Sequence record: OV032902.1
Length of the DNA: 64,000 nt
Direction: 5' to 3' (one strand)
In this document: positions 1-64,000 of the stretch, piece after piece
Numbering within the stretch: position 1 is the first letter of the stretch
How the letters are laid out: every line of letters starts with the position of its first letter
The notes under the pieces: generated by a model
Databases searched by the model: none
Told to the model about the DNA's origin: nothing
What the model saw: only the letters and a program-made list of their open reading frames with translations
Program-made: the position numbers and the translations under genes

Positions 1-87
1 TCCATCCAACAAAAAGTAGATGTGACTCGCCTACCGGTAAAAGGCCTTATCTTCGTAGATCCAGATTCATTAAGAATAATCCTATAG
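1..87 (+). CDS. 3' end of a gene starting before the window
   Basis: Frame 1 is open from base 1 (SIQQKVDVTRLPVKGLIFVDPDSLRIIL) to TAG at 85-87, just before the RBS of the next gene. Confidence 0.45.
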   Translation, partial: SIQQKVDVTRLPVKGLIFVDPDSLRIIL

Positions 88-104
88 TCTAAAGGAGAGT
101 TCTC

Positions 105-521
105 ATGCTAATCGACGATATTACCGTAGGTAAGAAAATTCAATTCAATACTTATGGCAGCATGGGTGGACGTACATCTGTTATTGGTCAAGTAGTCGGT
201 GAGAACATCGGCTCCATTGTACCAGAAGCTAACAAGATGCGCGCTTACCATGCTTCTATATACCAACAACTTCCAGAAGACATTAAGCAGGTAGTATCTC
301 AGGATTACCGCCGCTTGAAGTTCTTCACAATTGTTACTCAAAAGCAAGAGGTAGTTTATGTAGCCGAACCATGGATAATGGAATCTACGCTACAGGAAGT
401 ATCTCTGTCATCGGATGTTATCAACGTAACTAACTGGGACAAGTCTAAGATCACTGAGACTGACTTACGTCAGCTTCTTGGTCAGTTCGGCATTGTCGTA
501 ACTAGTATCGTACAAGAATAA
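105..521 (+). CDS. hypothetical protein (position of phiKZ gp49)
   Basis: 138 aa ORF with AAAGGAG RBS, immediately upstream of the DNA polymerase gene. Assigned by position only. Confidence 0.75.
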   Translation: MLIDDITVGKKIQFNTYGSMGGRTSVIGQVVGENIGSIVPEANKMRAYHASIYQQLPEDIKQVVSQDYRRLKFFTIVTQKQEVVYVAEPWIMESTLQEVSLSSDVINVTNWDKSKITETDLRQLLGQFGIVVTSIVQE

Positions 522-610
522 CATGCCTATGTAATACTGTAGCCAAGAGTGCTGCTTTAGCTTCTTGAGTAGGAACATTTTGGGCGATGTTCCGTGGGGT
601 GGATGATGAT

Positions 611-659
611 GGCGTACGGCGTTTGCCGTGCGCCGTTATCTTCTTTATTTTTTTTTTTT
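611..659 (+). terminator. intrinsic terminator
   Basis: Stem GGCGTACGGC-gttt-GCCGTGCGCC followed by a long T tract (648-659). Confidence 0.7.
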
Positions 660-706
660 CTTTATCGACACGCCAAGTTAATCTGTTAGTTACAAGGAGA
701 TTAATC

Positions 707-2878
707 ATGGCATTTAACAACCCATTCTTTTTGCCATTGGATATGTATCAGCGCGACCTGGATTTGGTCGAGAACTATAAAGATGCTCAGGCTAAGCATC
801 TATCGCTTATGCGCAAGATTCCAATGGAAAAGGCAAGAGCTTTCGTAGATAAGCTCGAACTAAAACCTAAGTCACCAGAGATGAAGATGTTACGTCGTCA
901 TCCACGTCAAGACCGACAGAAAGCAAAAGGTGATTTAGTATCTTACCTAGATTGGGTAAGTAAGAACGAAAACATCCTGGCCCCTAACTTAATCAGTTAT
1001 GCCAACCCAGATAAAGAACGAGCTTTTGTAGCTGAGTTCATCGACATGAACCTTAAGATGCGTTCTAAGGTAAAGAAAGATGGTCAGAGTGCAAAGCAGC
1101 GTGGTGATGATGCTTATTCTAAGTTCTGTAACCTACTGCAAGCAAACTACAAAATCCGTAACAACTCTATCTCAGGTGCAACGTCATCTCCTCATAACCC
1201 GCTATACTATGCGAGTGCACATACCACTCTAACATCAGTATGTCGTACCATCACGACAACAGCGAACTCTATTAATGAGAAGATGCTAGCTTCTAACCGT
1301 CATTACTTCAGCCCACTAGTAACTATTGAGAACATTATCTATATTGTACGCAATACTGATATGACTCAGATTTACGAAGCAATCATCAAGTATGGTCTAC
1401 AGATTCCTACTGTTGATGAAGCAATGGCTCTTACGCTTAAGTCTACCCGTAAGTACTGGAAAGACGAGAAAGAAGAAGCCAAGATTCGAGACATCCTCGA
1501 AGCGCTTGACCCTTACGAGTTATCAGCATACATGTTCTGTGGTGACGTTAAAGCATTAACGCAGTACAACGGCAACATGATGCGCGAGATGTACTCTCGT
1601 ATTCTTAAACCTGCTAAACATATCATGAACTACGACGAAGCTCTAGAGTTTATGGGTGATGTAGATGACGACCTAGTGGCACTAGCTGGTATGTTGTTGT
1701 CAGTCGATATGAAAGGCAAGGACCTTAAGAATGTTAAGGACGAAGAACCAGACCTGTACTGTAAGTTTGCATCTACGTTGAAACACGTATACGGCGAAAT
1801 GGAATACTACTTCGATTTCATCCGTGCATTCATTACAACTACAAATTACCCTGCACACCTGCATAGCTTCCCTAGCATGCTTCGTGAAGGCGTTGTAGCA
1901 TCAGATACTGACTCGTCTATCTTTACAACACAGAACCAAGTACAATGGTACTGTGACTCTTTGGTTAACACACCAGAGATGGTATCAGTAGCGGCAATCA
2001 CAACATACTTTGCTTCTCAGAATATCGCACATAACCTTGGCATGCTTTGTGCACAGATTGGTGTTGAACGCAACGCACTATTCCGCTGTACGATGAAGAA
2101 CGAGTTCTACTTCCCAGTAATGGTTGTAACTACTCGTACTAAGCACTACATGGCAATCATCTCAGCATGTGAAGGCCAGGTTTATGGTAAGAACAAAACA
2201 GAGATTAAAGGTGTAAACCTTAAGAACTCTAAACTACCTCCGAAAATCCGTAAGGTACTAGAAGACTATCAGTTGAACATAATGGACGAGATAGGAAAAG
2301 GTAATAACCTGACTCCTATGAATATCATCGCTCCTATCGCACTGGTAGAACACGAAGTACTTAAAGACATTCGTTCAGGTGGTGCAACGTTCTATCGTTA
2401 CGAACAAGCTAAGACCCGTGAAACATATGCACGACCAGAGTCTTCTAACTATGAGAAGATTGAATTATGGAATGCGGTGTTTGGTCCTAAGTACGGCATG
2501 GCTGAACAGTTACCTATTCAGTGTGTGAAAGTTCCTGTAACAATCTCTAAGAAAGCTCTAGCAGCTGACTACATTAAGACTCTTCCTGATACTATGGGTA
2601 AAGCCATGGAACGTCATATGGTTGAGTGGGGTAAGATTGATAAGGGCTACACTAACATGTTGGTTCCTATCGAGTTCATGTCTGATGGAAAGATTCCTGA
2701 AGAAATGAGACCAATCATCGATGAGCGTAAGATTATTCGAACTATGACTGACGCATTCTACATTACGTCTGAATGTTACGGTATGTACTCGTTGAACAAA
2801 CGTAATACTCGATTCTACTCTGACCTGTATACTCGTGAAGAAGCAGAGAAAGCTCTATTCTTTGATGTAGAACTATAA
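707..2878 (+). CDS. family B DNA polymerase, C-terminal catalytic subunit (phiKZ gp50-like)
   Basis: PolB motif B KIRNNSISG (KxxxNSxxG) and motif C SDTDS. Start moved from 587 to ATG 707, which has AAGGAG at 694-699; the 587 start runs through a terminator. Confidence 0.9.
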   Translation: MAFNNPFFLPLDMYQRDLDLVENYKDAQAKHLSLMRKIPMEKARAFVDKLELKPKSPEMKMLRRHPRQDRQKAKGDLVSYLDWVSKNENILAPNLISYANPDKERAFVAEFIDMNLKMRSKVKKDGQSAKQRGDDAYSKFCNLLQANYKIRNNSISGATSSPHNPLYYASAHTTLTSVCRTITTTANSINEKMLASNRHYFSPLVTIENIIYIVRNTDMTQIYEAIIKYGLQIPTVDEAMALTLKSTRKYWKDEKEEAKIRDILEALDPYELSAYMFCGDVKALTQYNGNMMREMYSRILKPAKHIMNYDEALEFMGDVDDDLVALAGMLLSVDMKGKDLKNVKDEEPDLYCKFASTLKHVYGEMEYYFDFIRAFITTTNYPAHLHSFPSMLREGVVASDTDSSIFTTQNQVQWYCDSLVNTPEMVSVAAITTYFASQNIAHNLGMLCAQIGVERNALFRCTMKNEFYFPVMVVTTRTKHYMAIISACEGQVYGKNKTEIKGVNLKNSKLPPKIRKVLEDYQLNIMDEIGKGNNLTPMNIIAPIALVEHEVLKDIRSGGATFYRYEQAKTRETYARPESSNYEKIELWNAVFGPKYGMAEQLPIQCVKVPVTISKKALAADYIKTLPDTMGKAMERHMVEWGKIDKGYTNMLVPIEFMSDGKIPEEMRPIIDERKIIRTMTDAFYITSECYGMYSLNKRNTRFYSDLYTREEAEKALFFDVEL

Positions 2879-2885
2879 TAGATAA

Positions 2886-2909
2886 CCTGCTACCCATCTG
2901 GGTAGCAGG
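2886..2909. terminator. bidirectional terminator between convergent genes
   Basis: Perfect 10 bp stem CCTGCTACCC-atct-GGGTAGCAGG. Confidence 0.75.
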
Positions 2910-2917
2910 CATCTCTT

Positions 2918-3982
2918 TTATAATTCGCTCATGTAAGCATCAATGTTCATTAGCTCAAGTTTCATCTCTTCTCTCATAATATCATCAGACAACTTCTTGA
3001 TAGTGCCTTCTGAACTAATGCGACGAGATTCTTTCTTGTATCTATTCTTCAGTCGACGACCATCTTGGTTATCCGAAGCAATAGTTAATGCTACTTTATA
3101 CGGACGCATAAATGCAGCTGTGTAAGCCCAGTGTTGTTGCATAGGAACATAAGCATCAGGGAACTTAAGATTCATATATTGATTCTCAGTAAATACTCCT
3201 GGGATTTGCTTTAGTGCATCCTCTACTACTGTAGCTTTAGTTAACGTTTTCTTGAAGCGCTGGATTTCTTTGAAGAGATCTTTGCCCACATGAGGGACAA
3301 GCATTTCTCCGGCAGAACCAACCATGTCTTCGTTTTCGTTATCCCACATTGCCAATGGCCATGCGTCTGCTTGACTATACATAGCATTAGGTAAAGTATA
3401 ACGACCCACAAACACGGCAACGTCTTCACGGTCTTCCATAGGCTTAGCCAGATTGTCTTTCATCCAGCGTGTAAGACTTAAAGCGAATAATGGAATATCA
3501 ATGCTCATTACACCGTAGCCATAAGTATGCTCGGCAATATCTGGACGAACCAGATTGTTCTCTGGTGTAGGAACATGGATAACTTTTAGTGGTTGCATAG
3601 ACGCATAGTTCTTACCGCTTATGATGTACTCTGCTGGATTGGCATTATCTTGAGCCATGATAATAGTAGGTACACCACCGAAGAACTCATAATGCGATTT
3701 GCCATGATGAGTAGATGTTGTGAATCCTAATGGACCAGCTATTTCATGGAAATAATCACGAGCGACATTGTATGCCTTCATAGGTTCTTCGATGCGATAA
3801 GAAAGAATTGCGTATGCTAATCTGATTAATGGATTGCGACCACTTACTTGTTTGTAGTTAGTCTGATAACGCTGGATAGTTCTCTCAGCATTAATGCGAT
3901 GTTGGATAAGTAGACGGTCGACTTCTGGGTCAACCTTCCCACCATAGGTAAGAGTTCTCTGCTTATCGATTAGCTTGTACAT
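2918..3982 (-). CDS. conserved phiKZ-like protein (gp52 position, probably virion-associated)
   Basis: 354 aa, AAGGGAG RBS, opposite-strand gene between the polymerase and chimallin genes as in phiKZ. Confidence 0.7.
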   Translation of the reverse strand: MYKLIDKQRTLTYGGKVDPEVDRLLIQHRINAERTIQRYQTNYKQVSGRNPLIRLAYAILSYRIEEPMKAYNVARDYFHEIAGPLGFTTSTHHGKSHYEFFGGVPTIIMAQDNANPAEYIISGKNYASMQPLKVIHVPTPENNLVRPDIAEHTYGYGVMSIDIPLFALSLTRWMKDNLAKPMEDREDVAVFVGRYTLPNAMYSQADAWPLAMWDNENEDMVGSAGEMLVPHVGKDLFKEIQRFKKTLTKATVVEDALKQIPGVFTENQYMNLKFPDAYVPMQQHWAYTAAFMRPYKVALTIASDNQDGRRLKNRYKKESRRISSEGTIKKLSDDIMREEMKLELMNIDAYMSEL

Positions 3983-4017
3983 GATAATCTCCCTTGAGTA
4001 TCGTCTATATAATTAAC

Positions 4018-4047
4018 TTTGAAAAGAATTACACTTCTATATAACTA
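4018..4047 (+). promoter_or_regulatory. candidate early (virion RNAP) promoter, copy 1 upstream of chimallin
   Basis: TTTGAA-N8-CACTTCTATATAACTA. The core resembles the phiKZ early promoter motif TATATTAC; 29/30 identical to 4220-4249. Confidence 0.75.
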
Positions 4048-4219
4048 GTATGCTTATCGAAAGGTAATCATAAAAAACATACCGCAAGTATGTTATAGGA
4101 AGTAGTCATTGACTGCCTCCAGCCTGTCCCGGAAAAAAGTTCAAAAGGGTTTATACCTAATAGTATAGAACTTGAAACTGGGCAACCAGTTCAATGGGAT
4201 ATCTGCCCCATGATGTGTA

Positions 4220-4249
4220 TTTGAAAAGAAATACACTTCTATATAACTA
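4220..4249 (+). promoter_or_regulatory. candidate early promoter, copy 2 upstream of chimallin
   Basis: Near-exact repeat of 4018-4047, 202 bp downstream. Confidence 0.75.
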
Positions 4250-4312
4250 AAGTGGATTGATACAATTGTCAATCAAATCGATTTGATTTTAACTCTATAT
4301 GGAGAACTTAAC

Positions 4313-6226
4313 ATGTTCAACGCACCTGGTCAAAACAAAGCAGCACAAGACAACACAGCTAAGACTGCTGAGACTCAAACTCAAACTGAAACTAACGCTC
4401 AAACTAACTCTGGTTCTGGCGCTCTAGGTTCAATGCTATCTCGTCTAGGTACAACTCACGTATCTTCTATCGGCGATGGCGCACTAGCGAAGTTCGTTGA
4501 AGTAACAACTGAAATCGCTAAAAACGATAACTCTGCTGACAGCGTTCAATTCGCACACGACAGCACTGTTGATCTAAAACTTCCACTAACGCTTTTCTAC
4601 CGCAAAGCAAAAGGCAAAGTGTACTTCTACGCTCTACTATCTGAAGAGCTACTGCACTCTCCTCTATCTGTACAAGAAGAGTTCTTGAAGAACAACTTCG
4701 GCCACAGCGGTAAGAAGATCGAAATCGATTGTCCTGTTTCTAAGTGCTGGAACGACACGTACATCAACACTGCTCGTAACTTCCTAGCAAGCAAGCTAAG
4801 CGTCGATGCAGAAATCGTTGTACCTGTACACTTCTACGCAATCTCTAAAACACAGTCAATCGTTGACCCAGGCATGCCAGAGCGTATCTACAATACTGCA
4901 CTGCAAGCACTTAAGTCTAAGTGTAACCCTGGCGAACTAGTTACTTCAGCTCTATTCAAAGAAGAAGGCATCGAAGTATCTGTAGCTACTGAAATCTGCC
5001 CTGGTACAAACGTTATCATGGCCGACGAGCGTGTAACAGCAGCTGACGCAGTTGTAACAGTTCGTGCATCTGAGAAGTCTAAGTCAAACGACGATATCCA
5101 CAAGTCTGGTGATTCAGTTCTTCTTGCATCTACAGCGGTTAAGTTCGAAACGATCTTCGCACGTCAAAACGTTATGCCTGGCATGGCGCAAGGCTTCGGC
5201 CAACCTGTACCACAGAACCACCCGGTTCTAGTTATCACAAACTCTTGTGCATACGACGGTACTTCTCGCCAAGTTATCGAAAACCCGATGACTCCAATCC
5301 TATCTGTTCTATCTATCTCTCAGCTAGCAGCAGGTACTAACTGGCAATCACTGTTCATGCCAACAGCTAAGAAAGGTCCAATCGCTCGTTCACTAGAAGC
5401 ACTAGGTCTAGTTTACGAACCGTTCCAAGCGGCAGGTGCACAGTTCATCCCGGCACGTAAGAACATTGAGTACGGAATCTCTCCATCTCAAGAAGGTGCA
5501 GTGACGTTCCAGTCATTCATCAACTCTTACTTCGTTCCTGGTTCTATGACTCTAGCGAAAGATATCGGTATCGGTACTCGTGAGTCTTGGAAAGAGCAAG
5601 TGTTCATTGCAGCGGCACGTCGCGATGCTGGCGCAAACGAGCTTCTAGTTAAGCTGATCGATGCGATCACTGACAACAAGTTCTCGCCACTATGGGCTAA
5701 CGCTAAAGATAAAGAAATCGTTCAAAGCAACGTATCTATTATCCACGGCGGTAACTACCGTACTAAAGAAGATGAAGTATCTGACATCCGTTGGATCGAC
5801 AACTTGTTTGCGTACGACAAGCTTGGTGAAACTTGTGCGAACCCTGCTGATCCAGTTCACGCATTTGCGGACTCTTTCGTTCCTGGTGCTACAACTGACG
5901 GCCACGGCCTAGAGCGTCTAGATGCACGTCGTAAAGACATCATTGCACTAGAGCCTACAGCTGAAGGTCAGATCGATACTCTGTACATCCGTGTGTTCTT
6001 CAACCCTGAATTCGCACCGATGGTTGCGGCAGCAATGTCTCAAGCAGGTATCAACATGAACCCAACTGGTCTGACTGATACGCAAGTTAACGGTCAAATC
6101 GCACAGGGCTTCGTGTACGGTCAGTCTGTTGACGCTGGTATTGCTAACTCTGTATTCCGTCCAGGTTACGTTGGCAACCAGAACAACAACCTAGCAGGTC
6201 ACGTACCAGGTACAGTGTACCTATAA
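4313..6226 (+). CDS. chmA: chimallin, phage nuclear shell protein (phiKZ gp54-like)
   Basis: 637 aa from ATG 4313 (GGAG RBS). Lies between the gp52-like gene and the nvRNAP beta' gene, behind duplicated early-type promoters. Codon usage resembles the capsid gene; termini are flexible. Based on synteny and size, no alignment run. Confidence 0.8.
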   Translation: MFNAPGQNKAAQDNTAKTAETQTQTETNAQTNSGSGALGSMLSRLGTTHVSSIGDGALAKFVEVTTEIAKNDNSADSVQFAHDSTVDLKLPLTLFYRKAKGKVYFYALLSEELLHSPLSVQEEFLKNNFGHSGKKIEIDCPVSKCWNDTYINTARNFLASKLSVDAEIVVPVHFYAISKTQSIVDPGMPERIYNTALQALKSKCNPGELVTSALFKEEGIEVSVATEICPGTNVIMADERVTAADAVVTVRASEKSKSNDDIHKSGDSVLLASTAVKFETIFARQNVMPGMAQGFGQPVPQNHPVLVITNSCAYDGTSRQVIENPMTPILSVLSISQLAAGTNWQSLFMPTAKKGPIARSLEALGLVYEPFQAAGAQFIPARKNIEYGISPSQEGAVTFQSFINSYFVPGSMTLAKDIGIGTRESWKEQVFIAAARRDAGANELLVKLIDAITDNKFSPLWANAKDKEIVQSNVSIIHGGNYRTKEDEVSDIRWIDNLFAYDKLGETCANPADPVHAFADSFVPGATTDGHGLERLDARRKDIIALEPTAEGQIDTLYIRVFFNPEFAPMVAAAMSQAGINMNPTGLTDTQVNGQIAQGFVYGQSVDAGIANSVFRPGYVGNQNNNLAGHVPGTVYL

Positions 6227-6248
6227 GGCAAAACGGCCACTTAAGAAA

Positions 6249-6274
6249 TGTCCCGTAGCTTATGCTGCGGGGCA
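6249..6274 (+). terminator. intrinsic terminator after chimallin
   Basis: TGTCCCGTAGC-ttat-GCTGCGGGGCA followed by T-rich sequence. Confidence 0.7.
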
Positions 6275-6319
6275 TAATCTTTTCTCCACTTTTTTCTTTT
6301 CATCAAAGGAGCAACGTAC

Positions 6320-7828
6320 ATGTTGAACGAAAAGGGTCTAGTTCTCAAACCGCAGAACTTTCAAGAAGTCTATGACAATCTTGAGAATCCTCCTATCATT
6401 GTTAACAATCTATCCACGGACACAATCGAAGACGAACGTTTCCTGGAAAGCTTAACAGTGACAACATGTAGCACGACAGACTTGCTGGAGAACAAGCCCT
6501 CGTGTCTTTGTCAAAAATACAATCAGACTCATCATGTTGGTATTCGATGTGAAGTATGTAACACAGTCGTCTCTTCACCAATCCTTCGTGAAATTAAGTC
6601 TGACTTATGGATAGCAGCACCAAAAGAAATCGAGTATCTCTTTATGCCGCTAGCCTGGGTAATGCTCAGCAAACCACTAACGCACCGTAAGTGGAATGGT
6701 CTAGAGTGGATGTGTAATCCGCATAAGCCTACGCCTGAAGTAAGTACCCGTGCAGGATGCAAAACATCTCGTATTGTAACAGCGTTCCGTGCCCTGGGAA
6801 TTCCCCGTGGTCTTCGTAGCGTGATTGCTAACTTCGATGTGATTCTGGAAAAGATCATCCTGAAGAACATGACTAACGTCCAACGTCGTATGGAACTTAG
6901 CATGTTTGTTCAAAAGTACCGTACAGCAATCTTTACTCGTGTTATCCCGCTACCTAACAAAGTAGCAATGGTAATCGAAGAAACATCTGTTGGTACGTAC
7001 TACGACCAAACCATTGACAGTGCAGTCGAAGCAGCTTATACAGCAGCTGGTGTTGCTAACGAAAAAGACGTTAACAAACTAGAAGCTCGATTCACTACGG
7101 TTATGGCTAACTTAGGTACATACTACATAGACGTTGTAACTAACGTACTGTCTGGTAAGCCTGGTTGGTTGCGTCGTGTACTTTACGGTAACCGATTGAA
7201 CTTCTCGTACCGTGGTATCATTACATCTCGTCATGAGCCACATGAGTACGATACACTGATTGTACCATACAGTCAGCTACTCGCCTGTACTCGACATATG
7301 GTCGTTGGTAAACTTGTACGTAAACACAAGTTCACATTGTCGCAGGCACATACGTACATCAATGAACATGCTAAAGATTGTGACCCGTTCCTATGGGCCG
7401 TACTCGAAGAGCTAATTGATGAAACACCACCGCTTGATCCTAAACACGTTTCCCCTGTGGAAGCAGAAATCGGTAGTACGCTCACAACCCGTGAACGTAA
7501 AGGTCGTGGCTTGATTACAACACTAACTCGCTATCCTTCACTTGACCGACTATCAACACAATGGTTCCGCATTGTTGGTATGTCACGTGACGATATCAAA
7601 ATCAGTGTTCTGTGTATCAAGGGCCCTAACGCCGACTTCGATGGTGACATGATGTCTGGTGAATTGATCCTGGATAATGCAGTAGCAGATGAGTTTGAGA
7701 AACTGGCACCGCACTACGGTATGCATGATACGTTGACACCTGGTCGACTCCGTCATATTGCAGACTTGCCATCGCCAACGGTTCAGACTATTGCTAACTT
7801 CATTGACTCGGAAGAAATGGTAATATAA
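6320..7828 (+). CDS. non-virion RNA polymerase beta' N-terminal subunit (phiKZ gp55/56.1-like)
   Basis: Catalytic NADFDGD motif, N-terminal Zn motif CxC...CxxC, GKPGWLRR and RYPSL motifs of beta'. Confidence 0.93.
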   Translation: MLNEKGLVLKPQNFQEVYDNLENPPIIVNNLSTDTIEDERFLESLTVTTCSTTDLLENKPSCLCQKYNQTHHVGIRCEVCNTVVSSPILREIKSDLWIAAPKEIEYLFMPLAWVMLSKPLTHRKWNGLEWMCNPHKPTPEVSTRAGCKTSRIVTAFRALGIPRGLRSVIANFDVILEKIILKNMTNVQRRMELSMFVQKYRTAIFTRVIPLPNKVAMVIEETSVGTYYDQTIDSAVEAAYTAAGVANEKDVNKLEARFTTVMANLGTYYIDVVTNVLSGKPGWLRRVLYGNRLNFSYRGIITSRHEPHEYDTLIVPYSQLLACTRHMVVGKLVRKHKFTLSQAHTYINEHAKDCDPFLWAVLEELIDETPPLDPKHVSPVEAEIGSTLTTRERKGRGLITTLTRYPSLDRLSTQWFRIVGMSRDDIKISVLCIKGPNADFDGDMMSGELILDNAVADEFEKLAPHYGMHDTLTPGRLRHIADLPSPTVQTIANFIDSEEMVI

Positions 7829-7829
7829 T

Positions 7830-7857
7830 AGAGGGGCTTCGGCCCCTCTTTATTTTC
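7830..7857 (+). terminator. intrinsic terminator
   Basis: AGAGGGGC-ttcg-GCCCCTCT with UUCG loop and T-rich tail. Confidence 0.85.
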
Positions 7858-7871
7858 GCTTTGGAGGGAAT

Positions 7872-8237
7872 ATGATCACAGGTAATTTTCTTGAGAATAT
7901 CACATTCAGTGATGACAAGCCTATCGCAATAGATAGTGAGTTCTGGCAGATTAATCGAGATCATCGTTTGTACTGGAAGGATGATGGTGAGACACTAGAG
8001 TTCGTTCTGATTGAATGGATTGGTGGTGACTACGACGATCCAACATGGAAAGATGTTTCAGCTCAGCGCGTCATTCAGTATTCCGCTAAGTACGCAGGAG
8101 AACAGAAGCGTCATATGTGGTGTGGCGAAGACAATGACGATGGGTATCTGCATCTACCTGGTCTTGATGTAATGGCCGCAGCATTAAAGCGAATGGAAGA
8201 AATGTTTCAAGAGCGTTTAAAATCTATATCACAGTAA
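7872..8237 (+). CDS. hypothetical protein
   Basis: 121 aa, GGAGG RBS; no motif recognised. Confidence 0.75.
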   Translation: MITGNFLENITFSDDKPIAIDSEFWQINRDHRLYWKDDGETLEFVLIEWIGGDYDDPTWKDVSAQRVIQYSAKYAGEQKRHMWCGEDNDDGYLHLPGLDVMAAALKRMEEMFQERLKSISQ

Positions 8238-8262
8238 TGACAGTAACCAAAAGGAGGTTGTC

Positions 8263-8685
8263 ATGAAAGTATCAAATCTAGACCGTGCTAAAATCCTACA
8301 AGCTTGGAGTAAAGCACTTCAGTCCGATAAAGTATCTGAGTGGGCTCGCAATGAGTTGCCTACTAAGCTAAAAGAGTATATGGAGTCAGTTGAGCCTAAG
8401 TTCGTACTTAAGCGCAGTGGACAGGAATTCATATTGCTCGGACTGGCTAAGGTCTATAACGATGGCGTAGATGTTATGGTTTACGATATAGCTGAAGGCT
8501 GTACGGAAGTGTTTAATATCTTTGCTGATGTAGAAGATGCATACGAACTTACAATTCACGAGAAAGCCGATGAAGACAAGTACAGTTGGTGTAACCAAAT
8601 GTCGGTTCCATTTACTGGACTGATGTTAGGGTTTGATGAGGAAAATGTTCTTCATGCCTTCAAATTCAACGGCTCCGGCGAATAG
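8263..8685 (+). CDS. hypothetical protein
   Basis: 140 aa, AGGAGG RBS; no motif recognised. Confidence 0.75.
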   Translation: MKVSNLDRAKILQAWSKALQSDKVSEWARNELPTKLKEYMESVEPKFVLKRSGQEFILLGLAKVYNDGVDVMVYDIAEGCTEVFNIFADVEDAYELTIHEKADEDKYSWCNQMSVPFTGLMLGFDEENVLHAFKFNGSGE

Positions 8686-8712
8686 TGTGAATTAACACAA
8701 AGAGAGTAAGCA

Positions 8713-9330
8713 ATGTTTTCGCATAATATGGCTATCGCCTCAATGTTTGGCAAACCAAGTCAAGCAGTACAAGCCGCTATTCAAAGTGCACAACAAAGTA
8801 TCATGGCTACTGTAGGTCAGAATACAATTGGCATGCAACTTGTTCAGCAGGCTCAGCAAGAGTTCCATGATATCAACTATGGTTCGACTGCTATGCAGAT
8901 TGACTCAATGCGTTCACAGCAAGATTCGATGTTCAAACAAGACACGATCATTGCAGTGTGTACGATAGGTGAGATTCAAAATGCTAACCCAATCACACGT
9001 CGAGTAGTTATGGCTACGCCAGACGTGCGTGAAGCGTACATGGATGGTCACATTAATGGTTATGCTGGACTATATGTTAACTCGTCACCGACGGGTATCG
9101 GACAGTCTCATTATGACTATCGTGTGTTTACCAGTGGCGTTGTTCAACACGTTATGGAAGGTGATGAAATCGTACGTTCAGAATCTTCTTGGCATTACGA
9201 GTCAACTAAAGAAGAATTTCTTATCGGTATTCAAGAGAAGCGTGCTGCTAGCATTGTTATGGCAAATGCTGCGTACCTTATCAACAATGACGATTATGAT
9301 TGCACTTCAGTTGATAACGAACTACTTTAA
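8713..9330 (+). CDS. conserved chimallivirus protein (phiKZ gp59-like)
   Basis: 205 aa. Segment MATPDVREAY..GHINGY...Y...P..IG.SHYDYR recalled from gp59-type proteins; position fits. Confidence 0.65.
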   Translation: MFSHNMAIASMFGKPSQAVQAAIQSAQQSIMATVGQNTIGMQLVQQAQQEFHDINYGSTAMQIDSMRSQQDSMFKQDTIIAVCTIGEIQNANPITRRVVMATPDVREAYMDGHINGYAGLYVNSSPTGIGQSHYDYRVFTSGVVQHVMEGDEIVRSESSWHYESTKEEFLIGIQEKRAASIVMANAAYLINNDDYDCTSVDNELL

Positions 9331-9334
9331 CCGG

Positions 9335-9350
9335 GAGGGCTTCGGCCCTC
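9335..9350 (+). terminator. UUCG hairpin (weak terminator or RBS-adjacent structure)
   Basis: GAGGGC-ttcg-GCCCTC with only two T's before the next RBS. Confidence 0.4.
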
Positions 9351-9363
9351 TTAGGAGACACAA

Positions 9364-9762
9364 ATGGAACCAGCACTTTTTCCTTTGTCCGACAAGGGAG
9401 TAATTACTGACCCACAGACCAAACTAGCTAAGCTTTTCATGTATGCATTTACTGCTACAGCCCAACAGGGTAAAGGCTTGGGAGCTGTTTGTTCTATTCA
9501 GTATATCAGTGGTCAATATGGTAACCGCCCACGTGAACTTCTTCTTCAGTTAGAAAGTCAATTGACTGAATACTTCCAACGCTACTTCCCTGAAGGTGCT
9601 ACGGTAACTACTGAAGAAAAGAATCAGGGCGAAGATACTCGCTATACTGTGAGCTTAGGTATTGCAGTTATCCATAGCGGAGTTACTTACCAGTTGACTG
9701 AAGTTCTTTCCCTTGACCCGGATATGACTTTGAAACGCATCCAAGATGCACTGGAAGGTTAA
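9364..9762 (+). CDS. conserved hypothetical protein (phiKZ gp61/62 position)
   Basis: 132 aa, AGGAG RBS; assigned by position. Confidence 0.7.
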   Translation: MEPALFPLSDKGVITDPQTKLAKLFMYAFTATAQQGKGLGAVCSIQYISGQYGNRPRELLLQLESQLTEYFQRYFPEGATVTTEEKNQGEDTRYTVSLGIAVIHSGVTYQLTEVLSLDPDMTLKRIQDALEG

Positions 9763-9763
9763 C

Positions 9764-10249
9764 GTGGATAAAACATCGGATGATTTTGGATACGAACTAC
9801 CCAAGATCAATGAAACCAATTTTCGCAAAAACTATCTTCCACTATTGTTAAACAATGATAGTCCCGAGGGACGTTCTCGTTGGATTAATGAAGTGGCCAT
9901 TGTACCTAGTGTGAGAGTTAACGTTGTGGATGATCATGACCACGACAAGATTCTTTTCTGGGTGCCACCTGTCGTATATACTCCAAGTACACTGGAAGGT
10001 ACGAACATGGGTCAGTTGATTGAGAACGCCGTGGTTAAAGCGGTTACTCGTCACAACACTAAAATCCTCAATGATCAAATCAACGAGTTTGAAAGTGTAA
10101 TGGACCCAGCGACTCCGCCGCAAGAAGACATAGACCAGTGGGAATTTATCCTGAAGCACTTTGGTCTATTGGAAGGTTCAACAGATCAAAAGGTTAACAA
10201 AGATGACTCCAACGATACAACAGTTGACTATGAAGAAGACGAGTGGTGA
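9764..10249 (+). CDS. conserved hypothetical protein (phiKZ gp63/64 position)
   Basis: In frame with ORF 9746. GTG 9764 follows the upstream stop and has GGAAGG upstream; acidic C-terminus ending DEW. Confidence 0.7.
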   Translation: MDKTSDDFGYELPKINETNFRKNYLPLLLNNDSPEGRSRWINEVAIVPSVRVNVVDDHDHDKILFWVPPVVYTPSTLEGTNMGQLIENAVVKAVTRHNTKILNDQINEFESVMDPATPPQEDIDQWEFILKHFGLLEGSTDQKVNKDDSNDTTVDYEEDEW

Positions 10250-11366
10250 TATTGCCTTCTCTAGTATTTCTGATGTACACTTGTGGCATCCTCGTGTACC
10301 GACTGCAAGAATTCTTGGTACGCTAAACCGTTTCTATCCTGATGCGGACATCACCGGTGAATTGGATTACATCCTTATTGCCGGTGATTTATTTGATCGT
10401 TTAAGAACATTGGCCGATAACGAAGTATATGAAGCATGGGACTTCTTTACTTATTGGCTAGCAATGCTTAAGCGTCGTGGAGTACGCCTTCGTATACTTG
10501 AGGGTACACCGTCACATGACCGTAGGCAAACAAACCTTGTCACTCGTGTAAACAATGCATTGGGTGAGAACGGTTGTGACCTTCGTTATGTTGATACACT
10601 CAAGATCGATTACGAAGAAGAATTCGATTTCAATATCCTATACCTGCCTGACGAATGGCGCGCTACTTGTGATGATACCTGGGACGAGGTAACTGAGCTT
10701 CTACATAGCAAAGGTTTGGATAAAGTCGATATCTGTATCATGCATGGCATGTTCGAACATCAGGTTCCTCCTGGTGTACATATCGACACTCATAAGTTGT
10801 CTCGTTATGAATCAATCACTAACTGGTTTATTACGATTGGACATGTTCACTCATCTTCAATTAAGGGTAAAGCTTATGCTCAAGGTTCGCCTGACAGGCT
10901 CAGCCACAATGAAGAAGAAGCTAAAGGTATTTTTAAGTATCTTGTTCATGACCGTGGTAGAGACAATAAGTTTACTGCAAAGTTTATTACTAATGATAGT
11001 GCTACTCCATTTATTACGCTAGACCTAGTCAGCCTTGAGATGGAACCGGCAATGCAAGTCATTAAGCAGTGCATAGAAGACATAGACTACGGTAACGTAA
11101 GATTGCTTGTGGACCAAAAGAAGTTTAGTGATGGTATATTAGACCAGGCACAAACTCTCGCAGGTAATCGCGTTATCAATTGGTCTAAGAAGGTTGAGAG
11201 CAAGAAGATCAAAGATTCAGAGAAAAAGAAAATCTCTACAATCAAAGAGCTTCCTAAAATCAATCCTAACACGATAGGCGATTTATGTGCATCCTTTGCA
11301 GCCGATGCCGGTTATGCTCCAGGTGCAATTAGAAACGCAATCGATGTCCTAGAGGAATTCAAATGA
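10230..11366 (+). CDS. SbcD/Mre11-like metallophosphoesterase nuclease (phiKZ gp65-like)
   Basis: Motifs SDVH, GDLFD, GTPSHD, MHG, GHVH and GSP in calcineurin-like order. Start uncertain; ATG 10230 chosen. Confidence 0.88.
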   Translation: MKKTSGDIAFSSISDVHLWHPRVPTARILGTLNRFYPDADITGELDYILIAGDLFDRLRTLADNEVYEAWDFFTYWLAMLKRRGVRLRILEGTPSHDRRQTNLVTRVNNALGENGCDLRYVDTLKIDYEEEFDFNILYLPDEWRATCDDTWDEVTELLHSKGLDKVDICIMHGMFEHQVPPGVHIDTHKLSRYESITNWFITIGHVHSSSIKGKAYAQGSPDRLSHNEEEAKGIFKYLVHDRGRDNKFTAKFITNDSATPFITLDLVSLEMEPAMQVIKQCIEDIDYGNVRLLVDQKKFSDGILDQAQTLAGNRVINWSKKVESKKIKDSEKKKISTIKELPKINPNTIGDLCASFAADAGYAPGAIRNAIDVLEEFK

Positions 11367-12157
11367 TCGCACAAAGAACCTTAGGCGAGAAGATAGCAAT
11401 ATCTGTCGCTACGGCTCAGATCTTTGAGATTACTCTGAATGAAGAGTTGCGCAATAAACCAGACGGTGTGATGTTTAACGTTCGCACCCTCTGGCGTAAC
11501 TTCTGGGAATCGTGGACTGAAGACGATCGCCCAAACGTTAGACTGATATTCGATGACTTCTTTGAAGAGCTAGATATGATAGCTGGACAGATGAGGACAC
11601 TCGGTATACCAGCCGCATTCTTCTGGCCAGAGTATCGTGCACTTAACTCTAAGTTACCAGGTGCAGTTCTCAAAGAGAATACAACTTCTCGTGCCATCAT
11701 CTATGAAGCAGCAGAAAAGTTCATAGGTGTCATGGTCAAACAAAACAAGTATGCTAACATCATCGATACCCTTATACCTAAGGCTAACGGCAACGCATGG
11801 CTCGTGAGTCATCTTCCGATCGATTTGTTGAGCAGATATCAGTTTACAAGCTTAACTCTCTTAGAGAGCCATACAGGCGTTCTCCTGAAACCTGTAGCTT
11901 GGAATAAAAAGATCTTCTCGAATGAGAAGTATCGTCGCATGCCTTTCAATCACTTTACGTTATCTATATTTGGTGATCGCTCAAAGATGTTCAAAGGACA
12001 TCCCATCAAACTACGTAAGGTGTTGTTCGAGCTAGCTACAGAGAATCGTTGGACTCCTATGACGACTCTGGAAAAAATACGTTTCGATGTCAACAAAATT
12101 GAAGACAAGGAAATGAAAGCGGTATTGATCAAAGCCATGACTAGCGCGTTAAAATAA
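11363..12157 (+). CDS. conserved chimallivirus protein (phiKZ gp66-like)
   Basis: 264 aa, ATGA overlap with the nuclease gene; assigned by position. Confidence 0.7.
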   Translation: MIAQRTLGEKIAISVATAQIFEITLNEELRNKPDGVMFNVRTLWRNFWESWTEDDRPNVRLIFDDFFEELDMIAGQMRTLGIPAAFFWPEYRALNSKLPGAVLKENTTSRAIIYEAAEKFIGVMVKQNKYANIIDTLIPKANGNAWLVSHLPIDLLSRYQFTSLTLLESHTGVLLKPVAWNKKIFSNEKYRRMPFNHFTLSIFGDRSKMFKGHPIKLRKVLFELATENRWTPMTTLEKIRFDVNKIEDKEMKAVLIKAMTSALK

Positions 12158-12210
12158 CTTGACACGTCAATCAGATAGAGCTTTGATTATTTTTCTAACG
12201 GAGACACCCC

Positions 12211-12897
12211 ATGAGTAATGGCCCTTCTTACGGTGCTACGGCACTGAACCAATTTTCTTTTAAGCTGCGCGGTGAACGCTGGAACGAAACAGACTGGAAA
12301 ACTCCAGAGTTCCAAATGGACATGCAGCAGAACAATCCGCGTTTCGTAGTTTTCTGTAACAACCCAACAGAAATTGAAAAGACGCGCAAAACTCGTTACG
12401 GCGAGAAAGCACTATCTTCTTTCCCGATTACATGTCGCATGAAGTGGAAAGATCTATGGAAGTTCTTCTTCTTGTTCAAGAACGCCATTGAAAACAGTGT
12501 GCCTGTCAAATACACGATGGATTTCAAAGGTCCTAAGTTTGACGACAAAGGCGAAAAGGTAAAAGGTGAGTTCGTAGTAACGGCTCGTCTGACATTCGGT
12601 CAAAACGCAGATGGTATGATCTTCATGCAGTTTGCTGAACAAGGCCGTGAGAAACCAATGTTCATCTTTAAAGAGAACTTCTGGGTTCCAATCAAACAAG
12701 ACGATCAAGAGATGAATGCTTCGGAAGCATCCAAGCTTGACGCATACGGTTTCCTTAAATCTATCGAAGAAGTAGTGGGCGCAATCGCAGTTCGTTACTA
12801 CATCCCTGAAGCGGGACGTGAGATGAAAGAAGAGAAGAAGGACAAACCAAAAGATCAGCAAGTCGCAGACATCGACGTTGTTGATGAAGGCTGGTAA
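12211..12897 (+). CDS. ChmC-like nucleus-associated nucleic-acid-binding protein (phiKZ gp67 position)
   Basis: 228 aa, aromatic and Lys-rich beta-type sequence with an acidic tail (DIDVVDEGW), directly upstream of the gp68-like gene where ChmC lies in PhiPA3. Synteny-based. Confidence 0.6.
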   Translation: MSNGPSYGATALNQFSFKLRGERWNETDWKTPEFQMDMQQNNPRFVVFCNNPTEIEKTRKTRYGEKALSSFPITCRMKWKDLWKFFFLFKNAIENSVPVKYTMDFKGPKFDDKGEKVKGEFVVTARLTFGQNADGMIFMQFAEQGREKPMFIFKENFWVPIKQDDQEMNASEASKLDAYGFLKSIEEVVGAIAVRYYIPEAGREMKEEKKDKPKDQQVADIDVVDEGW

Positions 12898-12903
12898 TAT
12901 AAA

Positions 12904-12950
12904 CCCTCGTCCCTTATGGGACGGGGGCTCCCTTGTTCTTTTTTGTTTTT
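12904..12950 (+). terminator. intrinsic terminator
   Basis: CCCTCGTCCC-ttat-GGGACGGGG followed by T-rich sequence. Confidence 0.65.
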
Positions 12951-13027
12951 CATCATTATTAATTTGACTGACTTATAGTATGTATAATGGTGGAATCCAA
13001 TTTGAAGAATCGACAGTTTTAGTAATC

Positions 13028-13057
13028 TTTGAAGTAATCTTCACTTCTATATTACTA
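13028..13057 (+). promoter_or_regulatory. candidate early promoter
   Basis: TTTGAA-N8-CACTTCTATATTACTA, same spacing as the chimallin promoters. Confidence 0.75.
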
Positions 13058-13092
13058 AAGTGGGAACCCACTCTCTTTCCTAAGGAGACACA

Positions 13093-14562
13093 ATGAAAAT
13101 TGAACTAGTTCAGAATGATCGAGTTATCCAAGTCGTCCACGGCTCTGATTCGATTGCATTCCGATATTCAGTATGGACGGTACTGAATCAAAAGAATACC
13201 ACAGATGATATCTTTGGTCCTACCAATGAGTTTTTGGCAACATTGTCTGAAGACGTTCAGAAGCGCATGTTTGACCAATACAAAATGGCGGACGATGTTT
13301 TCTGTGACGGTGGTCCAATCCTTACTATCCGTGATCAGCTCTCGGTTATCACACGTACTATCATCAGCTTCATCAACTATGATGACCTGTACAAGTTCTG
13401 TGTAGATAAAGGTAAGTTCTATCAAGATCCACCAAACCCACCGATGCAAGGTAAGAACCCTCCTGAGATGACATACAGTCTTCAAGAGATGTTCGACCTG
13501 CGAGTACTTTGTGTAGGTGTAAAACTCTTGACTCCAATCCTAGGCACTTTGGTATCTATTACTAAAGAGGAAATCAAGACATCGCAGAAAGAACGCGTAG
13601 CCGCAGAGATTGTAACCTGTACAGGAATTTCTGACTGGGCACCATACCAACGTTTCAATACATATATCGGTGTATACTCACATCGTCGCATGAGTGCAAT
13701 TCCAATGGCATTGCGTTTTGGTGCGGCACGTGCAGACTTAGACCGTTATCTGTTAGGCATGTCAATTGTACGTCGATTCGCAATTGCACGTCTAAGACAC
13801 GATGGTGATGGTAGCATCTTGGCATACGTGTACACGTTCCTTGAGGATAAGATTAAACAACTATCCAAAGACAACTGGAACGATAAGTTCGCCGGACGTG
13901 GTTCATCTAATGACCAAGAAGGCGTCAGCTATGCGGACAATCACCGTATATCTGAAAAGGTTACTAGTGACTATCTAGTCCAAGCAGCTGAGTACATTAA
14001 AGACACAGCTATCTGGTGGGAGCACCTTCATCTCCCAGCTGAGGTTCGCGCTAAAGCTCAAGCGAATTTCAACACTATATCACTAGAACGTAAGGAGCAA
14101 TTTCAGATCTTCCCAGAGATACATAACTTCTTATGTTCGTTCCTGGTTATCAAAACTTTTGATCCAAGAACTCTGGAAGACCTGCGTGATAAAGATGCCT
14201 TGACTATTGTAGTGGCAACATGTGCAGCAATCTATGAAAGTATCGGTCATACTGATCTTTCTGATCTACTGCTAAGTCGTCGTAAAGAACGTGACCCTGG
14301 TGTTATGGTCGTTACTACAAACAATCAAGTAATCAAACGTTTGAGTCATGCCCTGGAAGCAGAATTATCTCGCTGCTATCCGAAGATTCAACAATCACAC
14401 ATTAACAACAAGACCAATCCTGGTAAGGTAGCTATTGAAGCTATGGTTACAGTTGTTAATACCTACGAGTGGCTGGACGCTCCTGACCTAACTGGTATCC
14501 GTCATTCAATCGCATCATTCATTGCCTCAATCGTACCTGAGACAATGAAAACCCCTAAGTAA
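13093..14562 (+). CDS. non-virion RNA polymerase promoter-specificity (sigma-like) subunit (phiKZ gp68-like)
   Basis: 489 aa, AAGGAG RBS, first gene of the gp68-gp75 block. Position and size only. Confidence 0.7.
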   Translation: MKIELVQNDRVIQVVHGSDSIAFRYSVWTVLNQKNTTDDIFGPTNEFLATLSEDVQKRMFDQYKMADDVFCDGGPILTIRDQLSVITRTIISFINYDDLYKFCVDKGKFYQDPPNPPMQGKNPPEMTYSLQEMFDLRVLCVGVKLLTPILGTLVSITKEEIKTSQKERVAAEIVTCTGISDWAPYQRFNTYIGVYSHRRMSAIPMALRFGAARADLDRYLLGMSIVRRFAIARLRHDGDGSILAYVYTFLEDKIKQLSKDNWNDKFAGRGSSNDQEGVSYADNHRISEKVTSDYLVQAAEYIKDTAIWWEHLHLPAEVRAKAQANFNTISLERKEQFQIFPEIHNFLCSFLVIKTFDPRTLEDLRDKDALTIVVATCAAIYESIGHTDLSDLLLSRRKERDPGVMVVTTNNQVIKRLSHALEAELSRCYPKIQQSHINNKTNPGKVAIEAMVTVVNTYEWLDAPDLTGIRHSIASFIASIVPETMKTPK

Positions 14563-14584
14563 GCTAAAGTAAGGAAGTAGTATA

Positions 14585-16060
14585 ATGTACCAACATAACA
14601 TTCTTGGCCAAGAGAACCCAGGTGTAGAAATCCGTCTAGTAGGCGCAATGTTCTTCGAGGTTCCACAAACACAGCCTGTGCATTATCGTCCAATTGGCGT
14701 ACACGTAACCCCACAAGGTCTACATGCACTGCAAACAGTAACCGAAGGTGGTTCTGTTCTAAACGAAGCAGCTCTTCGTGATGTAGCTCGTCAGCTTATC
14801 TCTCCGTCTGATACTTCTCGTGGCATCATCGGCATTCAAGGTGGCTGGAATAGTTCACGTTGTTCTGTGTTCCTGAACTTTGAAATCAAGTCAGCAAACA
14901 TGGTAATCAACGAAGTACTATCTGCATACACAACGACACCTGCTATCACTGCGACTTCTATTGACCCTAGCATCGTAATCATTCCAAACTCGGTGGTTCG
15001 AATTGGTCAAAGCTATTCGCATGGTGCACATGGTAACCGTGCTTCGTTTAACGTATCTCAAAACTCACACGTATTGACGCCTATCTCTATCCAGACTCAC
15101 ACTGGTACAGTAAACGGCGAACACTCTCTACGTCCTGCCGATGCACTAACTGGTTGGGGCAACGTAGTATCTAACCTTAACCCTAATGGTTATGATCCAC
15201 GTTGTGCACTTAACCAAGCTAACGGCGTAGCTGCTGACCGTATTGTAAACGCAATGCCATCTAAGTATCTATCTAAGACACTTAATGCATGGGCAACAGC
15301 ACAGCAGTCTTCTGAGAAGCAATTGATGTCGAACGATTCTTTCGTAATCGGTACGGCGGCATCTTCTGCTCGTGAGCAAGACTTTAAAGCAAGCCAGCTA
15401 TTCAACCTGATTGAAAACCGCACAAGCTTCTCGCAATCTGGTGCATTCACTTGGGCTGAAATCTGTGGCGCGGTATTGGAAGTAAATGCACAAGGTGTAC
15501 GTACAGCTCCACTACAGCCAGGTGCTCCATCAGCTGCTAACATGCAGAACTGGGGTGCAAACTCTGAAGCTGTTAAAGTTGGCCATGCACTAACTCAAGC
15601 AGTTCCATCTGTAGTGTCGCAAGGTCTTGGTGTTCAATACAACTTCAAGGCTTACCGTGATCCAATTCAAGGTCACGTACTTGTACCTGCACACTTCCAA
15701 GCAATGTTCCCTGAACAGCAAAACGATGTGGCATTCATGAACTCGATTGGCGCAGCAATCCAGAACGTAGTACTCCCAGAAGTTATTACGCCTGAGATTG
15801 GTGAGTATGTAATCGACTGTCAGTACACCGTTGGTGGTGACATGTACATGAACATCAGTATTAATGGACAGCCAGCTGAGCCATTGATCATGCCATGTTA
15901 CTGTGACTCTCTATCGTCTATGGCGATTGTAGGTTCACGCGAAGAAGTTAACCAAGCCGGTGTTGCTATTGGTCAGCTTATCGAAAATACATTCGTCGGT
16001 CCAGATAATGGAATGGCGCAACAAGCTCCTGGCGCCGCTGGTGGCCAGCTTTACGTTTAA
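14585..16060 (+). CDS. PicA/Imp1-like phage nuclear import factor (phiKZ gp69-like)
   Basis: 491 aa directly after the gp68-like gene. C-terminal segment GGDMYMNISINGQPAE..IMPCYCDSL recalled from gp69-type proteins. Confidence 0.65.
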   Translation: MYQHNILGQENPGVEIRLVGAMFFEVPQTQPVHYRPIGVHVTPQGLHALQTVTEGGSVLNEAALRDVARQLISPSDTSRGIIGIQGGWNSSRCSVFLNFEIKSANMVINEVLSAYTTTPAITATSIDPSIVIIPNSVVRIGQSYSHGAHGNRASFNVSQNSHVLTPISIQTHTGTVNGEHSLRPADALTGWGNVVSNLNPNGYDPRCALNQANGVAADRIVNAMPSKYLSKTLNAWATAQQSSEKQLMSNDSFVIGTAASSAREQDFKASQLFNLIENRTSFSQSGAFTWAEICGAVLEVNAQGVRTAPLQPGAPSAANMQNWGANSEAVKVGHALTQAVPSVVSQGLGVQYNFKAYRDPIQGHVLVPAHFQAMFPEQQNDVAFMNSIGAAIQNVVLPEVITPEIGEYVIDCQYTVGGDMYMNISINGQPAEPLIMPCYCDSLSSMAIVGSREEVNQAGVAIGQLIENTFVGPDNGMAQQAPGAAGGQLYV

Positions 16061-16072
16061 CCTTTTGGGAAG

Positions 16073-16093
16073 TGGGTGAGCAATCACCCATTT
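16073..16093 (+). terminator. hairpin / possible terminator
   Basis: TGGGTGA-gcaa-TCACCCA then TTT. Confidence 0.5.
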
Positions 16094-16100
16094 AAAGACT

Positions 16101-17984
16101 ATGTCTCTACTTAAGAAATATGAAAAGATTCTGGCTTCAATGGATAACTACGTTGGCCCGAATGATGTAATTCAATCTCGTCGTGATAAGACTGAGAATG
16201 TAGTTGTTGCGTTCCGTTCACCTGGTACTGATACAACTAAGAAGTTTCCGTTAATGATGCCTACGGATGCTGTGGTTAAGAAAGGCGAAGACTTTGAGTC
16301 TATCGTGTTTAATCCACTGAGCGAAACGTACCTAAAGACAGAAATGTCTGAAGTACAAAAGGCATTGGTATTCCAAGCATCTGCTGCTACAATGCTGCGT
16401 GTGACTCAAGTAATCATGGGTCTAGCGTATCTGGTTGTTGACACGTCTAAGCATGAAGATCTTCCAGCTGAACTATTCGATCTTGTTCGTGGTATTACTC
16501 CACCTAAAGATCAGAAAGCCGGCGAAAAGATGATCAAGTACATGACAGCAGTAATGAACAAACACTCTGGTATCAAAGGTACTAAGGCGTTATGTCGTTA
16601 CCGTCAACAAGCAAATGTTCGTGATGGCGATAAGCTTTACATCCGCACAACTTCATTGATCTTCCCGTTCCTGGATAAGATCATGCGTGAAGACAAACCT
16701 GCTGGTGTAAATCCACCGAACAAAAACAGCGTAGCAATGGTTAAGACAATTGCTGAGCGCGTGCTAACAGATCTTGACATCGTGTCACTATGGGAAGGCC
16801 GTGAGTCTCCGTACTTCATGTCTCTACTAGAGTGTCACTCTGAAGTGATCAAACGCCTAAACAAACTAGCTAAGCTTCTATCGCTTGACCTTGGTTCTGA
16901 CTTTAAAGCATCATGGTGGAACAGCAAATCTGAAGCAGAGCTAGTAGAACTACGCCAAGAAATCCCAGTTCGTTTTGCTGGTAACGAAGGTAGTTCAGTT
17001 TCAGATGAGAAAGCCGGTGCACCTGCTCCGACTAAATCACCTGTAGCGAATGCAGTACAGCAGGCAACAACTCCTGCTCCAGTAGTAATCGAAGAAGCTA
17101 AACCAGCTCCTACTCCTACTGAACCTCAACAAGAATCTAAACCTAAAGCATCGGGCCCAGTGCGCCTCGGAGATCTAAACAAAATGGCTATTTCAAACCG
17201 CTCAACTTCTTCACTAGTACCACAAGCAGCACCGGCAGCAGAATACGTTTCTTCATTCGCGGGAAAGTCTAATGCTGCACCAGCAGCAGCGACCACTGCG
17301 GCTGCGGCACCTGCTTCTAACGGTCTAGTAGTTGAACAACCAGCAGCAGCTGCTCCTGGTAACGGTCTTGTAGTGGAAGAGCAACAAGTGCATTTCCATG
17401 ATGCAAACAACCGTCCTCTATATCTAAAGAACGGTCAACCGTATCTAGTTCCAGCTTCGGCTATTAACCCTGCACAAAAATATCTGCAAGCAACTGAAGC
17501 CAATGGCGCGCTTAAGTTTAATGCAGAAGGTGTACCAGTACTACGTGCAGCACAATTGGCACCTGGTCAAGGCGCTCCTGGTATGGTTCCTAACCAGCCT
17601 GCATCTACGTTCTACAATGGCGTAGCTCAGACTGCACAGGTAAATCCAGCTAACCCTAACTCGTTCTACGCAGCAGCTAATACAGCACAGAATCAATTCG
17701 GTGCATCAGCAGCAGTAGGTCAGCCAGGCGTAGTTGGTCAACCAGTAGCTCCACAAGCAATCATGTTGCTAAACCAAATGGGCCAACAGGTTCAAGCACA
17801 GTTTGATGCGGCAGGTAATGCATTGGGTCACTACTGGACTTCACAAGGTCAGCAAGTAACTCACTACAACCAGATTGCTCATCTACTTGCAAGTCAAGCA
17901 GCTAACAGTGTTCCTCCTGTAGGTTCATTTACTCCTGGCGTTGCAACTGGTGTTCAACCATCAGGTATTGGTAAACACTTCTAA
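16101..17984 (+). CDS. conserved chimallivirus protein (phiKZ gp70-like) with long low-complexity C-terminus
   Basis: 627 aa. About 300 aa globular N-terminus, then an A/P/Q/N/G-rich tail. Confidence 0.7.
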   Translation: MSLLKKYEKILASMDNYVGPNDVIQSRRDKTENVVVAFRSPGTDTTKKFPLMMPTDAVVKKGEDFESIVFNPLSETYLKTEMSEVQKALVFQASAATMLRVTQVIMGLAYLVVDTSKHEDLPAELFDLVRGITPPKDQKAGEKMIKYMTAVMNKHSGIKGTKALCRYRQQANVRDGDKLYIRTTSLIFPFLDKIMREDKPAGVNPPNKNSVAMVKTIAERVLTDLDIVSLWEGRESPYFMSLLECHSEVIKRLNKLAKLLSLDLGSDFKASWWNSKSEAELVELRQEIPVRFAGNEGSSVSDEKAGAPAPTKSPVANAVQQATTPAPVVIEEAKPAPTPTEPQQESKPKASGPVRLGDLNKMAISNRSTSSLVPQAAPAAEYVSSFAGKSNAAPAAATTAAAAPASNGLVVEQPAAAAPGNGLVVEEQQVHFHDANNRPLYLKNGQPYLVPASAINPAQKYLQATEANGALKFNAEGVPVLRAAQLAPGQGAPGMVPNQPASTFYNGVAQTAQVNPANPNSFYAAANTAQNQFGASAAVGQPGVVGQPVAPQAIMLLNQMGQQVQAQFDAAGNALGHYWTSQGQQVTHYNQIAHLLASQAANSVPPVGSFTPGVATGVQPSGIGKHF

Positions 17985-17990
17985 TAAGAA

Positions 17991-18018
17991 GCCCTCGTGC
18001 CCTTTCGGACACGGGGGC
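17991..18018. terminator. terminator between convergent genes
   Basis: GC-rich imperfect stem GCCCTCGTGCC...GGACACGGGGGC. Confidence 0.55.
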
Positions 18019-18031
18019 ATCTATTAGCAAC

Positions 18032-18373
18032 TTATTTTCTTTTATGCTTTTCAAGCATTAGGTCAACAGAACTTATGTCAGGAATGATTAAGCTTTTGTT
18101 ACCAAGGTCCTCGGTGAAGCTTGTACCATCTCTCAAGTCATTAATAACAATGACCGGGACCCAAAGTTTTGATGGAATACCCTTGTATCGCAGGTAAGCG
18201 AACAAGTCAGTACGGAATCGAAAAGTATCCCCAGGCTCAACCAATAAGACAGTATTGGACTTCAATCCCTTTAAGTAGGTTTTGTGGTCTTCAATCAGAT
18301 CAACATATTGCCTGTCGAAATACATCTTCTCCGTATTAGTGAACATTAGATTGTTCTGGATAATACTCATCAT
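18032..18373 (-). CDS. small hypothetical protein
   Basis: 113 aa ORF filling the gap between the gp70-like and beta genes on the opposite strand; weak RBS. Confidence 0.65.
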   Translation of the reverse strand: MMSIIQNNLMFTNTEKMYFDRQYVDLIEDHKTYLKGLKSNTVLLVEPGDTFRFRTDLFAYLRYKGIPSKLWVPVIVINDLRDGTSFTEDLGNKSLIIPDISSVDLMLEKHKRK

Positions 18374-18380
18374 AATAATA

Positions 18381-18393
18381 TCTCTATATAACT
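18381..18393 (+). promoter_or_regulatory. candidate early promoter core
   Basis: TCTCTATATAACT upstream of the nvRNAP beta C-terminal gene; lacks the TTTGAA element. Confidence 0.55.
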
Positions 18394-18431
18394 GAATCGA
18401 ATCATAGGATTCGTGTCAAAGGAGAAGTACC

Positions 18432-20513
18432 ATGTTGGTCGAAAAGCACCATACTTGTTCCAGTGCCATCGGTATCACTGAGGCCATTACGTCATTCGAG
18501 CGCTTTAACTCAGCTTCTCGTACGGCAATGGCAGCTTCACAGGCAGCTCAGTACGTCGTCCCAGCCGATGGTCCAGACTGTCCTCGTATTTTAACAACAT
18601 ATGAAGCAGAACAGGCCAAGTATACCATGGGCATTACGATGCCAGTGGATGGGATAACCAAAGCTATGATCAGCAAGTACCAGATTGGTTCTGGTATGAA
18701 CAGCGTACGTAAAAACGCTGAACGTACTCTTATGTATATTGACCAAGACTCAGGCAAGTTAGATTGTCTAGAGATTAAGTCAAACGAGTGCACACACGAT
18801 ATCTTCGGATATGAGCTACATGACAACACAATTCTTCGTCATGCGGTTCGCGAAGGTGTGCCAATTCCTAAGGGTACAAAACTCACGTCATCTAAAGGTG
18901 TCTTAGCGAACGGATTGTACAGTTCCGTTCTTACAGCTAACTATTGTTATCTGTCAGTAGCACCAGTGATCGAAGATGGCATGTGGGTATCTGAAGAGTT
19001 AGTAGAACGTAGTCGTCCTTATGCTTACGCTAAGGTTACATTCGAATGGGGTAAAACACACTACCCTCTAGATATGTACGGCGACGGTACAACATACAAA
19101 CCGTTTGTAGGTCCAGGCGAAAAGATCAAACCTTCGGGTCTTGTCGCTGCTCTTCGTGAGAAGAATGATATCTACGATGCAGTTATGATGTTGCCTCAAC
19201 ACTTGACAGAAGTACACACGTACGATAAAAGCATCTATGCTCCACCAGAGTCAGAAGATGTAGAAGTATGTGACGTAAGTGTACTAACAACAACACGCGA
19301 TCACAATCGTCTACCACTAACGCCAGTAGGTATGGAAGTTTATCCTCGTATCTTTGCAGAGCAACGTTCTAAATTCTTGGACCGTGTTCTGGATGTATAT
19401 GAAGACTTCCGTCGTGAAACTGGTTACCGTGGTGAGATCTCTCCTCGTATGAGCGCACTTCTAGTTGAAGCGTACTCAGATAAACCTACTGACCCACGTT
19501 GTCGCATGATGGGTGCTAAGAAGCAAGGCGGTATCACACGTACTATGCGTGGTACACCGATTGATGAATGGCACATAGAACTAAAGCTTAAATGGAAGTT
19601 CCGAGTTGGTAATGGTGGTAAGCTTACTAACCTACACGGCTCTAAGGGTGTATTCGCAAGAATCGTACCTAAGGAACACATGCCAGTAGACCAATACGGT
19701 CGTCGAGCTGAAGTTGTTATCTATGGTGGTTCTACAATCGCCCGTCTAAACGATGGTCAGTTATACGAACAGTTCGCAAACTGTTGTGGTGATACGGTAG
19801 CAATTAAGTGTCAAGAAATGATCAAAGCGGGGCAAGCAGCTCAGGCTTGGGAATTCTTACTTGGTTGGTATGCAATCGCCTCACCAGAAACGTTGAGCTT
19901 TATTCAGCATTATCGTGGTAATGATCAGGTTAAGCACATGAATCTAATCGCAGAGCATGGAACGTGTCTTGCGATAGAAGGCGACAATACTTATGTCGGC
20001 GTAGATTGGGCACGTAAGATGATGGCATACTGTCCACCTATTATGACTCCTGTGACTTACACGAACTTGGATGGCAAAAAGGTTACAACTAAAGCACCGG
20101 TAATGATCGGCGCAGCAAGTTGGTGGCTACTAGATAAAACATCTACTAAGCCAATGGCTGTATCTGTGGCACGTCGTCAGATTCATGGTATTCCGTCGAC
20201 AGTGAATAAGTCCACTAAGAATGCAGCACCTACTAACCTACAACCATCTCGTACTTATGCTGAGTCTGAGATACGTGGTATTACTTACGCAGTAAACGGC
20301 AAACATGTAATGGATGTTGTTGACCTGTCAGTAAACCCTGAAGCACTAGATGGAGCACTAGTGAAGCTGTGGAATGCAGATAAACCTACAGCTGAATGTG
20401 GATTGATTAACCGTGCAGAAGTTCCTTATGGTACTGGACGCTCAGTTAGCTTCCCACGTCATATCCTAGAATGTCTAGGTCCAACTGTTGTACGCGCTAA
20501 AGGAAGATCATAA
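18432..20513 (+). CDS. non-virion RNA polymerase beta C-terminal subunit (phiKZ gp71/73-like)
   Basis: GGKLTNLHGSKG matches the beta GxKxxxxHGxKG motif, followed by MPVD..G; also IEDG and ESE motifs. Uninterrupted. Confidence 0.92.
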   Translation: MLVEKHHTCSSAIGITEAITSFERFNSASRTAMAASQAAQYVVPADGPDCPRILTTYEAEQAKYTMGITMPVDGITKAMISKYQIGSGMNSVRKNAERTLMYIDQDSGKLDCLEIKSNECTHDIFGYELHDNTILRHAVREGVPIPKGTKLTSSKGVLANGLYSSVLTANYCYLSVAPVIEDGMWVSEELVERSRPYAYAKVTFEWGKTHYPLDMYGDGTTYKPFVGPGEKIKPSGLVAALREKNDIYDAVMMLPQHLTEVHTYDKSIYAPPESEDVEVCDVSVLTTTRDHNRLPLTPVGMEVYPRIFAEQRSKFLDRVLDVYEDFRRETGYRGEISPRMSALLVEAYSDKPTDPRCRMMGAKKQGGITRTMRGTPIDEWHIELKLKWKFRVGNGGKLTNLHGSKGVFARIVPKEHMPVDQYGRRAEVVIYGGSTIARLNDGQLYEQFANCCGDTVAIKCQEMIKAGQAAQAWEFLLGWYAIASPETLSFIQHYRGNDQVKHMNLIAEHGTCLAIEGDNTYVGVDWARKMMAYCPPIMTPVTYTNLDGKKVTTKAPVMIGAASWWLLDKTSTKPMAVSVARRQIHGIPSTVNKSTKNAAPTNLQPSRTYAESEIRGITYAVNGKHVMDVVDLSVNPEALDGALVKLWNADKPTAECGLINRAEVPYGTGRSVSFPRHILECLGPTVVRAKGRS

Positions 20514-22495
20514 TGAGACGAGATTATACAATCGACGAACTGATTGCAATGACCAAAGAAGAAATGTGGTCATTACCAGAGGGTGGCCTTCGGGTCACTT
20601 TCTCTGACGGTGTGATTAAAGACCGTACTAACGTCTTCAAGATCAACTGGTATTTCTGGCAGCTGTTTAAGTTTGGTGGACTTAAAGGTGTTTCCACTGC
20701 TCACTTTATGGGCGGCGAGGATTTCAACTTTAATGGTGGTATTCCAAGCAAAGAGCTGAGTAAGATATTCTGGGAAGTATTCGTACGTAAGTGCGGTGGC
20801 TTCTTTCCAGGCCAGGGTCTTGACTTAGTATGGGATATGTCGCGTCGCACATATCAGATCATCAACGAGCTGTATAATGACAGTATCTTCAAAATGGGTG
20901 AGCATGTATCTACATTGAGTCTGGTTGACTTGATTCAGGTACTAGATGACCCAGAAGTAATCGATGCCAAAGCCAAATGGGCAGCAGGCGAAATGGATGT
21001 TGATTCAGCACACAATGTAACTTGGGGTCGCTTAACATCTAAAGATGAACAGTACAAATTCAACGAGCTTGCTCGTGGTTGTCGTACATCTATCTTCAAT
21101 CGTCGTCAGACAAACCAAACGATCGGTCCTCGTGCTAACATTCCTGAGATTAACGGGGAGGCACACAGAACACCAATCGCACCTGGTTACATTGAGGGTC
21201 TAGATAAACAGTACGACCGTATCATTGAATCGTGTACTGCTTCAATCGCTTACTTCATGGCAAAAGCACCGCTTGAGGCGTCTGAGTATAATAACCGTAT
21301 GGCACAGTTTATGACTTCGGTCATTCGTGGCATTGATCATACGGATTGTTGTAGTGACAAGACCATACCTTGGCGAGTGCGTGATGCTAAAGACCTAGAG
21401 ATTCTGACTGGCAAGTTCCACATGGTGGATGGCAAATATCAGATGATCTTTGGTTATGAAGAACATCTAATCGGTGAGCTAATCCAAGTACGTAGCTTTA
21501 CTACGTGTAAATCTAAAGACCCACAGTATCCTTGTGCTATCTGTGTTGGTTGGAATGCTTGGACAACACCACCTGGTTCTGTTCTTGGTCATCACTTATC
21601 CATCGAGCCACTGTCTCGTATTTCACAGACAATCCTGTCTACTAAGCACGTTATCGCATCGACGAAGCCGCTGTATCTCAGCATAGCTCCAGAGAATCAA
21701 TTGCGTGTGCGTCTAGATATGGAAAACCCACATAACGTAATCTTTAACCGTGAGCCTAAGGCAGACAAAATCTTCTTCCGTTTCGCACGGGATGAAGCAA
21801 TCTTCCTGAACGACATCTTGAACATTGAAGAAATACAGGACATCATTCCTACACGTATCTCTTCACTGACAAACATTCAAGTGTTGGCCCACATGCCTAA
21901 GAAAGCTACGCCTACGGTTTACAACGTAGATGTTAGTCTAGGTGGTTTCGGTTCTCCGTTATCAAAAGAGTTCCTGACTTTCTTGCGTCATCAGTTTGAC
22001 AATGAATCAAGTTGGGATATTGTGGGTACAAACATCGAAGTCGATGTAACTGAATGGGACTTTGGTCAGCCTGTGGTTGTTACTCCTAAACGTGGTGCGG
22101 ATATCATGTCGGTACTATATACGTTCCAGGATTTTGTAAACAGCCCAAGTAAAGCCAATGCCGTTCGTGCAGCAGACTTTGATGCACCGGGTCCAGCTAT
22201 TGAAGCATTGCTATATGGTCTGGATAAATACATCGATGTTAACTTTGCCCACGCTGAAGTATTTGTGCGTGCGTTAATGTCTGGCGTGGATGCAGCAGGT
22301 TATCTGACCTACGAACTTCCACGTGGCGGTGAACCATTTAAGTTTGGTAGCATGAAGGACATTATCCATAATCGTTCTGAATCTACTAACCTGGCGTTCG
22401 AGGGACACGTTCGTCATATCACCTCTCCTGGAACATACTTGAAGGATGACTTTAATATTCCTTCAGCTAGTATGGACCATATCTGGTGTGAATAA
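20513..22495 (+). CDS. non-virion RNA polymerase beta' C-terminal subunit (phiKZ gp74-like)
   Basis: Follows the beta gene with TAATG overlap. Zn ligands DCCS...C...CxxC and EPLSRISQTILSTKH trigger-loop-like segment. Confidence 0.85.
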   Translation: MRRDYTIDELIAMTKEEMWSLPEGGLRVTFSDGVIKDRTNVFKINWYFWQLFKFGGLKGVSTAHFMGGEDFNFNGGIPSKELSKIFWEVFVRKCGGFFPGQGLDLVWDMSRRTYQIINELYNDSIFKMGEHVSTLSLVDLIQVLDDPEVIDAKAKWAAGEMDVDSAHNVTWGRLTSKDEQYKFNELARGCRTSIFNRRQTNQTIGPRANIPEINGEAHRTPIAPGYIEGLDKQYDRIIESCTASIAYFMAKAPLEASEYNNRMAQFMTSVIRGIDHTDCCSDKTIPWRVRDAKDLEILTGKFHMVDGKYQMIFGYEEHLIGELIQVRSFTTCKSKDPQYPCAICVGWNAWTTPPGSVLGHHLSIEPLSRISQTILSTKHVIASTKPLYLSIAPENQLRVRLDMENPHNVIFNREPKADKIFFRFARDEAIFLNDILNIEEIQDIIPTRISSLTNIQVLAHMPKKATPTVYNVDVSLGGFGSPLSKEFLTFLRHQFDNESSWDIVGTNIEVDVTEWDFGQPVVVTPKRGADIMSVLYTFQDFVNSPSKANAVRAADFDAPGPAIEALLYGLDKYIDVNFAHAEVFVRALMSGVDAAGYLTYELPRGGEPFKFGSMKDIIHNRSESTNLAFEGHVRHITSPGTYLKDDFNIPSASMDHIWCE

Positions 22496-22502
22496 GATAA
22501 AG

Positions 22503-22526
22503 CCTCCTAGCCTAAGGGCTAGGGGG
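22503..22526 (+). terminator. intrinsic terminator
   Basis: CCTCCTAGCC-taag-GGCTAGGGGG then TTATTCTTT. Confidence 0.7.
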
Positions 22527-22585
22527 TTATTCTTTATGAACATTTTTCTTTAATCTTATGTTTTGATTAAAGAAGGAGGTGCGTC

Positions 22586-24100
22586 ATAGACATCACCGTC
22601 AATAGCCACGGGTTCTTTGTGTATCCAAATGGTCCTATTGAGTTAAAGCATATTAAAAGCTTTGCTATGACTGTAGCCGAAGTAGAAACTGTTCCTGACC
22701 CACGTACTCGTCAAAAGGTGCGACAAGTCAAAGCAGTTTATGCTACGTACAAAGAGGACCTTACTGAGTTCGGATTCCTTCGTGCTGACCTAGATGCTTT
22801 CATTAACCATATGGAATTTATCGGGTATGATACGAACCAGATGAATATCACTTATCGTGATATGTACGAACCGGTAACGATGCCAAACGTAATGAAGGAA
22901 GAGTTTAAACCGCGTGATAAACAGAAGCCTGCTGTAGAGTTCCTTTCTAAGAAAGAAGCTAAGAATCGTGTCATTGATGCGGCTACAGGTTTCGGTAAAT
23001 CATTCCTGGGTTTGAACACAGCTTTGAATTGTGAAGAGAGAGCTGCTTTTATTATGGAACCAGGTCATATTAAAACATGGCTGAAGTCCATACCTGAGCA
23101 AACACACATCAATCCAAAAGATGTTGTGGTTATTCAGGGCTCTGCTAACCTCAAAGCTCTTCTAGATTTAGAACGCGCTGGGCAGAACCACTACAAGCTT
23201 ATTTTCTTTAGCGCAGTTACGCTACGTAACTATTATAAGGAATACGAAGGTTTAGAGTTTGATTATGATGTTAAACCGCACGACCTATTCGAGTACCTAA
23301 AGGTAGGTACTATCATTCGTGATGAAGTACATGAGTCCATACATAGTTTGGTTCGCCAAGTTATCTATACTCACGTACCGCGTGTGATTTTCCTTTCGGC
23401 AACGCTAGTATCAGATAATAGCTTTATAAACAAAGTTTACGAACGAGTTTTCCCGAAAGCAGATAGATGGAAATCTGATGATAACCGTCACATCTGTGTA
23501 CGCTCTGTCTTGTACGACATGTACGACCCTAAGCGGAAGATAAAGTCAAAAGGCTTCCGTGGTTATTCGCATGTTAAGTACGAACAAAGTATCATGAAGA
23601 ATAAGAAGGTGTTAGAACAATACCTTGACTTCCTTGCTAGTATGGCGAATGCTTCATTCGTGAAAACATACAAGGATGGTTGTAAGTTCTTAATGATCTG
23701 TTCTACTAAAGAAATGTGTAAGTTGGTAGCGGAAAGAATGAAAGCTGATTATCCTCAGTTTACTGTTGGTGTTTACATCCATGGTGCTAAGGATGAAGAA
23801 CTGTACGAACGTGACATGGTTATATCTACACCTAAGGGTGCAGGTACAGGTGTCGACATTCCAAACCTTTCTACAGGTTGGTTGACTGTTGCGTTGAGTT
23901 CAACACAGTTAGGTAGACAGATTATGGGTCGCTTGCGTCCTATTAAGAAGTATCCTGACCGTGACCCAATGTTCTTGTATTTAACAAACAAGAGTATAAG
24001 TGCTCATCGTCAATATGACACAAAACGCCGTCAGGACGTCAGATTCCGTTCTAAAGATTTTAAAGCCATAGATACCGGCTTTATCCTAAAAGCAGCCTAG
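22586..24100 (+). CDS. superfamily 2 helicase (phiKZ gp75-like)
   Basis: Walker A ATGFGKS, Walker B DEVH, motif III SAT, GTGVDIP and QIMGRLR. Start proposed at ATA 22586 (see findings); track start is GTG 22619. Confidence 0.92.
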   Translation: MDITVNSHGFFVYPNGPIELKHIKSFAMTVAEVETVPDPRTRQKVRQVKAVYATYKEDLTEFGFLRADLDAFINHMEFIGYDTNQMNITYRDMYEPVTMPNVMKEEFKPRDKQKPAVEFLSKKEAKNRVIDAATGFGKSFLGLNTALNCEERAAFIMEPGHIKTWLKSIPEQTHINPKDVVVIQGSANLKALLDLERAGQNHYKLIFFSAVTLRNYYKEYEGLEFDYDVKPHDLFEYLKVGTIIRDEVHESIHSLVRQVIYTHVPRVIFLSATLVSDNSFINKVYERVFPKADRWKSDDNRHICVRSVLYDMYDPKRKIKSKGFRGYSHVKYEQSIMKNKKVLEQYLDFLASMANASFVKTYKDGCKFLMICSTKEMCKLVAERMKADYPQFTVGVYIHGAKDEELYERDMVISTPKGAGTGVDIPNLSTGWLTVALSSTQLGRQIMGRLRPIKKYPDRDPMFLYLTNKSISAHRQYDTKRRQDVRFRSKDFKAIDTGFILKAA

Positions 24101-24117
24101 TCGTAAGACTGGGCTGC
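24092..24117 (+). terminator. hairpin after helicase
   Basis: GCAGCCTAGTC-gtaa-GACTGGGCTGC with a GNRA loop; poor U tract. Confidence 0.5.
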
Positions 24118-24164
24118 CTAATCTTATGACTAGTCTTTTATTTTTTGTCAAAAGGAATGTTCCA

Positions 24165-24647
24165 ATGTACAAATCGTCTACATTGCACGTTCAGGGGTTA
24201 TTGCAAGAATTGATGCGATTCGTAGAAGAGGGCATGACGGTGCCTTTCTGTCTATGTATCTATGACGTCATTCACAATCCTCATGATGCGTTAGCAATCA
24301 AAAACACATTAGAGCTATTCCCTAACATCGATATCCGTGTAGCTATCATGTCAGGTAATAACTCAAACGCACTTCTGGCTGCGGCAGCAGTACCAGCAGA
24401 AAAGCGTTATATAACAAGCCAAGGTATCTTCTCTTTCTCGAAGCCTGTATATGTTGGTCAAGGTTCTTACAAAGACCTAAAGATCGCAGCAGAAGCTCAG
24501 AAGATGTTGGAAGTCCGCATCGATGAAATCCTTGATAAAGCTTACAAACTTCCGAAGTCCTCACATGAGATGCACAAAGAACAAGAGATTGTTCGTGCTG
24601 AGGCAGTACGCGGATACGGATTCCAGGATTATAAGGAGATCTTATAA
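24165..24647 (+). CDS. degenerate ClpP-like protein, probably catalytically inactive
   Basis: Aligns by eye to ClpP (DALAIKNTL, KRYIT..., GQGSYKDLKI, AEAV.GYG). The catalytic His position (MIHQP) reads FSFSKP and the SPGG loop is absent. ATG 24165 has an AAAGGA RBS. Confidence 0.7.
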   Translation: MYKSSTLHVQGLLQELMRFVEEGMTVPFCLCIYDVIHNPHDALAIKNTLELFPNIDIRVAIMSGNNSNALLAAAAVPAEKRYITSQGIFSFSKPVYVGQGSYKDLKIAAEAQKMLEVRIDEILDKAYKLPKSSHEMHKEQEIVRAEAVRGYGFQDYKEIL

Positions 24648-25156
24648 TGGAAGGAAAAACTGGTATCAATAGTAAGCGCGCTGTGTTTCTTTGTACTGAG
24701 TTCAATATGGGCATGGGTAAAGAAGCTATCAAGCGCATGGAAGCATTGAGTGCAGAAAGTGATGAAGACATCCTTATTGTTATCTCAAGCTATGGCGGCT
24801 GTTGTCGTACAATGCTTGCTATTCGTGACGCAATGAAACGTTCTCGTTGTCGTATCAATACACTAGTACTTGGCAAAGCTATGTCAGCAGGTTGTTACAT
24901 CCTAGTAACTTCAGCAGCTACTGGTGTTCGTGCAGTAACCAAAGATTGTCAGATCATGATTCATGGTCCAAACGGTGTGGCTCCTCTAAATGAGAAAGGC
25001 CTTGGCAATATGGAATACTACTACGACGTTGTTAAAGAGCACTTCAAAGAAGATGCAAACTTTGATGATGAGAAACTAGATCAGCATCTAGACCGTGACT
25101 TCTACTTCATGGGTGACCAAGCTGTAGAGCTAGGCTATGCAGACGTTGTTTTATAA
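24647..25156 (+). CDS. clpP: ClpP-family serine protease
   Basis: SSYGG loop, GKAMSAG (Ser), MIHGP (His), RDFY (Asp), AVELGYAD. Confidence 0.9.
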   Translation: MEGKTGINSKRAVFLCTEFNMGMGKEAIKRMEALSAESDEDILIVISSYGGCCRTMLAIRDAMKRSRCRINTLVLGKAMSAGCYILVTSAATGVRAVTKDCQIMIHGPNGVAPLNEKGLGNMEYYYDVVKEHFKEDANFDDEKLDQHLDRDFYFMGDQAVELGYADVVL

Positions 25157-25162
25157 TAACTA

Positions 25163-25186
25163 CCTCCTTCCCGCAAGGGAAGGAGG
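25163..25186. terminator. bidirectional terminator
   Basis: CCTCCTTCCC-gcaa-GGGAAGGAGG between convergent genes. Confidence 0.8.
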
Positions 25187-25194
25187 AGTTAATC

Positions 25195-25590
25195 TTATTC
25201 TTTTTCTTTTGGCGGTTCCGTAAAGTTACCGGCCTTGTCCTTATTCTCTTTAAGCTTCTTAACAGCTTCATCCATTTGGTTCTGGAGTTCTTCTGCTCGT
25301 TCAGCTTCTTCCTGGTTGTTTTCGATAACTGCTTCCATGACCATGTCATAGAGATCGATAGGAAGATCGAGAATATCACGAATGCCCATTTGGGCTTTCT
25401 CAGGAACACCCAGTCTGATAAGTTTCTTTATCTGATGCTTGAGTATTCTTTCACTTTCCATGCTCGGGTGGTGAGTTACAGACTTAATGGGATTATAGTA
25501 ATCCGGGTCATTATAGTCAACGTAACCCATTTCCGACTCGGTAATAATTCTAGGGATAAGCTGGTCAGACGGTTTACCCGTTAGCTTCAT
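25195..25590 (-). CDS. hypothetical protein, possibly translated only as a -1 frameshift extension of the upstream gene
   Basis: 131 aa from ATG 25590, which has no SD. Frame is open back to 25719; coiled-coil C-terminus. Confidence 0.7.
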   Translation of the reverse strand: MKLTGKPSDQLIPRIITESEMGYVDYNDPDYYNPIKSVTHHPSMESERILKHQIKKLIRLGVPEKAQMGIRDILDLPIDLYDMVMEAVIENNQEEAERAEELQNQMDEAVKKLKENKDKAGNFTEPPKEKE

Positions 25591-25661
25591 ATCAAAGATA
25601 CGATCAGCAATGTCCTGAGCAATACCGTCTTTTGGAGCAAACCTTAGATTATGCGGCGTGT

Positions 25662-27152
25662 CTACGAACTCGACTGGGATGCTCGGTCCACCAGGGTAAT
25701 GAAAAAATACGCTGAAACGTTATAAGGAATAAGGTTCAATTCCTCATCTACGTTCGGCTGTGCTTTCTTACACTTAGGACAGATCCAGTTCGGAATAGCT
25801 GTAAAGACATGCATGTTCTTGATGCTGTAGTTACGAACATCACGTAGAACTTCTTTAGCAAGATCACGGTTCTCTGAGATAACACCTAGACCTTCTAGGA
25901 TATCTTCACGACTATCGTTCTCTGCTTGACCAACATAGATCTTCTTAATCCAAGACATCTGATGCTGAGCCATAACCTGGCGACTACGACGAACAATGTT
26001 TTCTTGACGTTGTTGTGCAGCTAGGTTCTCAGAAAGATCAGGGTTAACTAGATCTTCAGCAACTCGTACTACGTCAGCAATCCAACGACGACCTTCTGAT
26101 TTAAACATCTGGTATGTTGGAGTCTGGCCGATAAGACGAATAGTTGCACCACCGTAATCATAAGAACCGATAGTGTGAGAAACGATATTGTGGTTAGCCA
26201 CTTCTTCTTGATACTTTTGAACATCTTCAAGAGTAACTGATTCCTTTGTAAGGAAACGAGCAGCGGTAGCAGGGAAACGTTTGCGGTTACGCATTGCCGT
26301 CTTAGCAAAGTTTAACTTAGCAATGTTCTTACGGCGTTCTTCCATCGGGATGGTCGTGTAGTCACATTTCTGTATTTCATCGTCACCGTCCTTTTCAACT
26401 TTGAATGTATTCGAACACTCTTGATGCAGAGGATAACCAGAAGGATAAGCCGCTTCAAGAGCACCTGCTTGAACATGAGAAAGATCACTTACTAGAAGAG
26501 CAGCTTCTAGAACATGACGTTGTTCCCAGTTCTCCAAGTTAGAATCGGTAACATGATCTAGGATATAGTCAATGATTTCAGAAGTGATGTGAACATCGTC
26601 TGTTGAGTATAACAGACCATTCGTTTCAATACCGATCTTGTCACGCACGTTACGTAAACGCGTAGCAACACGGAATGTTTCTTCAGAACCAAAGCCACCG
26701 ACTTTAATCCAGAAACCAGAACACCATAAAGGAATAGTGGTGATAGAACCCGTCTTAACCGCAGCACGCATTGCGTTAAGGAAAGCACTACCTAGTAGTT
26801 TACCTTCGCTGCGTGGCTTAGGGGTAAGAGTTTTAATGCGGACCGTCTCACCATCTACTTCTTCCATCTGTGCGACATCGTTTGTGTCTTCAGGAATAAG
26901 TGCTTGATAGTTTCTGTCTTCGTCTTCAGTTTGCCAGAAAGCAGTGTTTTCTAATTGGCGCTGTTTGACATAAGCAGTTGCCTGCTCAGGTGACGGTTTC
27001 TTTGTTTTGCCCAGGCGGGCTAGCTCTTTGCCTAATTCCAGGTTCTTTTCTTCCAGAGGATAAATACCACCAGGAGCCTGGAGCACATTGCTGTGCTCAC
27101 GTTGCTCATCGTAGTGGGAAATAGGCAGGCGCAGATTTGGTTTATTTTCCAT
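25662..27152 (-). CDS. phiKZ gp77-like protein; possible tail/baseplate assembly chaperone
   Basis: 496 aa, GGAG RBS, C-terminal CPKC followed by ...YFF at a slippery site. The chaperone role is inference. Confidence 0.65.
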   Translation of the reverse strand: MENKPNLRLPISHYDEQREHSNVLQAPGGIYPLEEKNLELGKELARLGKTKKPSPEQATAYVKQRQLENTAFWQTEDEDRNYQALIPEDTNDVAQMEEVDGETVRIKTLTPKPRSEGKLLGSAFLNAMRAAVKTGSITTIPLWCSGFWIKVGGFGSEETFRVATRLRNVRDKIGIETNGLLYSTDDVHITSEIIDYILDHVTDSNLENWEQRHVLEAALLVSDLSHVQAGALEAAYPSGYPLHQECSNTFKVEKDGDDEIQKCDYTTIPMEERRKNIAKLNFAKTAMRNRKRFPATAARFLTKESVTLEDVQKYQEEVANHNIVSHTIGSYDYGGATIRLIGQTPTYQMFKSEGRRWIADVVRVAEDLVNPDLSENLAAQQRQENIVRRSRQVMAQHQMSWIKKIYVGQAENDSREDILEGLGVISENRDLAKEVLRDVRNYSIKNMHVFTAIPNWICPKCKKAQPNVDEELNLIPYNVSAYFFITLVDRASQSSS

Positions 27153-27486
27153 TTGCGAAATTCTCCAGAATCATAGTTAAGGCCTGTAAGGATGAAGTGT
27201 AAAAAGAAGTGATCGCATACGCTAGCGGTAATGTGCTAGGAGTAAGCTCACCACTGGCAACAAGAAGATGTTTCTTATCTGCCATGTATTGATCCACCTG
27301 AGCCTGTAGTTGGTTCAGACGAACAAGTGTTTGATCAGCACGTGTCTTTTCTGTTAGGACACCGTTTTGCTGAGATAGTAGACCATGTTGAGCAATGGTC
27401 GCGCCAGAACTTTTGAAGTTGGCTTCGAAGTCGTTCTTTGCTTGGATGGCATCATCCCAAGTCAAAGTTGCTTGTGCTTGAGTCAT
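27142..27486 (-). CDS. hypothetical protein
   Basis: 114 aa from ATG 27486 with GGAG RBS, overlapping the gp77-like start. Confidence 0.7.
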   Translation of the reverse strand: MTQAQATLTWDDAIQAKNDFEANFKSSGATIAQHGLLSQQNGVLTEKTRADQTLVRLNQLQAQVDQYMADKKHLLVASGELTPSTLPLAYAITSFYTSSLQALTMILENFANGK

Positions 27487-27600
27487 GTGAACTCCCGAAT
27501 AATAATAATTTGTTTTAATGTGGTTAAAAGTCATATAATTGCGAGGCCCTGTCTTTAATGATCTGTAGGCTTAATTAGATAGGAACAAAGGAGAATTCTC

Positions 27601-28425
27601 ATGTACGATATTATCGCACTTTACGACGGAGTTGTTGCACCTCATGATCTAGAGGAGATGGCGAAAACTGAAACGCTATTCGATCATTTCACTTACACTG
27701 GCCACGAGCTTTCTATTGTAGAAGTAATGGCTAATAAGGAAATGGAAAACTCTGACATGGCAGGCATTACGTTCCAAACATATTATGCTCATGCACTTCG
27801 TCTTATTAATGCTTTCGGCATTACAACAGCTGAGGGTTTAGCTAGCCCATTGACGCTGAAACAATTAAACCAACTGCTAGAAGCTTTGTCTATAGCAGAC
27901 CACGTGGATAACCGTGACGTACTCGAACACATCGTGACAGACGAATCGGAAGATCCAGAAATAGTTATTGCTCGTCTAGTCGCAGAACTTACTGAAGCAA
28001 CCTTCGGTGATTGTGTCGAATGGATTGGTCGAGTAGACCCTGCACTCTTTGACAAAATGTTAGAGGTTGCAGAAGCGGAAGATGTCGAGTTCGATATGAT
28101 CAACCGTTCTCGCATGATTCGTGACCGTTATCTGTCCCTGTTGCAAGACGCACGTCAGGGCCCTGTGTACGAGTTTGTTCGTCAAGTAGCCGAACTACCT
28201 GTAACACGTAAAGTAGTCATAGAGGCCGTTTCAGCGGCACTGGGTGACGTTAAAGAACCATACCTTCTAGCACACAACTTAGTGGCCATTGAAATCATCA
28301 CCGGTGCTAAAGATGATGTACTAGAAATCAATGCTAAGTCTTTGCGTTTCGATCTATTCCCGACCATGGACCGAGTAGACCGTTACATCGAAGAAGTAGT
28401 CCAGGAGTTTTTAGAAGATGAATAA
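27601..28425 (+). CDS. conserved chimallivirus protein (phiKZ gp79-like)
   Basis: 274 aa, AAAGGAG RBS, directly upstream of the vRNAP gene. Confidence 0.7.
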   Translation: MYDIIALYDGVVAPHDLEEMAKTETLFDHFTYTGHELSIVEVMANKEMENSDMAGITFQTYYAHALRLINAFGITTAEGLASPLTLKQLNQLLEALSIADHVDNRDVLEHIVTDESEDPEIVIARLVAELTEATFGDCVEWIGRVDPALFDKMLEVAEAEDVEFDMINRSRMIRDRYLSLLQDARQGPVYEFVRQVAELPVTRKVVIEAVSAALGDVKEPYLLAHNLVAIEIITGAKDDVLEINAKSLRFDLFPTMDRVDRYIEEVVQEFLEDE

Positions 28426-29686
28426 AAAAGAATTCTTTCTAAAGGCTACCGAGAAACAAAGATTCATGGAGCGCCGCTGGCTGCTTCGTGCTTGTAGTCT
28501 GCCTAAGGGCATGAGCGTCACTACTGACCCATGGTATCCTAACAATGATGGCAAGTGGTACTGTTTTAATGAAGACGGTGAACGCGTAGACATCTCGGAT
28601 GCCAAGGCAACAGCTGAATTGTTTGCTCATAAAGAAAAGGTTACATTGAACGACGGTGATCTACCTAACGTGACTGGTAAAGTAGAAACTACTTATGACC
28701 AGGCAATGATCAATGTCATTCTTTTTGTATGGCCTTTCAAAAATCCAATTCCTTATCAGCAGGGTAAACTAAACGGCAAGAAGGTAGATAAGCTTATTGC
28801 TGACCTAGCTGAAAAGAAACAAATTTCCGTTGAAGAATATCGTCGCAACTTTATTCGTGCTTGTGGTTACCTAACCGTATTCACTCAGCTGCGTATTACT
28901 GCTGCAACGCCTAAGTCAATCTCTCCATCTAAGAAAGCATTGGCTGTGCGTGATAAACTTCTTCGTGAAAACAAAGGCAATCTAGAGGACCCTGCTGTTC
29001 TCGCTAAGATTGACCAACAGGTAGCTGCGGCTGACCGAGAAGACCTAGCGGGAGATCCATCTGAACCGTTCTTCCGTAAAGGTAAACAAATTGATACAGT
29101 ACGTAAGAAGCTGTATCACATCCAGGGTGGTGTTCCTCGTCTAGATGACCCATCGAGAATGGAACTAATGCCAAACTCACTGGATGAAGGTATGACCCCA
29201 GAGAACATGCCTGCGGCTGTAAACAACCTACGTTCAGGTTCTTATGGTCGAGCTAAAGATACTGCGTTAGGTGGTGAGGCTGCAAAATTCGCAACCCGTG
29301 CATACCAGAACGTACGTATCAGTTCTGATGATTGTGGTACTAAGGTTGGTGAACAAATGTTCATCCAAGAAAACCATGTTGGGGAATTATCTGGAATGTA
29401 TCTGGTAGGTGACGATCAACCATTAGACGAGAAGAAGATCAAGGCATTGATTGGTAAGTCCGTCTATTTGCGAGTCCCTGCTGCATGTAAAGAGAATAAC
29501 CGAAACTACTGTGTTCGTTGTATTGGTCACCGTATTGCCGATTCCGGTATTGGGGTGGGTCCATTGATGAACCAGATCGGTAACGTATTTATGTCAGTAT
29601 CTCTCGCGGCATTCCACGGTTCTTCATTGAAGACTACGCTTCTTAAGAAGACTGTAGGCTTTAAGAAGATTTTACGAATTCGTTAA
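28418..29686 (+). CDS. virion RNA polymerase beta' fragment (phiKZ gp80-like)
   Basis: Bridge-helix-like GSYGRAKDTALGGEAAK...DDCGT, Zn ligands C...CVRC, trigger-loop-like MSVSLAAFHG. Confidence 0.88.
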   Translation: MNKKEFFLKATEKQRFMERRWLLRACSLPKGMSVTTDPWYPNNDGKWYCFNEDGERVDISDAKATAELFAHKEKVTLNDGDLPNVTGKVETTYDQAMINVILFVWPFKNPIPYQQGKLNGKKVDKLIADLAEKKQISVEEYRRNFIRACGYLTVFTQLRITAATPKSISPSKKALAVRDKLLRENKGNLEDPAVLAKIDQQVAAADREDLAGDPSEPFFRKGKQIDTVRKKLYHIQGGVPRLDDPSRMELMPNSLDEGMTPENMPAAVNNLRSGSYGRAKDTALGGEAAKFATRAYQNVRISSDDCGTKVGEQMFIQENHVGELSGMYLVGDDQPLDEKKIKALIGKSVYLRVPAACKENNRNYCVRCIGHRIADSGIGVGPLMNQIGNVFMSVSLAAFHGSSLKTTLLKKTVGFKKILRIR

Positions 29687-29701
29687 TAAAGGAAGACAAC
29701 C

Positions 29702-30313
29702 ATGTCTGGTAACCAAAACAAAAACAGAAACCGTCAGAACCAACAAAAAGGTCGCGGTCAAACTGAAGCTGTTCAACAAGTTGAAGAAGTTGTAGAAACA
29801 GTAGAGCAACCTGAAGTTGTTGAACAACCAGAAGTTGCTGTTGAAGAAACAGAAGCTCTTACTGTAGCGGAAGCTGCTGAGAAAGAAGCTAACCCTGATT
29901 CAGCTGTAATGGCGTTTGCAAAACAATACGTTGAGTCAATGGGTCCAGAAAAAGCTCCTTCTGTTGAACAGATCGCACGTGGCGTTCGTGTACTTGAAGT
30001 AATCTTCGAGCACATCTTCAACGGCGGTACTCCACACGACAAACTTGTAAACGATCTGCCTGAAGTTCTAACGTACATGCGTGAAAACAAAGCAACGTTC
30101 AAGTCTGGCCGTATGCTACGTGGCGTATCTGCAAACTATCAAGTAAATGCTCAGCGTCGTATGTCTGCATACATCACTGTACTTGAGCGCTTGATCAAAG
30201 AAGGTAGCAGCGCGAAGTTCCCGCAAAGCAACCTGACTATCATGCTTGGTGAAGACCGTACTCAGAAACTACGTATTTCTTTGTCGAACATCATCCGCGT
30301 GAAATTTATTTAA
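29702..30313 (+). CDS. hypothetical protein with disordered acidic N-terminus
   Basis: 203 aa; N/Q/R-rich start and VEQPEV repeats. Confidence 0.75.
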   Translation: MSGNQNKNRNRQNQQKGRGQTEAVQQVEEVVETVEQPEVVEQPEVAVEETEALTVAEAAEKEANPDSAVMAFAKQYVESMGPEKAPSVEQIARGVRVLEVIFEHIFNGGTPHDKLVNDLPEVLTYMRENKATFKSGRMLRGVSANYQVNAQRRMSAYITVLERLIKEGSSAKFPQSNLTIMLGEDRTQKLRISLSNIIRVKFI

Positions 30314-30320
30314 TCCATAT

Positions 30321-30344
30321 GTCCCTCTCCTTCGGGAGGGGGAC
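30321..30344 (+). terminator. UUCG hairpin / terminator
   Basis: GTCCCTCTCC-ttcg-GGAGGGGGAC. Confidence 0.6.
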
Positions 30345-30357
30345 TGGAGTTTTTATT

Positions 30358-30762
30358 ATGGCTTTATTTTCTACACTGTTTGCTTGGTCTAAATCTAAGG
30401 CTGGTCTCATTAACCTCTCTATCTATGTAATCATTGCTATTGTTGCTTACCTAGGTTTCCTGAGATGGGAAAAGATGTCAGCAGAACGACAAGCATTTGA
30501 AACCGCCAATATGGCATTGAGTATTCAGATTGAAGAACTCGGAAAGAAACTAGAGATAGAACGTGAAGTAGCTGACCGTCTAATGAAGGCACAGGAAACT
30601 ACTCGTATAGAAAAAGAAATAGCCTTAGATAGGCTTGAGAGAGAACGCAATGAGAACACTGGTGATTATGATCGTGGCACTGTTGCTGCAATCCTGTGTG
30701 CTAACGGGTACGCAGAAGACTCAGCCTGTCAAGAAGCCCTTGCCCCAGAATCTACTGAGTGA
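30358..30762 (+). CDS. inner-membrane spanin (Rz-like)
   Basis: N-terminal hydrophobic helix (LINLSIYVIIAIVAYLGFL), long coiled coil, two C-terminal Cys. Overlapped by a lipoprotein gene; GGAG RBS before ATG 30358. Confidence 0.75.
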   Translation: MALFSTLFAWSKSKAGLINLSIYVIIAIVAYLGFLRWEKMSAERQAFETANMALSIQIEELGKKLEIEREVADRLMKAQETTRIEKEIALDRLERERNENTGDYDRGTVAAILCANGYAEDSACQEALAPESTE

Positions 30763-30979
30763 TATTACTATACCTAAAGCGAAAGGCTTTGAGTACGATG
30801 ACATGGTAGACTGGAATCTTAGTCTTATAGAAGTAATCCAATTACAGCGTTGTAAGCTACAGGAAAGTCGCAGGTTGAACGACCCTGACAACTTCAAAGA
30901 GGTCCAAGGACTGCGCTGTACAAAGGAAGATCTCCTAGACAAATCCTTTGAATATATTCCGCCGAAAAGCGATCGGTAG
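30650..30979 (+). CDS. outer-membrane spanin lipoprotein (Rz1-like)
   Basis: Signal peptide MRTLVIMIVALLLQS-C with lipobox Cys, Pro-rich segment KPLPQNLL. Starts inside the i-spanin gene in another frame. Confidence 0.78.
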   Translation: MRTLVIMIVALLLQSCVLTGTQKTQPVKKPLPQNLLSDITIPKAKGFEYDDMVDWNLSLIEVIQLQRCKLQESRRLNDPDNFKEVQGLRCTKEDLLDKSFEYIPPKSDR

Positions 30980-30996
30980 TAATTAGGAGAAAAATC

Positions 30997-32334
30997 GTGG
31001 ATATCCAACTAAACGAATTCGAAATTCATCAGACTCTCCAAGCTGATAGTTTCGACTTGGAGCGTGCAGGTATTCTGACTGACGAATTGTCACGTCTGCA
31101 TCGCTTCGTAGCAACTGCTGCTCCAACTGAGCAAAACCTAGCAGTAGCTGAATCAATGATTGAATCTTTCAACGGAGCCGCAGGTAAAGAGCTGATCACC
31201 TTTACTAAAGGCGAAATGTTGATGCAAATGCACGGCCTTGACGAAGAAGGTCTTAAAGATACAGGTACTCGTATCTATCGTTCTATCTCTCGCATCATCT
31301 CTCGTATCGTAGCGTTCCTACGTAACCTATGGCGTTCTTTCTTTAACAAAGATGAGAACCGTACGAAGAAGATCCAAACTCAGATGGAACTTATCGATGA
31401 GCAGATTACAGCTGCTGAACTTCTTTACAAACAGCTTAAGCTTTCGCACGGTGACTCGTTCACAGAGAAAGGCGAACTAGCTAAGCAAGTAGAAGAAGTT
31501 AAAGGTGTTGTTTTCTTGAGTCCTAAAGGCACTAAGCTTGTTGACCCTGCGCACGTACGCACAGATGTATTCTCTACTGTTAACCGTGCTAAACTAGAAG
31601 GCGAAGCAATTCTCCAACTAGTTGAGAAGGGCGGTGTTATTGGTCAAACTCCTCAGGCAGTTATTGACCGCGTAGAAGCTGCACGTAAGCTACTAGAGCT
31701 AGGTGTTGATACAGATCTATTCTCTATCGGTAAGCGTCTACTAGCGATCACTACAGAGCGTGACATCACTGAAGCAATTCAAGTTATCTCTGATCGTAAC
31801 GGTGACTACAAGCGTTTAGAAGGTCTTTCATCTTCTTACTCTAAGTCTGGCTTTGACTTAGGTATTAACAGCATTAAGGTTCGTGCCGATATGGCAGCTG
31901 GTGTTAAATCACTTGTTGGTTCTAAAGGCCCTAACCTAATGAAAGCTACTCGTTCTACTCGCGTTAATGGTAACTTTGGTTTAGACGACATTAAGAAACT
32001 TGAGTCTGCTCGTTCTGATGTTGTTGAAGTACGTAAGTCTATCCAGAACGTCGTAGAGATCTACCTAAAAGAACTTGAAGCTTATGCTGGTGACAATGGT
32101 AATACTTTACGTGAAGCTGCTAAGAAAGTAGCAGAGGTACAAGTAAGCGCTATCGTTAAGCCACATGTACCAACTGTACAGAAAGCACTAAACGGTTTCC
32201 ATAACGTACTGCGTAAAGAAATGAAAGTATTCGAAGACGCTGTTGTTGAACTTGATTTGCTAGATACTCAAATCTCTGCACTTCTAGGTTCACTAATGAA
32301 CTTCACTACTTTCCCAGGTCGACCTGAAAAATAA
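30997..32334 (+). CDS. virion head protein, paralog of the 44-50 kb array
   Basis: GTG start with AGGAG RBS. Acidic N-terminus, then GLDEE/G and amphipathic helix RIYRSISRIISRIVAFLRNLW. Confidence 0.65.
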   Translation: MDIQLNEFEIHQTLQADSFDLERAGILTDELSRLHRFVATAAPTEQNLAVAESMIESFNGAAGKELITFTKGEMLMQMHGLDEEGLKDTGTRIYRSISRIISRIVAFLRNLWRSFFNKDENRTKKIQTQMELIDEQITAAELLYKQLKLSHGDSFTEKGELAKQVEEVKGVVFLSPKGTKLVDPAHVRTDVFSTVNRAKLEGEAILQLVEKGGVIGQTPQAVIDRVEAARKLLELGVDTDLFSIGKRLLAITTERDITEAIQVISDRNGDYKRLEGLSSSYSKSGFDLGINSIKVRADMAAGVKSLVGSKGPNLMKATRSTRVNGNFGLDDIKKLESARSDVVEVRKSIQNVVEIYLKELEAYAGDNGNTLREAAKKVAEVQVSAIVKPHVPTVQKALNGFHNVLRKEMKVFEDAVVELDLLDTQISALLGSLMNFTTFPGRPEK

Positions 32335-32340
32335 TATACT

Positions 32341-32364
32341 CCTCTCTGCCCTAGGGCAGAGAGG
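32341..32364. terminator. bidirectional terminator
   Basis: CCTCTCTGCC-ctag-GGCAGAGAGG. Confidence 0.8.
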
Positions 32365-32373
32365 GTATTGTTT

Positions 32374-34089
32374 TTATGCTGCTTTCTTTTCTTCAGCAGT
32401 ATCATCATTTGCTGCGTCGTATAGAGCAAGTACATCTTCAAAGTGTGGCATCTTGAGAACGCGTGTACAAATCTCATAAGCATTTGCAGGTGTTGCCATA
32501 AGGTCAACGGATAGCTGTTTAATCTGGTTCTTGTTAAGACCAGAGATAGAACAAACTTCTGCAAGTGTAGTAGACTTAGATACGTTCGCAATAAACTGTG
32601 CATTAGGATAACCAGATGTGATATCGATATCCGCAACACCAACCGCTGCACGAGTAAGTAGGTCAGGAAGTTCTCTGTATAGTGCAATACCTGATTCATC
32701 GGCCAGTTCGTTAGCAAGTGTAACAATCCAGTCTTTCTTATCAAGTACGAACTTATCGAACTCTTCTGTCATATCATCGGCAGTAGAACATAGTACCTTA
32801 CCACGCTCAACCAAGAATAGGTGAATAGCGTTAGCAAGACGTTTAGGGTTAGAAGATAGAGAACCCAAATCAGAACCATCGGCATACAAACCGATTTTCT
32901 TAGATAGGTCATTCGTCTTCTCATCGAGCATCTCAACTGAGATACAGTCAAACAAGTTATATACCAAGTATTCAATTTTCTTGGTAAGCTGCATAACTTT
33001 GTGCCAATTCAAGTTGTGGTTTCCATCCACCTCAGGAATCTCAAGTTTACGGATACCCAGTTCAGATTCAAGGATAGGGTCAAGTGCATAAGAGTGACGC
33101 TTACCTTCAATAACACGAAGCATGCGGAATACACACATTGCATCGATGATGTAGAATGATGCAGGACATTCAACAACGTGCCAAGCTTCTGATGGGTCTT
33201 TGTTCATCTTCTTGCCGGAAGCAGTTACGCGGTTAACCGCATCTTCACGATACTTGAAGTGATGGTACTGACGAGGAATAGATGGGTCAGAGAAGATAAA
33301 CGCAGGGTCTTTACCGTGACGCTCACAACTTTGAATCATCTTCTTAATATCGAAGTTCATGTTCCAGAAAGCCAGTAGGTCAGGCTTCCATTGGTGAGTG
33401 TAGAACATCAAACGTTTACAAACTTCAAAGTCGTTGTCAACAACATGTACTTTGATTTTCATCTTACGCTTTTCGATATCGTCAGCTAGATATTTGTGAC
33501 ACATCTGCAATACACGTTCTTCAACGTCTTGGATGCCTTCTACAAAATCTTTACTGATAACGATTACTGCTTTGTCTTTCATTGAGACAGCACCTGATAC
33601 GATTTCTTCATCGTCAGAATGTACGTTTGTCTCAAAGTCCATTACCGCTACCGAAAAGTCTGGGGCCCAGCTTCCGTTGTTAGCAGCATTAAGTTTATCT
33701 AGACGGTTCTTCTCTAGAACTGTTACCGAAATATCTGTACCATAGATATACGGAGAGCGACAAGATTTAGATAGCGGCTGAAAGCCACCGCGAAAACCAA
33801 TCGCTTGTGCTACACGCATCGGTAGCTCTGCTTGAGTACATTCACGTTTCTCAAGGTTATATTCGAATTCAAACTCGCGTTTCTGTTTGTGCTGTTTTTG
33901 TACTTCTTTCTTCGAAAGCCAGTATGGTCGCTGTACATTAGTTGCAAGTCTCAGGTGCGGTTTCTCGCGTCCTGTCTCTTTACAACGTAATCGTTCCTTA
34001 ATGATTACAGCATCTTCCGTACGACTGTCTTGGTTCTTTGCATAAAGCGTGAACATACAGTGACGCTGTATCTCTCTGGGTGTAGACAT
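32374..34089 (-). CDS. family B DNA polymerase, N-terminal subunit with 3'-5' exonuclease (phiKZ gp82-like)
   Basis: ExoI DFET, ExoII WNMNFD, ExoIII YNLFD and polymerase motif A DITSGYP. Confidence 0.9.
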   Translation of the reverse strand: MSTPREIQRHCMFTLYAKNQDSRTEDAVIIKERLRCKETGREKPHLRLATNVQRPYWLSKKEVQKQHKQKREFEFEYNLEKRECTQAELPMRVAQAIGFRGGFQPLSKSCRSPYIYGTDISVTVLEKNRLDKLNAANNGSWAPDFSVAVMDFETNVHSDDEEIVSGAVSMKDKAVIVISKDFVEGIQDVEERVLQMCHKYLADDIEKRKMKIKVHVVDNDFEVCKRLMFYTHQWKPDLLAFWNMNFDIKKMIQSCERHGKDPAFIFSDPSIPRQYHHFKYREDAVNRVTASGKKMNKDPSEAWHVVECPASFYIIDAMCVFRMLRVIEGKRHSYALDPILESELGIRKLEIPEVDGNHNLNWHKVMQLTKKIEYLVYNLFDCISVEMLDEKTNDLSKKIGLYADGSDLGSLSSNPKRLANAIHLFLVERGKVLCSTADDMTEEFDKFVLDKKDWIVTLANELADESGIALYRELPDLLTRAAVGVADIDITSGYPNAQFIANVSKSTTLAEVCSISGLNKNQIKQLSVDLMATPANAYEICTRVLKMPHFEDVLALYDAANDDTAEEKKAA

Positions 34090-34163
34090 TTTACGCTCCT
34101 CGCTAATTAGATAGGTGTCTAAAAAATTTAGTCACTCTGTTCGAACAGAAGAAAGGTCCCAAA

Positions 34164-35420
34164 ATGAATGTTTTCGATTTTGACAATATCCTAGGCGACG
34201 GCCTGGATCAAGAGTCAATGCTTAAATTTAAGCACTCAAATCTAGGGCCTGAATTAGAGAAGGAAATCAACCTTCTCCGTACCAGGTCAACTGTACGCAA
34301 GAAAGACGTGGAAAACTCTGAGCTTGCGAAAATCGTATTTGATCATACGGGCATCCGAAACAAAGTAAAAGCCATGGCTGGTGAATACAATGCTTATGCG
34401 ATGTTCCCGACGCTATCTGCTGATCATGTGTTTTATGATACATACGACAACAAGCAGATGGTAAAAGACTACTTCCGTGTTAAGTCACCGGAAGAAGCAG
34501 TAGTGGGCTGGGTTGATGTTAAGGCTGGCCGTATTGGCGGTTACTTCTCAGAAATCATGCATGAACAAGGTATCGGTCTAGAGTTCTTCAATAACTCTCA
34601 ATTCGATACAAAAGAAATCGTAGCTATCATGCTTCACGAAATCGGTCACTTGTTCTATTACTACCACAAGCTATCATTCATGCGTTCTGCAAACTACTAC
34701 ATGGATCACCTGGCAAAAGAGCTAGATGAAATTAAAGATCCAGAGAAACGCATTGCTTACGCTACGAAGAAACAGCTTAAGAAAGGTGACGTTAAGTCAC
34801 TGAAAGAAATCAGTCAAGCAAAGGATAAGAGCCAAATCACAATTATCCTTCACAACGATATCCTTGAAGAAGCAGGTTCTGACCTAGGAATCAATAACTA
34901 CGATACTCGTGGTTGGGAATATCTAGCAGACCGTTATGCTAACTCAATGGGCTATGGCGATTACGTTGTTAGTGGTCTTGACCGCATGTACCAAATCTAT
35001 GGTATCCGCAATACTTCGAAATGGGTTAATGCAATAATCCAGACGTTCGTTCTTATCATCCTGACTGTTTACACAGCAGGTGTCGTACCGCTATTGCTTT
35101 TGACTCTAGTAGACCATCAGCGTCCTGTATACGATGACCCTAAGAAACGTTTCGAAGTTATCCGTAAAGACATGATTGGCCAGCTGCGTCTATTACCTAT
35201 CGACGACAAAGAAAAGCCTAAGATCATTCGTCGTATTCAAAACATCGATGAAGTTCTTAACCGCATGGAACCTGATACTATGGATGTATTCCAATTCCTG
35301 CAATCTCACTTCGGTCCACGTGGTCGCAAAGTCTATCGTCATACAACTGTTCAGAAAACTCTTGAACACTTCGCTAACAGTGAACTCCGCCTACGTGCTG
35401 AGCGCCTAAGAAATTCATAA
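34164..35420 (+). CDS. virion protein with HExxH zinc-peptidase motif (phiKZ gp83-like)
   Basis: MLHEIGH, downstream EYLADRYA..MGYG, and a hydrophobic segment FVLIILTVYTAGVVPLLLLTLV. Confidence 0.7.
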   Translation: MNVFDFDNILGDGLDQESMLKFKHSNLGPELEKEINLLRTRSTVRKKDVENSELAKIVFDHTGIRNKVKAMAGEYNAYAMFPTLSADHVFYDTYDNKQMVKDYFRVKSPEEAVVGWVDVKAGRIGGYFSEIMHEQGIGLEFFNNSQFDTKEIVAIMLHEIGHLFYYYHKLSFMRSANYYMDHLAKELDEIKDPEKRIAYATKKQLKKGDVKSLKEISQAKDKSQITIILHNDILEEAGSDLGINNYDTRGWEYLADRYANSMGYGDYVVSGLDRMYQIYGIRNTSKWVNAIIQTFVLIILTVYTAGVVPLLLLTLVDHQRPVYDDPKKRFEVIRKDMIGQLRLLPIDDKEKPKIIRRIQNIDEVLNRMEPDTMDVFQFLQSHFGPRGRKVYRHTTVQKTLEHFANSELRLRAERLRNS

Positions 35421-35430
35421 GGATAAACCA

Positions 35431-37425
35431 ATGAATACCGCTTTTAATCGAGTTGCCACGCAACTAGGTGGACTACACTTTGCTGTGGGTTCTCCTACCG
35501 CAATGACAGCTGCTCTTCTTATCAACGAGAAGCTGCCTCTTATTCCAATCAATGATCAATACGAATTCATCAAGCGTTGGGGTTCTGATATCTTTGCTAA
35601 GGCACAGGCTGAAGTACAGCGCTTTGGTGCAGAGCACATGATCGATGAAACTCTTACTCTAGAGATGACTCGTCAGATTTACAAGCAGCGTGCCCTAATC
35701 GCAGCTGATCCACTTTACATCTTGTTCCACATGATGTCTCCAGCAAACTTCGAAGAGTCATTCATGGATGACCCTTTAACAGCTGGCGGTGAGCACGTAC
35801 TAAATACTGCTTACTACTACATCATCGAAGTAGTTCACTCTAACCGAGCAGAAATGCAGAAGACGTTTAATGAGTTTAACTACGCTTCATCTAACACGCG
35901 TCTACTTAACATGACCGTAGATAAAATCTACGATGTGTTTGACCGTGACTTCCGTGAAGTTCCTGCTAGTACCATGGCTGGTTACCATCGTCTTATCAAG
36001 AGCATTCTTTCTGAGATGTTTGAACTATACCGTGCTAACTACAACTTCTACAAAATCCAAGAGTCTCGTTATGCGAAGCTAGTGAGCAACCAGGTAGAAA
36101 CAGCACTGCAAGGTACTTACACTCAGCAAGACATGGCTGCGTTCGTAAACACGTTCTACAATAAAGAAATTGAAAAGCGTGAATACAGCAAAGACCAAGA
36201 TGAAGCACTTGCTAATGGTTACATCAATGAAGATCAATATGCTTACCCTGAGCCAGACCCAGGCTTTGATATGGAAAGCATGAGTCATACTGAACTGGAA
36301 GCTTCATGGGAAGAAATTGATTCTTTCATGGCTAACATGGCCAAAGGCGCAGATGAACTTGAAGAGCGCGTTGACGCTATCATGAAGAACGGCGCTAACC
36401 GTGCAGACGCTATCCAGCTTCTTGGTCTTGACCCAATCAAAGACAAAGCAGAGCTGAATAAGCTACCATTGCATCGTTCTGGTACTAACCACGAAGTAGG
36501 CATGGGTCTTCTAGCAGGTCTTAAGAAAGTTGGCCGTAATGCACTAGTTGCAGTTATGCGCATGATCGAAGCAGTACTAAACAAAGTACTTCGTTTCTTC
36601 GGTTCTCCGTTCGGTCTTAAGCCTACCTTCACTATCACAGAAGCTGATGAAGCCGCTGCTAAGTGGGGTCAAACTTTTGCTAAGCCTATTCATGACATCA
36701 TCGAAAACAAGAAGACTCCAATCGTACGAGACGAGAACCTTGTTAAGAATGTAATCACCCAGGCTATGGAAACAATGGTAGATACTATTGAATCTCTAAC
36801 TGAGCACGGTGAACGCATTGATGGATTCATGGCTAAGGATGACTTTGTTCGTCTAGAAGGCGCTGTAGAAGAAATGAACGCTAATGGCGAAAAGCTTATC
36901 AAGCAGTTCAACGATTCTGTTATCGCGTCTGGTCTGTTGACTACTATTGTTAAAGAAGTTAAGCAAGAGCCTGACTTCCGCCATGTAGCTGGTGAACCGT
37001 TTGAGTCATTCGGTCGTCTTTCTGCCCTGACTAATGTTGCTCAAGCTGAGACCGACATCAAAGCTATGGCTACTGGTCGTGTTGAACAGCGCGTACCTAA
37101 AGTAGAAGACATCCATTCTGTAATGAAAGACTTCAAAGATGTTGATCATTACGAAGACATCCGTTTAGAAATCCGTGACAAAGCTCAATCGGCTATCCGT
37201 CGCATGCGTGGACTACGTACACAGCAATTCGATTTCTTGAACGCACGTCCTACTGACCGATTCTCTGTGGAGTACATGGGTGCTAAGTCATTCAAGACTC
37301 AAGTAGATGCTGTACGTGACATGGCATACACTATCAAAGGTATCGCAGATATCTATGGTGTTGTTACTAGCGAACTAGCTTCTATGATTGTTACTTACAA
37401 CGCTAACTTCGGCGATAAGAAATAA
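35431..37425 (+). CDS. virion head protein (phiKZ gp84-86 position)
   Basis: 664 aa. The C-terminal half has GFDME/S followed by an amphipathic helix like the paralog array. Confidence 0.6.
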   Translation: MNTAFNRVATQLGGLHFAVGSPTAMTAALLINEKLPLIPINDQYEFIKRWGSDIFAKAQAEVQRFGAEHMIDETLTLEMTRQIYKQRALIAADPLYILFHMMSPANFEESFMDDPLTAGGEHVLNTAYYYIIEVVHSNRAEMQKTFNEFNYASSNTRLLNMTVDKIYDVFDRDFREVPASTMAGYHRLIKSILSEMFELYRANYNFYKIQESRYAKLVSNQVETALQGTYTQQDMAAFVNTFYNKEIEKREYSKDQDEALANGYINEDQYAYPEPDPGFDMESMSHTELEASWEEIDSFMANMAKGADELEERVDAIMKNGANRADAIQLLGLDPIKDKAELNKLPLHRSGTNHEVGMGLLAGLKKVGRNALVAVMRMIEAVLNKVLRFFGSPFGLKPTFTITEADEAAAKWGQTFAKPIHDIIENKKTPIVRDENLVKNVITQAMETMVDTIESLTEHGERIDGFMAKDDFVRLEGAVEEMNANGEKLIKQFNDSVIASGLLTTIVKEVKQEPDFRHVAGEPFESFGRLSALTNVAQAETDIKAMATGRVEQRVPKVEDIHSVMKDFKDVDHYEDIRLEIRDKAQSAIRRMRGLRTQQFDFLNARPTDRFSVEYMGAKSFKTQVDAVRDMAYTIKGIADIYGVVTSELASMIVTYNANFGDKK

Positions 37426-37431
37426 AGTATA

Positions 37432-37472
37432 CCCTATCCCCTCGCGGGGATAGGGCTACTATTTTTTTTTTT
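37432..37472. terminator. bidirectional terminator
   Basis: CCCTATCCC-ctcgc-GGGATAGGG, T tract at 37462-37472. Confidence 0.75.
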
Positions 37473-40320
37473 ATGTCGACCATTCAATATCAACATCATC
37501 AACGATATCCATCTCGCCGTTAGCCAATACAAGTACCTTCGAAGCTAGAGTAAAGCTAGCGTTCTCTTCTTGTAGCTGTGCCATTTGCGCATCTGGAATA
37601 GGACTGTCAATCTCGATAGACTTAATGTTCTCTGGGCTTAGGTTACGCAGGTTAGCGTATAGTCGAGAAACATAGAAGTCACGATTAGTTAGTTCCGTGT
37701 TAAGGATACTGATCAGTGAAGTACGAATACGATCACGAATAGAAGAGTTCTGGTAAGCAGAGTCTGTTAGACGGATACGTACCTTGAACGATAGCGCTGT
37801 ATTGATAAGAGCTTGACGACCAGCTTCCAATGTAGCTAGTGCATCTACCTTGTCACTTACAGGCTCGAAGAACAATTCTGTTTCTTCTAATAGCGATTGC
37901 TTAACTCGTGCAACTGGACCTTTCAGTGTAGAGACAAGAGTCTGAGGAATGCTCTTAGAGTACGATGTTAGTTCTAGAGTACTACCGAATCGGAATGCTG
38001 CGTCAATTAACGCTAGACGACATTCGAATGCTAGACCACCAGGAACTTCTTCGATAGCTAGACCAGTAATCTCGTCAACCATCAAATCACCTTTACGATG
38101 TAACCATTGTAGTTCACCGTCGATGACAACTTGTTCACCTTGCTCGTATTCTTTCTTGAAGTCAAACGTACCGTCTTCATTCTCTTGAAGAATCTTGCCC
38201 GTGATACCTTCTTCGTATTTAGTTTCCTCATATAAGTCAGGAACATCATACGGCCAAGTAGCATAAGTAGGGTCGGTCAAAACAACGCGCATTGGCGTGT
38301 ATAGGCTCTCTAAGTGATTACCCAATACAATGTCAAGCTTCTCGTGGTTAATGGCCGTGTACGTGCCTCCTAGAGCGTTCTTGGCTAGGACATAGTCAAA
38401 TGCACTTGTACCAGCAGCTGTTGTATTCAGATAAACCAAATCAAAGCTTGATTCTTCTAGAGAGATACGAGGAGCACCATTACCACTCCAACCCATGGAG
38501 CTAAAGAAGTGCTTGCTGTCGATATCTAGTTCATTGGTGAATTCGAAATCAAAGCGAGTTTGTGCACTGTCGATAATCGTACGTTCGCCAACGATATCCC
38601 ATTGACTTCCACTAACCGGGTCAGTGTAGTTTAGAACAGCGATAGTGCGCTCACCAAAGTTAGGTGTCTCGGCAACAATCGAAATAACGTAAACTTGAGT
38701 TTCTTCGTTGTACGTCAAAGACGTTTCAGAAGTATTCACCGTGAAGCCCACATTAGGATTCTGGTTCAAGTTGTTTACTGTGTCAACGACAGGCTCGGCA
38801 ATGTAGTAGCCACGAAGATTGTTCGTGGTAAACGTTTCATCGATTACGTAATGGAAAGGAGTATAGAAGTAACTATTCTCGTTTAAGTAATCTGCCTTCT
38901 CGTAAATACTTAGATTGTTGAAGCTAATAGTTTCCTGGTCAGACATGATACGTACCACGCCGTCCTCTTTTGTATAAAGAGCATTTGGCTTGATAGTAGC
39001 AAGTGTACCAGTACGAACGATGTGTGCATTCAAGTCATCACGATCAAGGTTGATCTCAACACGTGCTGCGGCTGTACCAGTACCAGCAGTTACGCCGATG
39101 GTTTCAGGAACCTCTAGTTTCTTAGTCGCAACGAAGGTACGGTTAGTGATAACATCTTTCTGACGTTCAACACCCATGCCTTCCTTGTTAAGTGCAACCT
39201 TAAGCTCATCAAACGAACGAGACTTGTCTTTAGAAGAATCACCATTGATGAGGTTAGACTTCATCTGCTCGAAAGTAATTCCGTCCGTACCACCAATAGT
39301 GCGATCACGAGACATTACTGTACGAACAGTCAAACCAAGTACTGCGTCTTCAAACTCAGTTGTTTCGCTAGATAGGCTTTGTAATTCGCCTGACCATACT
39401 GAAGCATCGAAGTCAGCAAGACCTAGATCAATCTTACCTTTAGTAGTAAATACATCAACACGAATTGTGTTACCGATGTTACTATTGGTAAAGTAAATCT
39501 CCGGCATCTTAATACGAAGCTTGTTGCCAGTAACTTGTAAACGAGCAGTTGCTTCCGCCGCATCAAATACTTGTTCATCAAAGGTAGTTTGAATCTCTGA
39601 CCAAACTTCACCTTGTTTAGTATAGATACGGGCAGCATAGAAGTTATCCTGGAAACCAATCTCTGACGTATAGCCAGAAACATCTGAGATAGCTTGTGTG
39701 CTTGTAGAAGGACGCAGCTGAATCGCAGTAGGTTGAAGAATAAGAACTTCTTGGTCGCCTAGGATAGCCAACTTAGATGGAACGTGGTTAGTAACTAGCT
39801 CACGCAGTGGACTAGCTACCGAGTCATCCCAACGAGCACGGAACTGACCGTCATCCATTACGAAGATTTCGATCGGGTATCCAAGATAGAAAGCCGTGTT
39901 AGAAACTTCGAAGTATGAATCGCCAGGGATAACAATCTTCTTCATTCCAGAAGCTGAGTCTTCGATAGCAACACTGCGAATTTCTTCGGCACTGAATGCT
40001 AGAGTTAACGAAACATCTTCCGAAGGTTTAGCGAAACGATCTAGATGGTCCGCTGATGACATATGAGGAAATAGATCTTCCCATGTCTGCGCTAGTTTAA
40101 CGAACTCACGACGTGACAGACTTTCTGCACGCATGATTGCACCAGCATTGATTGTAGCCGTGGTAGCCAATAGAGCAATTGATGGTTGAGTAATGTCAAC
40201 AACATCGTATTCTCCATTGTAGGCCTCTCCTAGCATCTCTAAACCAAGTTCAAAGATACTGGCAGGAGACGATTCAAGATGAGTAGAGAGACTATTTAAA
40301 GTCTCAGTTGCTTTACTCAT
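37471..40320 (-). CDS. baseplate wedge-like structural protein (phiKZ gp87-like)
   Basis: 949 aa acidic, beta-rich protein, paired with a gp88-like gene and divergent from gp89, as in phiKZ. Function is inferred. Confidence 0.6.
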   Translation of the reverse strand: MSKATETLNSLSTHLESSPASIFELGLEMLGEAYNGEYDVVDITQPSIALLATTATINAGAIMRAESLSRREFVKLAQTWEDLFPHMSSADHLDRFAKPSEDVSLTLAFSAEEIRSVAIEDSASGMKKIVIPGDSYFEVSNTAFYLGYPIEIFVMDDGQFRARWDDSVASPLRELVTNHVPSKLAILGDQEVLILQPTAIQLRPSTSTQAISDVSGYTSEIGFQDNFYAARIYTKQGEVWSEIQTTFDEQVFDAAEATARLQVTGNKLRIKMPEIYFTNSNIGNTIRVDVFTTKGKIDLGLADFDASVWSGELQSLSSETTEFEDAVLGLTVRTVMSRDRTIGGTDGITFEQMKSNLINGDSSKDKSRSFDELKVALNKEGMGVERQKDVITNRTFVATKKLEVPETIGVTAGTGTAAARVEINLDRDDLNAHIVRTGTLATIKPNALYTKEDGVVRIMSDQETISFNNLSIYEKADYLNENSYFYTPFHYVIDETFTTNNLRGYYIAEPVVDTVNNLNQNPNVGFTVNTSETSLTYNEETQVYVISIVAETPNFGERTIAVLNYTDPVSGSQWDIVGERTIIDSAQTRFDFEFTNELDIDSKHFFSSMGWSGNGAPRISLEESSFDLVYLNTTAAGTSAFDYVLAKNALGGTYTAINHEKLDIVLGNHLESLYTPMRVVLTDPTYATWPYDVPDLYEETKYEEGITGKILQENEDGTFDFKKEYEQGEQVVIDGELQWLHRKGDLMVDEITGLAIEEVPGGLAFECRLALIDAAFRFGSTLELTSYSKSIPQTLVSTLKGPVARVKQSLLEETELFFEPVSDKVDALATLEAGRQALINTALSFKVRIRLTDSAYQNSSIRDRIRTSLISILNTELTNRDFYVSRLYANLRNLSPENIKSIEIDSPIPDAQMAQLQEENASFTLASKVLVLANGEMDIVDDVDIEWST

Positions 40321-41393
40321 TATACTTCTCCGTCTGTAGGTGTAATGCCATTAGCGGCTAGGATGTCGTAGAAAGAGTCTTTCTCAATCCACCACTCTAG
40401 TTCGTTAGAGGCAGGGTTAATAAGAGGATAGCCACGGTGATTAAAGTAGGTCTTCCACTTTAATGGAATCTTGACCATACGGTCCGCATCACCTTCGTAG
40501 ATGAGACGACGCATATCAGGATTAAAATCACCGACTAGTTTATTAAAGCGTTCAAAGATGCCTGGGTCATTGTAAAGAAAACCAAAGCATCGCATAGGTA
40601 CGGAAATCTGACGTCCAGTTAACTGAATAGTTGGACCGGTCTCAATATTGAAATGAGCACCGTTGTTCGTACCTTGCCAAAAGCCGCCCATGTTTAGACA
40701 GGCAATCTTTTGTACAAAAGTCTTTGTACGGTCAGTCAGAATAATATATACATTCTGAGCATAATCAATTTCGAATTCGTTCTCGCTTCTTTCTAATGGA
40801 GGAATTGTTCCTAGGGCAACATGACCCATGTATTGAAAGTAAGCGGTAAAGAATGCTGAATGCGGGTCACCTTCTTTCGAATTAAACGTGAACTGCAAAT
40901 CAAATGTAGAGAAACTCTCTGGACGACCATCTGCCCAGCCGACAACTTCTTTTGCCCAACCTTCTTCAGACTCGAAGAATTCCATGGCCTCATCTGGCCA
41001 ACCGGATACACTTTCTAGACTTGAAGACAGAAATGGAATGAAGGGATACTTGTCATTAATGGCTGGACACGGCTCGCTGGAACCCCGACCCTCAGGTCTT
41101 GCCAAAGAACACTTTACGGCGTTAGCTTGGCTATTAGGAGCAGGATCTAACAAATATTGTAGTTTACGGACCCTGAGTACGTTACCGTCTCGCAGGTTCA
41201 AATTCGGCTTTGTAATAAAGGCATAGGCAAAAACATCTTCATTGATTTTAACCATGTCTGTATTGCCGAAATGGCTAGGACCGTAAAACATATTGAACAG
41301 CGCGCTATCAGGGTCACCCATCGCCGCTTGCCGTCTGGCTTGTCGAGTAGGTTTTTCTCTAGCCTGTAAATTAGATAAGTCTTCGCTGGACAT
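40320..41393 (-). CDS. tail/baseplate structural protein (phiKZ gp88-like)
   Basis: ATG 41393 with GAGGAG RBS. FITKPNLNL and PFIPFLS..LESVSGWPD segments recalled from gp88-type proteins. Confidence 0.65.
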   Translation of the reverse strand: MSSEDLSNLQAREKPTRQARRQAAMGDPDSALFNMFYGPSHFGNTDMVKINEDVFAYAFITKPNLNLRDGNVLRVRKLQYLLDPAPNSQANAVKCSLARPEGRGSSEPCPAINDKYPFIPFLSSSLESVSGWPDEAMEFFESEEGWAKEVVGWADGRPESFSTFDLQFTFNSKEGDPHSAFFTAYFQYMGHVALGTIPPLERSENEFEIDYAQNVYIILTDRTKTFVQKIACLNMGGFWQGTNNGAHFNIETGPTIQLTGRQISVPMRCFGFLYNDPGIFERFNKLVGDFNPDMRRLIYEGDADRMVKIPLKWKTYFNHRGYPLINPASNELEWWIEKDSFYDILAANGITPTDGEV

Positions 41394-41442
41394 GAAAAAC
41401 TCCTCATGGTAAATCGAAGAAAAATTTTCTAAGGATATAAAA

Positions 41443-42555
41443 ATGTCTACTAAAAATAAAGACACTGACTTTTTCAGTCAGGTTTTGAAATACTTAAGAG
41501 TCATCGAGGATGACCGCGAGTCAATCGCAGAAGCGTCGAACATGGCAGCATTGACTCCTATGGTTCTGACTGGTGGCGATCTAGTAAATACTCTAGATAC
41601 AGAAACCATTCATAACATTTACCAGTTCAATCTTAGCATGTATGCAGCAATGTGGATTCGTGCCGCATCTCTACTGCTTCCAGTTGATGGTAATTTTGAA
41701 GACGCTACGGTAGAAAAGATTCTAGAACCTCTTTCAGACCGTCGTCCACGCACAACTACTGACAGTGCGGTTAAGAAGCTAGGTGAGTTCATTGCTGATC
41801 TTACACTAGAAGGCTACAACTCAGAGCTAAATCTTGCAAGTAGTTCTGGTTCTCTTCTTGAGCAATTCGACGCTGAGAAGTACGAAGAAGCAGAAGTAGC
41901 TAAACCTTCTAACCTTGCAGTAGGTAAATTGATTTACTTGCCGATCAACATTAAAGGTCAAAGCAAGGCATTAATGCAACCAATTCAAGTTACGGTTAAG
42001 CCAAACGTTATTGACGTAAACTTCATGGCTCGCCTACTTAACGCATTCGTTGGTAAAGACCAATCTATCATGGGTCGCTGGCGTCGTTTCATCGATGGTG
42101 AAATCGAAGGTTCTGCAACATACCTACTTGGTTTCGATATCATCGCTGAAGACCGTAAGCTTCGTATGGAAGACAAAGATGGTCTATACGGCTTGATTCA
42201 AAACAACCGTAGTCGCGGTACACTATCTTCTATCATGGCTGGTAAGAAGCTTAACTACAACGTAGCATCTAACATGATGGTTATGTCTACAGCTTCTATG
42301 CGTCAACTAGAAGGCGCTATGCGTGGCAAGATGTCTAGTCCTCGTACTCGCGATCGTTTCTTCAAGACCACTGGTTGTATGATGCTTTCTGTTGTTGATC
42401 CAACAATGGAGAAATTGGTTGTTTACACTCTAGGTCAATCTGACTACGGTGTTTACTCATTCGACGACCTTAAATTCAAAGGTAACAACTCTGGTGCAAA
42501 TGACATCCAGGGCATGCTTAAGTCCTTTGAACTTGGCAAGAGCTTTAACATGTAA
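41443..42555 (+). CDS. head protein (phiKZ gp89-like)
   Basis: 370 aa. NLAVGKL and C-terminal LVVYTLG segments; position divergent from gp88. Confidence 0.65.
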   Translation: MSTKNKDTDFFSQVLKYLRVIEDDRESIAEASNMAALTPMVLTGGDLVNTLDTETIHNIYQFNLSMYAAMWIRAASLLLPVDGNFEDATVEKILEPLSDRRPRTTTDSAVKKLGEFIADLTLEGYNSELNLASSSGSLLEQFDAEKYEEAEVAKPSNLAVGKLIYLPINIKGQSKALMQPIQVTVKPNVIDVNFMARLLNAFVGKDQSIMGRWRRFIDGEIEGSATYLLGFDIIAEDRKLRMEDKDGLYGLIQNNRSRGTLSSIMAGKKLNYNVASNMMVMSTASMRQLEGAMRGKMSSPRTRDRFFKTTGCMMLSVVDPTMEKLVVYTLGQSDYGVYSFDDLKFKGNNSGANDIQGMLKSFELGKSFNM

Positions 42556-42566
42556 GGGTCACCAAC

Positions 42567-43454
42567 ATGAGCATTTCAGCATTCATCGAGCAGGTGTTTA
42601 CACCTACTGAAAAAGAAGTCCTTGTTAAAGGACTAGAGCAAAACGTTGACAACCATGAAATCCTAGCTTCTGAGCTAACGGATATCGGTGACAGCGCATT
42701 GCGTAACACAGAAGTATACCGTCACTTTGATCGCGTACTTCGCACTAACGTTCACGCTTCTCCTATTTACAAGGGTGACCTTGTTCGCTTCCTAGCAATC
42801 ACTGCTGGCAAGATTCAAGAGAACCGTGGCAAATACGTTAAACTTATCGAGTCTTCTTTTGATAAGGAAGTAACTCGCAACGGTCTTGATTACCGTCGTG
42901 CTCACCTATTGCAGCTTTGTGCAGCTATCGACATCTTCTACGAGCTTCTAGTTAAGTTCATCTCTGTTGCTTCTTCGCAAACAGTTAAAGATGTTTACGC
43001 TAAGCAGAAAGTTACTCAGCAATACGCTAAAGAGCTAGCTGACGACAAGACTGCTCGTGTACTAGGTTTCATCTGTGCACTTATCCACAAGAAGCCTAGT
43101 GATCTAGAATCTGCATTCAAAGCAATGAAAGACGTTCCTTATGTTGCTGACCGTGCAAACGAAATCACTCGCGTTTACAAAGATCGCCTAGACCCAATGA
43201 AGTCTGGTCTAGCTCCTGGCTTTGGTCACCTTGTTGTGTTTATCGGCGGCTTGATGAACGAATGGCAGACTTACCGTCGTGACCGTGCTAAGGAAATCCT
43301 TAAGCAAGTTCGCATGGAACAGATCTACCGTAAGCGTGCTATGGAAGGTGCAAGCCCTGAAGAGCTAGCAGCACTTGAAGAGCAAATCAAAGCTGGTGAG
43401 CGTCGCATCATGAAGCTTGAGCAAAAGATCAAGGACTTAGAAGATGGCATGTAA
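42567..43454 (+). CDS. head/inner-body protein (phiKZ gp90-like)
   Basis: 295 aa with a C-terminal coiled coil; assigned by position. Confidence 0.65.
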   Translation: MSISAFIEQVFTPTEKEVLVKGLEQNVDNHEILASELTDIGDSALRNTEVYRHFDRVLRTNVHASPIYKGDLVRFLAITAGKIQENRGKYVKLIESSFDKEVTRNGLDYRRAHLLQLCAAIDIFYELLVKFISVASSQTVKDVYAKQKVTQQYAKELADDKTARVLGFICALIHKKPSDLESAFKAMKDVPYVADRANEITRVYKDRLDPMKSGLAPGFGHLVVFIGGLMNEWQTYRRDRAKEILKQVRMEQIYRKRAMEGASPEELAALEEQIKAGERRIMKLEQKIKDLEDGM

Positions 43455-43917
43455 ACTGCATGAAGCCATCGAGTTCTCGAAAGCTTACTCGGCTGGCGAT
43501 TTCACTATTGACTGTGTCAGCAAGTTGATCGAAGTCAAATCACTTCGTGACCATATCCTAATGCGTACAGCTAACCTGTCGCACGATATGAATCTTGCTG
43601 GTGTTCAGGCAATCATGGAAATCCTTTACAAACGTGCAGCGGGCGAAAAATGTTTATTTCGCCCTATGGACATGATTTACCTTGGCCTTACAGAAGGTAC
43701 TGAGGAAAGTCACGAATCTATGTTGGTACAGAAGAAAATCTTCTACCGCAAAAGCTCTATTCAACGTGGAGCTAGCATCGAACTGTTCGATAAGTTACTA
43801 CCTCTCACAAACAAGCATGAGGTTAATTACTGTATCGACACAGTGCAAGCACTTGCGCAATTGCTTTACAATAAGCAAAACCCTCCTGGCCCGGCTACGC
43901 CTCCGCCAGACAACTAA
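43444..43917 (+). CDS. hypothetical protein (phiKZ gp91 position)
   Basis: 157 aa, overlaps the upstream stop. Confidence 0.65.
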   Translation: MACKLHEAIEFSKAYSAGDFTIDCVSKLIEVKSLRDHILMRTANLSHDMNLAGVQAIMEILYKRAAGEKCLFRPMDMIYLGLTEGTEESHESMLVQKKIFYRKSSIQRGASIELFDKLLPLTNKHEVNYCIDTVQALAQLLYNKQNPPGPATPPPDN

Positions 43918-44033
43918 AAAAACATTTCGACTAATCTGATAGAAACCGCAATTTTAACAGAGCGTTTCAGAAAAATGTTTTTGTTACAAATTTCTCAAAC
44001 TGAGATAAAACCCCTTTGCAAAGGAAAAGAAAA

Positions 44034-45374
44034 ATGTTTAATACAACATCTTTTGAAGATCTATTCGCTACTGAACTAGATCAAGAAAACATGGGCGATC
44101 AAATCGCTGAAGAAAACAAAGTTTACGGTGAAGACGTAGTATTCGAATTCGACGACAGCATGGACGAAACTCTTCCAGCTGAAGAAATGGAACTACTGAA
44201 CCTTGAGTACCAATGGGCGCGCATCGAAGAAGTTGAAGCTTCTCACAACCGTCTACTTGCTACTGTAACTACTTCAATCGAAAACGGTGGCGCACGTGGC
44301 GATTCTGTTACTGCTATCACTGGTTGGTACGAAGACGCTTCTGCTTTCCTAGGCGCACACGCTGCTGAAGGCATCGACGCTGAATCTTTCGCTGAAGTTG
44401 GTGGTGCTCTAAGTGCAACTCAAGAAGTTGAACTTAAAGTAAAAGAAAACATTGGTAAACTAAAAGCTGGTGCAGCTAACGTTATCAAGAAAATCATCCA
44501 AACTCTTAAGAACCTGTTCAAGCGTTACTTGACTAAAGCTGGCCGCGTTAAAGCGAAAGTACAATCTACTTTCGGTGCAGCTGCTACTGTTAAAGGCAAA
44601 GCTAAGAACTCTAAAGTTTCTTTCAAAGGTATCGGCTACGCTTCAACTGCTGACAACTCTAAGAAAGCTGCTGAGTTCGTAATGGGTGTTTCTAAGTCTG
44701 GTCTTGGCCAAACTGCATCTGGCGTTAAGCAACTTATCGAAGCTGCTACTGGTGACTCTGTTGACACTAACGCAATCACTACAGCTATGGGCGCTATCCG
44801 TACTGGTATCGAGAAAGATCTTGGTCGTGTACAGAAAGTTGACGGCGGTCACGAGCTAGTTAAGAAGTCTGGCCTTAAAGGCGAAGGTAACTTCTACATC
44901 GCTGGTTACGAAATGGGCGGCCTAGGTGGTAAAGCTCTAGTAATCTTCGTACCTACTGCTGCTGATTCAACTAAAGCTCCAAGCGTACGTACTGTAGCTG
45001 CTGGTTCTAACCCAAGCGAACTACCACACGTTGAGCCTGCAACTCTTGGTCCTGGTGCTAAAGCACTTATCGAGAACGCAATGCTAGTTGGTCAGAAACT
45101 TGACACTGTTATCGGTGGTCTAGAGTCTGCTGCTAAAGGTAACATTGCTGGTGATCGTACTAAGCAAGTTAAGAACGCTATCTCGTTCCTTGGCGAACTA
45201 GGTAAACAAGTTCACCTACAAGCTGTACTTCAAGCTGAAGCTCAAGCTAACTACGCAATGGCGTGTGTTAAGAACATGGGTAAAGGCGACGCTCCTAAGA
45301 AAGACGAAGGTAAGTCTGACGAAGGCAAAGGCGACGAAGGCGCTGGCGACGAAGGTAAGAAAGAAGAAGAGTAA
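44034..45374 (+). CDS. abundant internal head protein (phiKZ gp93-97 family position)
   Basis: ATG 44034 with AAGGA RBS. Capsid-gene-like codon usage; acidic propeptide-like N-terminus, GIDAE/S, amphipathic helix, DEG-repeat tail. Confidence 0.7.
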   Translation: MFNTTSFEDLFATELDQENMGDQIAEENKVYGEDVVFEFDDSMDETLPAEEMELLNLEYQWARIEEVEASHNRLLATVTTSIENGGARGDSVTAITGWYEDASAFLGAHAAEGIDAESFAEVGGALSATQEVELKVKENIGKLKAGAANVIKKIIQTLKNLFKRYLTKAGRVKAKVQSTFGAAATVKGKAKNSKVSFKGIGYASTADNSKKAAEFVMGVSKSGLGQTASGVKQLIEAATGDSVDTNAITTAMGAIRTGIEKDLGRVQKVDGGHELVKKSGLKGEGNFYIAGYEMGGLGGKALVIFVPTAADSTKAPSVRTVAAGSNPSELPHVEPATLGPGAKALIENAMLVGQKLDTVIGGLESAAKGNIAGDRTKQVKNAISFLGELGKQVHLQAVLQAEAQANYAMACVKNMGKGDAPKKDEGKSDEGKGDEGAGDEGKKEEE

Positions 45375-45395
45375 TCTTCTACCTGTTTAAACTAC

Positions 45396-45430
45396 TAATG
45401 ACCAGCCTTCGGGCTGGTCATTATTATTTT
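45396..45430 (+). terminator. intrinsic terminator
   Basis: 12 bp stem TAATGACCAGCC-ttcg-GGCTGGTCATTA then TTATTTT. Confidence 0.85.
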
Positions 45431-45470
45431 CTCGTTTAATCTTATAGCTTGTACTATATGGAGAATCCCC

Positions 45471-46577
45471 ATGAGTGGTATTTACGCCGACTCGGTCTTT
45501 CAAGAAGAATTGGACTTTGATCGCATAGGTCATGAGACTGATGTCTTCTGTGATAGAATCGATACGCTTTGTCGGTTAGCAGACAAGCTAGAGGACGAGT
45601 CCATTGATACTGCGGCAAAAGCTATCTATGTTGAACGCCTTAAAGGCATCATCGGAGAGCAGGCAGTATTAGACTTATTCTTAGACACAGAGAATGCAAA
45701 AGACAAGACATCGTTAATCGGTAAAATACTTGGCTTAATCCGAAAAGCAATCGGGGCATTGTTCTCTAGTCTCGCTAACTACCTAACTAAAGTGTTCAGC
45801 TTTGTTAACCTTACTCTTAAGAAGGCCAACAAACTAGCAACACAAATTAACCGTAGTTTATATCGCTACGATGATACAGTTCCAGAGATTCGTAACTCTG
45901 GTGCCGTAGGTGCTATTGTAGACAATGGCAAACTACCTGACGCTAAACGCGTTAACGAAATCCTTAACCGTGATCTTCGTACGTTCTCTTCAGAACATCT
46001 TATCACTGCACTGATGCCTTCGGTAGCCTCGCTAGTAGCTGAGTCTTATTCAGGTAAGTCACTTGCAGAAATCAAAGAGTCGTTAAACGCTCGCTATAAG
46101 TTAATCGAAGATACAGCTAAGTCAAAGTACAAGGCCAGCAAGGTCGTTAAGAAAGAAACTAACTTTCTTACATATGGCATTAAAGGACTACCTAACAAGA
46201 TCGAGATATCTTGGAAGGCTGGTCAGCCGCCTCAGGCATCCATTGCTAAGGCAAAAGTTCGCCGTGGTACGATGATGAAGGGTTATGGTCCAGCAGAAGC
46301 ACAGAGCGTCATTACGGGCGTTGTGTCCATGTTGTCGTTTATTCTTGATAAAGATAATGGCAGTAAGTTTAAGAAGGAAATCGATAAGATGAATTCTTCA
46401 CTTAAAGCTGCCAATGATGGAGCAAAGCCAGTCCGTGAGATTGCAAAGATTGTTCCTCAGTGGGTTAAGTTCATCCGTAATCACATCAAGACTACAATCG
46501 ATTATGAATACCGGATTTGCCGTGCTGCTTATATCGCAGTTGCTGCATCCAAAGAAAAATGGACTATGAGTAAGTAG
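45471..46577 (+). CDS. internal head protein paralog
   Basis: 368 aa; acidic N-terminus, FLDTE/N, amphipathic helix, basic C-terminal domain. Confidence 0.65.
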   Translation: MSGIYADSVFQEELDFDRIGHETDVFCDRIDTLCRLADKLEDESIDTAAKAIYVERLKGIIGEQAVLDLFLDTENAKDKTSLIGKILGLIRKAIGALFSSLANYLTKVFSFVNLTLKKANKLATQINRSLYRYDDTVPEIRNSGAVGAIVDNGKLPDAKRVNEILNRDLRTFSSEHLITALMPSVASLVAESYSGKSLAEIKESLNARYKLIEDTAKSKYKASKVVKKETNFLTYGIKGLPNKIEISWKAGQPPQASIAKAKVRRGTMMKGYGPAEAQSVITGVVSMLSFILDKDNGSKFKKEIDKMNSSLKAANDGAKPVREIAKIVPQWVKFIRNHIKTTIDYEYRICRAAYIAVAASKEKWTMSK

Positions 46578-46585
46578 GTCAAATC

Positions 46586-47791
46586 ATGAGCATTTTAAAT
46601 ATCGGCAATCTCGTTGAGGAAGCACTTAACGATGCCAGCTTCTCAAAAGAAGGCTTCCAGGAATTCTTGGATAATAGCCATCTATTTGACAATGCAATGC
46701 AAGTAGCCGAATTCGGTTTACTTAATACTTGTAACTACCTGGACGATCTTAACGAACAGGCAGAAAAACTAGAGCGTGCTTTTGCGGATATCGAATCAGT
46801 TAACTTCGGTAACCAAGCAGTAATGGCACATCATCAGCACCTTATCCGAGAGACTGAGATTCTCCTGGGTAAAGACGATACGCCTCCTCCTGCACCAGAC
46901 ATGGGCGATGAAGGCGGCGAAGGTGATGAGAACAAGGGTGACGAACAAGTAGACCCTAATGCAGCTCCTCCAGTTAAAGACGCTAAGAAAGCCAAAGGCA
47001 ATCTTCTGCGTCGTATCCGTAAGAAAGTTGAAGAACTACTTCAGAAGGCAATTGCTTTCTTTAAAGAAATCTTCAGCATGAACAAGCGCCGTATCAAAGC
47101 AGCAGAGAAACTACTTGATGTTCTTGAGAAAGTCAAAGTAGATGAGACTAAGACTCTTAAGATCTCTGGCCCTGCTCACGTCTTTACATATGACGACGGT
47201 GACCAACCTGCATTCCTTCCAATGGAAGGCGTAGTTAACGCAATCGACGAAGTATTGAATCTTAAGATCAATGAGTTTGCCGACCAACTACGTGATGCTG
47301 GTAAGATGGCTACGCCAGATGAGACTCGTGAAGAGCTTATGCGTATCATCAAGATCTATGCTACAGATGAAGTTTTCAATCCGAAAGCTTTTGCAGCATT
47401 CAACCCAACTCGTGGCGGTAAAGCTCCGTTGCGTGTAAGCTTCTTTGAAAAGGACAAGAAAGTATTTGCCAAGTGTGAGTACGACATGTCTTTCGTTTCT
47501 CGTATGATGCGTCGTGGCGTTATCGAATGGGAGAGCGGAATCAAGAAGACTGAAATCGAAGAAATCATTCGAGCAGCTATTTCGTGTTATCATTTCGTTG
47601 ACGAAGCAAAAGAATCTATTCCTGATTCAGGCGAGAAGTCAGAGTTCATTAAGAGCGCAGAAAATGAAAAGGCTGCAACTATGGCAATGACGGCATCTGC
47701 TCGTACATTGATTGCATTCACTCGCTACAGCGGTTACATCGCAAACGGCGCTATGTCTCTAGCTAAGAGCTACGTAGAAGCAACACAATAG
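46586..47791 (+). CDS. internal head protein paralog
   Basis: 401 aa; same architecture with a P/G/D/E-rich linker. Confidence 0.65.
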   Translation: MSILNIGNLVEEALNDASFSKEGFQEFLDNSHLFDNAMQVAEFGLLNTCNYLDDLNEQAEKLERAFADIESVNFGNQAVMAHHQHLIRETEILLGKDDTPPPAPDMGDEGGEGDENKGDEQVDPNAAPPVKDAKKAKGNLLRRIRKKVEELLQKAIAFFKEIFSMNKRRIKAAEKLLDVLEKVKVDETKTLKISGPAHVFTYDDGDQPAFLPMEGVVNAIDEVLNLKINEFADQLRDAGKMATPDETREELMRIIKIYATDEVFNPKAFAAFNPTRGGKAPLRVSFFEKDKKVFAKCEYDMSFVSRMMRRGVIEWESGIKKTEIEEIIRAAISCYHFVDEAKESIPDSGEKSEFIKSAENEKAATMAMTASARTLIAFTRYSGYIANGAMSLAKSYVEATQ

Positions 47792-47800
47792 GAAAGAACC

Positions 47801-48925
47801 ATGAATCCTGAATTAGAAGCATTGCTGGTCTCACCTGAGATCAATGCAGTACTATCGGAAGACTTCAAAGAAGAAGCAAACTATATCACTGGCGAAGAAG
47901 CCATGATTGATATGTGTCTGATGGAAATCGAAAAGCTTGAAGCTAAAGAGAAAGAAATCGATAGCGTATTGGCTTTCGTTGAAACAGCTGACGCAGAAGA
48001 TGTTGTTTCTCAGGCTCGTATCGAAAACCTTCTTTCTCAAATGTTCCCTGAGACAGAAGACGAAGCTAATATGAAAGTTAGTGACCGTGTTCAGAATGCA
48101 GGCATGAAAGCTAAGAAGCGCGTTCAGGCAGCAGTACAACAAATCCTTCTTGCTATTAAGAAGTTTGTTCGTAACATGCTGAACAACGACAAAGGCACTG
48201 TTAAGAAAGGCAAGAAAGTAATTGCTGAACTTAAGAAGATGCCTCGCATGATCACAGTTCCTAATATGTTTAAAGGCCGTGCAGGTTTCTGGATTGAAGA
48301 TGCCGGTTTCATGTACTGGAGAAAGCCACCTGCTTCTCATATCGCACACCTTAAGTTCATCAACGGTATTGACTGGCCTCGTTTCATTGACGCTGCGGTC
48401 ACAATCTATACCGAAGGCATCTCTAATGCTGATCAGCTACACCGTTTGGTGGGCACCATTGCTCCTGTCAAAGGCGGTGAAAATGCGTTTGCTCGTGTTA
48501 GTACTACAAAAGGCAGTCTGTACAATGCAGCAGTTCTTTTCAAGGCAGGTAAGATTCCAGCTGACGTAGAGGCCTCTTACAAATGGACTGGTAGTCTAGC
48601 TAACCGTGTAGGTCAGGCTGGATTCAAAGGCGATGAGAAAGGCGGTTACGACCGTGACGCTATCATCACTATCGCTGAAGAAGCAATTGCATCTTTTGAC
48701 AAGATTGCTGAGCTGAATAAGATTCTTGATGACAAGACTCTGTTCGACCAAGTTGATAAAGACGGTGCCGTGTACAAGAAACAATTTGCTCGCTTCATGA
48801 CTTCGACTATTAAGTCTTACGTTAAGTACTACCGTACAGTAGGTACTGCTGGTATTGCTCTAGCGGCTAATGCGGCGAAGGGTAAAGAATGGGGCGCAAG
48901 CGTTTCAGAGGGAGGTAAGAAGTAA
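47801..48925 (+). CDS. internal head protein paralog
   Basis: 374 aa; same architecture. Confidence 0.65.
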   Translation: MNPELEALLVSPEINAVLSEDFKEEANYITGEEAMIDMCLMEIEKLEAKEKEIDSVLAFVETADAEDVVSQARIENLLSQMFPETEDEANMKVSDRVQNAGMKAKKRVQAAVQQILLAIKKFVRNMLNNDKGTVKKGKKVIAELKKMPRMITVPNMFKGRAGFWIEDAGFMYWRKPPASHIAHLKFINGIDWPRFIDAAVTIYTEGISNADQLHRLVGTIAPVKGGENAFARVSTTKGSLYNAAVLFKAGKIPADVEASYKWTGSLANRVGQAGFKGDEKGGYDRDAIITIAEEAIASFDKIAELNKILDDKTLFDQVDKDGAVYKKQFARFMTSTIKSYVKYYRTVGTAGIALAANAAKGKEWGASVSEGGKK

Positions 48926-50025
48926 TGGACAAGTTAAACCTTAGTGCGGCTCTAGACGACGCAATGCACGAAAAAGAATTAGCTGGCCTTGAACCTGCTT
49001 TTGTATTGGATGCCTTACTTGAGCATGATGCTAACTTCTTCTTTCAAGAAGAACTAGAACTAGAGCAATTGACTTTAGAACTGGAAACTCAAGAAGCTAA
49101 ACTAGAGCAACTTGATCAGCTTGAAGAAGAACTCATGCTTGCTCAATTCGATGACCAAGCTACTGCTGCTATGTACGCTAACAAAGTTATCATGCTTGGC
49201 GGTACAGTCGACAAAGAACTTATCACTAAGACCCAAATTGGCGAAGAGTTGAAAGTTACTGTTGGTGGTATTAAGAAAGCAGTTGGCGCAGGCATCAAGG
49301 CCCTATGGGACAAGGTTAAGAATCTTGTAGCTAAACTACTTGATCGTGACCAGCGTTACATTGACAATGGTAAGCAATACATCAAAGCTCTTAAAGCCTC
49401 TCAGTTTAAAGACGGCATGGAAATTACTTATAGTGGTCAAGCACTTTACTTTACCAACTCTAAGAACGCGTTCAGCTTCCGTGGTATTACTGCGGTACTT
49501 AATGACCTGATCAGAGTAGATGTTGCACCTTTCGCAGGCAATGTAGTTAGACTACAAGGCGATATTGAAACAGTGGGCAATGATACCTGGGAAGAACTTA
49601 AGAAAATCAAAGGCGTTGAAGAAGACGGCAAAAATCTTAAGTACAATGCTGGTACAGACGATATTGCGTTTGGTATTGTTTGGTCACAAGCCAAGGGCGG
49701 AGTTAAAGGTAAGTTCCAAGCTTCTCGTAACATGCTAGCTCCTTATCTAAGCGGCAGTCGTAAAGCAACTGGCCTTTACAACGGTAACGAAGTTATAGAG
49801 ATGATGGAAACATCTGTTGGTATTCTTGAGGCCATCAAGAAAACTGGCGAAGCCATTAACCGTGGACAGCTACAAAGTCAACTTGAGAAAGAAGACGAAG
49901 AAGCAGTCGCTAAAGCTAAAACCAATTCTGTTCTTAGTACCATGCAAGCCTTCATGAAGGCACAGCGTACTGGTGCAATGGGCGGTATTACTATTGGCGT
50001 CAATTACGTTAAGTCACTTAAATAA
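48925..50025 (+). CDS. internal head protein paralog
   Basis: 366 aa; same architecture, TAATG-coupled to the upstream gene. Confidence 0.65.
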   Translation: MDKLNLSAALDDAMHEKELAGLEPAFVLDALLEHDANFFFQEELELEQLTLELETQEAKLEQLDQLEEELMLAQFDDQATAAMYANKVIMLGGTVDKELITKTQIGEELKVTVGGIKKAVGAGIKALWDKVKNLVAKLLDRDQRYIDNGKQYIKALKASQFKDGMEITYSGQALYFTNSKNAFSFRGITAVLNDLIRVDVAPFAGNVVRLQGDIETVGNDTWEELKKIKGVEEDGKNLKYNAGTDDIAFGIVWSQAKGGVKGKFQASRNMLAPYLSGSRKATGLYNGNEVIEMMETSVGILEAIKKTGEAINRGQLQSQLEKEDEEAVAKAKTNSVLSTMQAFMKAQRTGAMGGITIGVNYVKSLK

Positions 50026-50032
50026 TAGAATG

Positions 50033-50054
50033 CCTACCTCCTCCGGGAGGTAGG
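50033..50054 (+). terminator. hairpin / terminator after the paralog array
   Basis: CCTACCTCC-tccg-GGAGGTAGG. Confidence 0.65.
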
Positions 50055-50098
50055 TACTCTTGTTAAATTTTATAGCTATATATTAAAGGAGAGATGTC

Positions 50099-51700
50099 AT
50101 GGCCAAAGCATTAATCGCTGTCGACCAAACCGACATTACTATTTCACAATCCATCATGAGAGACACAGTAAAGAGTCTTATTGCACAGACAGGCTTTGAC
50201 CCTGCGGCTAAGATTATCTTTAACGATGATACTGTAGATTCTCCACGTCATATCAAGAACATGTTTGACAAGTGTACCGAGACTGATGGAACTCGTACAC
50301 AATACATGTCTTACGTATTCGCTGAGTATACTGACAGAACTACAGAGGACGGCTGGGCACAATCTCAAAGACGTCGTCATCTAACTCGTCCTTTGTTCGA
50401 AGACAAAGCCATTGGTGTCACTGTGCGTCCAATGTATCTTGAACACGAAGCTAAGATGACGTTACGTTTCCGTTCTAACAGTAGAACCAAGATGACACAC
50501 TGGTTGAACATCCTAAAGACCACAGACGTCATTAAGACTCACCTAGGCTATATTGATATCAGTTATGACTATCAATTCCCTAACGAGTTCCTAGACTTCA
50601 TTGTGGATGCTTACGATGCAATGGATGACTATCCTGAACCAACGCCTGATTTAAAGACGTATCTTCAGGAACACTTCCGTTCAGATATTCAAAAGCGTAA
50701 GAACCTCAATGGCAGTGCCGTGGATATTGTGGCATTCGAAGTACTTAAGAATGTAGAAGGCCAAGCAGACGATCAAGGTTTCTGGAACGAACAAGAAATC
50801 CAGAATGGTATCTACGAGGTAACGCTAAACTACACTTTCCGTTATGAGCGCATAGTAGCAGTAGAGATGATTTTCCCTGCTATCATCTATAACCGCTTCA
50901 TCAAGAAAGAATACGTAGAGCGTTTCCATCATCACTTCCGTTTACGCAATGACGATAACTATGATCGCCCTATTACGTTTATTGATGGTGACCTTCGTTC
51001 GTATGAGGTCAACTATTACTACATTGGCGATGGTGGTTCTCGTATGGTTCCTTGGGATGACTTCTTCCCAGAGTTCCCTAATCCAACAACACAGACAGTT
51101 TCGTTGTTCCCGTTCCAAGTGGACCTGGATAATCCAAGAGACGTCTGTAATATCTCTGACTTGTCACATGACTATGTTCCTGAGGCAATTCACAAATACA
51201 TCAATGAGCAGAAAGATTTCATTAATGTAATCAATGGTTCTTTAGTAGCTTTCGAGGTTTACTCGGTAGGTGAAGACGAAGAAATGATAATGGTTGAAAT
51301 CGACGACGATTATAACATTAAGACAACACGAGACATGGATGGTAAGCGCCGTCACTACATGCGTGTTACTCTTAAGAAGAATATCCCGTCTCTTCATCCT
51401 GACCGATTGCGTTATCTATTGACAATGGGGCAAACCGCTGTCGATATCTTTAAGCTCTATGACCCAACATTAGAAACAACAACAGACGCTGCCGATTGGC
51501 AACGCCGCGTAGGTTTCGATATGACTCCGGGTCGCGATAAAACCATCCCTAGTCTGCTTATGATGGCGGGCGACAATATTACTGACTATTCGTTTACACG
51601 TTGGGTTCGAAAACTTGACAGTACAGACGAGTGGTTTGTTAACCTGCGACCAATGATGCCTAAGTATGTTGGTCAATACAATATAACTGCATCGAGGTAA
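50099..51700 (+). CDS. virion structural protein (phiKZ gp98-like)
   Basis: 533 aa, AAAGGAG RBS; position after the head-protein array. Confidence 0.6.
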   Translation: MAKALIAVDQTDITISQSIMRDTVKSLIAQTGFDPAAKIIFNDDTVDSPRHIKNMFDKCTETDGTRTQYMSYVFAEYTDRTTEDGWAQSQRRRHLTRPLFEDKAIGVTVRPMYLEHEAKMTLRFRSNSRTKMTHWLNILKTTDVIKTHLGYIDISYDYQFPNEFLDFIVDAYDAMDDYPEPTPDLKTYLQEHFRSDIQKRKNLNGSAVDIVAFEVLKNVEGQADDQGFWNEQEIQNGIYEVTLNYTFRYERIVAVEMIFPAIIYNRFIKKEYVERFHHHFRLRNDDNYDRPITFIDGDLRSYEVNYYYIGDGGSRMVPWDDFFPEFPNPTTQTVSLFPFQVDLDNPRDVCNISDLSHDYVPEAIHKYINEQKDFINVINGSLVAFEVYSVGEDEEMIMVEIDDDYNIKTTRDMDGKRRHYMRVTLKKNIPSLHPDRLRYLLTMGQTAVDIFKLYDPTLETTTDAADWQRRVGFDMTPGRDKTIPSLLMMAGDNITDYSFTRWVRKLDSTDEWFVNLRPMMPKYVGQYNITASR

Positions 51701-51704
51701 TACC

Positions 51705-52919
51705 ATGCCTTTATATAACGACGACGAAGTGCCTGAAGTACCACAGCAGGAAGAAGAGGTCATTGTTCGTGATACTGCGACTGTCTATGAAGGACAGACC
51801 AAGACCGATGATATTCCTCCTCTGCATATCACAGAGATTCAGGGTAACCCATGGACTGTAGAGACTTTCTATAGCCAGTATCTTGGAGCAGACGATTATC
51901 CTCGTCGCTTTGACCCTAGTCTATCTCGTACGCTTCAACAATACCTCGCAACTCGTAACCTTGTACTTAAGACAACCTCTGAACTAAGCTTCGAACTAGA
52001 TGAAGACGTTATCACTACGCTTAGTGGTACGGCCAATGTCTATCCTGGTATTATCGTAAACCAATGGGACATGTTCGTAGCTCGTGTTAAGGATGGGCGT
52101 CGTGGTTTGTTTACTGTTAATGAACTTCCTCGTCCTTTAACGTATCTGTCTTATACGGCTTACGAAATTAACTATCAGCTTGTCGAGTGGATCAAAGACG
52201 ACACCTTTGAGAAACTAGAAGCCAAAGTAGTTAAGACACTTTACTTTAACCCGGATAATCCTTTATGTCCTACGGATAACCTCGTAGAGATTACAAGCCG
52301 TGAGACTATTATCCAGCGCATCATCAAATACGTTGATCTGTATTACTCGTACTTCTTTGACCGTCGTAACCGTACGTTTACGTTTGACGATGAAGGTACT
52401 AAGACTTATGACAATGCGGTCGTTGAGTTTATGAACAACATGGTTCCTAACCAAGCACGTCATAAGACTCGTCATCCCCGTGCAGACAAGTTTGATGTTC
52501 CTTCTATTGACTATCATAGAAAGTCCAAAACAATCTACGATATTCTTTTAGATAATGAATTGAATCTTTTACCGATCGTTGACAAAGAGTACTGCATTAG
52601 CTCATCGGCTGCTTTCTACTCTGTCTTCGTCATGCATAGTATTCTTATGACTGACATCGCTGGAGTATGGCATCCTTCTGGTATGCGTAACTTAGAAAGC
52701 GGCGCTCCGGTTAAAGGTACTTATATTTTCTCAGACGGGTTCTACAAAGAAAAGCCAGAAGGCACTTTCGAAACATTGATCTACAAGGCACTTAATGGCG
52801 AGGCTATTGATTTCCAAGAAGTAGACGAAGAAGTAGAACTTCACTTTAGCGAGAGTTCGATGTCGGACCTTTATCGCTTTATGCCAATTTATATTTGGCT
52901 ATATGTACGCTTACTATAG
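51705..52919 (+). CDS. virion structural protein (phiKZ gp99-like)
   Basis: 404 aa. GNPWTV..FYSQYLG.DD and ANVYPG.I.NQWDMFVA segments recalled from gp99-type proteins. Confidence 0.65.
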   Translation: MPLYNDDEVPEVPQQEEEVIVRDTATVYEGQTKTDDIPPLHITEIQGNPWTVETFYSQYLGADDYPRRFDPSLSRTLQQYLATRNLVLKTTSELSFELDEDVITTLSGTANVYPGIIVNQWDMFVARVKDGRRGLFTVNELPRPLTYLSYTAYEINYQLVEWIKDDTFEKLEAKVVKTLYFNPDNPLCPTDNLVEITSRETIIQRIIKYVDLYYSYFFDRRNRTFTFDDEGTKTYDNAVVEFMNNMVPNQARHKTRHPRADKFDVPSIDYHRKSKTIYDILLDNELNLLPIVDKEYCISSSAAFYSVFVMHSILMTDIAGVWHPSGMRNLESGAPVKGTYIFSDGFYKEKPEGTFETLIYKALNGEAIDFQEVDEEVELHFSESSMSDLYRFMPIYIWLYVRLL

Positions 52920-52928
52920 AGGCTAACC

Positions 52929-53627
52929 ATGAGCAATACTAGTTTTACTGAAATGAATCGACGCATCTTTGTCGATCGAGTAATCAAGATAAAAGCTAAC
53001 CCAGTTATCCTGGCAGCTATTCGTGAGAACTCCAAAGTCGTAATCACTGAAGACCTTATTGACGGTCAACAGGGCGTAGACTGGCAAGGCAACCAACTTA
53101 CTGTAGAGGATGCCTCAACGCCATTAATCGAAGCTATCTTTAATCGCAACCCTCTAAACTATGGTAACGAAGAAGACTACGAATACAGTACGACTAGTTT
53201 GCAGTCTTATAGTTTAACCTGTGATGAAGTCGTGGAAGTCTTTCATCTTACTGGTGGTCTTATTATCACCGGTAAGGAAAGCCTACAGCAAGTTTACGAT
53301 ATGATTCGTAAGTATCGTGCCATGCTTTTAGAAAAGCTAGCTTGGGATGTTCACGGCTCTTCTGATCCAGATATTACCGAGGACCTAGAGAAGATGGGTG
53401 AGCTCATCGACTGGTTGCGTCCGGTATGTCGTCAGATGCAGGGCAAGTGGCATGGAGAAGGTATCTTGTCTCGTTTGTTTGCTAATGCGGCTACGGTTGT
53501 TGGTGTAAACGGACAAGTAGATGACGATGACATTGTTATCACTAAGAAGATGCCTTATCGCCACGCTACTCCTCTTAAGGACCCGTCCAATACGACACTT
53601 GGTACACTTGAGGACTGGATTAAATAA
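52929..53627 (+). CDS. conserved hypothetical protein (phiKZ gp100-like)
   Basis: 232 aa, GAGG RBS; assigned by position. Confidence 0.6.
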   Translation: MSNTSFTEMNRRIFVDRVIKIKANPVILAAIRENSKVVITEDLIDGQQGVDWQGNQLTVEDASTPLIEAIFNRNPLNYGNEEDYEYSTTSLQSYSLTCDEVVEVFHLTGGLIITGKESLQQVYDMIRKYRAMLLEKLAWDVHGSSDPDITEDLEKMGELIDWLRPVCRQMQGKWHGEGILSRLFANAATVVGVNGQVDDDDIVITKKMPYRHATPLKDPSNTTLGTLEDWIK

Positions 53628-54976
53628 TGTTAGACAATCCCATCATTCGTGGTGAGTTTGACCGTATAACGAATAGCGCCAAGAAACTGGTATCCTGGGA
53701 ACTTGTCGCTACTCTCGTTGTTGATGATGTGGAAATATATACTTTCCCTAATGTTTCTGGTGAACGTTTTACTGCTAACTTCATGAGCGACATGGCACCG
53801 TATCATTTCCTAGTCATCAATGCCGGTATCAGTGTGTATCGTGATTACATCTATCCGAACATCAACAAACTACGAATTCGCTTACAGCGTCGTTCACAGG
53901 GCATTGAAAACCCAGGCGAGATCTATGATATCAAGTCAACGGACTATATAGCGTTCGTTACTGATGCACAAGACTTACACAAGACGACGCAACAGAGAAT
54001 GAAACAGAGCAAAGACGAACAAGACTTCGAGAACTTTGTTCCAATTACATTCCAGCTAATCGAACCTAATCTATACTTGACTATGAACCGTGAAGTCTCA
54101 GGCGTTCACGAGGGGACCATTCAAGATGCTTTGTTCACAGAGTTAACTGTAGAACTAAAAGAAAACCAAAATACCGAAAGTTTAGCGGGTGAGTATTATA
54201 CTGGTCTGCGTGGACTAGTGAAAGACGACTTTGATAATCAGCGTCACTATGACAACATTATCATCAAGACCGGTACTCGACTAAACACGCTTACTAACTA
54301 TCTGCAAAACAAATACGGTATTTCTTCCTTTGGCATCGGTACTTTTTATATGTTTGGCTTCTGGTATGTTTATCCACTATTCAAACATAATCGATTCGAT
54401 AAAAAGAATCGCACGTTGACTATCTACGATATTCCTTTACAGGAACTTCCTACGATAGAGAACTCTTTTATTAAGAACGATAACAAACTGTTTATTCTTT
54501 CTACGGGCAAGTCCCGTAACGAGAACTCTTCTGTTAAGACAGAAGTTAATGATGGTAACGGTATTCGCATTGTTCCTATCGATGAGTACGACAATGGATT
54601 CTTTGAAGCCGATGGTAACCGTGTTAAGACGGGTGCTTCTGAAAAGGCGAGAGAGTTCATTGGAAAGGAAGCTGGACATAGGGTTTACAATGTCCGATAT
54701 CATGAAAGAAAGTTCACAGCTAATCCATTCCCAGAGATCAGTAAACTTAAAGCTGCCCAAGGTGGTCTTTATACTGTGACATGGATGAATGGAGACTATC
54801 GTGAAATTTATCCTGGGATGCCAGGAAAGATATTCTATGAAAGAGATGGAGAAGTAGTTAGTGTAGAAGGCACTCTGGTTGCCGTTAACGCTCTTACAAC
54901 GACTCCGACATCCGACATAGCTGATAGGTCGTTTAGACAAGTATTAGAGCTTACGTTCCATTACAGAGAAGAATAA
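53627..54976 (+). CDS. virion structural protein, possibly baseplate hub-like (phiKZ gp101-like)
   Basis: 449 aa. YLQNKYGI...GIG.FY and C-terminal IYPGMP.KI.Y segments. Confidence 0.6.
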   Translation: MLDNPIIRGEFDRITNSAKKLVSWELVATLVVDDVEIYTFPNVSGERFTANFMSDMAPYHFLVINAGISVYRDYIYPNINKLRIRLQRRSQGIENPGEIYDIKSTDYIAFVTDAQDLHKTTQQRMKQSKDEQDFENFVPITFQLIEPNLYLTMNREVSGVHEGTIQDALFTELTVELKENQNTESLAGEYYTGLRGLVKDDFDNQRHYDNIIIKTGTRLNTLTNYLQNKYGISSFGIGTFYMFGFWYVYPLFKHNRFDKKNRTLTIYDIPLQELPTIENSFIKNDNKLFILSTGKSRNENSSVKTEVNDGNGIRIVPIDEYDNGFFEADGNRVKTGASEKAREFIGKEAGHRVYNVRYHERKFTANPFPEISKLKAAQGGLYTVTWMNGDYREIYPGMPGKIFYERDGEVVSVEGTLVAVNALTTTPTSDIADRSFRQVLELTFHYREE

Positions 54977-54981
54977 GAATA

Positions 54982-55003
54982 CTCTGCTCCCTAGGGAGCA
55001 GAG
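54982..55003. terminator. bidirectional terminator
   Basis: CTCTGCTCC-ctag-GGAGCAGAG between convergent genes. Confidence 0.75.
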
Positions 55004-55014
55004 CATCTTTTATT

Positions 55015-56565
55015 TTACCATTGTTCTTGTTCATCAACTGCTTGTGATTCAGCCACAGAAGATGGAACTTCTGCAAACGAGTATAGTGCACGTGACTGAG
55101 GATGCATTAAGTCTGGACAGATACCGCCGAACTCTTGGAACTCATATGCAAATGACTTCGCACGTTCAGAAGTATCAGAAGATGTACGGTTCTTAGCCCA
55201 AGCAAAGGTTAGGAACGACTTATCTTCCATTCTGTGGATGTGCATGTTACACGAACCATCTACTTTAGTTTCTAGTGAGCGACAGTTCATATGGAAGCCA
55301 CCACCTGCTGTTTTCTTAGCAAAGCCAGCTGAACCTGTTTCACGTAGAATGTCATCAGTTGCTGTATTAAGCTGGTGAGCGTGTACCTGAGTAATAAGAC
55401 GCGGGAAACAGTAGTTACGTAGAACTTCGTAAGAGTAAACAATAAGTTCATCTTTACGTTTGTTCTTGTCACCCTTCTTAGTAATCAGCTCCATGTAGTC
55501 CACGATGATAGCAGAGATTTCATAGCCTTCTGCTTCGTAGCCTTTCAATACGTTAAGTAAGTCCCATACGTCCATGTTGTTCGGGTCATAACAAACCATT
55601 TCAAAATGGTAACCACGAGCATTGTATCGGTCTTTAATGTATTGAGCCGCTTCTCTTAGGTTTACATTAGCAAAGTCACACTTCTTCTGATGCTCTGCTT
55701 CCCAAAGAGATTTATAGATGATTGGAATATCCTGCTCAGGTTTGTTCTCGAAAGAGATACGAAGAACCATTGGCTTCTTCTTCTCATCAAACAGATGAGG
55801 TTCATTCAAAGTACAGAACCATTCACAGTGGTCTAGCAGGATACCGGTTTTGTAGTTGTGTGTACGAGCAGAATAAAGATAGCTACCGCCACGCATTAGA
55901 CCACCGATGCCCCACATCTTGTTTAGACCTTGTAGACCTGTCTTAAGTAGACCGTCTGTGTTGAAGATTTCTTTTGCTCCCTCAACGGTCTTCTCGATAG
56001 ACTCTAAGTCAGTAAAGTCAACTTTACCACCAAAGCCTTCATGGACAGATGCATTCTGGTTTTGGATTTCTTCGATTTGATCTTTAAGCGTCGAAAGAGT
56101 TTCCGCTATGTCAAAGTTCTCGGCAGCAAAGTTTACCTTACGGTGAACATCGCCAACCATTGTACCAATAGAAGCAACGTTAAGGTCATGCTTCAATTCT
56201 ACCATGATAGACTTAATGCGTTCGTCTAGATATTCTTTATCTTCTAGGTCGACATCTAACATGGTTTTAATCAGTTCGCTGTAATCCTCAGCAAAATGAC
56301 AGTTAATAAGTAGACGACTCTTAATATCTTCAGGGAGAACCTTTTCTCCAGGCATTACGCCGATGAGCCAGTCGTAAGTGAATTTAAGACTTTGTGCTAT
56401 TTCGCCTTCGCCGCCTTCGCCTGCAATGGCCTTAGGCATCTTTACTTTTTCTAGTACGTTAGCGATTAGTTTAGGAAGAGCGTTGTTAGCATCTGTAGTA
56501 AAGCGATTAAAGTACGTAGCAATAATCGATTTAGTCAGAATAAGGTTTGGGTTAAGTACCGACAT
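55015..56565 (-). CDS. DnaB-like replicative helicase (phiKZ gp118-like)
   Basis: TGLQGLNKMWG..GL, variant Walker A ARTHNYKT, SFEN, Walker B IIVDYM, HQLN, KNR arginine finger. Divergent from the capsid operon. Confidence 0.88.
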   Translation of the reverse strand: MSVLNPNLILTKSIIATYFNRFTTDANNALPKLIANVLEKVKMPKAIAGEGGEGEIAQSLKFTYDWLIGVMPGEKVLPEDIKSRLLINCHFAEDYSELIKTMLDVDLEDKEYLDERIKSIMVELKHDLNVASIGTMVGDVHRKVNFAAENFDIAETLSTLKDQIEEIQNQNASVHEGFGGKVDFTDLESIEKTVEGAKEIFNTDGLLKTGLQGLNKMWGIGGLMRGGSYLYSARTHNYKTGILLDHCEWFCTLNEPHLFDEKKKPMVLRISFENKPEQDIPIIYKSLWEAEHQKKCDFANVNLREAAQYIKDRYNARGYHFEMVCYDPNNMDVWDLLNVLKGYEAEGYEISAIIVDYMELITKKGDKNKRKDELIVYSYEVLRNYCFPRLITQVHAHQLNTATDDILRETGSAGFAKKTAGGGFHMNCRSLETKVDGSCNMHIHRMEDKSFLTFAWAKNRTSSDTSERAKSFAYEFQEFGGICPDLMHPQSRALYSFAEVPSSVAESQAVDEQEQW

Positions 56566-56734
56566 TGGTTAGTCCTTTGGATAATCTGTTTTTGATTTTG
56601 TTTCTATCAAAATTGATCGTGATGTTTTTACTAACCAAATATTGTAGTACAAACAGGTCAAATACTGTAGGACACCTTATTGTCTATTTATAGACCAATA
56701 TTTTAGGTAACAATTTTGATGGGATAATGCCACA

Positions 56735-57175
56735 ATGAAAGTTTATGCATTTAACAAACCGTTGATGAACGCAGCTCAAGCTTTCGGCGTCGACCTGGTT
56801 TGCGAAGAAGACCTAGATGAAGTTCTAGGCTTTACTGAGATGGCCCACGCATGTGTGATAGGTGACGCAATCGTCGAACACCTTAAACTCAATCAAATGG
56901 GTTTCACTTCTGCAATGGACAAAGGCCAAGACGAACCTCGTGACTATGTCGCAGAGCTTTTCGAAGCAGGCTTTATTGATTCCAATAAGCAAATAACGCC
57001 GTATGTCAATGTTATAGCGACAAAGACTAACGCAATCATTTTCTATATCGGTGATGATGACCAAGTATCGCCGGTAGGTGAACGCGTGCTTAATGCCCTA
57101 GGCAAAATTTTGCGCGTGGAGGAGTTAATGCAAACTCCTGTTTGGTCACAATACTGTAAATACGTACGCTGCTAA
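56735..57175 (+). CDS. hypothetical protein (phiKZ gp119 position)
   Basis: 146 aa immediately upstream of the capsid gene; weak RBS. Confidence 0.65.
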   Translation: MKVYAFNKPLMNAAQAFGVDLVCEEDLDEVLGFTEMAHACVIGDAIVEHLKLNQMGFTSAMDKGQDEPRDYVAELFEAGFIDSNKQITPYVNVIATKTNAIIFYIGDDDQVSPVGERVLNALGKILRVEELMQTPVWSQYCKYVRC

Positions 57176-57239
57176 AAACTAGCAAAGTACAAAGTTAAAA
57201 TTTAAAATTTGTTTTTAGAAAACTCTAGAGGAAAAAACA

Positions 57240-59417
57240 ATGTTTAACTCTTTCTTAGAAGCAGGCTACAACAAGTCTGAATTCGATAAAGTTCAAGCGA
57301 AAATCGAACTAGGTATTCGCGATCGCGCTGCTGAACTAACACCTGAAGCTGCTGAACTACTAGCAAACTTTAACGGTGATTGGGACAAGCTAAGCGAAGC
57401 TGACGCTACAACTCTTTCTGGTGCTGTTACAGCTGCTAAAGAAGTTCTAAACGAAGCTGGTTACGACGAGTTCCTAGCTAAAATCCTAGTTGGCGCTGCT
57501 GATGCAGAAAAAGTAGAAAAGTTTGTTGCTGAAGCTGGTCACCCTGGTTTCCAAGCTGGTCTAGTTGCAGCTGCATCTATGGTTATCGCTGAAGGTAAAC
57601 CTGAAGCTTACGCAAGTGCGTACGTAAATCCAAACGGTCAAACTGACCAGTCTACTGAAATCGTTGGTTCTCTTTCTGGTTACGACTTGGAAGGTTTCGA
57701 CAACTTCGTATTTGACAAGTTCTCTGTGAAATCAGCTATGACTGCTGGTATCGTTGCAGCAACTTCTCCGTTCTCTCAAACGTTCTTCCGTCCATCAGTT
57801 CTACCTGCGTCACAAAACGGTCTAGATCTACGTGTAACTGTACCATACACTTACCGTCGTACTTACCGTCCAGGTACTGGTGCTGAAAACAAGATGGGTC
57901 GTAAGTACCTTGTACGTGCTCCACTTGATCACACAATCATGGAAGATAACTCAACTGACGTTATCCCTGTGGCTGATGCAAACCGCGCTCCTGTTCTACA
58001 GGCTGCTGTAGCAACTAAGCAAGTTGAGCAACACGGTATCACTTTCGATACTCGTCCACTTAAGTACGGTACTAAAGTTGACCTTATCGACGTTTCATCT
58101 AACTCAGAACTAATTCGTCTAGGCGATATGACTGAGCAAGATACTCTTGACCCGCTAGTAACTATCGGTCGTCAAGTTCTTAAGCTTACAGATGGTACTA
58201 ACGACTCTTTCGTAGAAGTTGATCTATCTACTCATATCGGCGCGATGCTGAACTACGTTGCTGAAGGTTTCGAAAAGAGCTCAAGCACTCAACAAGAATT
58301 CACTTTCTGGATTCACGGTACTGACGAAGATTACGCTGGTACTCCTGTTGATGCAGCTATCGACGCTTCTGGTAACGCAACTGTAGCAGTGATCACTGAC
58401 GCTAACTGGCGTATCAAAGTAACTGCACGTATCTCAGCTTCTATCGACGAAGATGCGAACATGGTAGTTGACCTAGCAGAAATCTCTGTAGACTCTCTAC
58501 AATACGGTGCTGACTTCGGTACTCTAGCAACTTCTGCTGAACTTGATACGTTCACTGGCGCGTTCGATTTCGTTATCGCTGAATCTGGTTACTTCCCAGA
58601 TGCACGTCGTTCGAACAGCAACATGCGTGATGTAGGTACTATCGTTGACGCTGGTCGTACAACTAAATACCGTCTAACTGCTCCACTAGGTGCGCCTATC
58701 TCAACTGTGAAGCCACTAGTTGCTATGGGTAACGGTGTTTCTATCGATGGTCTATCATCTGCTGCACGTCTACGTGACCTTGGTACTTCTGTGACTACTC
58801 TTCTTGACTTCGAGAAGAAATTGATCATGACTAAAGACCTACCAGGTAACGCTGCTGCAATCGGCGGTCAACTTGTAACTTCAACTCACAAGACTGCGTC
58901 TGTGAACGTTACAACTATGGTTCGTAACCGCGATTCACGTCACGGCCTAGAAGATCTACGTAGCCACTTGGTTAACGCGATCACTATGCTGTCTAACTTC
59001 ATGATCGTTGACTCTGGCTACCTACCAGCTCTAGAAATGTACACTGGTTCACGTTCTAACTTCGAAGTAATCGTTGTTACTGATCCAATCATCGCTAACC
59101 ACCTAATGACTTCAGGTGACGGCCGTACTCTAGGCAACAACCGCCGCTTCAAAGTAAGTGAAGTAGATGACGAGCGTATGCGTGGTAAGATCTACATCTC
59201 ACTAGCTCGTACTGATACGACTGGTGCTGACGTAATGTCTTTCGGTACTCAAATCGTTTGTGCACCGTTCGTTCACCAAGCGCAAGTTACTCTAGGCGCA
59301 AGTACGCACCAAATGACTCAAATCATTCCACGTACTGCATTCCACGTTACACTACCTATCCTAGGTCGTATCGACGTAACTGGTCTAGAAGGCTTCTACC
59401 TACAAACTACGCCATAA
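57240..59417 (+). CDS. major capsid protein (phiKZ gp120-like)
   Basis: 725 aa, strongly biased codon usage, ~150 aa acidic propeptide-like N-terminus ending DLE/GFD. FSQTFFRPSVL and VIVVTDP.IANHL segments; position between DnaB and the gp122/123-like genes. Confidence 0.88.
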   Translation: MFNSFLEAGYNKSEFDKVQAKIELGIRDRAAELTPEAAELLANFNGDWDKLSEADATTLSGAVTAAKEVLNEAGYDEFLAKILVGAADAEKVEKFVAEAGHPGFQAGLVAAASMVIAEGKPEAYASAYVNPNGQTDQSTEIVGSLSGYDLEGFDNFVFDKFSVKSAMTAGIVAATSPFSQTFFRPSVLPASQNGLDLRVTVPYTYRRTYRPGTGAENKMGRKYLVRAPLDHTIMEDNSTDVIPVADANRAPVLQAAVATKQVEQHGITFDTRPLKYGTKVDLIDVSSNSELIRLGDMTEQDTLDPLVTIGRQVLKLTDGTNDSFVEVDLSTHIGAMLNYVAEGFEKSSSTQQEFTFWIHGTDEDYAGTPVDAAIDASGNATVAVITDANWRIKVTARISASIDEDANMVVDLAEISVDSLQYGADFGTLATSAELDTFTGAFDFVIAESGYFPDARRSNSNMRDVGTIVDAGRTTKYRLTAPLGAPISTVKPLVAMGNGVSIDGLSSAARLRDLGTSVTTLLDFEKKLIMTKDLPGNAAAIGGQLVTSTHKTASVNVTTMVRNRDSRHGLEDLRSHLVNAITMLSNFMIVDSGYLPALEMYTGSRSNFEVIVVTDPIIANHLMTSGDGRTLGNNRRFKVSEVDDERMRGKIYISLARTDTTGADVMSFGTQIVCAPFVHQAQVTLGASTHQMTQIIPRTAFHVTLPILGRIDVTGLEGFYLQTTP

Positions 59418-59439
59418 GCTTAGTTCTGTTAAGAAACAT

Positions 59440-59475
59440 AATAGCCGACCTTCGGGTCGGCTATTTTCTTTTTGT
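59440..59475 (+). terminator. intrinsic terminator after the capsid gene
   Basis: AATAGCCGACC-ttcg-GGTCGGCTATT then TTCTTTTT. Confidence 0.9.
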
Positions 59476-59482
59476 CCGCATT

Positions 59483-59511
59483 TTTGATAACATCTTTATT
59501 TCTATATTACT
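59483..59511 (+). promoter_or_regulatory. candidate early promoter
   Basis: TTTGAT begins 20 nt before TATATTAC (59503-59510), same spacing as the other copies. Confidence 0.7.
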
Positions 59512-59552
59512 GAGTGCAAGTACTTATTGTATTTAAACAAACGAGGTTTATT

Positions 59553-60686
59553 ATGCTTGAACTATTGAAACTGTTCGGGCGTAGCTATGGTGGTACAGAT
59601 TTTGGTGTGACGACTTTGCGTCGTTGTACTCCTCTATCTGCTCACGTTAACATCGCTACTGCTGAGAACGAATTCTACGAGCAACGGCTTCGGGTTATTA
59701 ACTTACTTAAAGATGATCGAAAACTTTATATGGTTAGACCCGACGGGTTGCGTATTGAGATTCCAAACTCTTCTGGAGTCGAACACAAACTTGATCGTGT
59801 TGGTCAGTATGACATGTATAAGAAGATGCTTACAGATGCAGTCTCTAAGGGAGCTGTTATCTTCGAAGTATGTTCTGATACTTTACATCGTCATGTTACA
59901 CTAGACGGTACAAACATGTATAAGTCCATTGAGATAGATAACAAGACATTCGAAGTAATGCCGTTAGATGCTCATAAGAACACTTATTACATTATGACAT
60001 CCGAAGAGGAACTAGAAAGAAACCGTTATGGTTTGTATGTTCCTTGGCTTGGTGCAACTGTCGGTACAACTGATCGTGTCGTTAACAAAAACATTTCCCT
60101 TAACGGTTACAATCGTGAATCGGGAACAGACGGACTGGTAAGTATTTCTTATCGTGTACGCTCTGAGTTAGGTGAAGATCTTGTCCTGTATGTAGAAATG
60201 AATGGAATGGTTACGGAAGTATCAGCAACTAAACAAGGCTATACTAACGAAGAACTAATCGATGTCATTATTACAGAGCATGGCAAAGAGCGCCGCATTG
60301 GCACCGTAAAGCTATCTGAGGCACTAACTGGTATTATGGTACTGGATGAACTTAGAGAGCGTCAGCACTTCGTTAAGATGTTCCGTACTAAGTTTGAGAT
60401 TGATCTATATCATGATGAAACAAAGTTCCGTGAGCAAAAGCTACGTGATGAATTAGCACGCAAGGAAAAACTCATTAAGACTATGAGTGCCGAGCATGAT
60501 AAATCTATGAAGTTGCAGAAAGAATCTTACGAAGCTAAGTTACGTGCGTCTGACTCTACGGACAAAAAGAATAAGTCTGCCGCAGCTCAAGGCTGGGCAG
60601 GTTTCTTGGAGAAAGCAATTAACATTGTTGTTAACCTAGGCGGTTTAATATTTGGCATTTTCAGTTCATCAAAATTGATAGCCTAA
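59553..60686 (+). CDS. conserved chimallivirus protein (phiKZ gp122-like)
   Basis: ATG 59553 with GAGG RBS; C-terminal coiled coil ending in a hydrophobic segment. Confidence 0.65.
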   Translation: MLELLKLFGRSYGGTDFGVTTLRRCTPLSAHVNIATAENEFYEQRLRVINLLKDDRKLYMVRPDGLRIEIPNSSGVEHKLDRVGQYDMYKKMLTDAVSKGAVIFEVCSDTLHRHVTLDGTNMYKSIEIDNKTFEVMPLDAHKNTYYIMTSEEELERNRYGLYVPWLGATVGTTDRVVNKNISLNGYNRESGTDGLVSISYRVRSELGEDLVLYVEMNGMVTEVSATKQGYTNEELIDVIITEHGKERRIGTVKLSEALTGIMVLDELRERQHFVKMFRTKFEIDLYHDETKFREQKLRDELARKEKLIKTMSAEHDKSMKLQKESYEAKLRASDSTDKKNKSAAAQGWAGFLEKAINIVVNLGGLIFGIFSSSKLIA

Positions 60687-60719
60687 TGAAATCTTGTGTC
60701 AACAACAAAGGAGATAAAT

Positions 60720-61086
60720 ATGATTGTTGGCGGTATTTATCAGTCCTTTTCAGACTTATGCTGATTGGTTTTATCAACAGTGTCATGAAAATCAACAGAA
60801 GCCCTTAGAAACCAATTGGCATGTTGACAGTGACAATGGCGAGGTTAAAGTGTATTCGCCAAAAACATGTAAGTTAATTTTACCGTTTGACAATATACAG
60901 AAAGCCAGAAAGGACAAGGGAAAAAATATTTCACTGGTTCACACTGATGGGAAAATATTGAAAGATGTTAAGATTTCCGAGGCGGTAGAAAAAACCGGAC
61001 TGAATAAGTCTACAGTTTATCGACTGATTAACGGAAAAACTTCCGAAGTAAACGGCTGGAAAAACAAAGGAGACAGTTTTGATTGA
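60720..61086 (+). pseudogene. truncated/frameshifted HNH-like homing endonuclease with C-terminal HTH
   Basis: FQTYADW...WHVDSD....VYSPKTC.LI.PFDN resembles the FQNFA.W...W.LDKD...YSP.TC.FVP..N phage endonuclease motif; HTH-like ISEAVEKTGLNKSTVYRLING. The ATG at 60720 with the best RBS is out of frame. A 120 aa protein from TTG 60724 is the alternative. Confidence 0.55.
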
Positions 61087-62650
61087 TCCTGCTATTGTAC
61101 AAGGTGTCAAAAATATGGCACCTAGATGGAACGAGAAAGTATGTCACGGTATGGCTATTGAGGAATTCCCAAAGATTCCTGAAGTAATCCACCTGGCAAT
61201 GAAGCAAGCGTTTAAAGGTTTCGGAGACTTTCAGTATGTAGATTACAAACTGGCAGACCCTAAAGAAGCTTACGCTGAAATCACTCGTCCTCGATCAAAT
61301 AAAAATACGTACGAACAAGCAAAGACTACAGCTGCTCTATATCGATATGAGTTTATGTTTGGTCGTGAGCGTATGCGTTGGCGTTATCAATTCCTTCCTC
61401 ATCTAGATGCAGATGGACTACTAAAGATTAAAGACAGTCGCTATCAAGTAGCACCGACTTTATCTGATCAGTTCTTCTCTATCGAAGAAGGTAAAGTATT
61501 CATTCCGATTCCTCGTGCTCCTGTTACGATTTATCGTGAAGACTACTACTTCCACAAAGACGGTATCTTTACTCCGGTAGATGTTCTGTGTTCTCGTCTA
61601 CACTTTACTTCGAAAGATGAAGCTCCACCGTCACGTCATCCACAATTGATGAACTACTTCTTCTGTCTATGGGGCGCTACTCAAGCATTCCGTTACATGG
61701 GCATGGAAGTTGCAATCATGGATGAAGGTGCGTACAGTGAAGAAGACTTCCCTTCAGATGAATGGGTTAAGTGTACTTCTACGGGTAAGCGTCCTAAGAT
61801 GCGTATCCCTAACTTTACGACACCTGACACAGTACTAATGGTTAAGCGTGAACATCTGACTCGTGTAAACGAATCATTCATTGCATCTTTCTTCTATGTA
61901 GTGGATAACTGTTCAGACTTGTCTTTCCTTCGTCCTGAAGTAATGGATGAGCCTACGGTATGGAAGCGTGCACTAGCTCGTTTTATCTGGCGTAACCCTA
62001 ACGTACTTGATTGTGTGGATAACATTGATGCGCACATTGCATCCCTAGAAGAATACCTGGACGAAACGGTAATCCGTAAACTTCGTGTTGGTATGATTCC
62101 AGCTGAAACGATTTGGGACTTGTTCCGATATGTTCTAGTGAACTATCAAGACATGGTACTGAATTCTAATCCGGCTAACATTCTAGGTAAAGAGCTTCGT
62201 ATCATCGAGCCAATCGTACAAGATACAATCATCATGATAAACCGATTGATGTTTGCTATTCGTGGATTGGACCCTGCGAAGTTCCGTAAAGATACCATTG
62301 AAGAATTATTCAATCGTGGCTTTACGCAAAACATGGTAATTCGCTTGGCTAGCGATCATCCAGAAATTAGTCTTGTAGATTGTGCTAACGATCAGAAGAC
62401 ATTTAAAATCAGTAGTCTTGTTCATCGCCCAAGTAAGAACAATGGCTCAGCATCGGCAAGCGATATGCGTAACCCGATGTATTGGTTGGACCCTAACATG
62501 CTAGATGCATTTAGTCGCCGTATGGTTACTAAGTCTTCACCTACGGCTTCAAACAGAATCCGTCCAGCAATTAAGTTAGGACCAAACAATGAAGTACTTC
62601 CGGACCCAGATATGGAACGTTTCCGCGAAGAGTTCGCAAGGCTAAAATAA
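61079..62650 (+). CDS. non-virion RNA polymerase beta N-terminal subunit (phiKZ gp123-like)
   Basis: 523 aa, TTG start 6 nt after AAAGGAG. YQFLPHL..DGLLKI..SRY and GKELRIIE segments; position after the capsid/gp122 genes. Confidence 0.8.
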   Translation: MIDPAIVQGVKNMAPRWNEKVCHGMAIEEFPKIPEVIHLAMKQAFKGFGDFQYVDYKLADPKEAYAEITRPRSNKNTYEQAKTTAALYRYEFMFGRERMRWRYQFLPHLDADGLLKIKDSRYQVAPTLSDQFFSIEEGKVFIPIPRAPVTIYREDYYFHKDGIFTPVDVLCSRLHFTSKDEAPPSRHPQLMNYFFCLWGATQAFRYMGMEVAIMDEGAYSEEDFPSDEWVKCTSTGKRPKMRIPNFTTPDTVLMVKREHLTRVNESFIASFFYVVDNCSDLSFLRPEVMDEPTVWKRALARFIWRNPNVLDCVDNIDAHIASLEEYLDETVIRKLRVGMIPAETIWDLFRYVLVNYQDMVLNSNPANILGKELRIIEPIVQDTIIMINRLMFAIRGLDPAKFRKDTIEELFNRGFTQNMVIRLASDHPEISLVDCANDQKTFKISSLVHRPSKNNGSASASDMRNPMYWLDPNMLDAFSRRMVTKSSPTASNRIRPAIKLGPNNEVLPDPDMERFREEFARLK

Positions 62651-62659
62651 GGAGAAGTC

Positions 62660-64000
62660 ATGCGCCCAGCAGACTTTATCGGTTATCAAGCCCACGGCAA
62701 ATACAAACCAGGCAAAGTCATTATGCAGCCCGGAGGCTGGAAGAACGGTTACAAACAACCAGACATTCCAGTCAATACCGGACATAATGTCTTAAACAAC
62801 GACGAACTCAGTAAGAATCTGCTAGATGCAATTCGCTGGGGTGTCGATCAATTCTACCGCCACATGGATTCTATTCATGGTGTCTCTGTTATGACCAAGT
62901 ATTACGAAGTCATGATAGATGGCCAAGGCGGTCCCTTGTACAACGACCATTATAGCGAACGCATCATTGTACCTGTTTATGAAACCGTAATTAACATGGT
63001 TGTTAAGAACGCGACTACAGGTAACTTCTCAATGATACAGCAAGCAGGCATTTATGCCAAAGAGCTGTGTTGGGATTGGATGTGTCGGTTCTGGTATGAA
63101 GACCCTGCCCGTGAAGCAGTTGACGAAGAATGGAGTGTAGACTACATTACTCGCGCAGCTCGTGTGCAGAAGGATTACATCGATCTCAAGAATGAGATTG
63201 GTTCTGGTATCCCTATCATATCGAACGAATCAAAAGTTTATGATTTCTATATTACCAATAAGAATAAGAGCCTTTCTAAGGCTACGACCATGACAGATAT
63301 TCTTAATGGTAAAGGTCCACAAGGAGTTGTACCAATGCCTGATGATGGAAAGGTACGCGACTATGAGGATTACTCTGGTCACTACCCTGATGTCGCTAGA
63401 CGCCTAGAGAACGATGCTCGCATGGAGCAACGTAAACTAGAATCACAAGCCCGTGGTAAGACTATTGCAGCTGCACTAGCCGCATCAACTAAAGTGCATT
63501 CAGACGATGCACCGATGCCTGTTAAGTTCAACATGCAAGAAGCCGAGCCAATCAAAATCACCCCAACTATAATCGATACTCAAGAAGACGAAGAGGAACC
63601 AACCATGATGTACACTCAACAAGCAGCACCTGCACAGCAACAAAACGTAATGCTAGTTAACCACCTTAACCAGCCTATTACGACTATGCAAGGTCAAACG
63701 CTTAATGTTCCTGCACACATCTACCAATACGGTGGTGCTGTAATGCAGCGCTGTAACGCACAAGGTCAGCCGTACTTTGACCAACAGGGTTTACCAATCG
63801 TAGTTCTTCGTGATCCACAAGGTAACGAACAATTCATCGAACTAGCTCCTGGTCAAACTGCTATCTATCAGCAAATCGTTCAAAGTGAACAGCAAGCACA
63901 ACCACAAGTAGGTGCAGCTAATGGAATGATTCCTCAGACAGCACAACAGACAGCAGCTCCTCAAGCACAAGTTGCTCCGGCTGCAAATACTGGCGGTGCA
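62660..64000 (+). CDS. hypothetical protein, partial (runs off the window), Q/A/P-rich
   Basis: Not in the ORF track. ATG 62660 with AAGGAG RBS; I read 447 codons without a stop (MRPADFIGYQAHGKYKPGK...APAANTGGA). Confidence 0.85.
   Translation, partial: MRPADFIGYQAHGKYKPGKVIMQPGGWKNGYKQPDIPVNTGHNVLNNDELSKNLLDAIRWGVDQFYRHMDSIHGVSVMTKYYEVMIDGQGGPLYNDHYSERIIVPVYETVINMVVKNATTGNFSMIQQAGIYAKELCWDWMCRFWYEDPAREAVDEEWSVDYITRAARVQKDYIDLKNEIGSGIPIISNESKVYDFYITNKNKSLSKATTMTDILNGKGPQGVVPMPDDGKVRDYEDYSGHYPDVARRLENDARMEQRKLESQARGKTIAAALAASTKVHSDDAPMPVKFNMQEAEPIKITPTIIDTQEDEEEPTMMYTQQAAPAQQQNVMLVNHLNQPITTMQGQTLNVPAHIYQYGGAVMQRCNAQGQPYFDQQGLPIVVLRDPQGNEQFIELAPGQTAIYQQIVQSEQQAQPQVGAANGMIPQTAQQTAAPQAQVAPAANTGGA

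Follow-up and report, generated by a model that had tools for sequence, protein, structure and literature searches.

Coupled genes for a catalytically dead and an active-type ClpP subunit in phiKZ-like jumbo phages point to a two-subunit serine peptidase

The stretch of DNA analysed here (the window; 64,000 nucleotides of sequence record OV032902.1) is 100% identical to Vibrio phage vB_VpaM_sm033, a phiKZ-like jumbo phage. Two genes of the plus strand, ORF1 (24165..24647, 160 amino acids) and ORF2 (24647..25156, 169 amino acids), lie between a helicase gene, the homologue of the conserved phiKZ gp075, on the 5' side and a gp077-like block on the 3' side. The surroundings are RNA polymerase and helicase genes, and the slot is variable among phages; ClpP is absent from the corresponding slot in PhiPA3, Ea35-70 and Vibrio phage 2 TSL-2019. 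ORF1 starts at ATG 24165 and not at ATG 24126, as all homologues begin with M-Y-K at the former position. The junction of the two genes (24633..24649, plus strand), read directly from the sequence, contains the ribosome-binding site AAGGAGA of ORF2 (24633-24639) within the 3' end of ORF1, followed by TAATG, in which the stop codon TAA of ORF1 (24645-24647) overlaps the ATG of ORF2 (24647-24649); such translational coupling favours equimolar synthesis of the two proteins. On the left, the unit is bounded by a stable hairpin with a GNRA loop (24092..24117, plus strand), which overlaps the stop codon of the helicase gene; its calculated RNA fold had −23.4 kcal/mol (z −4.9), and an equally good fold was found in 0 of 200 shuffles. 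On the right, a terminator-like hairpin with a 10-bp GC-rich stem and a GCAA loop (25163..25186; −25.2 kcal/mol, z −6.9) separates ORF2 from convergent minus-strand genes and was positive on both strands in a terminator scan. With a hairpin on either side, ORF1 and ORF2 probably constitute a small transcription unit of their own. Directly behind the left hairpin, 38 nt 5' of the ORF1 start, lies the motif TAATCTTAT (24119..24127, plus strand), of which the window holds 5 copies versus 0.86 expected by chance; 4 of the 5 are on the plus strand, intergenic and directly 3' of hairpins. The motif is a candidate phage promoter or regulatory element.

ORF2 matched the Pfam family CLP_protease (PF00574, MEROPS S14) with an E-value of 3.4e-26 and 92.7 bits (cut-off 20.2), and its top sequence match in the PDB was ClpP1 of M. 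tuberculosis (1.4e-13). The AF2 model had a pLDDT of 87.8 and the best 50 PDB matches listed were all ClpP (TM 0.76-0.82). Ser80, His106 and Asp151 as well as the oxyanion residue Gly51 are kept in 16 of 16 ORF2 relatives, so the complete Ser-His-Asp triad that had been read from the sequence alone stands, and the oligomerisation sensor is Asp149-Arg150. By its sequence, ORF2 is a member of the ClpP superfamily with intact catalytic residues. Every ClpP equivalog and subfamily model of NCBIfam scored it far under the respective cut-off; against the bacterial ClpP equivalog TIGR00493, it reached 66.5 bits, below the cut-off of 308.6. The handle region had been described as shortened and, indeed, the G-Q-x-T-D-I motif is missing, but the difference in length from the E. 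coli ClpP handle is only 4 residues, and a predicted helix of 22 residues remains.

As another possibility, the pair could be a capsid or scaffold protease for head maturation, of the ClpP-related S14 type, and ORF2 does match head maturation protease families of PHROG (phrog_94, 8.4e-16) and the NCBIfam model Clp_rel_HeadMat (NF045542, 8.3e-15). The latter match amounted to 55.1 bits, however, with a cut-off of 120, and ORF2 is devoid of any scaffold or capsid-targeting extension. Furthermore, sm033 encodes a separate Peptidase_S80 of the phiKZ gp175 type that is typical of phiKZ-like phages (record positions 153934-154761), and the place of the pair, with the helicase on one side and the gp077-like block on the other, is a variable slot surrounded by genes for RNA polymerase and helicase. 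A role as head protease, already dismissed by the sequence-only reading, is extremely improbable.

ORF1 scored just under the Pfam CLP_protease cut-off (19.2 versus 20.2 bits; E 0.0012). Its AF2 model had a pLDDT of 90.8, and in a Foldseek search of the PDB the best 50 matches listed were all ClpP, with TM up to 0.77 and a probability of 1.0; P. aeruginosa ClpP2 and chains of actinobacterial ClpP1P2 were among the best. Identity to cellular ClpPs of solved structure amounts to only ~17-22%, a divergence that makes any placement of ORF1 relative to cyanobacterial or plastid ClpR unreliable. A word-seeded protein search with ORF1 retrieved 3 close relatives only and a scan of IMG/VR with ORF1 alone as query retrieved none, so an exhaustive HMM search was needed for the family; the ORF1 profile found 40 clusters among 1.84 billion representative proteins. 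Two long proteins with multiple matching stretches, P0034 (1698 amino acids) and P0044 (1509 amino acids), were considered as possible concatenated domains and rejected as false positives, since they are cadherin/Ig-repeat proteins. The profile of 48 family sequences aligned with the ORF2 family at 96.7% probability (hhalign, E 4.7e-10), a value that was only 25% with small ORF1 and ORF2 alignments, and the ORF1-family HMM matched E. coli ClpP at 1.2e-19.

The column of the catalytic His is occupied by Ser92 in ORF1, as had been noticed before, and by His in 7 of 48 family members. Contrary to the earlier statement that ORF1 keeps the Ser, its nucleophile column holds Asn66 or a gap, depending on the alignment, with Ser67 adjacent, and neither column is conserved in the family, in which the nucleophile column is Ser in 17 sequences, Thr in 13 and other residues in the rest. 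The loss of Asp adds a correction to the reported loss of His: the Asp column is Gln140 in ORF1 and Asp in 0 of 48 members. The lack of the SPGG loop was likewise seen, as ORF1 has no GG oxyanion loop and His37 at the column of the oxyanion Gly. Thus, ORF1 has the ClpP fold and has lost the catalytic triad. The handle, rightly called normal-looking, has the spacing of E. coli ClpP (G100, D104, L105 and I107 versus G130, D134, I135 and I137), and G100 is kept in 42 of 48 family sequences. The columns of the oligomerisation sensor are Lys138-Glu139, where ClpP has (Asp/Glu)-Arg. The defects of the two proteins had been taken as complementary; differences in handle and oligomerisation sensor (OS) exist, but the argument was judged only half right. 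The altered handle of ORF2 next to the canonical one of ORF1 could also mean equatorial pairing of both handles, as in ClpP1P2, contrary to the same-face arrangement favoured below. Despite its dead triad, ORF1 experiences strong purifying selection: dN/dS was 0.081 for the window versus L004 and 0.019 for pir03 versus C-ZP2022, with 0.034 and 0.020 for ORF2, these being the two informative pairs per gene, as most others are saturated at synonymous sites. Both the fold and the selection, on which the sequence-only reading had staked its proposal, were upheld.

A survey of the pair in other jumbo phages, as had been suggested, revealed an active ClpP directly 3' of the ORF1-like gene, or joined with it in one fusion gene, in 15 of 15 loci with downstream sequence (window, pir03, C-ZP2022, BONAISHI, Yong XC31, L004-L008, L011, L012, L015, L017 and L019), in the slot after the gp75-like helicase. 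Stop and start codons overlap or abut in 10 of 10 unfused loci checked, and no ORF2-type ClpP without ORF1 was seen in the clade examined. In 31 other viral ClpP loci from IMG/VR, there was only one ClpP gene, and nothing similar to ORF1 was found within 3 kb of it. Natural fusions of ORF1 and ORF2 make up 3 divergent clusters, P0026 (348 amino acids), P0028 (330 amino acids) and P0050 (340 amino acids), in which an ORF1-like N-terminal half is connected by a linker of ~16 residues to a C-terminal ClpP with the triad. The 2 fusion contigs examined, of 153 kb (P0028) and 204 kb (P0026), carry the fusion at the syntenic slot. A maximum-likelihood tree separated the 3 fusions, but a single origin was not rejected (AU test p = 0.18). 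Pairwise distances of ORF1 and ORF2 correlated with r = 0.95, and with a partial r of 0.81 given the helicase, whereas the partial correlation of ORF1 with the helicase given ORF2 was 0.015, all for non-independent pairs with many saturated distances. Co-occurrence, codon overlap, fusions and rate covariation are strong indirect support for a heteromer of ORF1 and ORF2 and, since the relatives keep both genes and sometimes fuse them, one two-subunit enzyme is very likely. As a whole, we favour as probable that the pair encodes a dedicated two-subunit serine peptidase of the ClpP fold, from a clade of phiKZ-like jumbo phages of the nucleus-forming type, that works with a dead partner, ORF1, and without an unfoldase. 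ORF2 would provide all active sites (Ser80-His106-Asp151) and ORF1, a dead paralogue, would be indispensable to it as a structural partner, a role that ClpR has towards ClpP3 in cyanobacteria and plastids.

Both proteins begin at strand beta-1 and are devoid of the N-terminal gate. The stretch ahead of the beta-1 Arg measures 2-10 residues in ORF2 relatives and 26 in mature E. coli ClpP, and ORF2 has no axial loop or helix A. In ClpP, the binding of ClpX and gating take place through the N-terminal motif and hydrophobic sites (review PMC9035409). In a sequence alignment, the docking-pocket residues Y60, Y62, F82 and F112 of E. coli ClpP correspond to L, V, R and A in ORF2, and the Arg at the F82 column is found in 13 of 16 ORF2 relatives; as genuine ClpX-binding ClpPs differ in their pocket residues, this loss of aromatics is suggestive only. 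For the relative pir03, the published annotation, which used BLAST, InterPro, CDD and structure-based PDB matches, contains no ClpX- or ClpA-type ATPase; a tblastn search with E. coli ClpX against all phages matched 346 records, in a listing that is not resolved to sm033. By these sequence features, the enzyme is probably independent of Clp unfoldases. With the gate missing in both subunits and the aromatics of the IGF-loop pocket lost in ORF2, the peptidase is probably ungated and would cleave peptides or unfolded proteins in the cytoplasm of the infected cell, without ClpX or ClpA.

The same features bear on the proposal of a decoy role for ORF1, in which it would assemble with host ClpP or poison it, or else titrate ClpX/ClpA of the host, with ORF2 acting separately. 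A dead ClpP fold with a near-canonical handle would suit such a role, and knock-down of host clpP alters infection by another nucleus-forming phage, but via motility (PMC11797060). ORF1 lacks the N-terminal loop, however, its swapped-charge sensor (Lys-Glu) would clash with the canonical Glu-Arg of the host, and its identity to cellular ClpPs is only ~17-22%. It is strictly linked, translationally coupled and repeatedly found fused to ORF2, which indicates that its partner is ORF2. A remodelling of host ClpXP or ClpAP, as the sequence-only reading had offered, thus found no support from the missing N-terminal motif, the lost aromatics of ORF2 and the evident partnership of ORF1 with ORF2, and we consider it very unlikely.

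How the two subunits of the proposed enzyme are arranged is constrained by the fusions. In canonical ClpP, the N- and the C-terminus are both located on the apical face. The linkers of ~16 residues imply that the C-terminal end of ORF1 is near the N-terminal end of ORF2 in the complex and, with ends that are apical in canonical ClpP, the subunits are probably neighbours on the same face, either in mixed rings or as an ORF1 ring that caps the apical face of an ORF2 ring. A dead ring stacked handle-to-handle on an active ring is less likely than same-face neighbours. Such a ClpP1P2-type core would consist of an ORF1 homoheptamer on an ORF2 homoheptamer with host ClpX or ClpA docked to one face, and in known ClpP1P2 systems activity indeed needs both rings (PMC9035409). 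The canonical-length handle of ORF1 and the altered one of ORF2 could form a matched hetero-interface, and the already mentioned ClpP2 of P. aeruginosa and actinobacterial ClpP1P2 chains are among the best structural matches of ORF1. But linkers of ~16 residues cannot reach from apical face to apical face of a ClpP barrel, the height of which is about 90 Å. Moreover, mutual cross-ring pairing of the sensor (described in PMC9035409) would bring like charges together, Lys-Glu of ORF1 against Asp-Arg of ORF2, and the N-terminal motif for docking is missing in both proteins, as are the pocket aromatics in ORF2. We regard this core as unlikely.

The sensor and the linkers can also be read in another way, with ORF2 as a self-sufficient homo-oligomeric peptidase and ORF1 as its regulator, that is an inhibitor, cap or substrate adaptor, instead of a ring subunit. 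Triad, oxyanion Gly and Asp-Arg sensor are complete in ORF2, equatorial pairing of like with like suits an ORF2 homo-barrel, and the short linkers would allow ORF1 to sit on the apical face of ORF2. On the other hand, ORF1 retains the whole ClpP fold and a conserved handle motif (G100 in 42 of 48 sequences), as expected of a ring subunit and not of a simple cap, and the clade examined had no ORF2-type ClpP without ORF1. A purely regulatory ORF1 is thus given a small probability only.

Close parallels to the proposed pair are the cyanobacterial ClpP3/ClpR and plastid ClpP/ClpR cores, for which mixed rings are known (PMC7966870); there, too, a dead paralogue is the obligatory partner of an active ClpP and is kept under selection, as is ORF1. 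ClpR and ClpP3 retain N-terminal regions and work with ClpC, whereas the phage proteins start at beta-1 and ORF2 is devoid of the pocket aromatics; the phage subunits have only ~160 residues and occur as natural fusions. ORF1 belongs to a separate and highly divergent family of ~40 clusters, and its likeness to ClpR need not mean orthology. The bacterial ClpP1P2 systems of Mycobacterium, Listeria, Pseudomonas and Streptomyces resemble the proposed pair in that two ClpP paralogues are required jointly, and their proteins are the top structural matches of ORF1 and, with M. tuberculosis ClpP1, the top sequence match of ORF2; for these systems, it has been suggested that differences in the handle motif adjust the activity (PMC9035409). 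They are stacked homoheptamers, usually with catalytic residues in both and an unfoldase on one ring, whereas ORF1 has neither His nor Asp and carries swapped sensor charges, and ring-on-ring pairing within one chain is hard to reconcile with the short linkers. Other jumbo phages, the Rak2-like phages of Escherichia, Klebsiella and Erwinia, have a single-gene ClpP (Iyer et al. 2021, PMC7824862). These proteins are also short (about 157-166 amino acids) and patchily distributed, with a proposed action on host proteins, and share only ~28% identity with ORF2; some of the phages with a single ClpP encode their own ClpX or ClpA.

In a literature search, no phage pair of dead and active ClpP was found to be described, the sole trace being an uncommented table entry for phage BONAISHI. 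To our knowledge, mixed cores of active and inactive ClpP subunits occur in cyanobacteria, plastids and apicoplasts, in each case within ATP-dependent machines. If the proposed enzyme is real, it would be a stripped-down viral core, conserved throughout a deep clade of jumbo phages, with ~160 amino acids per subunit, no gate, no recognisable docking pocket and sometimes a single chain, and would offer a small and tractable system for the role of a dead ClpP subunit. It also points to an unstudied proteolytic activity delivered into the cell by phiKZ-like Vibrio phages, several of which, from this group, are under consideration for phage therapy in aquaculture.

In this pair, ClpP-fold subunits may further assemble in a quaternary arrangement that is new. 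Fused chains with a ratio of 1:1 cannot evenly fill heptameric rings, so that either the proposed ring arrangement or the canonical ClpP geometry must yield; taken together with the linkers of ~16 residues, neither stacked homoheptamers nor evenly filled seven-membered mixed rings fit. An architecture unlike any known Clp core might meet both constraints, be it an even pseudo-symmetric ring (3+3 or 4+4, SppA-like) or a stack of four tiers, with dead rings on the apical faces of an active barrel where an unfoldase would otherwise sit, and in either form it would be a protease that is constitutively accessible and ATP-independent, deployed by a nucleus-forming phage in the host cytoplasm; we put this forward tentatively, with a low but appreciable probability. 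E. coli SppA (S49) is a membrane-bound peptidase with tandem ClpP-fold domains, a Ser in one of them and a Ser-Lys dyad. Like the natural fusions, it has a ClpP-fold domain without the nucleophile, followed by a nucleophile-bearing one in a single chain, but the active half of the phage fusions has the Ser-His-Asp triad of ClpP. The SppA_dom model matched the fusion P0028 with an E-value of 0.007 and 16 bits only.

The window matches Vibrio phage vB_VpaM_sm033 (320-kb genome) at 100% identity, and window position 1 corresponds to record position ~186001. The gene neighbourhood of the pair is that of a typical phiKZ-like jumbo phage: the genes for a split RNA polymerase (beta and beta-prime) are followed by an SF2 helicase gene homologous to phiKZ gp075, then by ORF1 and ORF2 and by a minus-strand block that contains a gp077 homologue. 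ORF1 (24165-24647, 160 aa) is labelled 'hypothetical protein' in GenBank and ORF2 (24647-25156, 169 aa) 'clpP1'. The ORF1 stop and the ORF2 start overlap in TAATG, and the 3' end of ORF1 contains a strong ribosome-binding site for ORF2. The sequence-only reading of two coupled ClpP genes between the helicase and the gp077 block was correct. The start of ORF1 is at 24165 and not at 24126, which is backed by all homologues. The two-gene unit is flanked on both sides by very stable hairpins. The right one (25163-25186, fold z-score -6.9) appeared in the terminator scan and is bidirectional terminator-like. The left one (24092-24117, fold z-score -4.9) overlaps the helicase stop codon directly 5' of the pair and has an 11-bp stem with a GUAA loop; since there is no adjacent U-tract, it may serve in processing or attenuation instead of acting as an intrinsic terminator.

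ORF2 is a clear member of the ClpP superfamily (Pfam E-value 3.4e-26) with M. tuberculosis ClpP1 as top PDB sequence match (1.4e-13), and its AF2 model (pLDDT 87.8) reached TM-scores of 0.79-0.82 to ClpP structures. The full Ser-His-Asp triad recognised before and the oxyanion Gly are invariant across 16 relatives, most of which also keep the Asp-Arg oligomerisation-sensor pair preceding the catalytic Asp. ORF2 differs from ordinary ClpP; it scored 66.5 bits with TIGR00493 (cut-off 308.6) and was far under the cut-off of every NCBIfam ClpP equivalog model. Only 2-10 residues precede strand beta-1 in the ORF2 family, compared to 26 in mature E. coli ClpP, and neither the axial loop nor helix A is therefore present. 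The handle is indeed shortened, as had been proposed, by 4 residues and lacks the G-Q-x-T-D-I motif, but a 22-residue helix is still predicted. In ClpP, the N-terminal motif acts as pore gate and ClpX contact, and hydrophobic sites dock the IGF loops (PMC9035409). In the alignment, the E. coli pocket residues Y60, Y62, F82 and F112 correspond to Leu, Val, Arg and Ala in ORF2.

ORF1 was scarcely detectable from its single sequence (Pfam 19.2 bits, cut-off 20.2; PDB E-value 0.04). The AF2 model (pLDDT 90.8), for which the best 50 matches listed by Foldseek against the PDB were all ClpP, shows that ORF1 clearly has a ClpP fold. The family profile agreed: built from 48 sequences, it matched the ORF2 family with 96.7% probability, and the ORF1-family HMM matched E. 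coli ClpP at 1.2e-19. The His column is occupied by Ser92 and a GG oxyanion loop is lacking, both as read before, and the Asp column holds Gln140; the supposedly retained Ser is uncertain, the nucleophile column being Asn66 or a gap, depending on the alignment used, with Ser67 adjoining. Asp was never found at the Asp column of the family, and His at the His column in 7 of 48 members. In BONAISHI ORF86 (4432-5004 of comparison locus L009), the nucleophile and His columns still hold Ser and His, but the Asp column holds Gly; the family thus shows a gradient of catalytic decay, with some members less degenerate than the copy in the window. The handle is as normal as it had looked, with the spacing and key residues of E. 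coli ClpP (Gly100 in 42/48 members). The sensor columns are occupied by Lys138-Glu139 in ORF1, by Asp-Arg in ORF2 and by Glu-Arg in E. coli ClpP. In the two sequence pairs unsaturated at synonymous sites, dN/dS was 0.08 and 0.02 for ORF1, near the 0.03 and 0.02 of ORF2. Thus, ORF1 is a live gene under purifying selection.

A search with the ORF1 HMM across 1.84 billion representative proteins matched only 40 clusters, two of which were false positives. In all loci checked (3 cultured and 4 metagenomic close relatives, BONAISHI, Yong XC31 and 3 distant metagenomic ones; all also scanned with the HMM), the helicase is followed by an ORF1-like gene and, directly next to it, an active-type ClpP with overlapping or abutting stop and start; the pair recurs in other jumbo phages. 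Three clusters (<50% mutual identity) are fusions, single polypeptides of 330-348 aa in which the N half is ORF1-like and the C half is a ClpP with the triad; the two that were traced lie at the syntenic slot in contigs of 153 and 204 kb. Between the end of the ORF1-like domain and the beta-1 Arg, the linker measures about 16-17 residues, barely longer than the free tails of unfused ORF1 and ORF2. At 31 other viral ClpP loci, a single ClpP was found and an ORF1-like neighbour was absent. Pairwise distances of ORF1 and ORF2 correlated with r = 0.95 (partial correlation 0.81 given the helicase; 0.015 for ORF1 and helicase given ORF2), which is suggestive only, since distance pairs are not independent.

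The slot past the helicase contains no ClpP-like gene in PhiPA3, Ea35-70 and Vibrio phage 2 TSL-2019 (L052, L053 and L054); four or five small unrelated ORFs lie there between the gp075-like helicase and the gp077-like block, and in the BONAISHI/pir03/sm033 clade the content is the ClpP pair. Among phiKZ-like phages, this gap is a slot for variable cargo. The genes around the pair are different in the more distant metagenomic phages (loci L012:4726-5953 and L019:5047-5541): L012 has extra genes for 230 and 149 aa between helicase and fusion, the minus-strand three-gene block is absent from both, and ORF1-ORF2 adjacency is the only invariant feature across these loci.

Gene fusion, co-occurrence and coupling are best explained by a physical ORF1-ORF2 complex, with ORF2 as the putative sole catalytic subunit and ORF1 as a ClpR-like structural partner. 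That ORF1 is instead a decoy for host ClpP, the other possibility raised initially, is improbable because its evident partner is ORF2. In canonical ClpP, both chain ends are on the apical face and the barrel is ~90 Å tall. A 16-residue linker would be too short to join subunits of opposite rings in such a barrel, and the charge-swapped sensor would make like charges meet across a hetero ring-ring interface; both features would favour neighbours on the same face, either in mixed rings or by apical capping, rather than a stack in the style of ClpP1P2. The lack of a gate and the changed pocket suggest that the enzyme would work without ClpX or ClpA, as does the thorough annotation of pir03, a relative, which includes no ClpX/ClpA-like gene. 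A function as head-maturation protease, already denied in the sequence-only reading, was rejected since sm033 encodes a separate head-maturation protease, a phiKZ-type Peptidase_S80 (gp175-type), outside the window (OV032902.1 153934-154761). For the pir03 homologue of the latter, GenBank gives just 'virion structural protein'.

Iyer et al. (PMC7824862) pointed out that some jumbo phages carry ClpP, and the BONAISHI genome table lists the upstream gene, uncommented, as 'Clp protease subunit' (PMC6207643). A literature search found no paper on the dead/active ClpP pair, its conservation or its fusions. The phage pair would be alike in kind to the known ClpP/ClpR-type heteromers; new here would be that it is viral, minimal and probably unfoldase-independent.

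The 9-mer TAATCTTAT is present in five copies in the window, compared to 0.86 expected by chance. Four copies on the plus strand (22551-22559, 24119-24127, 25190-25198 and 45437-45445) are intergenic and located 2-35 nt past a GC-rich hairpin (e.g. 22503-22528 and 45401-45422); the one at 25190 has no plus-strand gene close downstream. The fifth, on the minus strand (13847-13855), is without hairpin context. The 9-mer is a candidate for a phage promoter or for an element associated with terminators.

Follow-up and report, generated by a model that had tools for sequence, protein, structure and literature searches.

The locus analyzed here lies in a 64,000-nt stretch of record OV032902.1, Vibrio phage vB_VpaM_sm033 (hereafter the window), and comprises a gp77-like gene, a downstream reading frame that can be entered from it by a change to the -1 frame, and the elements that flank them (Table 1). 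The 496-aa product of the 0-frame gene is a member of the phiKZ gp77 family, an identity that the original prediction had proposed. It matches phrog_4585 with an E-value of 1.6e-44, and the record notes of PhiPA3 and 201phi2-1 equate their own homologs with phiKZ gp77. Membership is assigned because similarity extends over most of the length of the protein and synteny is conserved. The gene belongs to the core region of the Chimalliviridae: its neighbors in the window and in relatives are nvRNAP subunits, a helicase, ClpP, and DNA polymerase, and tblastn searches found relatives of it in 146-211 phage records. Family members range from 476 to 720 aa in these relatives. In the family alignment F483 and F484 are invariant and C246, C263, C458, and C461 are nearly so, with a C-terminal helix predicted in the 0-frame protein at residues 479-495.

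Table 1. Features of the gp77-like locus in the window (positions 1 to 64,000 of the stretch analyzed).
Feature	Position	Strand	Remarks
gp78-like ORF, upstream	27142..27534	-	11-nt overlap with the gp77-like start; common transcription unit; synteny conserved
0-frame gene, phiKZ gp77 family (phrog_4585)	25662..27152	-	496 aa plus stop; ends in a short C-terminal tail of its own
Slippery heptamer T_TTT_TTC	25701..25707	-	T run at 25702-25707; Tyr-Phe-Phe codons; proposed site of the -1 change
-1-frame extension	25195..25701	-	168 codons plus stop (25195-25197); phrog_12109/7580/13274 family
Dual-coding overlap	25662..25700	-	Encodes both the beginning of the -1 extension and the 0-frame tail of 12 codons and a stop, with its predicted C-terminal helix
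Start-less coding linker	25591..25661	-	From the 0-frame stop to the first -1-frame ATG; no ATG, GTG, or TTG
Downstream ORF as called by gene caller	25195..25590	-	131 aa from the first ATG
Bidirectional terminator-like hairpin	25163..25186	.	Closes the unit; separates the extension ORF from the convergent ClpP gene

Close to the end of the gp77-like gene the minus-strand codons read GCG TAT TTT TTC ATT in the 0 frame, which places the heptamer T_TTT_TTC in X_XXY_YYZ register with 12 sense codons between it and the 0-frame stop at 25664-25662. The -1 frame is interrupted by a TAA at 25722-25720, is open from 25719, and meets no further stop until 25195. From 25719 onward it contains no ATG, GTG, or TTG upstream of the ATG at 25590, and the 20 nt preceding that ATG contain no GGAG, GAGG, or AGGA. 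The extension is predicted to form a disordered linker followed by a helical domain that ends in a long C-terminal helix. The position of the heptamer, its register, and its 12-codon distance from the stop were all re-derived from the window sequence, as was the open -1 frame that lacks a start up to an ATG without a Shine-Dalgarno (SD) sequence. The product sizes first proposed also hold arithmetically, at 496 aa for the 0-frame product and 484 + 168 = 652 aa for the fusion. The heptamer by itself is not significant in one genome, and its significance comes solely from comparison with relatives; TTTTTTC is depleted in the window (8 observed versus 17.3 expected), and the gp77-like gene contains two in-frame heptamers of the form X_XXY_YYZ.

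This comparison covered 36 loci across the Chimalliviridae, drawn from phage genomes and metagenome contigs, with 17-77% protein identity to the window. A run of six to eight T residues on the two invariant Phe codons is found late in the gp77-like gene in 34 of the 36, lying 8-44 codons ahead of the 0-frame stop and with the -1 frame open across it. One of the remaining two, pVa-21, has a T5 run, and the other, the RTH11 record, is out of register, showing an apparent frame change in the gp77-like gene relative to a close relative that is probably a matter of homopolymer length. The Vibrio clade has T6 throughout. In 29 of the 30 loci tabulated this is the only run of at least six T in the gene. 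The canonical X_XXY_YYZ register is present at 31/36 loci, and PhiPA3, Psa21, and FLC9 have N_TTT_TTT in which N is not T, without a canonical heptamer.

A homologous extension of 150-176 codons follows the run at all 36 loci, and it lies in the -1 frame in all 35 that are in register. When stops are counted in the 150 codons that follow the run and totaled for 30 loci, the -1 frame has none, compared to 278 for the 0 frame and 424 for the +1 frame. Homology among the -1 products starts at the T run, and relatives align from residue 3 when the -1 frame of the window is used as a tblastn query. Across seven Vibrio-clade loci, substitutions in the start-less stretch are distributed 174:136:311 over -1-frame codon positions 1, 2, and 3, and this third-position bias indicates that the stretch is coding in the -1 frame. 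Codon choice within the run is also constrained: the first Phe codon is TTT in all 30 loci tabulated, while the other Phe codons of 18 deep lineages comprise 92 TTT versus 218 TTC, with TTT accounting for 0/18 in RSL2, 0/14 in Xoo-sp14, and 1/17 in DT01. The joint log10 P of TTT at the first Phe codon is about -11.6. Since TTT is kept even in genes that otherwise use TTC, the T run is selected at the nucleotide level. The Phe-Phe pair is invariant in the protein as well, meaning that part of the conservation of the run reflects protein constraint.

The original prediction had suggested an alignment of gp77-like loci across the family, and that alignment revealed both a slippery run and an open, coding-conserved -1 frame; the proposed frame change that would join the gp77-like protein to the ORF downstream thus has strong comparative support that is wider than one genome. 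Judging from these sequence patterns, the gp77-like locus very probably uses -1 recoding of some mechanism. That the slip is ribosomal is our favored inference over transcriptional slippage, and we give it about an even chance. The fuller reading, in which the gp77-like gene and the following ORF are one recoded gene yielding two products by ribosomal slippage, is likewise evenly balanced. Under such a scheme most ribosomes would stay in the 0 frame past the U run and end 12 codons on, producing the 496-aa form with its short C-terminal helix. A fraction would slip back by one base on the Phe codons of U_UUU_UUC, after which the peptidyl- and aminoacyl-tRNA-Phe would be able to re-pair with UUU, and would then translate 168 codons in the -1 frame to give a form of about 652 aa. 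This longer form would carry a flexible linker and helical domain in place of the terminal helix, and we infer that the two forms would be made in some ratio of short to long.

The sites of PhiPA3, Psa21, FLC9, and pVa-21 are better suited to a slip in the P site only, or to polymerase slippage, than to tandem slippage. Stimulatory elements were sought around the run. RNAfold analysis of the 75 nt after the run at 30 loci detected no conserved hairpin, with z-scores of -1.7 to +1.9 at most loci and of -2.1 to -2.8 at four, and no SD-like motif was present within 25 nt upstream of the run at the loci examined. An Rfam search of the site returned no match; a sub-threshold match to HIV_FE was dismissed as chance, as it sits on the terminator hairpin and on the other strand. 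Because no hairpin, SD-like stimulator, or Rfam element was found, the efficiency of slippage may be low.

The same two products could also arise if an RNA polymerase, either the phage non-virion enzyme or that of the host, stuttered at the run and added an extra U to some transcripts, and we regard this as a genuine possibility, if not the expected outcome. A homopolymer of 6-8 T is retained regardless of codon phase, three phases occurring among the loci, and this would be in keeping with a signal read by a polymerase, as would the four loci without a canonical heptamer and the lack of a conserved RNA structure or SD-like stimulator; the RTH11 frame change relative to its relative may similarly indicate that the stretch is error-prone to copy. 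Efficient transcriptional slippage in bacteria, however, usually involves runs of about 8-9 or more. By that measure the runs of T5 to T8 seen among the loci are short, particularly T6 in the Vibrio clade and T5 in pVa-21, and the variety of phases does not discriminate between the mechanisms, as the Phe-Phe codons constrain phase anyway. An interpretation without any recoding is improbable. It would have two genes, with the downstream protein starting at an ATG, GTG, or TTG of its own inside the frame, at a non-canonical codon, or by termination-reinitiation, and with a Phe-Phe pair that is structural. Public annotations do all show two genes, the Phe-Phe pair is invariant at the protein level, and some relatives have candidate starts with a ribosome binding site, such as the annotated one at the candidate internal start of the downstream ORF in Moabite. 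These candidate starts nevertheless fall at non-conserved positions, from codon 24 to codon 144 of the -1 ORF, and the first ATG is often deep within the portion that is conserved, as at codon 91 in KTN4 and L015, codon 137 in Kwan, and codon 144 in DT01. Two separate genes would also leave unexplained why the first Phe codon is invariably TTT in genes otherwise using TTC, and why coding-type substitutions and protein conservation precede any start and begin at the run inside the upstream gene; at many loci, moreover, the -1 frame opens just 2-4 codons before the run. Plain two-gene coupling was rejected on two grounds, the coding signal ahead of any start and the choice of codons within the run.

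It is highly improbable that the arrangement is an artifact or a product of decay, that is, a single 650-aa gene split by a homopolymer sequencing error, or a pseudogene. The split does sit in a homopolymer and the RTH11 record looks mis-registered, but the two-frame layout recurs in 35 of the 36 genomes and metagenome contigs, which many laboratories sequenced independently on many platforms, and the 0-frame tail is conserved as a short helix. An in-frame fused version was not found, neither an in-frame fusion nor a long standalone protein being present among the 13 matches from a scan of 1.84 billion representatives. With 36 independent loci in hand, sequencing error and pseudogenization were both rejected. 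Word-indexed protein searches returned no new members with the family alignment and two with the extension, and searches for related loci with single proteins gave nothing new. The alignments used for AlphaFold were shallow because the word-indexed searches added so few members.

With -1 recoding by ribosomal slippage as the preferred reading, the closest parallels are the lambda G/GT and P2 E/E+E' genes, which exemplify the frameshift conserved among tail assembly genes (Xu, Hendrix and Duda 2004, via PMC5009743). These systems and, judging from the sequence, the gp77 locus share two products with the same N-terminal body, a longer product for which the reading frame moves to -1 a few codons ahead of the first ORF's stop, a second ORF that has no start of its own, a layout kept despite great sequence divergence, and products that apparently remain outside the virion. 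The differences are also considerable. The upstream body is 476-720 aa in the gp77 family, compared to about 100-150 aa in lambda and P2; the lambda-type pair lies between the tube and tape measure genes, whereas the gp77 locus lies among nvRNAP, helicase, ClpP, and DNA polymerase genes; neither part of gp77 shows sequence or fold similarity to the lambda and P2 chaperones; and the gp77 slip site, unlike theirs, is a plain U run. Frameshifting or transcriptional slippage on homopolymer runs is also known from bacterial dnaX and insertion-sequence transposase genes (PMC5009743). There too a homopolymeric shifty run fixes the ratio of a short to a long product from a single gene, as it would at the gp77 locus. 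Those sites usually have SD-like and hairpin stimulators or longer runs, none of which is detectable here, and the dnaX frameshift yields a shorter product rather than a longer one.

The proposal that this locus encodes the tail chaperone pair thus stands only in part. The layout of a short and a -1-extended product with a start-less second ORF is supported, but membership in the lambda G/GT or P2 E/E' family is not supported, given the size of the upstream protein, its core-gene neighborhood, and the absence of a chaperone match. The suggestion that the CPKC...FF end fits such a role carries no weight, CPKC being half of the conserved four-Cys motif of the family. Searches of Pfam, PHROGs, and PDB sequences with both parts, as single proteins and as family profiles, returned only PHROGs of unknown function and chance matches. 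No named chaperone fold or family was matched by either part in Pfam, PHROGs, PDB, or Foldseek searches; Foldseek matched a named tail assembly chaperone only at E > 2, found nothing below E = 3 in the PDB for the upstream model, and found only the extension's own family in BFVD.

A different connection is suggested by the upstream model of the window protein, a low-confidence model with a mean pLDDT of 59.7. In a Foldseek search of BFVD it weakly matches A0A345MN10 (E 8.4e-4) and A0A6J5KPC0 (E 1.6e-3, TM 0.27/0.41), the latter an entry named "Baseplate hub assembly protein, bacteriophage T4-like", and several depositors have given this name to family members. Of the neighboring T4 proteins gp26 and gp51, the first is classed as a chaperone of hub assembly, and the second is needed for assembly and is absent from the particle (PMC3004832). 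The likeness to gp26 has its limits: T4 gp26 is a 23.9-kDa protein, compared to 496 aa for the gp77-like protein, and 15 members of the gp77 family gave no match to a T4 gp26-like baseplate hub family in Pfam at E <= 1. We know of no frameshift in T4 gene 26. As to the virion, gp136 and gp135 of 201phi2-1 are not flagged as identified by mass spectrometry in the record, in which the neighboring gp138 is, and the main texts of the phiKZ atlas and the Goslar structure paper make no mention of gp77-family proteins. The weak gp26-like fold match of this model, together with absence from published virion models as far as those main texts describe them, makes a chaperone-like role possible. By analogy with known systems and from these predicted structures, the locus would most likely encode a non-virion morphogenetic factor made in two forms in a fixed ratio. 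A function in assembly as a chaperone is a tentative assignment, based on the analogy with lambda G/GT and on the weak resemblance in fold to T4 gp26-like hub assembly proteins. The stronger statement, that gp77 and its extension are the frameshifted tail or hub chaperone of giant phages, with a T4 gp26-like body and a ratio set by a bare U run, or alternatively that the slip is made by the phage RNAP, we consider rather doubtful. Neither the essential non-virion protein gp29 of SPN3US (PMC5105663) nor the genes from the PCH45 Tn-seq could be mapped onto the gp77 family, and we make no claim of essentiality.

The original prediction knew of no description of such a frameshift in phiKZ-like phages, and our search of the literature on phiKZ, Chimalliviridae, jumbo phages, and SPN3US likewise found no description of the slip site. 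If the recoding is real, essentially all nucleus-forming jumbo phages (about 200 public genomes) would carry a gene that encodes two proteins from one start, the two forming a ratio-controlled pair of the kind that in other phages is the hallmark of assembly chaperones. The locus would also offer a natural case in which to study slippage at a bare U run that lacks visible stimulators, in phages that keep transcription and translation spatially apart, and existing data sets from proteomics, Ribo-seq, and RNA-seq could be re-searched for it at once. Should the chaperone reading be correct, the rule of a conserved frameshift in tail assembly genes would extend to the Chimalliviridae, where no such pair has been recognized; should the phage RNAP make the slip, this would be the first case in which a chimallivirus RNAP recodes a gene. 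No slippage annotation is carried by any of the public records examined, and more than 200 public genomes probably split one two-product gene into two. The second "gene" of the pair would then be mis-annotated everywhere, which would change the core gene list of the family. One gene caller calls no gene at all in the region of the -1 extension, and the public record of the window places the start of the downstream ORF later than its first ATG, at 25530.

A programmed -1 frame change joining the gp77-like gene to the downstream ORF, as proposed in the original prediction, is strongly supported across the whole family by comparative evidence. The window comes from Vibrio phage vB_VpaM_sm033 (OV032902.1, 320 kb, 100% identity), and the factual statements of that prediction all proved correct, as our own readings of the ORF, the heptamer and its register, the open start-less -1 frame, and the start at ATG 25590 without a Shine-Dalgarno (SD) sequence agree with it. 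In the window gene, 12 sense codons lie between the heptamer and the 0-frame stop. The record annotates two hypothetical proteins, the second of which (SM033_00227) begins late, cutting 60 nt off even the ORF counted from the first ATG and 171 nt off the conserved coding region of the -1 frame. Taken from one genome alone, the heptamer has no significance; TTTTTTC is under-represented in the window (8 on both strands versus 17.3 +/- 4.4 expected from shuffles), and all 100 shuffles contained at least eight copies.

Features of the gp77-like locus and its surroundings in the window
Feature	Position	Strand	Remarks
gp77-like ORF	27152-25662	minus	496 aa
gp78-like/gp77-like overlap	27142-27152		11 nt
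Open -1 frame	25719-25195	minus	opens just past a TAA
Heptamer T_TTT_TTC	25707-25701	minus	X_XXY_YYZ register; 0-frame GCG TAT TTT TTC ATT
Conserved -1 coding stretch	25195-25701	minus	
First ATG/GTG/TTG of -1 frame	25590	minus	ATG; no SD-like sequence ahead
Annotated start of SM033_00227	25530	minus	
Hairpin	25163-25186		10 bp, GC-rich, T tails on both strands; between convergent ClpP gene and extension ORF
ClpP ORF	24647-25156	plus	Pfam E 3.4e-26
ORF adjacent to ClpP	24126-24647	plus	abuts ClpP ORF at 24647

The comparison covered 36 loci: the window, seven metagenome contigs (25-77% identity), and 28 records of phages whose identity falls as low as 17-20%, among them the phiKZ species (KTN4), PhiPA3, 201phi2-1, Goslar, RAY, SPN3US, PCH45, RSL2, Moabite, and Bacillus phage AgentSmith. 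A run of six to eight T's over two Phe codons is found 8-44 codons ahead of the 0-frame stop in 34 of the 36, and in these the -1 frame is open across the run and then continues for 150-176 codons. Both Phe residues are invariant in a 15-sequence family alignment, and the run is the sole stretch of at least six T's in the gene in 29 of 30 tabulated loci. The canonical register is present in 31 of the 36 as T_TTT_TTC, T_TTT_TTT, or, in AgentSmith, T_TTT_TTA. PhiPA3, Psa21, and FLC9 carry six T's with a G or an A in front, which is non-canonical, and Vibrio phage pVa-21 (L036, KY499642.1) is the only locus with five T's, encoding Leu-Phe instead of Phe-Phe. Despite this shorter run, which still allows a single-tRNA slip, the pVa-21 extension is intact and homologous. 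One apparent frameshift puts the gp77-like body of Xanthomonas phage RTH11 (L031, OQ790161.1) out of phase with the two conserved frames that follow it; its close relative LucasX (L035) is arranged in the standard way. The annotated RTH11 CDS continues into a long non-homologous tail.

Constraint on Phe-Phe at the protein level cannot explain the codons chosen. The first Phe codon is TTT in all 30 tabulated loci, while the remaining Phe codons of 18 deep lineages comprise 92 TTT versus 218 TTC, with TTT making up 0 of 18 in RSL2, 0 of 14 in Xoo-sp14, 1 of 17 in DT01, and 2 of 21 in PhiPA3. Calculated from the Phe codon usage of each gene, the joint probability of this choice is ~10^-11.6; the lineages are not fully independent, but at such distances synonymous sites are saturated.

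Stops in the 150 codons past the run, summed over 30 loci, number 0 in the -1 frame, 278 in the 0 frame, and 424 in the +1 frame. The -1 products are homologous family-wide (tblastn E values of 4e-38 to pir03 and 3e-7 to BONAISHI), with alignments beginning at -1-frame residue 3-4; a phiKZ-like extension query matched 52 records, and extension members are spread over the unknown-function PHROGs 12109, 7580, and 13274. Among seven Vibrio-clade loci, the stretch after the 0-frame stop and before the window's first start codon shows pairwise differences of 174:136:311 at -1-frame positions 1:2:3 and its highest amino acid identity in the -1 frame, and is thus protein-coding sequence that lacks a start codon. 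The -1 ORF of many loci has no ATG until deep within its conserved part (at codon 91 in KTN4 and metagenome contig L015, at 137 in Kwan, and at 144 in DT01), and in many the frame opens just 2-4 codons ahead of the run. The 0-frame tail is conserved too, and is modeled as a terminal helix (residues 479-495), so the overlap between tail and extension is genuinely dual-coding.

The number of independent genomes and the conserved 0-frame tail exclude sequencing error or a pseudogene as the source of this arrangement, and we consider it improbable that no recoding takes place. The second ORF may also initiate independently as an additional event, and an RBS is annotated for it in Moabite, but such initiation does not account for a coding signal that precedes every start codon, for homology that sets in at the run, or for the choice of TTT. 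A search of the extension against 1.84 billion representative proteins found no in-frame fused version among 13 matches, all of 110-183 aa, which argues that the two-frame state is maintained and not accidental.

As to mechanism, -1 ribosomal slippage at the run would be favored by the canonical register in 31 of the 36 loci and would also fit how short the run is in pVa-21 and the Vibrio clade; on this sequence evidence we hold the chances evenly balanced that the slip is ribosomal. Transcriptional slippage adding one U would give an identical protein, and this route, which we regard as tenable if not probable, fits both a signal made of a single repeated base and the four loci without the canonical heptamer. 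With no conserved downstream hairpin in 30 loci (RNAfold z mostly -1.7 to +1.9, four at -2.1 to -2.8, no shared structure), and no SD-like motif upstream of the run or Rfam element at the site found, the signal seems to be a bare U run, suggesting that the efficiency of recoding is modest.

The upstream protein is a member of phrog_4585 (E 1.6e-44), and the 146-211 phage records in which tblastn detects relatives are essentially those of nucleus-forming jumbo phages infecting Pseudomonas, Erwinia, Serratia, Salmonella, Ralstonia, Klebsiella, Vibrio, Xanthomonas, and Escherichia, plus one Bacillus phage. The label "gp77-like" is apt, since notes in the PhiPA3 and 201phi2-1 records equate the homologs with phiKZ gp77 and EL gp47. 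The conserved neighborhood is no tail gene module: it has a small gp78-like ORF that overlaps the gp77-like start, with genes for non-virion RNA polymerase subunits, a helicase, ClpP, and a DNA polymerase close by. Relatives keep this overlap, which suggests that translation is coupled within the unit; the hairpin closing the unit is probably a bidirectional terminator. Sub-threshold Rfam matches at the hairpin (HIV_FE, a CRISPR repeat) were set aside as chance. In phiKZ-type records, the gp78 and gp79 homologs are called virion-associated.

No match to either the upstream part or the extension came from Pfam or from the sequences and folds of the PDB. The model of the upstream part, built on an 8-sequence alignment (mean pLDDT 59.7, with a better core at 134-447), matched its own family in BFVD and, more weakly, entries under the names "Baseplate hub assembly protein, bacteriophage T4-like" (E 1.6e-3) or "Baseplate protein"; some depositors have given family members baseplate hub-type names, in agreement with these matches. 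T4 gp26 is listed as a hub assembly chaperone (PMC3004832). Four cysteines that are near-invariant across the gp77 family, C246 and C263 in mid-protein and C458-x2-C461 near the C-terminus, 22 residues ahead of the slip site, suggest a metal-binding site; the "CPKC" thought to fit a tail chaperone is half of this motif, as its CxxC belongs to the conserved four. The extension model (pLDDT 76) begins with 22 disordered residues and continues as a helical domain whose last helix spans 44 residues, and found only its own family in BFVD. These proteins go unmentioned in the main texts of the Goslar structure paper and the phiKZ structural atlas, which covers 40 virion proteins, and in 201phi2-1 they lack the MS-identified flag, though one neighboring gene has it. 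Given the hub-assembly-type matches and this absence from virion accounts, our best guess, held tentatively, is a non-virion morphogenetic role for two forms made at a fixed ratio. Lambda G/GT (PMC5009743) offers a good functional analogy, but size, location, and fold all fail for membership in that family; the predicted G/GT identity is not supported, although a chaperone-like role may still apply.

No slippage annotation was present in the public records examined, and no description of the site appeared in a largely open-access body of full-text literature on phiKZ, Chimalliviridae, jumbo phages, and SPN3US, including the core-genome, phiKZ-atlas, and Goslar papers. The probable programmed -1 recoding, universal in this much-studied phage family, has apparently been overlooked, and it can be checked directly in existing data. 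Annotators have given opposite answers to the start-less ORF: in Erwinia phage RAY (L007 3499-3634), the start of gp266 was moved 136 nt back into gp267, and in contig L015 (3970-4451) the gene caller left a 480-nt stretch without a gene. In Erwinia phage PhiEaH1 (L021 1-1360, NC_023610.1), the gp77-like gene opens the linear record without any annotation, and the first CDS to be annotated covers just a fragment of the -1 extension. The plus-strand ORF 24647-25156 is a clear ClpP, and because BONAISHI annotation labels both partners of the abutting ORF pair as Clp subunits, the phage may have a Clp protease built from two subunits.
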